A stretch of 64,000 nt of DNA from Entomortierella parvispora E1425 (taxonomy: Eukaryota; Fungi; Mortierellomycota), in assembly GCA_020891255.1 (NCBI GenBank), contig BQFW01000009.1, forward strand, positions 1,798,001 to 1,862,000, given 5' to 3'. Both the position numbers and the translations under genes were made by a program. The notes under the pieces were generated by a model. The model was not told the origin of the DNA. It was given only the letters and a program-made list of their open reading frames with translations, and did no database searches. This document shows positions 1-64,000 of the stretch, one piece after another. Numbering within the stretch: the first letter of the stretch is position 1; the number at the start of each line of letters is the position of its first letter.

Positions 1-2092
1 CGACTCTGACGATGGCGAAAACCTCGGAAGTGAAGACGAGAAGAGTGACGCGTCTACCGAGAAGGGTGATCAGAAGGAAACGACTAAAGATGTGATCAAG
101 GTAGCCCCCAAAAAGGAGGACAAGGCCGAGTTGATTGCCGCTGAGAACATGGTCATGGGCCGTGTCTCCTGGGGTGTTTATGACATTTATCTCCGAGCAG
201 CGTAAGCAACAGAGTGACGATGCTTGAGAAAGAAGGTGCCCAAGACCTCATGTTAACCCATTCTCTTTTCCTACGATCATAGTACCTACCGCAACTCGAT
301 TCTGTGCGTGGTCCTTTATATCTTGTCGCAGTCCTGCCAGATCGGCACCAATTTGTGGCTTGAGCATTGGACCAGTGTGTCGCCAAATCAAGCGCGTTCC
401 CCGGGCATGTTCTTGGGCATTTACGCTGTGATCACCGTCATGTACATGATCCTGTCCTTTTCTGTCACCTATGTCATCATGGTTTGGGCTGGTCTTCGTG
501 CTACGGCTCGCCTTCACGATGACCTTTTGCATTCGATCCTCCGCTTGCCCATGTCGTTTTTCGATACCACTCCTTTGGGTCGTATCGTGAACCGTTTCTC
601 GACTGATATCTTTGCTACCGACAACACGCTTCCTTGGAGCTTTATGGCCTTGCTCATGTACGGTGTCTCCGTTTTGGGAACCGTGATTGTGATTGCTTGC
701 ACCACTCCAATCTTCCTGGCCATTGTCCCGCCCCTCGGTGTGGGCTTCATGCTTGTCCAGTCCTACTACATCCGACCTTCCCGATCTCTGAAGCGAATTG
801 ATTCGACCAGTCGCTCCCCAGTTTATCAGCACTTTACCGAGACCTTGGTCGGTGTATCGACCATCCGCGCCATGGAAGTGGACGAGCGATTTATCCATGA
901 TAATGAAAGAAAGTCCTCCACTTCTGCCAACGCCTACTTCACCTATCAGATGGTAGCCCGTTGGTTGCAGATCCGTTTGGAGACCCTGGGTGCCGTCATT
1001 GTCTTGGCCGCTGCTCTCTTTTCTGTCTTGGATCGTCGCTCGTTGAGCCCTGGAATGATTGGTATGAGTTTGTCCTACGCCATGACGGTGACTTCGACTA
1101 TCTCACAGTTGATCCGTAACTTTTGCGATCTTCAGAACCAATTGGTCTCTGTCGAACGTGTGGATGAATATCTGAACAAGAATCCTGAATCGCCTCAAGT
1201 AGTCGATGAGGATAATAAGTTGCCCGAGAACTGGCCCCGAGAGGGACGCGTCGAATTTAAAAACTACTCGACCCGTTACCGCCAAGGATTGGACCTTGTT
1301 ATCAAGAACATCAACTTTGAGGTCCTACCCGCGGAGAAGGTTGGTATCGTGGGTAGAACTGGTGCCGGAAAGTCTTCATTGACTTTGGCCCTCTTCCGTA
1401 TTGTCGAAGCTGCCAACTCGCACTGGGCCAAGGCCAGTCATAACGGAGCTGATGTGGACACTGTTTTGTCTGAGGAGGAGCAGATTGTTGATTTGGAAAA
1501 AGTCGAGGTCGAGGAAGACGGAGGATCGATCTGGATCGATGGTGTTGATATTTCAACTGTTGGCTTGAGTCGCCTCCGAAGGAGCCTGGCCATCATTCCT
1601 CAAGACCCCACCTTGTTTGCTGGTACCGTTCGCGAGAACTTGGATCCTTTTGATGAGCTCGAGGATGCTGCCCTCTGGGAAGCCCTGGAACGTGCTCATT
1701 TGAAGGAGTACATCTCTTCCCTGTCTGGAGGTCTTTCTTTCAAGGTCTCCCAGAACGGAGACAACTTTTCGGTTGGTCAACGATCCCTGATCTGTCTTGC
1801 TCGTGCTCTTTTGAGAAAGACAAAGATCCTCGTTTTGGACGAGGCCACGGCCGCTGTTGATGTTGAGACGGACGAGCTCATCCAAAAGACGATCCGTAAA
1901 GAGTTCAAGGATCGCACCATCTTGACCATTGCCCATCGTATCAAGACCGTCATGGACTCTGACAAGATCTTGGTCCTTGAGAAGGGATGCGTCGAGGAAT
2001 TCGAGTCACCCGCTAACTTGCTCCAAAACAAGACCTCGTTGTTTTATAACCTTGCCCAGCAGGCTGGCGAGATCAAGGACGAAGACGAGTAA
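1..2092 (+). CDS. ABCC/MRP (YCF1-like) ABC transporter, tandem copy 1; 5'-truncated by the window edge (linker, TMD2, NBD2)
   Basis: Intron 202-282 (GTAAGC...CATAG) joins the linker exon to ORF 308-2092. Motifs: FFDTTPLGRIVNRFS, Walker A GRTGAGKSS, signature FSVGQRSLICLARA, Walker B ILVLDEAT, IAHR. Stop TAA at 2090-2092. Confidence 0.95.
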
Positions 2093-3103
2093 TAATGGAG
2101 GACAATCTAATCCGCCAGGTGAACTGCATCATGGTTGGGCATTGCTGTGCCAAGCCCTCGCCTTTTTAAAACATCTCTTAGTTCTGTTTCGCCAAGAGGT
2201 GAACGGGAGACATACCCTAGTCCATCTATCATATCTATCATATCTAACATACACGCACGCACACAAACACAGACATACACAACACACACACGCACGCACG
2301 CACATACACAACTCAAAAATACATCCTCTTTTATTTTATCACAACCGCAATTGCTTGTCGACTGATTCAAAGGCAGCGAGCTTTTTCCAAACAGCTGAGA
2401 ATGCCAGGAGAGGGCAATGTGTGGGGGTATGGTATGGACCCCAATATTGGCAGAGAAGGGCAGAGGTGACCGACATGGACGCCAAAACGAATACATGAGC
2501 TCATAGAAGAGTTGAATGCAGTGCTGGCCGTGTGTCCAGGTGTTCCTGGTTGTCAGAGGAAGACTACCCGTTTTGGGGTTCTTGTCAGCTCAACAACACA
2601 CAGCGTCACTTTTTGCCAGGGTTAATTTCTTGGCTTTGCCCACAAGTCGGGTTCGTCCCACCCTGTCCGCAGAAAAGGACCACAGATGGGCCCGCAGGCA
2701 GGCCCGCAGAAGGGCAAAAAGAAAACCGGATTGTGTTTCTTCCCTGTTTTCCCTGAAGAGTGAACGGACTGGTCGCACAAGAGCACTGCGAGGCGCGCAA
2801 CTCTAATGCGGCCCTTTTTTGGACACGAGCGGACAAGACTCAATGTTCCTTGGCACACGGAAGGGACCCAAAGATATCTGCCTCGCAGTTGTTGCCGTGC
2901 GCCCGGTGACCCAAACAAGCGTTCACAGGAAAACAAGAGAGAAGAAAGTTTGGCAAGAGCGTGGGCAAGATTGCCTTCCTGCGTGTGGCCGATTGCCTTT
3001 GGTAGCGTGTGGGCCCGCAGCACAGGGTTCGCAGATTTCGATTTTTATCAAAGGAGTGGACGGACGTAAACATCCTCGGCGTCCACTCGATCGGCAGATT
3101 CGC

Positions 3104-3111
3104 TATAAAAG
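3104..3111 (+). promoter_or_regulatory. TATA box upstream of ABCC copy 2
   Basis: TATAAAAG about 220 nt upstream of the ATG at 3327. Confidence 0.45.
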
Positions 3112-3326
3112 CACCTCATCGCCAACGGGTGGTCGTTTGTTTTTGTCCTTTTTCATTGCAATCCTTTTCTCTCGTTCCCCCCCCCATCGGATTCTTTTTT
3201 TTCTTCTTTATTGTGTTCACATCCCGGTAAACACTCCACAGAACATTTTTCTGTGCCAGGAGAGGCCACAGTGCAACCGCAACAGGATCTCTCATTTTTC
3301 ACTTTTCCGAGTTACACCATCCACCC

Positions 3327-6300
3327 ATGGGCGACTCGTTCTGCCACGACCAAGAAGGCTGGGTAAAGCATTCATATCCACACCTCCTTGACATGTCAAT
3401 TGCAGCTGCATGTGAACTGACTCTACAGTGATTGATGTGATCCAACAGGGTCCCACCTCGGGCAGCAGAGCGGATGTCACGCTCTGCTTCGAGTCGACGT
3501 AAGATTTTTTTTTCTTTGCACCGTCTGAAAGCGGACTCTCCATCGACTGACCCTTTCCCTCCTTTCCTTCCTTTCCCCCTCTCCCCCTCTCTCCTCCCAC
3601 AGAATATTGCTCGGCCTGCCCGCCATCCTCGCCATCGTTGCCTTTGCCTACCGTTTCTACACCCTCATTCACTTTGGCAAGCGCCATGGATTCGGAAGGA
3701 CGAGGAGCATCTACATCCCCTCCCAGACCTTGACTCTGGCCACCTGCGCCGTCCTCATCGCCCGCGCCGTGACTCTTTCACAACAGTCTGGTGGATACGC
3801 GCCAGCATCCATGTTTGGCAACTGCTTGCTTCTCATTGCCTGGTTCCTGGTCCTCCCTCTGAACCATTTGGAAGGACTGTACGAGATCCGATCTTCCTCC
3901 TACATCTTTGCCCACAGCATCATCTCTGCGATCGCAGCCGCCATCAGTGTCAGGACCATGCACGACCTTCAGCAGACCCAATCAACCCAGTACAAGTTCT
4001 TTGTGGCTTACTTGGTCTTGAACCTGGCCGGATTCGTGGTGGAGGCTTGGCCAAGAGGCAGGACCGCCGTACAGAAGAAGAGTGGCGCCAGTGCCTACGA
4101 CAAGGCAAACCTGTTCTCGAGACTGTCGTACCATTTCCTCCAGCGGGTCGTGTCTCTGGGGTACGAGCGACCCTTGACGTTCGAGGATGTGGATGGGTTG
4201 ATGCCAGCGTACATCCGCACCGAGGCCACCTACCCTCATTTGTCCAACAAGTGGGAGCGACATCTGGAAAAATGCCGAGCTAAAGGCAAAAAGCCCTCGT
4301 TGATGAAAATCATTCTCGGATCCTATGGCTACCAATGGGCCGGTATCATGGTTCTTCGTATCTTGACCTCCATCATGACCTATGTGTCGCCACAGGTAGA
4401 GTACCAGCTTTTTTATTTTTTTTATTTTTATAATACTGCATAAGGCAGATTCTCATCGTACTCCTCATCTCTTTTCTGGTCTCGACTTCATTATAGTTGT
4501 TGAACAGTCTGCTGGATTTCATCGAATCCTACACGGTCGTTGTAAACGTGGATGGCACCACAACCTTGGAGCCACAGCCTGTGGCGTTGGGTATTATCCT
4601 GGCCTTTGGCATGTTCTTCAGCTCATTGATGGTGACCTACATGACGGCACAGTTTTACGCAGTGACGATGAACCTGGGCATCGAAATCCGAACGGCATTG
4701 ATCTCGATGATCTACCGAAAATCCCTCAAGCTCTCCAACACGGCCAAGAACACATCGAGCAGTGGTGATATCCAGAACCACATGTCGGTCGATGCTGAGC
4801 GTTGGCCCAACGCGACCACATTTGTTCCCATGCTGATCTCTGTCCCCTTCGAGATCGGTATTGCCGTGTGGATGTTGTGTAGGTCTCACATCCTGAAAAA
4901 GGATTATGGATCTGGACCGCATTTCAAAAACATTGCAGCTAATTGTCACCATCGCTTCCCTTTCTTTTAGACCAGAAAGTGGGGTTTTCAGTGTTTGTGG
5001 GTCTCGGATCGGTTGTAGCCATGCTGCCCTTCCATTATGTGATGGCCAAGGTCTTTGGAAAAGTCAAGGCGGCCAAGTTGGCTGCAATGGATGCACGTCT
5101 TCGATCCGTGAACGAAGTTTTGGCTGGAATCAAAATTGTCAAACTTTACAACTGTAAGTGGCTCATTTTCAAATTGGTGGCGCATGAGACTTGGGGACTC
5201 CAGGGGAAGTCCTTGGGACGCAGCCGACTGTGTTGGCGAGGTCGTTGTGGACATTGAATTGATCATCTCTTTTCTGTTCTTGCCTGCAGGGGAGGATTCT
5301 TTCAAGGACAAGCTCACCACAGCTAGAAGACGGGAGTTGGATGTCCTGAAGAGAATCGGCAAAGTTTTCTCGCTCTTGTCTGTGGCCTTTTCTTCTACGC
5401 CAATGATCATCGCCTTGGTCACCTTCTCCTGTTACGCCACCATTGGAGGACCTGGAGGCTCACGAGGCGAGATCACACCCCAGGTGGTCTTTGTCAGCAC
5501 AAGTTTGTTTGGACTCCTCAGTCGCCCCGTCAGTATGTTGTCCCAGATCATGAACCAGGTCGTCAGTGTCAGCGTGGCCACTACCCGCATGCAAAAGTTT
5601 TTGCTCGCAGAGGAAATCTCAGACTCGGTCGTGGAGCGTGAGGATGAGAATGGCCAGACGACCCCAGTGGTTGAAATCAAGGACGGTGTCTTTGCATGGT
5701 GCAAGGAACATCCCGATGTCGAGACCGAAAAGGAAAAGAAAGCCCGTCTGAAGGAGGAGGCCAAGAAACATCTCAAGGAAGAGAAGGAGGCCCTCAAGGC
5801 AGGCAAACCTGTCCCTATTCGACCCCCAACACCCGAGGAAATCGATCGCTCCCCTCTACTCACTGATATCAACCTGCAAGTCCGAAAGGGCGAGATGACG
5901 GCGATTGTGGGTCGTGTCGGACAAGGAAAAACATCTCTTCTGAGCGCATTGATAGGCGACATGTACATACGTCAAGGAACAGTTCGTGTCCGCGGCCGTG
6001 TCACGTATGCGGCCCAGACTGCATGGATCATCAACGCGAGCTTGAAGGACAACATTGTGTTTGGACGGGAATTTGATCAGAAAAAGTACGACCACATTGT
6101 CTTTGCTTCTGGTCTTTTGCCTGATATCGCCATGCTTCCCGGAGGCGATGCGACCGAAATTGGTGAACGTGGTATCAACTTGTCGGGCGGTCAAAAGCAA
6201 CGCGTCTCTCTTGCTCGTGCCGCCTACCAGGACGCCGAGGTTTACTTGTTGGATGATCCCCTCAGTGCAGTGGATGCTCACGTCGATCAACACCTCTGGG

Positions 6301-8755
6301 AGAACTTGATTGGACCCAATGGATTGCTCAAGAACAAAACTCGACTCCTAGTTACCCATGGCATCCACCATCTGGAGGAAGTTTCTCAGATTGTCGTTGT
6401 GAAGGACGGCAAGATCAGTGAGCAAGGACACTATGATGATCTCATGGCGGCCAAGGGAGCCTTTTGCCAATTGATTGACGAATATTCTGTCAACTCGCGC
6501 CGTAAGAAGGCCAAGGAAGCGGCCGAGGGCAGTGGTGAGTCTGTCGCTGTGGAAACTACCTCTGAGAAAGCCGAAGGTAGCGAGGACAGTTCATCTACAA
6601 AGGAAGGAGATGATGAAACGGCACTGGTACTGGCCAAGACGGACGAGAAGCTTGTCGCTGACGAGAAGATGGAGAAGGGGTCAGTTTCTTGGGACGTCTA
6701 CAGGATCTATCTTGGTGCTGCGTAAGTGCCTTCTATCACTTGAGCTACGGAGTGTATCCTCCTGTGAAAACGATTCTAACCATATTTCATCGATTTCAAT
6801 TGAATAGTTCTTACACCTATTCCGCTGTGGTAGTTTTTATGTTGTTGGCGGCTCAGGGATGTCAGATCGGCACTAATATTTGGCTGGAGCACTGGACAAA
6901 TGTCTCTCCAGATGGCACCGAAAACCCGCCAGGAAAGTTCTTGGCCGTGTACGCTGCCCTGATCTTTATTTACATGGTCATGAACATGGTCCTTACGTAC
7001 ATTGCCATGGTCTGGGCTGGTCTCAGGGCTTCTGAGAGACTTCACGTCCAACTTTTGAACAACATCCTCCGTCTCCCCATGAGGTACAGAAAATTTACCG
7101 TTGTTATATGAAAGGGATGCTCAAAGTTGGATCTCATGTCCTAAACTCCATTGTTTGTGTTGTACCTTTTTTTTCCTGCTAGTTTCTTTGATACCACTCC
7201 TTTGGGACGCATCACCAACCGATTCTCAACCGATATTTATGCGATTGATGACGGAATCCCTTGGGGCTTCATGAGTGTCCTCATCTGCGGTATCTCTGTT
7301 CTGGGCACCATTATCGTCATTGGCACTTCTACCCCCATCTTTTTGGCCATGGTCCCACCCCTGGGAGTGTGTTTCGTCTTGATCCAAATCTACTACATGC
7401 GATCCTCTCGGGCCCTGAAGCGAATCGACTCTATTTCCCGTTCCCCCATCTACCAGCACTTTAGCGAGACCCTCACTGGTGTATCCACGATCCGAGCCAT
7501 GAACGTCGGCGCCGACTTTATTGAAGCCAACGGAACAAAGACAAATGTCTCGGCCAATGCCTACTTTTCCTACATCACCTCAAACCGTTGGCTCCAGATC
7601 CGAATCGAGTCTGTGGGAGCGACCATTATCTTGGGTGCCGGTCTTTTTGCTGTCCTGAGCAGAAACACGCTGAACCCTTCCATGGTTGGATTGGCGTTGT
7701 CGTATGCTCTGAGTGTGACGGAGGATATTACATGGATGGTTCGCAGTTACTGCGATCTTGCCAACCAGATGGTGTCTGTCGAGCGTATCGATGAGTATGT
7801 CCGCAAGAACCAAGAAGCACCAGCTGCTTTGCCCTCGGATGCTGAACTGCCCGAGTCCTGGCCACAAGAGGGTCGTGTTACGTTCAAGAACTACTCGACC
7901 CGGTACAGAGAAGGATTGGAGTTGGTCATCAAGAACCTGTCTTTTGAAGTGCAGGCTGCTGAAAAAGTTGGTATTGTCGGTCGCACAGGCGCCGGCAAGT
8001 CCTCTCTGACGCTGGCTCTTTTCCGAATTGTCGAGGCTGCCAACTCTCATTGGGCCAAGGCCAGTCATAACGGCGACGAGAATTCCATCGATACCCTTCC
8101 AACAGCTACAGACTTGGACGAGAAGAAGGCACCGGTCACAGAGTTGGAGAAGGTTGAGGTCGAGCAGGATGGTGGATCGATCTGGATTGATGGTGTGGAT
8201 ATCTCGACCGTCGGTCTGAGCCGTCTCCGTCAGAGCATTGCCATCATTCCCCAGGACCCCACGTTGTTTGCTGGAACCGTTCGCGAAAACTTGGATCCAT
8301 TTGAAGAGTGCCAAGATGCAGATCTTTGGGAAGCCTTGGAGCGTGCCCACTTGAAGGAGCACATTGCAGGATTGACAGGAGGTCTTTCCTTCATGGTCTC
8401 TCAGAACGGAGACAACTTCTCGGTCGGTCAACGGTCCCTGATCTGTCTTGCACGCGCTCTTTTGAGAAAGACAAAGATTTTGATTCTGGACGAAGCCACG
8501 GCGGCCGTGGATGTGGAGACGGACGAGTTGATTCAAAAGACGATCCGAAAAGAATTCAAGGACCGCACTATCCTGACGATCGCCCATCGTATCAAGACTG
8601 TGATGGATTCGGACAAGATTTTGGTCCTGGAGAAGGGCTGTGTGGAAGAATTCGAGTCTCCAAAGACTTTGGTTCAAAACAAGAACTCGCTGTTTTACAA
8701 TCTGGCTCAGCAAGCAGGCGAGATCAAGGATGACCATGACGACAGTCTCCCTTGA
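3327..8755 (+). CDS. ABCC/MRP (YCF1-like) ABC transporter, tandem copy 2, full length (TMD0-TMD1-NBD1-TMD2-NBD2), 7 introns
   Basis: Spliced N-terminus MGDSFCHDQEGWGPTSGSRADVTLCFESTILLGLP is typical of an MRP TMD0. NBD1 has GRVGQGKTS, LSGGQKQR and YLLDDPLSAVD; NBD2 has GRTGAGKSS, FSVGQ and LDEAT. GT-AG introns near 3363-3448, 3500-3603, 4396-4496, 4880-4969, 5155-5290, 6722-6807 and 7084-7182. Confidence 0.95.
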
Positions 8756-8886
8756 GAATAGGATACCATTTAATCACCCCAGTATACCTTCATTCATTCA
8801 TTCATTTCACTGCCAGGTAACAGTTTTCCAACCCTAGAATAAAGCAGCACAGTATTTCATTACAATAATTATCATTCCTTCTTTTA

Positions 8887-11063
8887 TTAGGTTGGAGGGA
8901 GAGTAGTGCCCGAAAGGGATTCTTCTGGATCAGAAGGTTGGCGCTGCGACTCTGGAGGTGAATGCCGCGTGTTTGGTGACGATGAAGGCACTTGGTATAT
9001 ATGCATTTCGTGATTCATGTCTTCTACACAGTTGTCATCCAGGGGGTGATCGAGGTTAAGACGACGTGCCAACTGACGCTCATACTGCCTCCGCAGATCC
9101 TCGTCCGTGTATCCCTGATAATTCCTGGGTTCGCCTATACTGTTGACAGAGTAGTTCTCGTGAATGATCTGCATGGGTTCCTCCTGGACGAGTCGAGGGT
9201 TGTTGACTTCTGAATGGGTGCGTCCATAAATTAGATAGACGAGAACGCCGGCTGCCATCCAGACCAGTAGCCGAATAATGGCCTCTTGTTTGGCGCCCTG
9301 GAGCAGGAGCAGTGCACTGGCTGCACCAATTCCTGGAACCAAGAAGGGTCCTACAATGTTTTAAAGAAAAGTGAAAGGAGGTCAGGGATATGAACATGCA
9401 CATGCAAATTGCAGAGACAATTCAGCCAAGTGGTCTCTCTTCCTTTTTTTTTTTTTTTTTTACCTCCTGGGACCTTGAATCGCCTGGGAACAGTTTTGCG
9501 GGTATAGCGGAGAATGATGACTCCAATGTTGACGACAAAAAAGGCAAAGATTGTTCCGACAGAGGACATGTCGCTGAGGACGCCAATCGGCAAGAGTCCT
9601 CCACAGAGAGCGCAGATAGTTCCTGAAACGAGGGTGCTCACATAGGGTGTCTAAAAACAAATGCCATGCAGGGACCGAAAAAAAGAATGACGAGAAAATA
9701 AAAAAAATTATTAAAAGACAGCCGAGAAAACCCACGAGAGCTTGCTTGCCGTGTCTGGGCCTTTCGCCCTGCATCCACCTCCCATCCCCACAAGACGAGA
9801 CTCTTTGATTCTTTTTTTTTTTTTTTTTTTTTTGTGGATATATCTTACCTTGTATCTAGGATGCACCTTTCCAAAGACGCGGGGGATCATACCATCATTC
9901 GCCATGGCATAGAAAACACGAGGTTGGGCAATCAAGAGCACCAGGATCACGGACGTTGTGGCGGCCAAGGCTCCGATCTCGGTGAGGATCACGAGCCATT
10001 TCATCCCTGTCAGCTTGACAGTATACACCAGCGGCGACCCAGAGCCCAATTGTGTGTAATTAGCAACGCCCACCGTCACCACACTGATCGCAATATAAAC
10101 GGTGGCGCTGATCAGCAGCGTCATCATGATTCCAATGGGCAGATTCACTTGAGGCTCCCTGGCTTCCTGCGCCGTGGTCGAAACAGAGTCAAATCCAATG
10201 TAGGCGAAAAACACGGTCGAAGCACTCTGCAAGAGACCCGACACACCAAACTGACCATACGTGCCATCGTTGGGTGGGATATAAGGATGGTAGTTATCGG
10301 TGTTGATGAATGGAATCAAGGCAAAGATCATGATGATCAGCACAGTCATCTTGAACGCCACCAACACGTTGTTGATTCGAGCCGTCATGCTGATCCCAAA
10401 GACAATGACGGTGGTCACGATCATGGAGATGACAAAGGCGGGGGCGTTGAAGATGGCGCCCGAGGATTGAAACTGGTTGTTTTCCCAGATGATGGGCGCG
10501 CTGGTCCATCGACTGTAGAGCAAGTCCACGCCAAAGGCGTCCTGAAGAAAAGCGACAAAGTACTGGGACCAGCCCACAGATACGGTCGCAGCGCCAATCA
10601 TGTACTCCAGAATCAAGTCCCAGCCAATGATCCATGCAGTGAGTTCTCCCAGGGTCGCGTACGCATATGTGTAGGCTGATCCGGCAATGGGGATCATAGA
10701 CGCCATTTCTGCATAGGATAGCGCGGCGATCCCAGAGACGATTCCTCCGAGAATGAACGAGATGGTCACCGAGGGACCAGTTTGGAAAGCGGCTGCGTTT
10801 CCTGGAGAGTCAAAAAAAAAAAAAAAAAAAAAAAAAGAGGTCAACGTTGGGCGAAAGAAGCATCCACAGGTTAGGTTAGGGGCTAAATAACAGTAGGCTT
10901 GTGCATCGGTTGTTTGTTTGGGCTTGGGCGGTGGGAATGTTAATAGTCTTTCCTCCGCTGCCTCTTTTTTTCTTTTTTCTTTCTTACCGAGCAAAACAAA
11001 GACGCCTGTACCAACGACAGCACCTACAAGAAGCAACAGCAAGAAGCAGCAGAAAGTAGAAAC

Positions 11064-11100
<37 letters not shown>

Positions 11101-11667
11101 AACGGGAAGAAAACAGACGGTTAGCAGCGGGCAATGGGCCGTTGAGGGTTGATTGGAGTGGGCTAGCGGTCGATCGTTGGGGAAGGGTGGTGTCACCAAA
11201 GTTGCTGTTTCTGGCAGTGGTTTGTGCTCAAGTTCCTTGCGTCTTCCCGCGCATCGTCCATCTAGTTTTTTTTTTCTTTCTGCTCTGGAGCAGGGTTGTT
11301 GCATGCAGGGGTAGACACGATTCCATCGACAGGTCCCCTTCCTTTGTTCTGTTGTTTTCGTTGATTTCCTTGTTTTTTGTTGGTTGCTTATGGTGGGCCA
11401 ATTGAGCTTGTAATTGAGAAGGGGAGAGAGAGAGAGAGAGAGAGAAAGACAGAAAGGATTGTGTTGTATCATACCCAGACCGACAAAGGTCAGCTCAACT
11501 GGACCGAGAGATCGATTGAATCTGGACTCTGCTTCCTCAACAGAGTACTCGAGTCGAGCCAGGGTCTGGATGGCGACAAGTTTCCGGGCATGGTACCGAA
11601 GAAAGGACTCGTTTGGTTTTCGGAACGGTGTCTGGCCGGTGTAGTAGTAGCCCTCGTCCTCGTCCAT
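8887..11667 (-). CDS. APC-superfamily amino-acid permease, cationic amino-acid transporter (CAT/SLC7A1-4, YfnA-like) type
   Basis: Spliced SLGPVELTFVGLG|AVVGTGVFVLLG (36-nt exon 10988-11023), then GPSVTISF...YAEMASMIPIAGSAYTYAYATLGELTAWIIGWDLILEY, FFAYIGFD and QPRVFYAMANDG. ATG at 11667, TAA at 8887-8889. Confidence 0.92.
11065..11100. repeat. (CAA)12 microsatellite in permease intron 1
   Basis: Perfect CAA run read directly from the sequence. Confidence 0.9.
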
Positions 11668-12003
11668 TGGTCAAGGACGATGGTCGGGTGGTATAGGAGT
11701 TTTTGGTGTGGTGGTGGTGGTGGTAGTAGTAATAGAGTTATGGGAAGGGATAGAGGAAGGGAAGGGTAAACTAAAGGAAGTGTGGGAGACCAATGGGGGA
11801 GAAAGGAGAAAGGAGACAGACGGACGAGGATGCAGATGCAAACGCAGAAGGAGCGGGACAGACAATGGAAGAAAGAAAGAAAGAATGAAAGAATGAAAGC
11901 AGCAGAAACCGAGCCAATTGCAATTGCGGGGTGGAAGGAGGGAAGGAAGGAACGATGAGAGAGCGGGGCGGAGAGAGAAGGGAGGGCAGAGGAGAATAGA
12001 GGA

Positions 12004-12075
12004 GAATGAATGAATGAATGAATGAATGAATGAATGAATGAATGAATGAATGAATGAATGAATGAATGAATGAAT
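12004..12075. repeat. (GAAT)18 tetranucleotide microsatellite
   Basis: Perfect 72-nt run in the divergent permease/TF intergenic region. Confidence 0.95.
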
Positions 12076-12369
12076 AAGAATGATGAAGGTGGGGGTGAAC
12101 AGAAAGAAAGAAAGAAAGAAGAGAGGATGGAGATGAGGGGATGCAAGGAGAAGAGAGATGACCGAGAGGGAATGACAGAAAAGAGTGAGGGAGAGGCTGA
12201 TCACACGCACAACGGACAGACAGAAGGACAGAAGGGAGGAGGAGGAGGAGGAGGCAGTGTGATTTTTTTTTTTTTTTTTTTTCTTTCTTTCTTTTCTTTT
12301 TTTTCACACTCTGTGTGGGCAAAGAATGAAGCAGTGTCCTATCTCGACAGATGAAAAATGCACTGCACA

Positions 12370-12371
<2 letters not shown>

Positions 12372-12426
<55 letters not shown>
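12372..12426. repeat. (GT)~27 dinucleotide microsatellite
   Basis: Perfect GT run; alternating purine-pyrimidine, so Z-DNA-prone. Confidence 0.95.
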
Positions 12427-12427
<1 letters not shown>

Positions 12428-12942
12428 TGAGTCGAAGAGACGACCCTTTCTTTTCTTTTTCCTTTTCTTCTTTTTCGCCTGCATCCATCCGCCTGTCCAT
12501 TCATTCATTCATTCGTCTTCATTCATTCATACTCTCTTGTTTAAATCTCCATCCTCTCCTCTCCTTCGCTCCTTCTCTCCTTCTCTCCCTCCCTTCCCTC
12601 TCCCGTTTGCTCTCGCATCCGGGTTTGCTTCCTTCCCTTCCTTCCTTCCCTTCCCTTCCTTCCCTTCCCTTCCCTTCCCTGTCTGCATTGGTTGGCTCCA
12701 TTGCTCCATTGATCATTTGCATTCATTCACCCTTCCTTCCTCCTTCTCTTCTCTTCTCTTGCTCTTCTCTTCTCACTTGCTTCCTTCTTCTCTCTCTTCT
12801 CTCTCCTTTCTTCTCTTGACAGACACACACACCCCTCTCCTTCACAATCCTCAACGCTCTCCCCACTCCTCACTCTTCTCCTCCCAGCATAACCTCGAGT
12901 AGAACCTCCCTCTGCCTCGGGTCCTACTCGTTGTCCTCTTCC

Positions 12943-12975
<33 letters not shown>

Positions 12976-13085
12976 TCCCCTTCCTCTTCTTCCATCACGC
13001 CACGCTGCAGCCTTCCATCGCCAACCTAATCACATCCCCCCTTCCTCCCTCCCTTCTTTCCTTCTTTGCTCCGTAACACTCAACG

Positions 13086-16000
13086 ATGGCCCTCTCCGTC
13101 TCGGCCATCAAGCCCAAGAAGAAAAGATCTGCCGTCGTGCTTGGATGTGATCAATGCAGGCGTCGAAAGGTAAACGCCCTTTTCTTCCTTCCCTTCCCTT
13201 CCCTCCATTTCTCCCATCGTTTCCTTTCATTTTCATTGTCTTTGTTGCTTTCGTCTCCCCCACGCTACCGGCGATATTAAAGAGACAAGGGAATGAATGA
13301 AAAAAAGAAAAACATGGTAGCAAGCAAATCCCCAACTGTTTCTCCTCCTTTGATCCTTTCTACCTGACTCACCGCGGTTCAGTCAGTCTACCCAAAAAAC
13401 AAAAAAAAAGAGTTTTCTCCACTCGACTTGCCCTTCCTCTTTGGGTGTCCATGAGTGGCCTTGGACAACCCTTTGGGTGTCTCCGTTCCCTTTAACGCCC
13501 TCTTTATTTTATGCTCGTGTCCTTTTCTGGTCCGTTTCTTTTTTGTGCACTGCCAATGGTCTCTGACCCCAATCGAGCCAAAACTGCGCATCTGCTGTTC
13601 CCACCACCCGTGTCCAACCAAAGAGGCAAAACGACCTATTTTCACAGGAGCACCTCCATCGCATCCCCCTCACCCTCTCCTTCTCAAACGAGATCGACAC
13701 AATGCACAAACCCACACACTCTCTTTGTGAACCAAAAAGAAGAGAAAAAAAAAAAGAGAGAGACCTGGCTCTGCAACCAACCAAACCTGCGGGAATTGCC
13801 CTCGCCCTTTTAACCATGTTTCCATGCGTTGCTTCGAACCCTGCTCTCTTATGTTGGCTCTCTTTTGACAAATCGGCAAACAACATTGTCACTGCACAGA
13901 GGACACAATCACATCCACTGCAAACTCCCAGTGCCGATGCGCGACACCCTTTTTTTTTTTTTCTTTTTTTTCCAATTGCTCGACGCCGAGGCAGGGACCT
14001 TGACAAGGCGCAGATCAGACGGCTCTTGGATGGTGCAATGGCCGCCGTGTGTCCCTGGTTAAAGTTGCCGAGCTGGTCTAGTTTCATTTCCAATGGGGTG
14101 TTGGCCAGCACTGTTTTCTTCCCAGTCTTCTGGAAGCTCATCTGCTGCGGTGCAATTGGATTGGGACAGGGTGAACTGTGGGGTCGTGTACACACCATCA
14201 AAAAATATTTGCTCAATTGGCTCGGTGTGACAACATGCAAACATCGTTTCGCCAAGCGAGCAAGAGCGTGGCGTGGCGTGGCGTGGCGTGGCGTGGCAGC
14301 TGCCCACGGACAGTGGACCTGGCTTGGCATTCTTTTTTATTTTTTTATTTTTTTATTTTCCTATTTTTTATCATCTTTGGATCGCCTTGGCCTCCTTGGC
14401 CCTCCTTGGCCATGAGTCGAATTTCGCCCCTTCCTTCTGCTAGGACGTGGGTGGAGAGGGCAGCCAATAATGACGAGACATCCGAGGTTGCGCGATGCAA
14501 GCCGCAATCAGCAACGAACAGACAGCCAGTGAACGGAAAGCGCCCGTCGCAACCAACGGACCAGTCAACGGCCCAAATGAACTATCCCCGCTCCAGAGCT
14601 TATTTTTCTTTAATCATCTCGTTTTATCCTTCCTACTGGCCCACTGGATCTGACCTCTCGGCTTTCATCCCTTTGGATTGGAAACCCCGCTCTCTTGTCC
14701 CCTGTCTGTCTGTCTCTCTCGCTCTGCTGTCGCCTGTCGCCGAGAGTGAAAAGAGAAGCAGAAGATTCGCACGTCCCGGGTGGATCGACACAGCACCACT
14801 CCAGACAACTCCATTCGCTGTGATCTAACATTCTCCGTTCTTCTGCTCGTCTTTAGACAAAATGTGATCAGGCAAGGCCGACCTGTGGCCCCTGTCTCTA
14901 TGCAGGACTGATGGAATGCACTTTTCTCTTGGGCAAGACCCCTGCCTCAAAGCGCAAAAAGCCTCATTCAGAGGTCGAGATCCTCGAGGCACGGCTAGAA
15001 ACGATCGAGTCCAAATACACGGAGCGATTGAATCAAATGGAAAACCTGCTGAGCAAGGTCATGCCCGGTCAATCGGATCCATCCCAGCCAGAAGCAGGAT
15101 CATCATCGTCGTCTTCAGCGCCCTCCAAATCCTCCAAGATACGCCTTCAACCAGTGGATGGAATTACAATCAGCTCACCCATGGACGCGGACGATGGCTG
15201 GACAGACATGAACTCGCCCCAGGAACGGCAGCTTCGATATGACCAATGGGATCAAAATATTACCAGTCCAACTATGGTATGGATTTTCTCGTCTTTGTTC
15301 GCGGATCGAAAAAAAAAAAAAAAAAAAAATTGAGGAAATTGAGAACATTTCGAAAGAGAGTTGCGGAAAATTAACACTGGGGCTCCATGTCTCTCTGCTT
15401 CTTTGTTTGACGTAGACCATGGACACTACAAGGACGCCGACTATGAACAGCCTCTCTGTTGATCAGATCATGGGTTCAGGACCAGGGTCGGCGTCAGGGT
15501 CAGGACCAGGGTCAGGGCGACTGCCGTTCTTGAAAGAAGAGCCTGTCTCGGAGCCACTCTTTACGCCAGAGTTTCAGGTACAAATGGATCCGTCCCTCTT
15601 TCTACCCATACCGGATACGCCCTTCATACAACGATGACTAATATGAACCGCGTTCTTTGTTTCGTTTCCCGCAACAGTCAAGGATGGCCAAATCACCAGC
15701 ATCCTCCATAGCACCGTCTTTTACATCCACCGTGGATCACATGCAGGATGACAGCGAGGGCGACGACGAGGGTGATCTCGGAGAATTGGCATCCACACTG
15801 GACAAACTTCGACTTTTTGATGCGTCGGTCTATTTTGGAAAAGGATCCATGCTCTTCACGTCAACAGATCAAAATCAATTTTGGGACGAGGAAATCTCCT
15901 TTGATGTACATGATGTCCAGCATGCCAACATTCCTGCCGAGGCAACGACACTACCACCAGTGGAGGTGATTGATACCCTCTTTGACATCTACTACCGAGT

Positions 16001-18920
16001 AAGGCCACCTTTGCTGACCAAGCGATATTGTTTTTTGTTTGTTGGTTGGCAAAATAATTAACCATGGGGCGTTTTATACTTTTTTTCTGCTTCTTTTTTG
16101 TTGTTCCATTTTATTTTCCGGAAAATGTGGCTCTCATTTTCACTTTTCAGCATTACTATGTGTATCTGCCCATGATACAGAAAACGACGCTACTGCAGGC
16201 ACTGGAGGATCGGTTTGAGCCCCAGAGCATCTTTTTGTTGAACGCAGTCTTCATGGCAGCCTCGCTCACGGGCGAATGCACCTACGCCGGCTGTTTTACC
16301 AACCCAAACGACATCAAGACCTTGGGCACACCGTTTTTTGAACGAGCACGCATGGTTCTGGACTATTGTATCGGTATTCCTCGCCTTTCGACTGTTCAGG
16401 GCCTGGTGATGTTGTCACGGTACCCAAGGATATCTGGATTGGGTCATTCATACATGCAACAAGCCATCATGATGGCTCAGGATCTGGGATTGCATCGGAA
16501 ATGTGATCGGTGGATCAAGGACAAACAGATCCAGGAGGCCAGGATACGAATCTTTTGGTGTTTGTACGCGGCCGACAGCTCCTCTTCAAGTGTCACAGGA
16601 CGAAGACCCGTGTTTGATGATACAGAAGTGGATGTACCGATCATTACGACACCCACAGAGCCCACCAATGTCGAGGACGGATCGTTCCATACCCTATTCT
16701 TGATCCATACCTGCAAGCTCTGGCGGATATTCCGAAACATTAAGCGTTACGTCTTCAACGCGACGGAGGTTCAGGAGATGGCACCAGGCAGCTTACCCAA
16801 GAGCTATGAACAGCAGCTGATTCAGTGGCAATTGCAACTACCAGTCGCCCTGCGATTCAATTTTGAGATCAAGGCAGACGATCCCCGTGCTTTATGCAAT
16901 TCTCGTGCAGGTAAGAAAGAAATGAACCCCCTATTTTCTCCTATCCATGTGAGTAATGATGATGTTGAAGGAACTTTGCGGCTAATATTTTTTGTCATTT
17001 TTGATAGGCATCTCTCAAATGCTGTACGAGTCTGCGTTGATCCTGTTGCACAAACCCTACCTGACATCGTCCGAGCACCTGAAGCGATCCCCTTATCGGT
17101 CTCAGGATATCTGTATCAAGGCCGCGACCAAAATCACAGAGATTGCCAAAGTGTTGGCCCAGACCTTTTACAAGGCCTTTGAGTTGACGAGCGTGGGTGA
17201 ATATGCCATGTTGAACGCGGTCCGCATCCACGTCATGTTCTTAAAGTCGAGTGAGGTCAAGGTGGCAGAGCAGGCTCAAGTCCAGTTTGATTTCATCATG
17301 CGGTTCTTCAGAGAGTTTTACTCGTCCCCGAGGGCCAATTGCGACGAACAGAGCATCAACTGTGTGCTCTCGTTCTTTGAAGAGTTCATGCACACGGTCA
17401 AGGGATTGAGCAAATCGAGTGTTCACGTCTGTGCAGGAGCCATCAAAAGTCTGGCGCTGGCGAAACGGAATCGGTTGGCGAGTGGAAAGATCCCTCATGG
17501 AGCCAGTGGCGGAGCTGGAGGCAAGAATGTCAATGTCGGTCGACTGGTCAAGATTGGCAAACAGGAGCGAGCCAAGGCCAGGAGTCAGTCGATCACCTCT
17601 CCTTCGCCGTCCTTGCAAAGGAAGCGTCATTCACATATTCAACACGAGGTTCAACAGCGTCTGAATCCAGGCCAGATTTTGCAGCATCAACACTTTCAGC
17701 AACAGCAGCAGCAAAATCCGTTCCAGACCAGACAGGGATCTACCTCTTCTGCTGGCGGAGGAAATGATGCGACCTATTTCAACCCTGGAAAGTTCCAAAA
17801 GGTGTCGCAGTTCATGGGACCTTTTGGAGGGCCTCAGGTGATGGAAAGTTTGCAGCAGTTCCAGACATCGAATGCAATCTTGAGTCAACCCACCCAACAG
17901 CAACAACAACAACAACACTTGCAGCAAGGGTCCACTGGAGGTACGACGACAGCGACGACAGCAGCGACGGCCTCTGCTTCTACCAGCACGAGTCCGATGG
18001 CTGCGAATAATACCACGCACATGTTGTCGTCGACGGGTCAGATCCTTTCGTCTCCTTTCGGTGGACAGGGTCAACAAAATCAGCCAATGACGTTGACCAT
18101 GCAACAGCTGATGCAACAACAGATCCAGCAACACCAGCAGCAACAACAACAACACCAGCAACAGCAACAGCAAACACAACAGCCGCAGCAACACCTCTTT
18201 AATACTCAGATCGGACAGCCGATTGGGCTCTACGATACATTCAATCCGACCTTCTGGACCGACAGCGCCAATACCAGTTTCTTGACAGACCCGACCCTGA
18301 CCAGCGGTGCCATGGGAACGACGACCTCTGCCACGACAACCGCCGCGACTGTGAATGCCACCACCTCGACTTTGAACAACAGCAGCAACAACAACATCAC
18401 CACTACCAGCACCAACAGTAATAATAATATGTTTGCGAACGGGTTCATGAACTCGACCTTGTACAATACCACCTCTGGGAACTTTGGAACCCCACAACAG
18501 CAACCACAGTCGCCTTTTCAACAACCTGACCAACAGCAGCAGCAGCAGCAACCAGAGACTTCGAGCGCTGGGGTCGTCGATCCCTCCGGACTGTTTCTGA
18601 CGTCGCTCAAGAAGGAACCCATGGACTCTACAAACAACGGTTTCATGATGACCTCTCCCGGACTGTTGGACGAGGAACTGAATGCAGATCAGGTCCAGGC
18701 CCTATTGGAACAGACCTTAGCCGCGGCCAACAATACCCGACAACAGCAGCCCGCGTTCTCGTTCCAACAACAAACCTTTAATCAACCGTTCCAGAATCAA
18801 CAGCAGCAGCAACAGCAGCAACAGTTCCGCCAGCAGCAGCAGCAGCAGCAGCAGCAATTGGAGCTGAGTGGCATGCAGGAAGAGTTTCATGCTTCGAATA
18901 ATTGGCCTGGCATGATGTAG
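13086..18920 (+). CDS. Zn(II)2Cys6 (Gal4-type) transcription factor with fungal-specific middle homology domain and Gln-rich C-terminus
   Basis: Exon 13086-13169 (GCDQCRRRK) splices over intron 13170-14856 to TKCDQARPTCGPCLYAGLMEC, restoring all six cysteines. Fungal_trans motifs: RLSTVQGLVMLS, AQDLGLHR, RIRIFWCLYAAD. PolyQ tracts; TAG at 18918-18920. Confidence 0.9.
14266..14295. repeat. (GCGTG)6 pentanucleotide repeat in the long TF intron
   Basis: Six perfect tandem copies. Confidence 0.9.
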
Positions 18921-19164
18921 ATTTTTTTTTTTTTTGGACAGACCAGCAAAAAAACATAGACCTTCTTTGGAAAAAAAAAAATAAAACCACCCTTCCCCGT
19001 CTTGCATTGACTCATCTCTCGCACTCTTGCGCCTGCTTTCGTCAAGGATCCTCTTCGTTCTTGGCGTCTTTGGGCTCAAACAGAATATTATTATATTAAG
19101 GGGGATTTTATTACTAGAGGGTAAAGAGTTGGCGGATGCATCGCCAATGGGGGTTTGAAATGCT

Positions 19165-22100
19165 TTACAGACCATCCTTGACGTCGGTATGCTCGTCTGC
19201 GAAACGCTCGGCATCCTTGATACCCTTCTCGACATCGACCCACCAGATAATAAAGATGGGGATGACCATCATCACCATGGGGAAGACGAATCCCCAGCGG
19301 GTGTCGTTATATTCAATGATGGCTCCGGTGATCAGGGGTCCCAACCAAGACGAAGACTTGTCAGTGATACCATAGAGAGAGAAGAACTCGGATTCCTTTC
19401 CCTTGGGCAACAAGCAAGCGTATAAAACACGAGAGAACGATTGGGAGGCTCCCAACATGAGTCCAAAGTAGATAAGAAGCTAGAAGAATAAAAGAAAAAC
19501 AAATGAATGAAGAGATTAGCCAAAACGTCTTCAAAGTCCAACGGGCTCATATCCTCCACCACAAAAACTTACAGGCCAGATCTCGACTCTGTACACCAAT
19601 CCAAAGACGCCCGAGAAACCGATCAAAACATAGACGGGCACCAAGGCAAAGAAAAAGGAGATGGCCAACAGAGTGTTTTGGGAGGTCAACTGCAACTTGC
19701 GCTGGATGAACAACCACATGTAGGTACCGATCAGGGCCGAGAAGGGCACAAGGATGGCTCCAATCATCAACTCTGTGTTGTTGAGCAAGAACTTTTTCTT
19801 GCCCATGAAGATTGCCAAAGAGATGATGGTCGAACTGCCGTCAGAGACGATGAACCATGAGATCAAGTACTTGAAGGTCTCCTTGAGTGACTTTGCTTCA
19901 CGGAGGGTCTTGCCCACTAATAACAAGAAAAAGCAACAACTCGTCAATTGGCTGACATGACGCGAGACGCTCTAGGTACGTTCGTAGCAACATTGGGCAA
20001 GAAGACTTACAGCGAATCCAAGAGTAAAAGAACAAGTTGACGTTTCCAGAAAGGGGAGTGCCGGGTTGAGCAGGCATGTACTTCATGGTGATGAAAGAGA
20101 CGCAGAACCACCAAAGGCCAGTGAGGGCCATACCGATCTGCATAGAGTAGGTGGACTGTCCCATTGCCAACGCAATGCCGGCAGCAATGATCAACAATGT
20201 CACTCCAGCTCCGTATCCGACAGCCATTGAATGAGAAGACAACGTGTTGGAGATCTTATCCTTGATAAACTGGTAATCTGCCCAGGTCTCGAGTCCCTTG
20301 TTGACGTTACGGCGCACATCCACCACATCGGCATGGTCACGAGCCAAAGTTGGGATAAAGGCATAGTAAAGAACCCAACTGGCTCCAAAAGCCACGTTGG
20401 AGATGATCACCAACACCCCTGCCAACCAGTACAAGCCTATTCAAGAAAGTAGTAACATCATAGTCAGCTGTCTGTGGACGCCAGCCGGTACAACGGTCGC
20501 ATGCCCGAACGGTCGAATGATCTTACTGTTGGAACGGATGGCAGCAAAGAGAATGGTGGCAATGGAGCCGATAAATGAGAAGGTCAACAGGAATGTCTTG
20601 CGGCGTGCTATCAAAAAAAAAAAAAAAAAAAGGTAAATATTCCTGTTCTCTTGTTTGTCTCGTCTGCCTAGCTCCATTGCGCGTAGAAACCCCTATCCTT
20701 CCACGTACTTCCGTGATCAGCCAAGGCTCCCATGCTGATGAAGACAAACGCCTGCAAAAAGACCGAGACAGAGATACAGTATAGCGAGAACGATGCAGTA
20801 TCGAGCCACAAGCCTCCAACTTTCACTTCACACTATCGCCATGAAAAAAAAAAAGTTGAAAGGTGGTTAGAAGATTGAAATGAAGAGAGGGACATCCATC
20901 ACAGGTCGTCTTGCTGCTGTCTTTTTCCTACCTTGTAATTGGCAATGCTCTATCCGGGTCATGATCAATTGAGAAAAAGAGTGAGTACCGAAGCGTTAAG
21001 TTCTGTGCTTATTTTTTGGTCATTATTGTCTCCCGGGAAAGACAAGGAACAATTCGTCCTTTGTGTCCTTTGTGCAACCCCCCCACACCCTTTAGGTTCA
21101 AGATGTTTTTTTGGCAGGTCTGTTGTCCGTCACTTTTCTCTTGTTTGTAGAGAGCAATCTGTGCGACCGATGCACGTGGGGTCAATCCAGAAGCAAAGAC
21201 GGGCAAAAAGTGAAGAGAAAACAGGGTAAACTGAAGATGGAGAGGCTTACCGTGTCGCAAGGAACAGTGTGGTCCTCAGTCTGGTAGCCATATCCACTGG
21301 AGAGAGACTCGAGCACAATGGGGGCCAGGGCTGAGATGCAGACAACAGAGTAGGGCTCGGCCTGTGTTTGATGTCAACAAGAGGTTGTTCGGGTTAGACT
21401 TTTTTAGAGTTGCTTTGTTGATTGCTGTATGTCTGTATTCTTTCAGAGCAATGGTCCGCAAGACGAAACAAAACAATTGGAGGGGCAGCCTCAAGGTCAA
21501 GCAGGACTACTTACAGCAACAGCGTATGCGAGCCTGTGGAGAGAGAGAGACGGGGTGTGGAGGAGGTGGAGCGGAGGACAGAGCCGTTTTGATTGCAATA
21601 AAAAGATTCGATTGTCACGCGCAGACAGACACCAAAGCAAGACAGAGAGAGAGAGAGAGCGAAAAAAGAGTTCTTTTGTTAGGAGAGTGTAGAAAGTCAA
21701 GAGAGCAGCGCAACTGGCCTTTGTCTGGACGGGCAGCAAAAGACTCTAGGAGAGACCGTTTCTCTCTCCATCCCCTTTTTCTCCCTTTGCTCCCAATCTC
21801 CACTCGTTGTGTTCTGGATGCCCAGTGCCTCTGAGCACATGTACATGGGCAGACACATATACCCCTGGAGGGTACCAATTTGTCACCCATTGGCTCTAAA
21901 AGTGGAGAGATCAGAGGATGATGGGAGAACGGACGGAGCTCCCAAGTGGACGGGCGTGTGGAGAGCAGATTTGTCCTGTCCAGTGGGGTTCCGATCTGGC
22001 CCTGCTGGGGGAGATCAGATCAAGGTTCTGGGTTCAGAGCCAGGAAGGAAGGCGGTTCAGGAACTGGGCCCGCCTGCAGGGCGGAACAGGAACACGAGCA

Positions 22101-22364
22101 CAACGGGCGGTGGAGGAGGGGATTGAAAACAAGAAGGGGAAAGAGTTCATGCTGTCCCCAAAAAAATCCGCGAAGGCAGACACTGGGCTGGTTCATGGGG
22201 AAACAAGAAAGGGCGAAGAGTGAGATACCGTACCAGCCTTGGATCTCGCGTTTGGTGAGGACCTTGTCGTCCTGGTTGGCAGGCGAATCACCGGCGTCGC
22301 CTTGGTTGAAGGCGTTGCGCTCGAGGTCGGCCTTTTGGCTCAACTCGAACTCGGTGTTGGACAT
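19165..22364 (-). CDS. ATG22: Atg22-like vacuolar amino-acid efflux MFS transporter
   Basis: Spliced KREIQGW|LAYAVA|AEPYSVV...CDT|SIANYK|CEVKVGGLWLDTASFSLYCISVSVFLQAFVFISMGALADHG|TRRKTFLL. Further motifs: SNVAFGASWVLYYAFIP, LISWFIVSDG, EFFSLYGITDKSSSWLGP. TAA at 19165-19167. Confidence 0.9.
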
Positions 22365-23203
22365 TGCGCGTGTGAGTCTGCAGTTGTCAATGAGGACGGG
22401 GAGATGGATTCAGCGGAATGAGATGCAAGGAGGGAGTGGGTCGGGTCCTTCGATGCGAACAAAGGGAAGGAGGATGAGAGGGAGGGGGAGGGGGAAGGAC
22501 CAAGGACCAATGAAGAGAAGGAGGGGATGGGGAAGGAGGGAGAGGAATCAGCCAAAGAGAAGAAAGAAAAAAAGAAAAAAAGGCACAGCGGGCACCTAAA
22601 ATGCAATAAAGAACAGAGAGTCGCTCCCCTTCCGTGCCTGTCTTCTCTTCCGCCTGCCTGCTTGCCTGCCCTGTCTGTGCTGACAGACCCATCCAATCAC
22701 ACGGCCCTGATCGTCCCTCGTGTGGTTGCCACCAGCTGGGGCCATGCTGTTTGTTGCATGTGCCTGTCCGCCCATTTCTTCTTTTCTTTGTTCTGCCCAG
22801 TCATCTCTGCCGACAGCTCTTCCTCCTTTCCCAGGGAACGTCTCATTATTATTTCAGTCCTTCAGTCTTAAAAATACACTCGTCAGATTTTTATTCTACA
22901 ATGGGCGTATGCTGGGAATGAGGAGGGCCAAGGACTGACTGTCTTCGGCGTGCGGCGTGCGTGGGATGACAATGGTGGTTAGTTGCAATGCAGATGTTTT
23001 TTTTTTCTTTTTTCTTTCTTTGGCACCGACCACTTGTGTGTGCGTCGGTGAAATGTGTTGTTTGTGATCCTGGCACAAGTATATGTACAAGAAGCAAAAG
23101 GTCTTCGTTGACCATTCAAAGGATCTCGTCTCGGGGACCGGATCGTCCCCATTTGGGGTGCCTGGGCAGGTGGACAGATGGACTTTGAGAATAAGTTTGG
23201 CCC

Positions 23204-26200
23204 CTAATCGCTCTCGCAAGTTTCTGCAAGCTCCCTCAGTCGGTCTTCTTTGAGAACTCGAAGGAGGTAGCATTTCGAATACAGTGTTGGATCGACGGTA
23301 AACGTGTACTTGCGGGGTCGTCGTTGGAAGGCTATGAACCACTTGATCGTCTTTGCAATCAACTGAAACTTGTAAAGATGGACCAGAAGAGTTCCTGTTG
23401 AGAGCAGATCGGGTAGATCCTGGGGTTCTGGAGCCACCAAAGAAACAGCCTCGTTGGCGCGGCTTTGTTGCTCCGGCGATGGGTCATTCTCGGCTCCGCT
23501 GGCGATATTATCGTCGACTTTTGCTTTTTGACTGGTAGACGAAGGTGCCAAGTACCAAGAGGGCGAAACTGCAATATGGGTCAAGTCAAAGACAAAGAGT
23601 CCCAGGAACGGAATACAACCCTGCTGATCAAAGGGAACCTGATTCTGCAGATACTTGCTGTGGCTAGCCTCGGATTCTCCCAGTCCAATGTCGGAACTTG
23701 CGGTCACTCCGTTCGGAGAGACGCCCGCCCCAGTATCCAGAGGCGCTTGGTGGTTGAACCGCTGTGCTCGCTCGACCTCGGGCTCGTTTTGGTTTACCTG
23801 ATTCATTGCCCTTCGAAGCACGTTCCAGTTACTGCAGGGGGATATAAACTCTTGAAGATCCTGCAAGACATGCATCTCGTAGCCTCCTACGCGAGACCAT
23901 GTTCGACGTAGACCGCACAGCTGCGAAGATCCCAGGCCCATGACCAATTGGATCAGAGAATTGAAGTTGCGATATTGATAACATTTCTACAGCAGCGCCA
24001 TGATAAAGAGGATCGAAAGCGACAGAGTCAAAAAAGCTGGCAACAAAGGAATTGGTGGGACAACCTCGCAACCTCTCGCAACCTCGCCACTTACCTGTGC
24101 GATTCTGATAAACTTCTCAATGACGCGCACTCGATCCTCAATTGGCTGCGTACTGACAACCTCTGAGGCAACCCACATACAGAGCTAATGGCGTAACCAA
24201 GGGACAACGATACGGAGTCGTTAGTCTTCATGTCATCGCATGTATCAAAACACTGTGGCAAAACATCGTGGCAAAGCACCTACTTTGTTACTCCTCTCGT
24301 TACTAGCATCCATGCCGCTCTGCTTTCGATCGCTCTTGAACAGGTATCCGCTGATAGAGGACTGGCTCTTACTTCTTTTCTTGCGCCCAGCCTTTGACAG
24401 CTCCAACTCCAGTAGCTCTTCCCACTGAATTTGCTCCAAATAGTGTTGTTCAAGTAGGCACAACTGCTGCGCGATTGTCTGCGACCGATAAAAAAGAATG
24501 AATGGCTTGTAAGGTAGAGCCACCGCGGAGTAGTGCTCATGATCACCGTGAGTTGATGGACTAGCGGGCCAAGCTGGTGATGGCGGGACAGAATTTGGAA
24601 GAGAGGGCACTATTGGGTAAGGCTCCTGGTTCAGAAACTCGTGTACAGAAACCTTGCTCTCAAGGCTATTGTAGGTGGAGTCTCCACTGACCCTGTTGGA
24701 ATTGATAGCCTGGTCGATACTTTGAATCGATTCCATACAGGCCACATGAAAGGGACAGTCGGGATTGGGGTGAAATCCCACAGAGTTGCTGGAGTTTGTC
24801 CGCGAGTGACGACTGCTCAGGGTGGAAAACTGGGCTCGAGTGGGTGATCGACTGGAGAGGGGCCCTTGTCCAGTGACGGGGCAAGAGCTGGTGTTGCTGC
24901 CAAGAGTAAGAGATGATTTTAACCGCTTGATGGATCTATTTGACGGCTGGCCGATAGCTGAAGAGGTATCCGGAGAAGACACACCTGATCCAACGGCGGA
25001 TGATCTCAGGATCGGATAACTCCTTGTCGTGTTAAGAGCGTGGTGATCCGCAATTCCTGTAAATGTCGGGGTCCAGCAAACACACTGGCGAAACTCGCTC
25101 TTCATTTGCAAACTTGTTGGATGCACAAACTGCTGAAAGATATCCTCGCTCTTCTGTCGAAGCTTGTGGATGCTCTGTGTCATCTTGGTTGACCAAGTGG
25201 AACTCCTGGCCGACTTGATAGAGGCCCCAGACAGTCGGCGTTCTCGCTCCGCGTACATACTGTTATCGCTTGTTTGTCTGGACACGATTTGCACCCGAAC
25301 CTCTTTTCCCTTTGTCGATCTCGAAGTCTATATAGCCATAGCAATTAGAGTGAGTCCCGTTTTCCTTCAACATTCATATCTCTTCACTTCAAAACGGTCA
25401 GTTTGGTTGGTTTGCGCTTACTGTTTGTGTTCCATCGTCAGTTGGAGTCACAATGCCCAAGGGGCCTCCTGCAAGGGTGGTGGCCCTCGTTCTTGCCTTG
25501 GGCGGCAATGAAGAAGGAATAGAGTCAGAGATATCGCTCTTTGTTGTCTTCACCGCTGAAGATGATTCATTATCGCGCCAGGCTTTTGAAACATCTACTG
25601 GGACTTCGCTGGCTTGACCTTGAAATGGCTGGAATGGATGCACGTCATCATTTGGTCCTGGCCCTGCTGGACTTGACCCATCTTTACCTATAGGGCCAGA
25701 TCGGGACTTTGCCGCCTGCTCTGCAGCAAAGCTCTCCTCAGCTAGAGCCTTGTAGTGTCGCCTTTGTTGTTTAAAAAAGTCCATGAGGTTTCGAATGATA
25801 CGTGAATCCCTTGCAGAGGTTTGAACCTTGTGATTGAACCGCATTTGGTTTAGGAAGGAAGCCATTTGGAAACGCAATGACTTTGAGGTGAGAAAGTCAT
25901 CCTCAAAGTGATTATTGATCCAGTGGCGAAACACGACAAACGTCCTATATAGCAGGAAAGTCATGGAAACGTCGGTCAGAATTGCGAACTGACATCTGCT
26001 ATGATATCCTCTCACTATGACTTACCGAACGCGAACGACACATCGGGATTCTGTGTCGAGTTCTAAAGCCCAAAGGTATCGTTGAATCAGGTACTTGCAA
26101 AGCTGCACTGGCGACATGAAGAGCCGATAGGTCAAAAAAAAATCGGTAATAAAGCCAGAGTCTATGCATCAAAGAATATCAGTGCCAAGATAAGGTGAGT

Positions 26201-28516
26201 CTCAGATTGCAGCGATAGGACAAAAACCAAGAAACCCACAAGTCTGAACGCCACATACTCATGCCATATTGGTGGGTGAGCTTCTCGATCAATTTGACGA
26301 TCGTCCCTGCTACAATTGGTTTCAGACCAGCACTCCCGGTGCTGCCTTCGGAGGCCGTTTCTGGTTGTTGAGCGTATACAATTGTGCTGCAACCTTCGGC
26401 CGCTTCTGTGATATCGAAGACTCGCGCATCAATTTCCAAAAAGGGTGGAGGTACTGGGGGTGGTACAAGAGTCGTTGGTGTGGGCTCCGGACTCTGGACA
26501 TTGTCCAAGGGGTCAAATTGCTTTCCCAATTTTTTGACGGAGGTTGTCTCCATTCGAGGAACTGTTGCAGTATCCTCTGTGTAAACTGGTATTGATTCCA
26601 GGGGATGGAGCGAAAACTGCTGAGAGGCGGACATATATCCTGAATCCTTGCCGAAACTGCGTGGGAGGCCAAACATGTTGTTGCTATTGTGGCCGCTGTA
26701 GAGGTCGCTGAACTCTCCGCTCAGCGGACTGAAAGGAACGGCAGGTAATGGGCCAGTGGGAGGTGGCAAAAATCCATTTGGAATTCGTCCCGCACTCTTT
26801 CGGCGTGGTGTAATATGGGGAGTAAATTCCTTGTCCCTCTCAATAAAGGCGTGAACAGTCTGTCTGCGCTGATTTCCGGTCCAGCCTTTGGGGAGTTCTT
26901 CTGGTTGTGGTAGAGACATATCGGGGCGGTCAAGTGGTCTGGTTGGTGAGAAGGATATGGGGTAGCGGTTGTGTGATGCCCTCCTTGGTCCAGTGGGTTG
27001 TCCACTGTATACGCGGGTGGCTTCCACATCCGCATCCAAGGCGAGCTCTTCTCCACTAAACAGCGTCGTTCCCTGTGATTGCATACTTTGGCCTCCAAGA
27101 GATGAGACGCCAGAGTTCCGGGAGCTGGCCGTGTCGCCGAACAGACTAGATGGTGAAATCTCCGCATTGCCAGAGCTCCTGTAAAAAAAATTTCAGGCGT
27201 CAGAACGGGCATTATCATTATAAAGCTCGAGTACATAGTCAGGGGTCACGCTCGCTTACCCCGAGGTTTGCGAATTCGACCAGCTTGATATTGCTCCAAA
27301 GGGTGAAAAATCATCCGTGTCAGAGTCGTCGCCGCTTTCATAACTTGGGATACGGCGGCTGTGGTCCACTTGTGAATCTAAAGATGGATCGCTTGTATTG
27401 TGATCCCTTGCTCTCGACCAGGCTTCCTCTGCAGAAACGGTCACCCAGCCAAAAATGGTTGATAGAGTGTTGAACTCCTTGGTGTTGGGTGCCACGTAAG
27501 AGTTGTGCCTTCTCCGTCCTGCATGTATGTTTTTTGAACGCGGTGTTGGTGTTGTGATTGCTGAGAGTACATCCGAGCCAATCGTCCTCCGAGGTGTCCG
27601 TGATCCTGACATGTGGCTCCTGCTCTCAGCAACCCAATTTGAAGAGTGCTGCCGAGGAGAACCAACAGGAGTTTGGTTGGGGGAAAGGGGGACGCAGACC
27701 GAGAGCGATCGCATGCGATCCAGTCTAGAACAGGGCATGGTTGTTGTCAGAGCTTACGAAAGATAGCTTTGATAGCAACAGTTTGCGCACTGACTCTTAC
27801 GACTCTTACCTTGCTCCATGAATGTCAGTCATCGAGAGGCTAAAATCATTGCGGCGACCATTTTCCTCGTCAGTGTCCACCTCCGTCTCAGAGTTGAAGT
27901 CTTGGTCAGTTGAGTAGATATTTCCGGGAAGAGGCCTGGGGCTATAGCTATGATGGTCATGGTGCTCTTCCAGCGTCTCCAAAATATTATAGCTGAGGCT
28001 TGGATGTCGATCTGAGGACCTTTGCGACTGCTCTTGTGATACCAGGTGTTGACCCCATGAGCTCCGTTTAAAGGGATGCAGAGGTGAGTTGTCCTTGCTA
28101 ACATGGCCGTTGTCGAGCCCAGGCGACACATGTGTGTATCGCGGGTGCCAGTGAAGATGATGGCTCAGTGGCTCTCTGTGAAAAACCGTCGCGTCCTCTC
28201 TGCCCGACCTGCGGGTATCGCCCAGGGGACTTTCGGTGAAGTGATCGTACCCGCTGCCTTCGTTCTGCGCAAGAGTGATGCCGGCACGAGTGAACGCGTC
28301 CCAGTCCTGGTCGGCGATGGGCCTGCCATCCTGCCTCAGCTGCTGGTCGCTGGCCATCCTTCGACGCGGTGGGGGGCACGTGACGTGCCCTATGGACATG
28401 CGCAACGTTGTGGTCCTGTCAGATGCCATGAATGCAATCGAGGGAGCAGATGTGTGCAGTGGGGACAATGGTGGATGTGGTCGACTGAGGAGGCAAGTGT
28501 GTCCTGAGGAGCACAT
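23204..28516 (-). CDS. LTE1: Ras-family GEF (REM + CDC25 domains), LTE1-like; start codon uncertain (28516 or 28429)
   Basis: REM: IVAGTIVKLIEKLTHQYG and RTFVVFRHWINNHFEDDF, an Lte1-type motif. CDC25: PFILFYRSQTIAQQLCLLEQ, VASEVVSTQ...RVRVIEKFIRIA, CIPFLGLFVFDL. Long Ser/Pro-rich linkers; intron 27809-27726 keeps the frame. Confidence 0.8.
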
Positions 28517-30132
28517 GCGATGCTGCCTGGGAGAAGAAAAAAGAGGCGGATGTCGAGAAGGAGAGAAGGAGTTGCGAGCAAAGCGAGGCAATAAAAAAAA
28601 ATAAAAAAAAAAATAAAAAAAAAAAAATGCAGAAAGAAAGAACAAGTGCAACAGTGAGAACGACAGAGAGACGAACAGCGAGGCGAGAGCACGGTCCAAT
28701 AACGGGAGGAAAATGAAAAAGAAAGGGGGGATGGACTAAGGACGAGGAGAAGAGAGGGAGGAGAGCAACAGGACAAGAGGGACACCATGCGGAGGAACTC
28801 CCACATCAGCACAGCCAGCAAAAAGACCATCCAAACCGCCTCCCATTCGTCCTTGACGACGGTCCCTGTTCCCGGTCGGGAGATGACGCCGATTACGCAC
28901 TGAGGACGGACAGTGATGTTGGGGACAGAGGAAGAGGTCTCGAGTCTCCCAAGCGCGCAATCCTGCCCAAATGCTGCACAATCCAGCCCCCCGTTTCAAA
29001 AGATTGCCGACTTGTCTGAACACAAGTCCATGAACGGTTGGTGCTGCACGGATCGATGCTGATGCGTTTGGTGTCGGTGCAACGACTCCCTAACTCTCTT
29101 TTTTTTTTCTTTTTCTTTATCCTATCCCCCTTTGGACCCTTACGTTCGCTTGTTGGTTGGTTCCTCATGTCTTCTCCCAGTTCATGTCCTGACAATGGGA
29201 GGTGCAAGAAGCAGGCACAGAAGAAAGGGGAATCTCCAGGGGAGACGAGGGAGGAGGAGGAAGGAGAGGAGGTTTTTTGCCCTTGCATTCAATTCACTGG
29301 AGTTTTGATCTCAATTCTCGGATCAAAGACTGACAGGGTCCTGAACGCGATGCTCCCGAACGACTAGCTCAGGACAACATCTCTTCCCGCGCCTTCAATT
29401 TGACTGATCTTTGTTTCCGCTGCATGCAAACAAAAGAGGCCAACAAGATGCGCGGGCATGTCGGCGTGTGCTTGAGTGAACACAGTTGGTGATTTCGTGC
29501 AGCTCCCGCCCTCTTGACTCAATTGCTTGTACCTTCCCGCTCTCTCGACATCTTGTTTGCCCTCTTGCATTGTGCGCGCGCGCAAGCATGGTCCCACGCC
29601 CTGTGCATCCTGTCGTCCATCAATCCAGTGCCGCTTGTTTTAAAGTTCTTGAGCAATTGTGTCTGTTTCCTGTGTTCTGTTCTTGTGTCCAGAGATCCTC
29701 GTCACCGCTGCTGCAAGAGAGAGCCATTGTGGTCCAGTTCGTGTTCAAGATTGTGATGTGGTTTGGTACTCGTGGGAGGAGCACGAGTTGGGACGAACCC
29801 ACGCCACCAATCTAGAGATACCTAGTAGATAGATAACCGCGGTGGACAGAACGACTGGGCTAGGGCTTTGTTGACGTTGACCCCAACGCTATTGCGTTAC
29901 ACGTAACGTTATTTGTGGATTATTGAGTCTAGAGAGCTGCCAGTGGTCTGACGAGCAAAATAGGGAATCCGCTGCGGCTTCGATGCGTTGGAGCACTGTG
30001 GACGAATGGAGCAAAAGGCAGCTGAATGGACCCAACAAAGGCGTCCATATTCGACAACCGCCACTGACAACTAGCGTCAAAACAACACGTATGCGGTGTA
30101 CAAGTAGATGGATGATGGATAGTTTGGAATCG

Positions 30133-30140
30133 TATAAATA
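30133..30140 (+). promoter_or_regulatory. TATA box of GST copy 1
   Basis: TATAAATA about 90 nt upstream of ATG 30231; GST copy 2 has TATAAAT at 31612-31618 at a similar distance from its ATG. Confidence 0.55.
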
Positions 30141-30230
30141 TCACCATGTCCCCCCACACTTTCTTGCACAATCGTACCTCAGTCAAGCATTCAACTCAGC
30201 CCATCTCTTAGCTGCTGCCACTCTAACATC

Positions 30231-31324
30231 ATGTCCACCCCTTGCCTTCGCTCTTTTGTCTCTGACCTTTCCACAGCGGAGCAGTCCGCTGTTCTCGCGA
30301 ACCCTGACTCAACCTTCCGTCTCGCTTACTTTAAGGCCTTCAGTGCAGGAGCCACAGCCCGAGATCTTCTCGCCTATGGCAAAGCAACTTGGAAGAACCA
30401 GTTTCCTACGGTAAGTCTTTGTACAAATCGCGTGTGAACTTGAGGTCCTCCTGTCTGCCAAAATGATCTCTTTTCTTACCCATCTTACTTTCTAGGATAT
30501 AGAATGGAGTAACGGAAGTGGCACAGTCCCCACCCCCTTCCGAGTGATGCCTTTGTTGAACATTATCTCCCCAGATGGAAAGGTACGAGATGCTCTAACA
30601 ATAATCAATGCACTTTTTTTTTCACGGGAGATACCTTATACCCAAAGTCAAGTTACCAACGCCTCTCCCCTCCAACTTTATCCACTGTACCTTTGTGTGT
30701 AATAGGAGGTATTCATTACGGAGACGATCGTTATTGATCACTTCCTGGCTAAGAGGTACAATCTCTTGGGCGACAACGAGTATGAGGAGATGACCATCAA
30801 GGGCATCTACAACAACATTCATTACCTGCGAGAGCGATCCTTCATCGCCATGACATGGACCTATGAGGACAAAAGAAAGGAGGCCCTTGGCAGATTCATG
30901 ACTCGGGCATTCCCTCGTTTCATCGAGGATCAGGAATTCCATTTGAACGCCAACGGCAACAATGGACACTATATTGGAAACAAGGTAGGCAATTGCAACC
31001 CTTCGTGTTCAGATGTTGATGAGTAGGGAGGAGGACAGGCAACCCCACTCACACGTATCCTTTTACGATTACGATGCGTTCTAGTTGTCTCTCGCCGACA
31101 TTCACTTGGCCAACGTCATTGATCACTTTGCCACGTTACCTTCGGGGAAGGAGATCTTGGCCTTGTTCCAAAAGTCGGAACTCTGGAAGGTCAAGGAGAA
31201 TGTGGAGAAGAACCCTGATATTGCTGTCTGGAGGGCGTCGGAGGAATTCAAGCAGTGCTTTGATGGCTCCGTCAAAATCTACTCTATCACTGCTGTTCCC
31301 AAGGACGGAGCAGTCGAAGCTTGA
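30231..31324 (+). CDS. Glutathione S-transferase, sigma-class-like, tandem copy 1 (3 introns)
   Basis: FRLAYF (N-terminal Tyr), TPFRVMPLL (cis-Pro loop), ITETIVIDHFLAKRYNLLG, and N-cap motif HYIGNK|LSLADIHLAN. Confidence 0.85.
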
Positions 31325-31716
31325 ACATGAAAGCGCGCAGCACGTTTGGTCCAATAAAAAGATGGCGTGGGATGACGATGATTTTTTTTTTTTCAATTTT
31401 TTTCCCACCACTTTGTTCAGACTCAGAAAGGAAGTGGTGGTGGCATGCTCCGTCAAACGAAAAGATGCTCTTGACCCTTGAGTCCATCCTCACCTTTGCT
31501 GACTCTAGCTCATCCTCTTTGGCCATGTCTGGGCTTTTGTAGTTCAACATACGCGCAGTCCCAGCCATCATTATTGTCTCTTGTTGGCCTGGTTGGCCTG
31601 GAGAGGACAGTTATAAATTGAGCGGCCCCGATGTGCAGGGTTTTCCTTTGTTCTTTTCACTTTATTTCTACAGCACCTGCCTTTCTCTACTACAACAACC
31701 ACCGCATCCTATCACC

Positions 31717-32799
31717 ATGACTCCTACCCCCATTGTCGATGCCAGCCACTATGTCCGCGACGCTCCAACGGCCGAGCTCTCCAAGTCTGTTGGACAACCA
31801 TATTCGTTCAAGTTCCTTTACTTCCCCATCCACGCCGCCGGTTCATGTAGTCGCGAACTACTTGGTTACGGAAAGGACAAGTTCGCGTTTGAAATTCTTT
31901 CACCTGCTGTAGGCCATCGTACTCTGTCTCTCTATATCCCTCTCTCCTTGCACCGTGGAAGTAGCTAACTCAATTGGTCAATTTCTTGCGAATGCGATAT
32001 TAGAACTGGGGAGAAGAAAAGCCCAAAACACCTTTCCACTGCATGCCAGTTCTCTATATCAAAACGAAAGATGGCAAGGTAAGGAGAAAAAAAAAGAAAA
32101 AAAGCTGTTGACTGAAACTGAAAATCAGGCATAGTCCAGAATTGCCCACTCATACATTCCTTCCTCCTTCTTGTCCACATCATAAATCCAGGATCTTGTT
32201 CTCTCAGAGGCTTCGGTCATTGAGCACTACTTGGCCAAGCACATGAACCTTTTAGGCGACAACGAGTATGAAGAACTCCTCATCAAATCGTTTCACTCGT
32301 CCTCGACCATGTTCCAGGGTGGCTTTGCCAGCAACGTGACATGGTGCCCTCCCGAGGTACAGCCCCAGACGCTTGCCTACTTCAAGGCCAACACCTTCCC
32401 TACCTGGATTAAGACCCACACCAAGCACCTCCTTGACAATGGTGATAATGGTCATTACATTGGCAACAAGGTAAGTTACGAAAGAAGAAAAGTGGTTACA
32501 ACAAACGCCTGCGGTCTTCGAGAAAGAAGGCACTCATCAGTCGATCAATCAATTGACAGCTGTCCTTGGCCGATATCCGAACGGCCAACGCGATCGAGCA
32601 TCTTTCTGTTCAGCCCTGTGCCGACGAATTGATGGATATCATCAAGAAGGCACCTTCGTTGATGAAGGTCCGAGAGACAGTGGCGAATGACCCCAAGATT
32701 GCGGCTTGGCGAGCCTCTAAGGAATACCAGACTTTGACCTCCAACTCCAAGGCCTTCTTTTTGAACCCCATGAAGTTCATGGGTCCCCCAAAGATCTAA
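31717..32799 (+). CDS. Glutathione S-transferase, sigma-class-like, tandem copy 2 (3 introns)
   Basis: FKFLYFP, TPFHCMPVL, LSEASVIEHYLAKHMNLLGDNEYEE, HYIGNK|LSLADIRTAN. Intron positions are equivalent to copy 1. Confidence 0.85.
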
Positions 32800-33299
32800 A
32801 TATCCCAACATCTCTTTTACACCTGAGCTGAAAAAGCAAACTGAGCTGCCATATGGATAAAAAAAAAGAGAGCCAACACGAATAACCTGATAAAAAGCAA
32901 ATGCGTTTGTTTGCACCCTTGTCTATTTTCGGTTTGTGCAAAGTCATTGCCTGGAGGACCATGGTGGCTGTTTGATGTTGTTATCGGGGGGTGGTGGACG
33001 TCGTACGTAAACAAGGTTGCTCTCGACAACAGGAAGCGACGCGACGCGTGGTCTTGCACAGAACAAAGATCAGAGTGCCAAACAGAGGGATGGGTGGACA
33101 GAGCAAGGCAGGACCGAAGGAAGCAACAGACAGACAGGGAGACAAGACAGACAGAGAGACACAAGAGAAGAGAACAAATGGCCACGCCACACAAACAACA
33201 GAACAAGAACAGGCATGGCCAGTCCAGCCCAGGCACGGCACGGGCACGCCCCGTCCGTCTCCGTGCGCGTGCACCCCCTTTATTTTTGGTGCATTGAGA

Positions 33300-33366
33300 T
33301 TCTGTCTGTCTGTCCGTCTGTCTGTCCGTCTGTCTGTCCCTCTGTCTGTCTGTCTGTCCGTCCGTC
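33300..33366. repeat. Compound (TCTG/TCCG)n microsatellite upstream of the kinase
   Basis: Imperfect tetranucleotide run; a complementary (GACA)n tract lies at about 33126-33160. Confidence 0.85.
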
Positions 33367-33757
33367 GCATTTCAGTCAGTCACCTCTCTCCATTCCACCC
33401 CATGTGCGCATGCACTCCTCCTTCCCTCTTCGTCATCAACTCATTCTCAAGCCAGAGCTCATTCACATTCCATTCACCGCGCTCCCATCGACTAGGAAAA
33501 AACAAAAAACGTGCGTAGGCTCACCCACGGTCACAGACCCCACTCTCCACTTGAGCGCTCCACTTTGCCGGCCAACAACGACTCCTATCCCACAAAGCAG
33601 CCTTCCGCGCAAGAAGCTTTCCGACAGAGCCTCGCCAAGAAAAGGGAGACAACCACCACGCGGGAACAATCCAAAAGCAAGGACGTAATCGACGCACGCG
33701 CAACAACAAAAAAAAGGACTGATCGTCGCTGGGTCGTGATAGATAACGTCCAGGATC

Positions 33758-38834
<5,077 letters not shown>

Positions 38835-39629
38835 TCTTTCTCTTTTTTATGATCCAAATAATACCCTTCTTTACTTCTCTTCTTGGGCGCTGCAATAAAG
38901 CTATAGTGGGCGTACTGACTAGAGAGACCAATTGCTCGTGGAGGGGCAGCTTCGATGTAAGTCCACTTTCGCGCATTGATCTTCCAACCTCTTCGCAACT
39001 TGCGCTTGATTCACCTTGGGGCACAGCCATCAGATGAATCGCGCATTCCGCATTCCATTGAGCAATGGGCAGGAGTCCGAGTGCGGTGCGCATGAGCTTT
39101 GCATGTGAATGTGAGAAACAGAATGTCCACCCTTGGCTTCGAGGTAAGGTTGGTTGAGCTTAAGAGAGATGGAGAGATAACCTTGTTTCCATGGGGTGCC
39201 ACGAAGATGACGCGCTCGTCTTTCTTTGGGAGCTTTCGCCTTGCGAGAGTCGAGATTGATTGGGCACCACTGCTTCTGCCCGATCCTCGGTTATCGTCCT
39301 GCATTGCGTACCACAGCAGCGGATTCCCTCAATTAGGATCTGAACCCTCCCGCGACCGCGACCTCGTACCCCGATCCGAGACATGATGCGGCGGGCTTTG
39401 GAGATTGAGGTTTGACTTGGGCAAAGCCCAAAAGAAAGCGCCCCGACGAAGAACGGTCGGGCCCAAAGGCATCTTCGCGATAGCGATAAAAAAGACGGGA
39501 GCAAGCAAAAGGAACTGCGAGGGAAGGAAGGTCGAGAACCAACCTGCATGCAGCGGTCCGAGCTAGCGGCCTGCTGCAACCAAGACAGCACGCACAGATG
39601 CATGGTCTCAAACATTTTTTTTCCTTTCA

Positions 39630-39637
39630 TATAAAAA
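39630..39637 (+). promoter_or_regulatory. TATA box of LDH
   Basis: TATAAAAA about 170 nt upstream of ATG 39803. Confidence 0.5.
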
Positions 39638-39802
39638 GAGGCCCATGGATCGATCAGTTTTCGCTTCTCACGCTCATTCATTCCCACATCAACAACAACT
39701 CTTTCCTCCCAACCTGCAACTACCTTTACTTGCACTTGCACTTGCACTCTCATAACCACACACAACCACCCTCACAACTCCACCCAACCCACACACATCA
39801 CC

Positions 39803-40840
39803 ATGGCATCTCCAAAGAAAGGTATCGATCGATCTCCCCCCCCCCCTACCTCCCTTGATCAGCAGTAATCGTTCCCTCGCTCAAAGTTGACCTGCCGACT
39901 AACAAACAATGTCGCATTCCCTATGCCTCCTTCAGGTTCACAACTGGCCATCATTGGTGCAGGATCTGTCGGATCCGCCATTGCCTTCGCCTGCCTGATG
40001 CGCTCCGTCGTCTCTGAACTTCTTATCAACGACTTTAACGAAAAGATCTGCGAAGGTCAAGTCTTGGATCTCCAGGATGCTGCATTTGTCTCGGCCACCA
40101 AGGTCAAGGTCGCCACCCTGCGCCAGTGTGGTGAAGCTGATATCATCGTCATCACAGCAGGAGCACGTCAACGACCTGGCGAGACTCGCGACGCACTTGT
40201 TCTCAGAAACGAAGAAATCCTCAAAGGCGTCTTGGAGGGCATGCAACCTATCAAGAAGACGGCCATCCTCGTCCTGGTCGCCAACCCTGTCAATATCTTG
40301 ACCTGCATGGCCCAGAAGATGTCTGGTCTTCCCACCCATCAGGTCATTGGTACAGGAACCCTTCTGGACTCTGTGCGTTTGCGCGTGGCGTTGAAGCAAC
40401 ACCTTCATGTTTCGGAGCGATCCATCCACGCGTACATTGTCGGCGACCACGGCGATAAGCAAGTTGCCGTCTGGTCATCAGCTCATGTCGGTGGCAAGCC
40501 CCTGTTGGCTTTTGAGAAACTGCAGGGCATTGATCTAGATGAGGAGGCCAAGAAGGTCGCCAACAAAGCTTATAGTATCATTGACCTCAAGGGCGCCACT
40601 TCTTTTGGTATTGCTGCCGTTGTCTCAGAAATCGCCCTCAGTATCACCTTGAACCGATTGACGATCAGCCCTCTGTCGACTTATTCCGAGCGATTTGATG
40701 CCTGTTTGTCCTTCCCAGTCTCCCTGGGCACAAACGGTGTGGACACTATCGTGTACCCAGATATGGACGAGAAGGAGCTTGCTCTTGTCGAGGCCAGTGC
40801 CAAGACGACACGAGAGGCATGCGCAAAGTACACCAAGTAA
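39803..40840 (+). CDS. LDH: NAD-dependent L-lactate dehydrogenase (one intron, 39822-39935)
   Basis: MASPKKG|SQLAIIGAGSVG, EGQVLDLQDA, substrate loop TAGARQRPGETR (Gln as in LDH, not Arg as in MDH), NPV, GTLLDSVR, catalytic GDHGD, KGATSFGI. Confidence 0.93.
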
Positions 40841-41192
40841 CATGGACCATCCTCAGTTACCAGCATTCAAACAGAAATAAAACCATAATGCGTTGCATCA
40901 ATACGGGATATCCAGGAATTACTTGCGATGGTCTCGCGTTTGTGCAACATCATAGATCATATCACTTTCTTCCAACTGTGAGACCTTCAACGGAACGTGG
41001 GAGAGCGATTTGGACGTCGAGCGTGCGCGTTACGGGCCCGGTGGTGTCCAGCGGGGAGCCTCAGCCCGGTATTGAACTCTGTCATGAATTGAATTCAAAT
41101 CCATGAAGAGGTAACCAATGGCTAGCCCTCGTCGCTGTACAAACTTGAAGGAGATATGTCGATTTCAAGATTCCATGGTTCTTAAGACCTGT

Positions 41193-43370
41193 TTATTTCT
41201 TGGAGTTGCTACTTTGATTGGACGATCCTGTTGTCGTGGAAGCAGTTCCAGTGGCACTAGAATGGGTAGCCTGGGAAGTCTTGAAACAAATAATATTGTT
41301 TTCTGATGTAATAATGTCATCTTCTCCAATCTACAAATCCAAAAAATACATATTAGACAAACATCCAGCACTCTTTGATCGATGCTATGTAAAAGCAGGC
41401 TAGCCTTTTTACCTTCCGGTTGCCAATTGTTTCTGCTCCAAGGTAGTGCTTTGCGATTTCTGGGTGAACAATATCGGCAAACTCCAGGACCGTTGTGCCT
41501 GGCCAGATCATGACACAGTCCCTGAAGACTCCTTTTCCGTTGGCGTTCGCAAAAGTTGAAAGACTCTTAACTGGGAAAGCTGGGACCAGCCCAAGAACCT
41601 CCACTGCCTTGAGAATTACATCCTGAACGCCTGTGGAGCCATAGCGGTAGAGAACCAAATCCTGTACCTTCTCGATGCGACTAATGTTCGATGGCAAAGG
41701 ATATCTAGTGTTAGTTCTGTCTGCATCATGTAGTCCTAGGCACTTGCCAGAGTAGAGGTGAATGGTATTGATTCTGCTTACCCCTGGAGTTTGTCATCCA
41801 ACGACTTCAAATCCGAGTCCGGCTAAAGGGTGAACGTCATCAGCATGAAGAAATAGTACCGTTAGTTATCAGCCTTAGAATTGCCGCGCAGCGTCATGTC
41901 ATGAACGAAATACATACAAGGTCCTCCTTTGTCTGCACGTTGTCTGTTCCCTCCTCATAATTAATGAATTTTTGCTTCGCCAGCTTTCTCAAAAATGTCT
42001 CCGCGAGTGCACTCGAGAGTACAATCTTGTTCTACATCATATCACAGAAGAAGTGGAAGTACAGGCACAAGAGTTAGTTTTGGATTGCCACGATCCACCG
42101 CCACCGCCACAAAAAAAAAAAAAAAAAGACTTTACCTGATCATATTTCCTCATGATTTTGGAAATGTTTTTGTCCGAGTCGGGGAGATCAATCTTGTTGA
42201 GGGCCTGAGATGAATCATAAAAGTTCAATTAGTTGTCCAACTTGGTCTCGTGTGCGCTAACTTGGATCAAATTCGCATGGTGCCTACAATAATAGTGGGG
42301 AACCGCTCATCTAAGAATGCGTCAACGACTTTTTTAATTGTCTCCTTCTCCCATGTATCCATAGCATCCTTGACGCCACTCCTGTCCAAAGTTCGTTGAA
42401 CAATCACTAACGTTGCTCCATATCCAGAAAGTTGAGTATGAAGTGTTTCCGCAGTGGATGCCTCTATTTTGTTTCAGACAATGTAGAGTCGACATTGTAC
42501 ACAATACGGTTAAAGCAGATTCTTCAGTCTTTTGTCATACTGTAATTTGAGCACGATGGAGGCCAGCGATGTCCCACTTACTGATTGCGAGATGACGACG
42601 AACAATCTGGCCCCATTTCTTGTTCAGATTTCCATAGATCCAAGAGTGAATCTCTCCCCTGAGCCACTCAATGTCGCCAATAGGGTCATATCCAATCGTC
42701 TCCTTTCCGTTAGCATCAGTGGTGCCGCTGACATCAACAACATGGATCAGTGCATTGGCATGTCGAAGGTCGTCCAGAAACTGATTTCCAAGTCCTTGGC
42801 CCTCAGAAGCTCCAGGAACCAACCCAGCGACATCCAAGATTTGGATAGGTACAAATCGCTTTCCGTCTATGCAGCGACCTGTTTGCCACAACAAGTTCAA
42901 AGTTAGTCTTGAGAAATGGGCTGAGATCGGACGAACTTCTTTGAGCTTCATATTGAAATGAACGTCTTACCATATCTTGGCGCACAAAGGTGCGACTTTC
43001 CGAAGCGTTTGCAGGGACACTCGATCGGAAAGTAAGCTACAAGGTATATTAACATCCCGTTAGCAGCCGTGACAGAGTAATCCAAGAGCTATTTTTGATA
43101 ACCTGCCGATTCATGTAGAATCTCTGTCAACTTTGGAACAACATACCGATGCCGTTGTTGGGCTTAATAGTGGTGAAAGGGTAGTTTCCAACCTTGGCAG
43201 TTGCATCCGTGACTAGAAAATAGAGTGAATACGCTTGGTCGTTAGATTATTTCTGGACATGGGGAAGATGTCCTGTCAACCTACTACTCCAGCAACCACG
43301 TACCTGCGTTCAAGAAGGAGGACTTTCCTGCGGAAGGCTTTCCGACGCATGCAATGATGACATCCTTCAT
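41193..43370 (-). CDS. Obg-family GTPase, Ygr210c subfamily, multi-intron
   Basis: [22 protein letters not shown] (G1), [14 protein letters not shown] (G2), CPCKRF...[33 protein letters not shown] (G3), ALNKID (G4), TGS-like C-terminus. Stop at 41193-41195. Confidence 0.9.
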
Positions 43371-43811
43371 GGCGATGAGAGAGACGAGGGGAAATGGGCG
43401 ATTCTGAGAGTTTGTCCTGTAGCGGCTAGGCGAGTCCTAGTCCTGGTTCCTGGGTTTGTCTGCTCGTCTGTCCGTCGAGTTGCAATGGAGAGAGAGCGAT
43501 GGCATGATGCACCGAGGAAAAAAAAAAAAAAAAAAAAAAAAAAACGGGTGGCTTTGCTCCATTCTGGCTCCATTCTGGCACAATTAATGCATGCATGCTT
43601 CCACATTGGCACGTTATTCCTCTGTGTATCTTCCTTCGTTCTGTTCCTTGCTCGTTCGTCTCTCTCTCCGACCACACCGTCACTATTACACGCGCCCTGT
43701 CTGAAAAACGGAAGCAGGAAACAGGAATCTAACAGAACAAGGAGAATCACCTTCAGGATTCAATCAATCACCTCTCCAACTCACGCGTAAAAGGGCAAGC
43801 AGGTCGCGTCC

Positions 43812-46800
43812 ATGGATGACTTGGTGCAGTTTGTGCAGAACGAGGTCGCCCTTGACGGACAGCCAGGCAAGTAGAGACTGTAGGCTCAAGTAACCTGTCT
43901 GCGGAGACTGGGTGCTAACGTAAATCCATTCACATATAGGCTGCAGTTGGGACCGATTCTGGTACTTTGTCGAGGAACACCAACGCAAACAAAAGGAAAC
44001 CCTCTCCGCCGCATCGTCCTCCGATGCATCATCTACAGGACGCTCGGAAGCATCAGCTGTGAGTCAGTCGGATGAGAAGTTTCGTTACTTCCTTTGGAAT
44101 AACCTTGTGGAGGAGGAAGGCATCATCCTCTATGTGATAACGGATGCTACCGAGGCGCAGAAATGGAAGGACAGTGATATTGTGAGTGTCCAAGCTAATC
44201 ATGCAACTATTTTGTCAGGAAGGAACTTCAGACAATCCAAAGCTGGAAGCTAACATGGGCAAACTACTGTCATCTTATGGATTTGAATTATACAGACCAA
44301 AGCTACCCCTGTTCCCTTTTCAAAGCTGGAGGCCCTCACTCTCGAGAAGGCGTCCTATCACGATGTAGTGGCCAACTACAGGGATACAATCAGGATTGCC
44401 GCCAGCCTGGACCAACAACAGCTGGCCGCCCTCGGATACTCTGGAGTTGCAATCGGCATGCCAGACGCCTCATTTCACATTTTGCAGACAATTACGGCAT
44501 CACGCGAAGTTGGAGTGACTCAGGTCGTTCTCGCCAAACAGTTTTCCATTGACCCGAAGAGCATGTTTCATTTCCTGAAGGTGCTCTTGCAAATGAAGTT
44601 GATTGTCAAGATTCCAGTAACAACAGACGGCCTTTACACCTTGCTTTGTCTGCATGTCAAGTTTGCAGACAAAAACATGGGCTACCAAGCCATGACCACT
44701 GTCACCACAGTGACGCAGCCACTTATCAGCAGTAGCGACGGTCGTCGATTCGAGGGTCTTTTGAAGCAGGACTCAAAGCGAGTGAGCTATTACAGCGGAC
44801 TTATCAAGCAAAAACTCACAGACATTCTTGGCCATGCCAAGAATCAAGTGATGACTCTTGAGGATCTAATCCTGGCTCTTGTAAGTCTCTTACTTATGGA
44901 GTTAGCAGAAGCTGAGTTGTTACAAATAAGCCCATTTCTGACCCCTTTCATTCTACAATTTTGTCCGATAGGATCTTGTCAACATGAACACCGTGCAAAA
45001 CCGTTGGTTCAACCGTCAGATTGAACTTTTGTGCAAGCTAAAGTATATTCAACGAGTTCAAGTGCCTGGATTCCACCGCTGCGTAAAGCTTGTAAAACCG
45101 TACGGTGTCAGCATGGCTGGAGATGGTAATTATTGCTCCTTACTCCATGTTTTATTCACTGCAACAGATATTTCTCAGAATCTTCCCTAACTACCTAAAT
45201 CCAACCATAGAAAAAGAGAAGAGTAAACTCAATCTCAAGGCTGTCATTGCAGAGGACACACCTCAAAGTGGCATTTGTGTTCACAAATCGGTCGAACATC
45301 AGATTTACACGCTTATTTGCGACAGCAAAAGCACTGGCATTCTCGCCAAGGTAAGTTAAATGACTGTGAATGATCTCGAGATGAATACCATTCTGGAGAC
45401 TAACGAAATGCCATAATCAATGTTGAACGATTAGGAAATTCGATACCATATGGACAACATGAACTTGCGTTTGATGGCTAGAATTCTGGATGGACTCTGC
45501 AAGTCCTCAGCAGATGTTCCTCAGCCTCATTGCAGACGAGTTCTAGAGTTTAAAGGACGGGAAAAACGGTATCGATACTTCTCGGCCACAAGTTTCAAGG
45601 ATTCACTAGATGAAGACGAAAAACAATACATCGAAACAACAAACAAAAAGTCGGCATCCCATCAAAAGAAATCAGGTTCGAATCCTGCACTTGCCGACAC
45701 GCAGGCCGTCCGGGTGGCCGCGAGCTCGAACCGACATGTGGATCTGACTACAGCAGCAACTCCTGGTCCATCATCTCCAGTAGCTGCTACGGAAGCGCCC
45801 ACAACGCCGACACAGGAAGGCTCCCGTCGTCCAGTGCCAAGGGCAAAGAAAGGAAAAGGCGCGGCTGTACTTCCGGAGGAAGGCGCTCCAAACCCTGATC
45901 GCTATATCTCAGTTGCTCTCATGCAGCGCCGCAAGGTGATCCTATCCATGGTTGAACGGGACAAGATGATGGAGATTCAAGGACCATTGGTGGCCCAGTA
46001 CCAGGCAGAGAAGCGCCGTCTGTATCCAGAGGAGTCTGACACCACCGTGATTGACCGCAGGACGCTTTATCGAACTATCAACCTTTTGGAGTCTGAGAAG
46101 AAGGTCCGGATCATCAAAGTGGACAACCTCCCAATGGTAGGAGGGGGAATGCAATCGAAAACCTTTTGCCTGGACTACGAACTCGACCCAGAGTCGGAGG
46201 AGGTGAGGCGGTTTGTCAAGGACAGCACCAATCGCAATTTCCTCTTTGGATCGCTGTCTTACAGACCCACTAGAAAGCAGGAGGAGTTGGAGATTGAGGT
46301 TGAGACTCTGGACGAGCTGCAGCAGCGTTTAGGAGGAAGAGCTCTTGCTGGGCCTGAAATCCCTTTTGCACGTCTTGGAGCTGTGAATAACAAAAACAAG
46401 AAACGAGACCGGAGTCCTCAAGGTGGCGGTGGCGATTTTGACGGATCACAGTATTGCTACGAGTTTGGATGGATCCGTGCCAAGATGATGAGAGCCTTAA
46501 TTTTTCACCGATTCATTGTGGACAGACAGGAAGCCAAAGACAGCCGACTGTATCCCCATGGTAACCTACCGGATGTTATGGCTACCGCCCCTGTGTTCGA
46601 AACATTGCCCTTAAGAATCTTCATGCTCATTATTGGAGTTGTTGAAGAGGCATCTGCGGAGGCAAAGGCGTACATGGAGGACCCCAAGAATGCCGCCATT
46701 CCTTTAGGAGCCACACCCGACTTTTTGAGCCGAATTCGACGACCAACAAAGTACTTCAAGAAACGACTTCGGGAGGCGTTGGAGATTTTGGATGCTGTCG

Positions 46801-49800
46801 GACTTGTTTCTCCGCTGGAGGAGATGCACGGAGTTCAGGACAGCAGCCTCAAGCTGGATTACAGGCCATGCAACAATCACTTGGTTCTGAACACTCACTA
46901 CAAAGTACATCGGTTAGTCCAAGCCCCGCTCCATCCCATCACCCCTGACCTCTTGGACGCGGACCTCAGCCATCGCAAAGAGTACGATCTCTTCCAACGT
47001 AATCAGTGCAAGGCGTTTTGGCTGGATCTCCAATCTACCTCAGCAAATCTTACTACCGAGAGAGCACTGAACAAGGTCTCGATGGAAAGGCCATGGTCGG
47101 AGATCCGCCGAAACTTCCTTTTGAGTCTGTGCAACAAGCGTCTTTGGACAGACCCAATTCGTATCTCAGCTGAGCAAAAGAACATGCTGATGATGTATGT
47201 GGACAAGAAGCGGCAGTTTGCCCCCGTTGGTAACCGTGCTAAACTTGACAGAATTGCAGCCCAGACGGGTCTTCCGAGCGAGAGCGTTGCGCAATTTTAC
47301 AAGTCGCTCCAAGGTGCCTGGACCGCTCAGCAAAACCGAAAGCACGCCTTAGGAACGGTGACTCGCTTGAGCCAAGTGAAGAGGGTGCAGCCATCTGTAA
47401 AGGAGGTGGCAAAGTCGACTATGGCAACAAAGAAAACACCTGGACCGTCAGCAGCAGTCCAGGATAAGACATTGGAGACAGCAGAGGTCCGAGTGAAGAT
47501 TGAGCCGAACGCTGTTTGGACAGGTCTTGATACTCCGGGAGACCAACCTGCGCCATCCACCTCTACAGCCGCAGTAGAGCGTTCAGTGGTTGATGCACCT
47601 GAGGATTTGAGCCAGCTTGGCGACGACGAGCTCGATGGAAGTCAAGGAGGCGAAACTGCAACTGTCAAGCTGAACGACGACAAACTCTCCCTAGGACCCA
47701 TCAAGCAACGGCGTCGTACCAGAAGGAATTGGACGCCCGAACATGAAAATGAGCTATTGATTACAGTAGCTGTTGTTCGCAGTATGTCCGAGATTTACAA
47801 CAGTCGATTCAGTTGGGCCGCTGTTGCTCGAGTCTTCGAGGATCGGACGCCTGAGCACTGTCGCCATCGATGTGACAAGCTTCTTAGAGAACCTGACAAT
47901 GCCGCCCTGGTGGACTCTTACAAGCAACAGTTCGGCCACCAGTACCTTAACATTGCGCTGAAGGTTCCTATCGACCCCAACCTTAACAACTTTGATCCTC
48001 GGCAGGTGTTGAAGATATTTAGGCCGACAGTGAATGTTTCAGGGTAAGCGTCGCTGGAGCTCAGACAGAGAGGTCTATGCGTGTTTTTTTTTTTAAAAAA
48101 CGTAACTCTCTACTAACGTCTTCATATGATATTAGGGAGGTATTGAATGAAATAACCCCTCTCCCAAGGAACGCGGCCAAGGTGCTGACCACCTATAGTG
48201 TTCGACAAGAGGAAAGATACTCCAGTCTCTATGCAGAAGACAAGGTATACCCTCTTATGTCCCAACCGCGTCTAATCAGACTGCTCAGCTCTCTTCCGTC
48301 GACTCTCCGCCTGAGCACGAATCACGAGCTGGATGCGTTACCCTCGGATTTAAAGCCTCCGATGATGATGTCAACTACATGGCGGCAGCAGGGCAAAATA
48401 GAGGAAGTTCTGGCACGAACCGGAGCACCTACAGGAGCAATCGCAGTCAGAGATGAAGTCCTTGCTCGCCAGCACGTTATCTTCACCATCATGAAAGCTG
48501 TTTTCTCGACATCCCATAGTCCACAGACCGCAGACCTGACACGAGTCCTGCTTTCAAAATTCGATGCCAACCTCATCACAGACACTGTCCAGCTGGCGAA
48601 AGGAACCTGGAAACTGTTGATCAACCTGAAGGGCTCAACTTATCGAATCCCCGGTCAAAAGCTGGGTCGATCAGAGCGGCTAACGGCCTCGATGGTGGGT
48701 CTTGTTTCCTCGCAATGGACTTCAGAGGCATCAAGGATCGACAGTATCTACAGTAGGCTCGTCGAACGAATGTTCCAAGACGACGTGAGCCGAGCGGAGA
48801 TGATGGTCATTATGAGCCATGTGGGTCAGAACTGGCTAAAGCTCTCCGTTGCCCCGCTCTCTGAGGCTGAGAAAGTGACATTTGAACCGATTGGTGTGGA
48901 CGGACTGATCAAGTATGACGTCTGCATGAAGAACACGAGGGATACTTCTGCGAAAACGAGTCCAAAATCTTTGGAGGCACCGCTAGCGCCAGCAGGCGAT
49001 ATCAAAGGACTGAAGCGTGCAGGAGAGGATCTACTGAAGAGCGAGTTTGAGATGGATGATGTGCTTTCTCAGTCTGAGAAGTCCAAGAGAAGCAAAAGTG
49101 GAGACAAAGGCAAGGACAAGGAACCCGCAGAGACCATCGACCTGTGGGAGCAAGCTCGCCAAGATGCTTCGACAGCATTTGAACGTCATTTGAAGTCCAT
49201 TTCAGACGACAGTCGACGCCATCTGTTCCAGGCTATTTTCAACAATATTGAGGCTACTGGTTCTGTCGGTCTCAACCTTGTTGACCTCAAGGTAACTTCA
49301 TATCTCCAGTCTTCTGCGGCTTCTTTTATCATGTTGGACATTGAAATTAATCGTACCATTGCATTCAGGCTGCACTAGTGAAACAAGCCGTGGATTGTGC
49401 CGACAAGGATATCAGGGAGTGTGTTCGAATCCTGGAGTACTCGAAACCACCAATTATTTTCAATGTGGGAATGACATTGGACCGATATGTCAAATTTGGT
49501 GAACACGAATCTCGGACGATCAACTACCAGGAGGCTCTGGCATTTGTCATCACAGGAACGGAGGATAGTGAGAGTTCAATTGAGTCCAGGGCACCGTCGA
49601 ACTATGTTTCTCCCAGGACATGGAGGCGACTGGATGGCGTTTTCGATGAAATTGCATTTGAGAAATCTTTGCATGCTGTCGTCACTCATATTGCCGAGAG
49701 GCCAGGCATTACCAAGGTATGTTTTTTTTTTTTTTTTTTTTTTTTAATCTCACAAATCCGATTATGACCTTAGCCACTTGGCCTTGATCCCTAATGCCTT

Positions 49801-50216
49801 TACCCGCTGCTATACAGGGAATTCTCAATCGGGATTTATACATGGTTTTCATGTCCGTGGAGCTGGACGAGCTTTTGGAAGAACTTGTTAATCGAAAGGC
49901 TGTCTGGATGGAGTACTGCATTCTCCCTCCGCCTGCAGGTCTGTTTACTAAGCGAAGGATGGTCGAGCCCTGTGATAAGGATACGATTCATGATCGCAAG
50001 ATAACGAACCTGTTTGTTGTGCCGGATTACTACCGATATTTGGACATGGCATTGGTTCGAACCAAGGTGAAGGGGCCGATTCGCAAGGCAGACAAGAGTG
50101 ACGATCCTAACGAGGTGATTGAGGTTGAGGATGACGAGGAAGAGGAAGAGGATGAAGAGCCTGAGCCAGAGGATGAAGGAGAGCCTGAAGAAGACGAGGA
50201 GGACGATGATGTCTAG
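43812..50216 (+). CDS. TFC3: RNA polymerase III transcription factor TFIIIC B-block-binding subunit (Tfc3/Sfc3/GTF3C1)
   Basis: N-terminus MDDLVQFVQNEVALDGQPG|CSWDRFW...DEKFRYFLWNNL resembles GTF3C1. B-block winged helix ITASREVGVTQVVLAKQFSIDPKSMFHFLKVL; VIDRRTLYRTINLLE; Myb-like RRNWTPEHENELL...WAAVARVF; acidic tail. Confidence 0.85.
45675..45685 (+). promoter_or_regulatory. Perfect Pol III B-box motif without an A box (candidate extra-TFIIIC site)
   Basis: GGTTCGAATCC inside a CAGG-TTCGAAT-CCTG hairpin within a TFC3 exon; no upstream A box or cloverleaf is visible. Confidence 0.3.
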
Positions 50217-50400
50217 GATGTTTTTTTAATAAATCTCGGCCCCGCCCAAATTCGCTTCTTTCACCTTTTTTTCTGTTTCACCCACATTTCTCGGCATTCT
50301 CATCGCTGCGCTCATTACTCAAACCTCACATCCCATCCTGGAGTCAGCAGCACGCCATTTACTCACCGTAGACAACAAACACTAGAGTGGGCAAAACTCA

Positions 50401-52802
50401 ATGTGTGGGAGAACTGCACAAGGACTGGTAAGAGAATCATTCGTTCAATTAGAGCGATGGTTGTGTGGTCTCTATGTCCATTGTGTCCATGTGCAGGTTG
50501 TGGTAATTCCCGCGTCTCTTCACATTCATTGCTGCTTAGCCACCCTCGCAGATTCAACAGGAATTGGAGCGCACTCTGCCCCGCAGACCCGAGGAATCGT
50601 GGATAGACGAGGATCGATATCGCACATCGTAAGTGCTCATCATCATGTATCGAGAGATATTGGTGGCAATTCTTGTCACCAACCTTTGACGCTTCCTTTT
50701 TTTTTTAATGTTCCTTCCTTCATCACGCCTTTTCGACCTCACCAAAACCAAAGATACAACGTTACACCGACACGTTACCAGCCTGTCGTCCGCGCAGAAG
50801 GCAGTTCGAATCAATATGTAGTTCATATGATGGTAGGTGACCTTCGCTTCCCCCCACCAGATCTGGGTGACCACAGGACATTTTCGACTTGATCTGACTC
50901 TTTAATGTCGTTTATTGTATTAGCGATGGGGACTGATTCCACACTATACAAAGACGATGCCGGACTATAACTCAGTTCTGAAGTCAATCAATGCCAGAGA
51001 CGACTCGCTCTTTGCCGGTCCTACCTGCAAGTCTATGTTCAACCATTCCAAAAACTACAAGCGATGCATCGTCCTTGCGGAAGGGTAACATCCTTTTGAA
51101 CATCATCTGCAACGCCAATGTATGACTTTTGATGACCTCCCTGGCTACCTTTACTAAAGCACATACCCGACAATCTAGGTTTTATGAATGGAGAAGACGA
51201 GGCAAGGACCGCGTTCCTTTTTACACAAAGCGCAAGGACGGTTGCCTGATGTTGATGGCGGCCATTTACGATGTTGCTCAGATCCAAGGCGAACCCCAAC
51301 CACTTTACACCTACGCCACCATTACCACCAACGCCTCGAAGCAACTGGAGTGGCTCCATGACCGTATGCCCGTCTTGATTCCCAACCATGAACCTGAAAA
51401 GATCAAAGCCTGGCTCGACCCGAAGGTGCCATGGAACTCTACGCTTGAATCCATGTTGAAGCCTTGCGACGAATATTTGGAGGCGATCGAGGATACCAGC
51501 ACTGAAGTCAAGGAGTCGGACAAGGCCACGAAAAAGATAGTATACGCGCTCGAGACATACCAGGTTGATGAGAAGGTCAACAGCGTGAAGAATGACTCTC
51601 CCGACTTTGCAAAACCTTGGAATTCGAGCTCCAACAAGAAGACTTTGAACCGGTTTTTCATGCCAGGAACCGCCATTGCACCTGACGACAACAAATCAAA
51701 GGATCCCAGCACGCAGAGTCCGGCGGTCGAACACCCTGACTCCACTACTGAAAAGCCAGCCTCATCGCCAAAGTCTGACGTGACGACGACTTCACCAAAG
51801 ATTGACAACCTGAACTCCACGCGCTCAAGACGAGTGATCAAAATGGAGAGCGACGATGAAGATGAAGGAGACTTGGCAACTGGAGTTGCAGGGGGAGAAT
51901 ATCGATCGATTTTGGCGCAATTACATCCAACGTTAGGGGGCCAAGGTCGATCTGAACCTGCAGATTTTGACCAGTCAGATGGAGGACTTGAGCAGAAACA
52001 TGAAGGACAGCGGCAAAAAGACAACAGCGACGGTGCGGACGAAGAGGAGGACGAGGATTTGAAGTTGGCACTTGAGGCGTCAAGAAGGGAACACGAGATG
52101 AATACGAGTTTTTCACGTTCGCAATCACCTCCTCTGTTTTTGACCTCGGGACCGGACGAGCCTGCACCTTCGACATCGGCATCCTCCGGCACACCACCAC
52201 CATCGGCCTCCGGGGCGATCACGCCCAAGCATACGGCTCTATCGTCGTCATCCTCATCGTCATCTTCAGGACGGTCACCACTGAAGGTTGACTCCCGTGG
52301 TACGGTAGACCTATTGGAGAAGCGGAAGGCGGATCTGAAACAGGAAGAAGATGAAATGAAGCAAGTTTTGGAACTCTCGCGCCTCCAAGCGATTGCCGAT
52401 GGCCATGACGACCCGTCATTGCTGCAGGAATCGGCCACCTTGTCTCAACAATCGCAAGTAGACTCATTGAAAGAACAGGAGCGAAGAAAGGAACAAGAGG
52501 ATTTGGACCGAGCCATCGCTGCATCATTGCAAGGACCAGAAGAGGGTCAATCGACATCACCGAGAACGAGGGCTACATCCGAATCATCTTCCTCATTCCT
52601 CTCACAGCAGTCCACTGCTTCAAACAGTAGCTCGGCTTCTGGATATCCAGCCTCACCATCGCCCAAAAAATCAAAGTCCCGGGCCTCCATTGAGGCACCC
52701 TCGCCTAAGAAACGAGGCAACTCCGGTCCAGTCTCGTCACCAGCCTCAAAGAAGAACAAACCAAACCAGGCCAGCATCACTAGCTTCTTCCAACAGAAAT
52801 GA
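50401..52802 (+). CDS. HMCES: HMCES/SRAP (DUF159) abasic-site protecting protein with long C-terminal tail (3 UIMs, PIP box)
   Basis: MCGRTAQGL|PPSQIQ (catalytic Cys2), RTS|YNVTPTRYQPV, RWGLIP, INARDD, RCIVLAEG|FYEW, TYATITTNASKQLEWLHDRMPVLI, VDEKVNSVKND. Four GT-AG introns. Confidence 0.93.
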
Positions 52803-52974
52803 TAATACCCCAGGGAGAATAAAGCTGCTTTTTCGTTTTTGTTTTTTTTTTTTTTTGAACTCGAAGCATGTCACCAACCACCATTGTTCCCTTTGCATTG
52901 CTTCTCTGCACCCTTTCGCACAACACCTTTCTTTATTATCAACCATAAGATAGTATGAGTAGCTGTGCTCGTCA

Positions 52975-53648
52975 TCACTCCTCCACCCAGTCATCCGATC
53001 CAATCCACTCTGAAGGCGAAGGGTTCAAATCACTTTGACCTTGAGCTTTAGTCGATGACTCGTAAAGCAGACCCATGCCATCCAAACTACAGATTGGCTC
53101 TAATACGGATGTATCTTCGGGGTCCGAGGGCAACAGAACTGGTGATGGCAGTGGCTCCTTAGTCAATGAGCAATTGATATCGGTTTCCACGTAGACATCC
53201 GTAAAAAAAGAGGCGCTTTGAGATGAACATTGGTTGATTGCGCATCCTACTCCTATCGCCGGGGCATCATACTTCTCATTACCACTGATGCCGTACAGGA
53301 AGTAGTCATGTTGCATCTCGGCAATACTTTCAATCTGAAGTTGATGTCCTGCGAGCTGATTGGGTGGTGGCCAGTCTGGGGAAACAGACATCACGGACGA
53401 CATGAACGACATGGCGGGACCATCTGTTGCATTTGCGGACGGACCCAAATTCTTGACCACGAGGATTTCGTTCCTCTCAGCAAGATCTGCATCATGAGTG
53501 CCAGTTGTGTCAGCAAACGAGGGTGAGAGGGATACTTCCATCCTTAATCCGACTGAGGCTGTCCCTACTTCTGACTCCACATGAACAGTCGTACTGAGTG
53601 GCAGACTGGGGGCTGGAACTGTCAGAGAAGTTGTCTTTTCTCTGAAAG

Positions 53649-53681
<33 letters not shown>

Positions 53682-54913
53682 GTCTGTCTCCGCCTGTTGT
53701 GGTGATACCTCCTTCCTTCGACGCAGATGATGGAGTGTATGGGATTGCTTTGCACTTATCATTCTGGGGAGACAGCACTTCTGGCGCCTCCACTGACAGG
53801 TATCGTGTGCGAAGGGAACTAGCCACAACAGCCGGACCCCCTTTTTGCGCCGAGCGCCTATCGACTTCAGGCCTAAAGGGATATTGGAGCTGCTTCAGAT
53901 CGTCCACTTCCCCAGAAACTTCCGAAAGTGCTTCAACTTTGCACTGTCGAGACCGATATTCATTGCAAATGGCAATATGCCTCTCCTAATACAAAAAAAA
54001 AAAAAAAAAAAAAGTTAGAAAGAGGACCTTCATTATGACCATCATGGACCTTTTTGCACGTACGGGAATCAGCAAAGGCTCCTCCTCTTCTTCCACCTCC
54101 TCCTCTATCTCTTCAGCCTCATCTTCATCCTGAGCCCTTACTTCGCAGTCGTTGAAATCGTATATATACTCTGCGTCATCCTGATTCAGCGAGACATTGT
54201 TGCTTCGAAAGGCTCCATAGTTGAAGTATGTTGGTGGCTCATAGCTCTGGCCCTCTCTGCCACGAGACTGCACACGATTGCGCTTGGACGATGATGTGCC
54301 CTCATCTTCGTATTTGACGCCCACCCCACCGCTTCTTTTAATCGTCTCTGCTGAAAGTCTGTGCATGGTGGAGTCATGATCTGGCAATGATCGAAGTTGA
54401 AAGGCCTCACCAATCCAATCGAACGACGACGATTTGAGCATGTCCAGACAGTCGAGTCTGGCAGAGTTGTAGCTTGATGGATCTACGGAGAATACAGTGT
54501 GGCGCCATATATCCCTATATTAGGAAGGGAGGTGCGGATGCGCTCGACTTTGCTTTAAAACGTACCATGATGCGCGGCTTTGAGATCAAGCTCCTCATAA
54601 AATTCAGAGGTTGATCTTCCCGATTGCTTGTTTGGCGACTTGGGCTGCGGATTGTTTGGATATATTGTCGACGGATACCGACTTTGGCGGTTCTCCTGAA
54701 AGAAAGAGAGGGTACTTCCTTGATCTAGAGTATTTCTGCGTTGACGTTCAAAGAACTGCCTCTGCTTCACTTTCTCTTCTGAAGCATGGATTCTTGTCCT
54801 ATTCCAAACAAAGAATCCATGGAGTCAGAGAGAGAGAGCAATATGGTCATCCATTTCCCGTGAGAAGACGGCATATATTTGTGCCCACACCTTCGCCCTC
54901 CTGTCCAGTTCAT
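52975..54913 (-). CDS. Uncharacterised low-complexity protein with REDIC1/C12orf40-like N-terminal motif; splicing of the 3' part unresolved
   Basis: Exon 54913-54891, intron 54890-54799 and exon 54798-54566 give MNWTGGRR|TRIHASEEKVKQRQFFERQRR; the next exon gives DPSSYNSARLDCLDMLKSS. I could not splice cleanly into ORF 52975-53907. Confidence 0.55.
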
Positions 54914-55572
54914 TGCAACAGTTTGTCCGCGTAGTTGAGTGGAGTGATGGGGAAGATGTAGGAGACAAAGAGAGGAAAGCCATAAAAAAAAGCCCTCTTC
55001 CCACGTAATCTGGAGCGACGCCCAGGTGATCGATCACCGATCACAGCTCCTCCCCCGAGAGCGTCAATCTTTTGTACTTGGTCCTTGAGCCCTTCACCAG
55101 CCCATTCAACAATCATATTCGGATGCCTTCAACCTTGGACAGCCAGGTAGCCCGCATGCAGCTCTGGAGGAAAATGACCATGTCTTTTTCGCGAACAAGG
55201 CGCGTGCGCGAAGCCAGTATGTGAAATTAATTTCGCTTTCCGCAACTGAGAGCATCACGGATGCAACTGGAATCAAGGACCAGGCTTCAGCCCAAACATC
55301 AATCACATCGCGAACCACACCAACCGTTAGAGAACGGCGGATGCGAGTTCAATCTGACCCTCAGGCGTTGATGCTCTCAGGCGCTGATAGACGACCGCGC
55401 GTGCCGGACTGTGGCGATGATCGTCTATTGCTGTTTACGAGCGACTCATTTTGCTCTGAGAACCCCCTCTTTCCTCTTCATTGTTACCACTCTCCCAGTC
55501 GACTCTTGCCATTTGGTTTTCTTGCTTAATCTTACAACCAACACTGCAACGCTTCCACACAACTCTCCAGCT

Positions 55573-57859
55573 ATGGTCAAGCGTGCTTCACCATCGCTGA
55601 TCTCCTTTGTCACTTTCGTTTTTTTTCTGAGCGCAGCGCTCTCTGGCCGCTCTATAGTCGTTTCTGGTTCTGTGATCAGCGCCAACACGGCCTCGTCGAC
55701 CAACTTTGAGCTTCAAACAAACTTGGTCACATGCGGAACCGAAGAAGGAGCCCCGGCAGCACCGCCTTCAGAAGACTCGGCCACTGCTAATAGTGCGGCT
55801 GCGGCGGTGGCTAAAATGAGCGTTGCTGTTTGTTCTCCACCCGAGTCCAAACTCTTTGGGAACGTTCAAATAGTCAACGGTACACCGCACCCTGGCCCTA
55901 CTGGTGTCCGAGTAAGTTGTTTCCCAAAATATATGATCTCGTCCATTGGTTGAGTTTGTCTTAACATACATATTCCATCCATGTTTGTTTGTTTTTTTGT
56001 AGGGGCGTCTTTATGATGTGGGGACTTTGTGCGACGCCAAAGTCTCCGAGAAGATTGATCGAGCCTGGGTGGCGTTCCTCGACTGCTCTGGTTGCTCCCT
56101 TGCTACAAAACTTGCCAACCTCGAGAGTTCTAACCCCCAGGCCATTCTGATCTACAACCAAACTTCATGCGTCTTCCCTGCGCCACAGGCTCCCGCACCA
56201 GTACCTGCACCTTCACCTTCACCTACACCTTCACCTGCACCTTCACCTGCACCCGCACCTGAACCCAGGCCTCCTGCGACGTCTTCTATTGAGTCAGCTC
56301 CTGCCGCGCCTGTGGAAACCGAACCTGTGGAAAAGACGCCTGCGCCTCCACCTAAGAGTGGTGAAGGAAATGGGGATAATGGTGACCAGGGCAGTGGGGA
56401 TGGAGATGATGATGGGGACAACGATGATGATGAGGACTCTACAAAGCATCCCAAACACAGCAACCGTCGACGCTCTCTTGAAGCTCAAGAATCAGATGGC
56501 TATGTTCATTCGCCAAGGACACAACCTCGCCCCCATCCGATATCTGAGCTTGAGTACCCTAGAGGAGTGGTTGACGATGCCAGATATGTCCATTCACCCA
56601 GACCCAGGCCCCGTCCTCACCCTATTGTAAGCCGCCGTTCTTTCCTCAAGACCAACGCGGAGAGTGTCAATGGCGCAACAGCAATCGGATCCTCCAGGGC
56701 TGCTGATCTCTCCCAGGCGACGATCAAGTTTGGTACCACCGTCGCCATGGTCGAATCCTTGGCTGTTGATTATCTCTTCAAAATTCTTCTTGGCCCTGCT
56801 TCGTATGCCCCCATCCCAACAGCCCTTCGGGCACTCAAGACTATTGCTCAACAGAACGATCCTAACACCAACCCCTCTCTTGGCACCAAAGGCTCCTCTT
56901 CTTCCAACTCCATTACCGATCTCATGGTCAGCATCTCACCCTCAAACAATGGCGAGTCGTCGTCTTCGGAACCAAAGTTCCTGTCCATGTCAAAGCCCAT
57001 TTTTGGCGCCGTTATTGGTGTCATTGCAGCTGTTGTTTGCGCGGCCGTGTTAGGATGGGTGGTTCGCCCAATGTACTTGCGACGCCGACAAAAGAATGAG
57101 GATCGGATTGAGGAACTGGAGCAAAGCAACAACCATGGTGGCAATGAAGACGGTGGATATTTCGCGGCAGGAGACGTAGGAGCAGTGGACAGGGAGCCCA
57201 AATTGGACCCAGAACAGTTTTATGATAACCAGCAACAGCAACAGCTCAGTCACCAGTACCAGCAAGCTACATCGTCGGGTTTCTGTGAGGTTCCTGTCAT
57301 GCCTACACTAGTGTCAGCCAGACCGCACGGCGCCAAGAACGACATATTCACGCCTGTTGAGACAGAGAAACTCCACTTTCAGGATGAGAACGACAACAAC
57401 ACAGCACCTGAGACAGACAGCATGTCCATAGTCCAAGCCCGAACAAACGTCCCAATGTCCAATGCAACAGCGGACCACGATATTAGCAACGACGATGCAA
57501 AACTAGCACAGCAGCAGCTCCGGCGATTACGTCAACAGCAGGCATCTGTGGAAACAACTGAACCTGACCCTCGACGAGCAAGTCTCTCTTCGGACGGATC
57601 AGAATCGGTCATGCCTGCATGGAGGAGACACCGAGACGGGCAACGGTCTGTGTCTTCGATTTCAGTCACGTCTACACAGGCCACATCCACACCTGTAACC
57701 AGACTTCCACTATCCCAAGCGGAGGATCAAAGATCGTTCGAGATGAATGAATGGGAAGAGGAGCCTTCACCTGTTTCTCGAGTAAGTATAGATAGTGGAC
57801 GTAGGGGAGGCGATCTATTCAATGCTCCAAGCCTTAGGCGCAACCGTTTCCAATCATAG
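55573..57859 (+). CDS. Type I membrane protein with signal peptide, PA (protease-associated)-like domain, Pro-rich stalk, one TM helix and disordered tail
   Basis: Hydrophobic N-terminus LISFVTFVFFLSAALSG; intron 55912-56002; PA-like GRLYDVGTLC...WVAFLDCSGCSLATKLANLESSNPQAILIYN; TM PIFGAVIGVIAAVVCAAVLGWVV followed by YLRRRQK; no RING motif. Confidence 0.7.
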
Positions 57860-57979
57860 ATGCTGTTACAACAAACGTGGCCGATTGCTCGACCGTTTAT
57901 TACTGGTTGAATGTAATTCATGACAATAAAAGTATCATGCAGAAAACAATGAACCGAAGAGGAAGCGTGGTCCCCACTT

Positions 57980-59570
57980 TTACTTGAAGACTTTGCCATC
58001 CTTGATGGGCTTGCCGTCAATAACACCCTCCCAGGCAAAGACTTGGTTGATCTTCTGTCTGTTTTCCTCGTCCACATTGATCTTGACCCAGTTGTACGAG
58101 TCGTAATCCGCTGCATCGGTGATCTCCTCGATCATCTCCTCTGGGTTGGAGCGAACAATGAAGTATCCAGTGATAATGTTGGCATTGTCCTCACCTGCAA
58201 CAACCAAGCATCCGAAAGCGTACTTGCGAGCGCGCTCCAAACGGTTCATCAAGCCACCTGCCAAGTTGTTGGACATGTACAGTTTGGTCAACTCGTCATT
58301 GTACTTGTAGTCAACCTTCCAGATCGAGTAGTCCTTGGTCAAATCGATGTTCTCCCACAGCCACTTCATGGCCACCGGGGTGTCGTTGTTGGAGTACTGG
58401 CGCTTCCACTCATCCAGAGGCATCTTGGCAGCAGGCAAAAGATCCAACTTCGACTTTGGTTTGGGTGCATCCTGGAAAACCTCCTCTTCCTCCTCGTCAT
58501 CCTTCTTCTTGGTTTTTTTCTCCTCTTTGGCAGCGGCCTTGGGCTTTTCGGCAGCCTTGGGCTTTTCCTCCTTGGTCTTCTTGGGAGGGGTGAACTTGAG
58601 GGGGGTCTCACACAGGGTGAATGGGCCAGCAACAGCCTTGAATTTGGGCTGGTTGACGATAGTGGTGAACCAACGAGTAACAGCAGGGTAGCTCTTACGG
58701 AAAGGAGCGTCAAAGACTGACTTGAAGCCGTGGAACAGTGAGATGGCGCTCGAGATATCAGCCAATGTCACGCGTTCGCCAACTAAATAAGTCTTCTTGA
58801 TCAAGTGGCGCTCCAAAGTCGCAAGCTGGGTCTTGACCTTCTCGATTGCAGTGGTCTCCGTAAGCTTGTTGTAAGGGACACGGTCGGGAGCCAAAAGAGG
58901 GAAGACCCATTGACCAAGGGCAGGTGCGATAGAAATGTCGACAAACTGGATCCACTGCTGAATGTGGGCTTCTTCGGCCTTGTTTTTGCCGATCAAGGTC
59001 GAGTTGTCCTTGTAGTGGGCCACTATTTGGTCACGACACAAACATGGATGAGTCATCGGAATACATTTTCTTGCTTTGTTTTGTTTTGAGTGAGGCAAGG
59101 AACGAATACGTCAACAATGAAAGAACTTACAGTAATAGGCGATGGCGCCAGACTCGATAATCAACGTTCCGTCAGTTCCTTCAAACGCAGGGACCTAGCA
59201 AATGCAGCAAGACAGCAAGATGGCTGTGAGTCCGAGAGACTTTTTCAAAGTTGCAGACGAGGCGATATGAAAAGTGGCGATATGAAAAAATGAGCCTTCG
59301 TCCTGGACAACGTACCTGGGACGCGCCAAACTTCTTGATCCATTCAGGGGTCTTGTTGGTGGTACCCATGACAAACTTGTCGTCAACCTTGACCTCGAGA
59401 CCATTGTATTTGGCGACAATGAGGGCCTTGAACACACGGGGGTTCTGGGGATAAGAGTAGATGGTCTAAAATGATATGAAATGCAAGAAAGGAATTGATT
59501 AGAGTTGCGGACATGAACTGGTCTTCATCAGCACAGACCATCCTGGATTTGGCCTTACACCGATGGTCAT
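57980..59570 (-). CDS. EEF1G: Translation elongation factor eEF1B gamma (3 introns)
   Basis: MTIG|TIYSYPQNPRVFKALIVAKYNG, VPAFEGTDG...ESGAIAYY, GST-like domain GERVTLADI, C-domain PLDEWKRQYSN, WKVDYKYNDEL, and GKVFK-stop. Confidence 0.96.
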
Positions 59571-61579
59571 CTTGAGAACTTGAGAGAATTGGATCAAGAA
59601 ATGAAGAGTTGAGAGATGGAGTGGAGAAGGAACAGGAGGAAGGAAAGAGCCCTGTGTTGTATTGTTGTTGTGTCGTCGTGAGAACCACCGGGTGAACACG
59701 ACATCGCAACAGAGAGGTAAATATCACGCCAGAGGGCCGTGCTTGGGCCATATTCTGCAACCCTCTCTAATTGCTCGCTGCTCCAGACCTCTCTTATTGC
59801 ATGCATCTTTTTTTCATTTCCAGTGAGCCACGTGAGAGACAGGTTTTGAGTCAGCCCAATCGGTCTCCAAACTCTGGATCAGGAGCAGGGGAGAGGTGTG
59901 GACTCACTCAGCCTTGTTCTTTGTCCCTACATTGTTTGTTGTCCAACTCAACTCAGCTAGTTGTTCGGAACCCTCTGTTGTCATTATGTCACCGTCAAGG
60001 AAGAAAAAAAAACAGTGGTCAAGATCATGAGCTGATCTGGGCAAAGAAAACAAACCATGCATACATCATTGATCTTTCTCTGTTCAGAGGAAAAAATCCC
60101 GGTCTTTCTCAGCCCTAGTAGAAAGAGGGAAGGAGGAACTCCTGAAAACCCCATGCCTCTTTCTGCAGTGTGGACCCCATTAGTCAAAGATCTAAGGAAA
60201 CGGGGGCTGGATCCATTTCAATCAAAAAGTCCACACCAATCATCTTGTCCACACTTTGATTAGCACGTCGGGTTGCGGGAAATGAGCTGATCCAGAAAGG
60301 AAAGACCAGCAGAGCCAGTACCATAGAAGGAAGCAGGGTAGGATCTGAAGCGGGGTAAAGTTGGTCTTTCATAATCAGAGACGACCATTATTATTCATTT
60401 AGTCAATTGAAGCTGGTTCGGATCCCGGGTCTGGAAAACACATGGCACGATCGGTCTGTGCAAGTAGCGGAACAAAAAATGAACAACAACTGTATTCACA
60501 ACAACAGTGAAAAAAACATCCCAAGTAGATCGGCCCCACATTGAACAAAGGGTCTGAAACATTCAGATTTCCATGCGGTGGTCATCTCTCCTGCTCTCCT
60601 GATGCCCTCCTGCGCCTTCTCCTTCATGGGATTAAGTGAGGGCAAGGGCAAAGAAGCCAGGGTGGGGTGGGAAGAAAGGGTGCATTGTCCAGAAAGGGGT
60701 TCGATCTGCTTCAGTCTACTCTTTTGAACTCTGATCAGGATGAGATGGAGAGGAGAGATTGAGAGAGAAGGGGAGCTGAGGGTGCGACGGCCGTTCTGCA
60801 CGGAAATGAATGGATTAGATTTAGATCGCTTGCTTTCGCCCATTTGGAAGAGAGCACAGGGCAGAGAAGTCAGAAGAGCAACAGGCAGAAGGGCAAGGAT
60901 CGGACAAAAAAAAAAAGAAGCTCTTTTATTTCTTTTCATAGAGTTGCTTTGCCACTTTTGCTCATGGGAGTGAGAGCGGGAGCACAGCGTGGCACAGAAA
61001 CGAGGGCTATTTGGCAAGCAATTGGACAGAAAGACAAGCTCTGCAGTAAACAGCAATATAGTCTGGTGCAGGTATAGTGATGATGATGGCAACGAAGGAA
61101 GGATGAATGATGACGGAGGAGGATATGATGATTATGACTTGCAAAACAAAAACAAGGACCCCAAAAAAGAACAAACAAGGCCTGATCCGATGACTGCAAG
61201 TCCGATCTGTCCGTTCCGCAGAGAGACGAGAGACGCAGAGACGCAGAGACAGAGAGACAGAGAGACGAGACGGCCGGCAGTAACCCAAATGAGTGACGAG
61301 TGAGTGACTTGACTGATACGAATGAATGAAAGATAGAGAAGAGGAAGAGAGAGAGAGAGAGGGCTGATTGACTGGTTGGCTGAGGGACGGGACTGATTGA
61401 CTGACTGGCAGCCAAGCAGCGGCGAGCGAGGGACGAGTGAGACACCACGCTACGCTGCAGAACAAGATGAGTTCTCCCTCGACCAATCACCGCCTGCGCC
61501 CTCCCAGTCCGTCCGTTGAGTGAACCAGCGGGCCCGCCGCAATGGACCCATGCAAAACCTACCGGCAATAAATAGAACT

Positions 61580-62120
61580 TGAAAAGTTCCCCCTGTCTCT
61601 TTTTCCCTTCTTTTCCTTCTTTTTTTTTTTTTTTTTTGATTCTTGTTCATCTCTTTCCTTCATCATCCTTCCCTTTTCCATCCCCATCCCATCCCATCCC
61701 ATCACTCTCCCCGTCCCTCTCTTCATCCCCATCATTCTCTTCATCCATCCGCACCTCCTTCTTGCTCTCTCTTCTCTCTTTCTCTTTGCTGCATCGCCTT
61801 CCCTTCCTATTGCCACACGCACCCCCTCTCCCTTGTTTCTTTTTTATCTCTTCTCTCTCCTGCACTCCACCCCTTCCCTTCCCTTGCCTTCCCTTTCCCC
61901 TTCTCCCTTGCCGTCCTTTTCCTTGTCCTTCCTTTCCCTTGTCGACTCTTTTTATATCTCCCACTCTTGCGTTCGTCAAACTCTTCATCTCCTCTTTCTT
62001 CAACCGCTTCGTTCTGTGCTGTTGTTGAACGTTTCCCTTTCCTTTTGCCTCTTCTCTTCGACTACACCCCCTCTCCGAACTATCGACTCCCCACAGCCTT
62101 ACACAGGCACTTCTTCAATA
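61580..62120 (+). other. Polypyrimidine-rich 5' leader/promoter of the Sel1 gene
   Basis: About 540 nt dominated by C/T; the same architecture precedes several other genes here (12430-13085 on +; 11700-12250, 22400-22620 and 28540-28790 on -). Confidence 0.6.
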
Positions 62121-64000
62121 ATGTCCTCTTCCGCCTCTCACATCCTCCATCGAGGACGCAGCGTCTTCTCAAAACTCAACAAGAAATACAGACTGCCCGC
62201 CTCCGCCACCCTCTCCGCCGCCTCCTCCACCTCATCTATCTGCTCCTTCTCGCCCACGCCCTGCTCACACTCTGCCGATACCTTCCTCTCAGCAGAATCT
62301 CTCCAGTCTGCAGCTGCCACAGCCACACCACAAGACCCCCAGGATGCTGCCAGAGCAATCCAGCTCTTTGAATTGGGTCAGCAACTGCTCTTTGGCCGCC
62401 AGGGTCACAAGGACGAGTCCGCAGCAGTCGAGTACTACCGCCTTTCGGCCCAGCTTGGTCATCTCGAATCCCAGGGAGTCTATGCCTTCTGTCACGAGTT
62501 TGGCTTGGGAGTCGAGGCCAACTACGTCGAGGCTGAGCGTCTCTACATCCTTGCCGCAGAGAAAGGAGACGGTCTCTCTCTTTCCCGCCTCGCCTTCTTG
62601 CGCAAGTATGGCCGCCCTTCCGTCAAGATTGACCGGATCGAGTCAGAATACTGGAGACAAAAGATCAACCAGCAAGGACCCGCCTCTCTGGCCTGGCTCA
62701 TGGAGGCGGCCTCTGTCGACAACCACGGCTGCTGCCAGTTTGCCCTCGGAGTGTGTTATCACGATGGCGTCGGTGTTGAGAAGAACGCCACAGAGGCTGC
62801 TCTCTGGTACAGAAAGTCGGCTGAGCAAGGTAACGCCCGCGGTCAAGGCATCCTTGGCTACTGCTACGCAGAAGGCTTGGGTGTTGAGCGAGACCGCCAA
62901 AAGGCCATGTACTGGTACAGGATTGCAGCATCACAGGGGGAGTCAGTGGCTCTTTACAACATCGGATACTGCTACGAAGATGGTCTCGGCGTCGAACGCA
63001 ACCCGTACGAAGCTGTACGATGGTATCGACTTTCAGCCGAGCAGGGCAACGCTTTTGCCCAGAACTCGCTCGGTTACTGCTACGAGGACGGCGTTGGTAT
63101 CGAACAGAATCAGGAACTGGCTGTCGAATGGTATACAAAGTCAGCGGAGCAGGGATATCCATGGGCAGAATGCAACCTTGGCTACTGCTACCAGAACGGT
63201 ATCGGACTTCCAAGGGACAATGCCAAGGGCGCTTACTGGTACCGCAAGGCCGCTCTCCAAGGTCATGCTCGTGCCCAACACAACCTTGGTTTCTGTTACC
63301 AGAATGGAATTGGCGTCCCCAAGGATCAGGTCGAGGCTGTCAAATGGTACATGAAGTCTGCTGAGCGCGGCAATATCTTTGCGTTTCATTCTCTCGGATA
63401 CTGCTACCAGAACGGAATCGGCGTGACCCAAAACTTGGATGAAGCCGTTTACTGGTACTATCTCTCTGCAGAGGAGAACCACGCCCCCGCTCAACTCTCA
63501 CTCGGGTACTGCTTCCGTAACGGTGTGGGTGTCCCCAAAGAGCCTAAGGAGGCCGTCAAGTGGTTTTACCGGTCTGCGATCCAAGGCAATGCCCTTGCTC
63601 AGAACTCGCTCGGATTCTGCTATGAGGAGGGCGTTGGTGTCGAGAAAAATCGTGAAAAGGCGGTCTTTTGGTACGAGAAATCTGCAGCCCAGAACAACCC
63701 ATGGGCCCAGTGCAATCTCGGGTTCTGCTATGCGAACGAAATTGGTGTTGCTCAAGATTACGAGCTGGCTGTTAAGTACTACTCTTTGGCCGCCGCCCAG
63801 AACCATGCCCGTGCCCAGGACAAGCTTGGAGTATGCCTCCAGCTCGGCCAGGGTATTGCACAGGATGTGAAGCTTGCAGTCAGGTACTTCAGACTCGCGG
63901 CTGAGCAGGGACATCTCGCTGGTCAATATCATCTTGCCAACGCACTTGTAAGTCCATCCCTCTGTCCACCTTGCTTTCATATGATTAATGGACTTAGCAG
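62121..64000 (+). CDS. Sel1-like repeat (SLR) protein, at least 14 repeats; 3'-truncated and absent from the ORF track
   Basis: Open frame from ATG 62121 to donor GTAAGT at 63948, with 36-aa repeats such as AQNSLGYCYEDGVGIEQNQELAVEWYTKSAEQG. The frame has no stop before the window end, which is probably why it was not called. Confidence 0.93.
   Translation, partial: MSSSASHILHRGRSVFSKLNKKYRLPASATLSAASSTSSICSFSPTPCSHSADTFLSAESLQSAAATATPQDPQDAARAIQLFELGQQLLFGRQGHKDESAAVEYYRLSAQLGHLESQGVYAFCHEFGLGVEANYVEAERLYILAAEKGDGLSLSRLAFLRKYGRPSVKIDRIESEYWRQKINQQGPASLAWLMEAASVDNHGCCQFALGVCYHDGVGVEKNATEAALWYRKSAEQGNARGQGILGYCYAEGLGVERDRQKAMYWYRIAASQGESVALYNIGYCYEDGLGVERNPYEAVRWYRLSAEQGNAFAQNSLGYCYEDGVGIEQNQELAVEWYTKSAEQGYPWAECNLGYCYQNGIGLPRDNAKGAYWYRKAALQGHARAQHNLGFCYQNGIGVPKDQVEAVKWYMKSAERGNIFAFHSLGYCYQNGIGVTQNLDEAVYWYYLSAEENHAPAQLSLGYCFRNGVGVPKEPKEAVKWFYRSAIQGNALAQNSLGFCYEEGVGVEKNREKAVFWYEKSAAQNNPWAQCNLGFCYANEIGVAQDYELAVKYYSLAAAQNHARAQDKLGVCLQLGQGIAQDVKLAVRYFRLAAEQGHLAGQYHLANALVSPSLCPPCFHMINGLS

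Follow-up and report, generated by a model that had tools for sequence, protein, structure and literature searches.

Proteins of the HMCES type shield abasic sites in DNA, and active questions in this field concern how HMCES is recruited to such sites and how its covalent crosslink is cleared later on. The locus described here raises the question of whether such a shield can itself carry a device for reading ubiquitin. It lies in a window of 64,000 nucleotides (the whole stretch of DNA that was analyzed, from contig BQFW01000009.1, with all positions below given in window coordinates on the forward strand unless stated otherwise) of Entomortierella parvispora, a soil fungus of the Mortierellomycota. 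The gene encodes EMPS_07219, a HMCES/SRAP orthologue of 659 residues that bears the database title "hypothetical protein" (P0001, found by word search with 100% identity to the last exon). It is almost certain in our view that this protein is a HMCES and that it combines a SRAP domain with three ubiquitin-interacting motifs (UIMs) and a PIP box. With conserved UIMs beside a PCNA-docking motif, the protein is a hint from evolution that a shield can include such a device.

The gene occupies positions 50401-52802 in five exons, and each of its four introns begins with GT and ends with AG. Exon 1 (50401-50427) contains the ATG start and encodes residues 1-9 (MCGRTAQGL) with Cys2, the predicted catalytic nucleophile, before the GT donor at 50428. 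Exon 2 (50540-50628; AG/GT borders) encodes residues 10-39, the last of which is split by the intron, and its acceptor at 50540 is backed by the Actinomortierella orthologue P0057. Residues 39-65 come from exon 3 (50754-50832; AG/GT borders), and residues 66-119, in the middle of the SRAP domain, from exon 4 (50924-51084), which on its own already matches Pfam SRAP with an E-value of 4.2e-08. Exon 5 (51179-52802) is a single open frame for residues 119-659 and the stop codon, and alone it reaches an E-value of 5.6e-27 for SRAP and 31.2 bits for UIM. The exons were translated and searched singly and each was mapped in order onto P0001, with exons 2, 3 and 4 starting at its residues 10, 40 and 66, whereas the full-length analyses were made on P0001 itself. 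An earlier note on this DNA, made from the letters alone, had given the range 51636-52802; the motifs it named are indeed found there, but this range covers only the tail of a gene that begins at 50401 and is interrupted by four introns. Since the Glu and His motifs of the SRAP domain and the entire tail are located within one unbroken exon, no splicing is needed to join them. The flanking open reading frames at 49794-50216 (forward strand), 52975-53907 and 53986-54441 (both reverse strand) are without a Pfam match. An antisense open reading frame of 375 residues at 51311-52438 overlaps the tail, and we take it for a probable by-product of the repetitive, low-complexity codon content there.

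In SRAP proteins, the cysteine following the initiator methionine is the nucleophile that forms the thiazolidine. EMPS_07219 has this residue in the motif MCGR (50401-50412), and the protein aligns to the solved structures of human HMCES (5ko9, 6oe7) and of YedK. Cys2 is aligned with Cys2 of the human protein (5ko9), the catalytic Glu in GFYEW with Glu127 in the human DGFYEW, and the catalytic His in LHDRMP with His210 in the human IHHRMP. The Pfam SRAP profile (PF02586) covers residues 1-222 of the full protein with 197.7 bits against a cut-off of 27.1 (E-value 2.3e-58). The intact domain with Cys2, Glu and His that had been read from the DNA letters is thus confirmed, and by all available sequence criteria the SRAP domain is predicted to be an intact abasic-site crosslinker of the HMCES type. 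AlphaFold2, run with an alignment of 57 family sequences, modeled this domain poorly (pLDDT about 40-70) because the family alignment is shallow; the model was used for the tail helices only, and SRAP membership rests on sequence.

The tail of about 390 residues contains three matches to a UIM pattern of three or more acidic residues and then hydrophobic-x-x-[A/V]-x-x-x-S. UIM1 is encoded at 52041-52091 (residues 407-423, with the best Pfam UIM stretch at 408-424), UIM2 at 52344-52391 (residues 508-523) and UIM3 at 52491-52535 (residues 557-571). The Pfam UIM profile (PF02809) scores 30.2 bits on the full protein, which is above its gathering score of 21 and is a sum over three stretches, as it is for the 31.2 bits of exon 5. 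Both Pfam profiles that had been proposed as a HMMER check of the architecture therefore score above their cut-offs. UIM1 and UIM3 fit the consensus fully, whereas UIM2 has Val, here and in most relatives, at the position of the consensus Ala that contacts Ile44 of ubiquitin; the Actinomortierella and M. alpina orthologues possess Ala at this place. The three UIMs of the earlier note hold up in this respect, except that UIM2 departs from the consensus at that residue and that UIM1 had been placed 3 nucleotides off. In 20,000 composition-matched shuffles of the tail, a single match to the UIM pattern occurred in 0.66% and two or more matches in none, which excludes a chance origin of the UIMs. 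The AlphaFold2 model from the family alignment shows a mostly disordered tail, and its only confident helices, 408-431, 497-525 and 531-569 (pLDDT 72-94 overall, 76-86 in the first and 80-91 in the last, which includes UIM3), coincide with the UIM regions. The helix predicted at 269-279 is weaker and covers an internal FF motif, and the remainder of the tail has a pLDDT below 50. A search of the ESM Atlas with residues 490-575 returned generic long-helix matches only (DivIVA, NUDE_C and others) and no match to the feature.

How these motifs behave in evolution could be followed in an alignment of 57 sequences that represent about 20 genera or species groups of the Mortierellaceae. Almost every full-length member has all three UIMs, a PKKRK-like basic patch and ITSFF at its C-terminus, and constraint is highest on the hallmark residues of the UIMs. 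Averaged over the motif islands, the commonest residue has a frequency of 0.69-0.84 (0.69 for UIM1 and 0.79 for UIM3), compared with 0.24-0.30 in the linkers between them and 0.69 in the SRAP domain; UIM3 is the best conserved of the UIMs, its segment AIAASL being at least 90% conserved. The helices that the earlier note pointed out are therefore conserved at the level of the islands in about 54 orthologues of the family. The pattern detects at least three UIMs in 42 of 56 Mortierellaceae members and two in 12, and Pfam finds PF02809 (UIM) in 35 and PF23625 (UIM_2) in 32 of the 57. The DNA of one metagenomic relative (L001, encoding P0002; dS about 0.7-1.1) served as comparator for dN/dS, which amounted to 0.075 in the SRAP part and 0.16 in the tail; of the tail segments, the motif islands had 0.065 and the linkers 0.19. 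These values indicate that the tail is translated and under purifying selection, which is strongest at the motifs. The order of the motifs is fixed among orthologues while their spacing varies (41-132, 40-74 and 63-116 residues), and the tail motifs are strung on flexible linkers instead of forming a rigid tandem reader. In the Mortierellaceae, the HMCES tail has gained a fixed series consisting of an internal FF motif, UIM1, UIM2, UIM3, a basic patch that is a probable NLS, and a PIP box.

The two FF motifs at the ends of this series have a wider distribution. The internal one, KKTLNRFF (51636-51659; residues 272-279), is located about 10 residues past the SRAP fold and is conserved throughout the family (56 of 56 Mortierellaceae). 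Of 199 SRAP relatives outside this family, 136 have KxNIANFF as its equivalent, at a constant 72-74 residues downstream of the catalytic His. KKTLNRFF had been called PIP/RIR-like. The position and the PIP-like character hold, but the RIR reading was rejected, as an RIR has FF followed by a helix-compatible stretch devoid of Pro, and here FF is followed by M-P-G-T; orthologues show FFFAK, FFMPK and similar. Judged by these residues, KKTLNRFF remains a putative PIP-like motif and is not filed as an RIR. The C-terminal motif QASITSFF (52767-52790; residues 649-656), which leaves only QQK before the stop codon, fits Q-x-x-[ILM]-x-x-[FY]-[FY], so that the exact PIP box announced by the earlier note is borne out by the translation. 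A canonical PIP box arose in 0.11% of the tail shuffles (20,000 trials). Four residues of QASITSFF (I652, T653, F655, F656) reach at least 90% conservation in the Mortierellaceae, and 53 of 56 Mortierellaceae, like 147 of the 199 relatives from outside the family, have a PIP-like core (hydrophobic-x-x-FF) among their final 16 residues. A canonical Gln in register is much rarer, with 4 of the 56 Mortierellaceae and 12 of the 199 other relatives; EMPS_07219 has it in common with its three closest relatives only, and other Mortierellaceae have a Gln one residue off register. Many proven PIP boxes lack the Gln, and streptophyte algal SRAP members end in a fully canonical Q-x-x-L-x-x-F-F. The PIP-like core at the C-terminus is thus general in fungal and algal HMCES, and from their presence in most fungal relatives, both FF motifs are general features of fungal HMCES and not special to EMPS_07219, although only the C-terminal one has a known vertebrate counterpart. 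Just upstream of the PIP box are the basic patches PKKRG (52704-52718) and KKNK (52749-52760), with an island value of 0.80 and with K630, R631 and K643 at least 90% conserved; by their composition they are likely an NLS.

The UIMs are distributed much more narrowly. The comparison set of 199 SRAP relatives outside the Mortierellaceae was obtained by word search and by an exhaustive HMMER search that covered 1.84 billion representatives, and just 10 of its members match the UIM pattern. Umbelopsis ramanniana (P0245) has one UIM with 26.1 bits, U. isabellina reaches 20.4 bits and one further SRAP relative 21.1 bits. The chytrid Phlyctochytrium arcticum (P0266) shows two pattern matches with a Pfam score of 18.3 bits, which is below the cut-off, and a match also occurs in the chytrid Powellomyces hirtus. 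Matches in Wallemia hederae, Teratosphaeria and Hortaea are weak, and a few Dothideomycetes are among the carriers. No UIM was found in the SRAP proteins of Rhizophagus and Diversispora (Glomeromycota), Lichtheimia (Mucorales), Jimgerdemannia (Endogonales) and Calcarisporiella, nor in the sampled Basidiomycota and most Ascomycota of this set. The U. ramanniana and P. arcticum proteins possess the same order of SRAP, internal FF, UIM, basic patch and ITSFF, with one or two UIMs instead of three, and the single UIM of U. ramanniana aligns to the UIM3 segment of the Mortierellaceae. A survey of the combination of SRAP and UIM, as suggested before, finds it lineage-restricted in these sets, to Mortierellaceae, Umbelopsis, two chytrids and few others. 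This distribution may reflect either one old gain with subsequent losses or repeated gains; as most fungal HMCES lack a UIM, the UIMs are dispensable for the core function of HMCES. In our literature search, no paper joined HMCES or "SRAP domain" with UIM, and the main text of the founding SRAP paper by Aravind et al. 2013 (PMC3765255) mentions neither UIM nor PIP. Public precomputed Pfam tables nevertheless tag PF02809 on EMPS_07219 and about a dozen relatives. The statement of the earlier note that no UIM-bearing HMCES was known agrees with the searched literature, but it has to be qualified by these tables and by the UIMs in Umbelopsis, chytrids and few Dothideomycetes; the architecture is visible computationally and undescribed in the searched papers.

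What such a tail could do is best considered by comparison with known systems. The DNA polymerase eta C-terminus is organized as UBZ-NLS-PIP and that of SPRTN as PIP-UBZ, and both proteins engage ubiquitinated PCNA at stalled forks. EMPS_07219 resembles them in that a predicted ubiquitin-binding module is followed, in a disordered tail, by a basic patch and then by a PIP box at the C-terminus, and it differs from them by three predicted UIM helices in place of a zinc finger and by being a putative abasic-site crosslinker instead of a polymerase or protease. Vertebrate HMCES (human Q96FZ2; Xenopus) likewise has a SRAP domain with Cys2, Glu and His and a disordered tail that ends in a PCNA-interacting motif, but this tail is short, with fewer than 100 residues and no reported UIM, whereas the much longer fungal tail has three UIMs, a basic patch and a second, internal FF motif. 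The order of ubiquitin-binding domain, basic patch and PIP box as in polymerase eta and SPRTN, together with the PIP box of vertebrate HMCES, leads us to favor a HMCES orthologue whose tail would recognize both ubiquitin and PCNA as a two-part reader, an explanation that we hold tentatively as a whole, at somewhat below an even chance. The PIP box would dock on PCNA like that of vertebrate HMCES, and three low-affinity UIMs may contribute avidity for ubiquitin that is attached to PCNA or close to it, be it the Rad6-Rad18 mono-ubiquitin or Rad5 K63 chains. This would enrich the SRAP domain at stalled forks and in post-replicative gaps, the places at which abasic sites arise in single-stranded DNA. 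The reading of ubiquitinated PCNA as the actual mechanism is slightly more tentative still. In Xenopus, the conserved PIP box of HMCES has been reported to mediate PCNA binding, but in Xenopus extract it was not absolutely required for the suppression of breaks, which counts against a two-part reader (bioRxiv 10.1101/2021.07.29.454365); in the literature, binding of HMCES to PCNA is shown for the vertebrate protein only. The Val in UIM2, the limitation of the PIP Gln to the closest relatives and the lack of UIMs in most fungal HMCES also speak against it. It is possible, though rather doubtful, that the HMCES of the Mortierellaceae (and with fewer motifs that of Umbelopsis and some chytrids) is wired into ubiquitin signaling, so that shielding would be conditional on the ubiquitination of PCNA or the crosslinked protein would promote its own ubiquitin-dependent removal. 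If true, this would be a natural, built-in form of the coupling between HMCES crosslink and ubiquitin, which vertebrates achieve in trans. The tail of this non-model fungus has been assembled from widespread motifs, in few lineages only, and the function that the earlier note proposed for it, to read ubiquitinated PCNA or its own ubiquitinated crosslink, is plausible by analogy.

As alternative to recruitment by ubiquitinated PCNA, the UIMs could serve the disposal of the protein. They would then recruit a ubiquitin-charged E2/E3 for coupled ubiquitylation or hold ubiquitin chains, and the HMCES-DNA crosslink would be efficiently ubiquitylated and handed to a DPC protease of the Wss1/SPRTN type, to Cdc48 or to the proteasome. 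That UIMs confer ubiquitylation on their carriers has been shown for the Arabidopsis peptidase DA1, in which they sit on an enzyme domain, bind ubiquitin and drive its own ubiquitylation, and has been discussed for epsin (PMC5322733), although the catalytic fold and the pathway of DA1 are unrelated and DA1 has no PIP box. Ubiquitylation of the HMCES-SRAP crosslink strongly enhances its cleavage by SPRTN in vitro (bioRxiv 10.1101/2024.11.26.625192), and conserved Lys-rich patches adjoin the UIMs and the PIP box of the fungal protein. However, the sequence does not allow a ubiquitylation site or an E3 partner to be deduced, HMCES crosslinks are reported to reverse also by themselves without proteolysis, and clearance is needed as well in the majority of fungal HMCES that have no UIMs. 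We regard a role in self-marking for removal as rather unlikely, yet as the main alternative.

A reader function could also be directed at other ubiquitin on damaged chromatin, such as that of histones, K63 chains or ubiquitinated RPA, or the UIMs could take part in an intramolecular switch after mono-ubiquitylation of the tail, in both cases independently of PCNA ubiquitination. Repair factors that contain ubiquitin-binding domains often use chromatin ubiquitin signals, and three UIMs on flexible linkers favor avidity for multiple or chained ubiquitins. RAP80, another protein of the DNA damage response with multiple UIMs, has two of them joined by a short fixed linker that sets its K63 specificity. 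In the family of EMPS_07219, by contrast, the UIMs are 40-132 residues apart and this spacing varies, which makes linkage-specific reading by geometry unlikely and argues against a rigid tandem reader; a linkage-specific reading of the RAP80 type was accordingly rejected. As furthermore UIM3 is consistently neighbored by the basic patch and the PIP box, an arrangement suggestive of PCNA, we think that a target other than ubiquitinated PCNA is quite improbable. That the UIM-like helices are mere chance in an acidic, low-complexity tail, or that the tail is a gene-model artefact outside the SRAP protein, is effectively excluded and extremely improbable despite the richness in Ser, Glu and Asp and the antisense frame running through the tail, given the absence of two or more motifs from all 20,000 shuffles, the conservation in about 54 orthologues, the low dN/dS of the tail and its motifs, and the single unbroken exon that the tail shares with the Glu and His motifs.

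One segment of the tail may do more than take part in reading ubiquitin and PCNA. The longest conserved tail block (52299-52412; residues 493-530) contains UIM2, flanked by VDLLEKRK and AIADGHDD, and shows a conservation of 0.69-0.76, with a helix at 497-525 (pLDDT 72-94). It exceeds the length of a UIM, A525 and H528 are nearly invariant, the near-invariant segment AIADGH is outside the UIM consensus, and its UIM2 carries Val for the consensus Ala in most members; the block may thus bind an additional or different partner.

The longest conserved stretch in the disordered tail of the HMCES orthologue EMPS_07219 is the block around UIM2, the second ubiquitin-interacting motif (VDLLEKRK ... AIADGHDD; window 52299-52412, aa 493-530). 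Since Ala525 and His528 of this block are near-invariant and both lie outside the UIM consensus, the block may contain a second, as yet unrecognised motif.

Two further segments of the tail are candidates for a connection with SUMO. In about half of the Mortierellaceae orthologues, including P0006, P0009 and P0029, a block Q-E-Q-V-S-V-A-A-D-D-S-Q-R-D-A-G-F is conserved, which, judged from its sequence, looks like a SUMO-interacting motif, with acidic residues after a hydrophobic core. The corresponding columns in E. parvispora lie upstream of UIM1 (window 51945-51995, aa 375-391), and the block is degenerate in this species and its nearest relatives. The second segment, VIKMESDDEDE (window 51834-51866, aa 338-348), is a candidate SUMOylation site that matches the consensus hydrophobic-K-x-E and continues into a run of acidic residues. 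Only 17 members of the Mortierellaceae have a comparable pattern in their tails. A SUMO site has been reported in the tail of human HMCES (bioRxiv 10.1101/2024.11.26.625192).

Among the SRAP relatives, P0108 and P0161, which have 670 aa each, derive from metagenome/Logan contigs and fall into different 50% clusters, possess, at the C-terminal side of the SRAP domain, the zinc-binding domain of cytidine/dCMP deaminases (PF00383; cut-off 25 bits), which scores 29 bits in P0108 and 39 bits in P0161. P0108 carries the internal motif KSNIANFF and P0161 the equivalent RSNIANFF. Either a base deaminase and the abasic-site shield are naturally fused in these proteins, or the two are fused gene models. 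Other extra domains were seen in P0144 from Umbelopsis isabellina (971 aa), with a HATPase_c fragment at the N-terminus, and in P0143 from Tephrocybe sp. (725 aa), with a C-terminal protein kinase domain; both are probably merged gene models.

The HMCES gene is flanked by three ORFs, one on the plus strand (window 49794-50216) and two on the minus strand (window 52975-53907 and 53986-54441), none of which gave a match in a Pfam search at E 0.01. Two of the three have acidic low-complexity tails, and all three probably belong, as exons, to genes that are unannotated or evolve fast.
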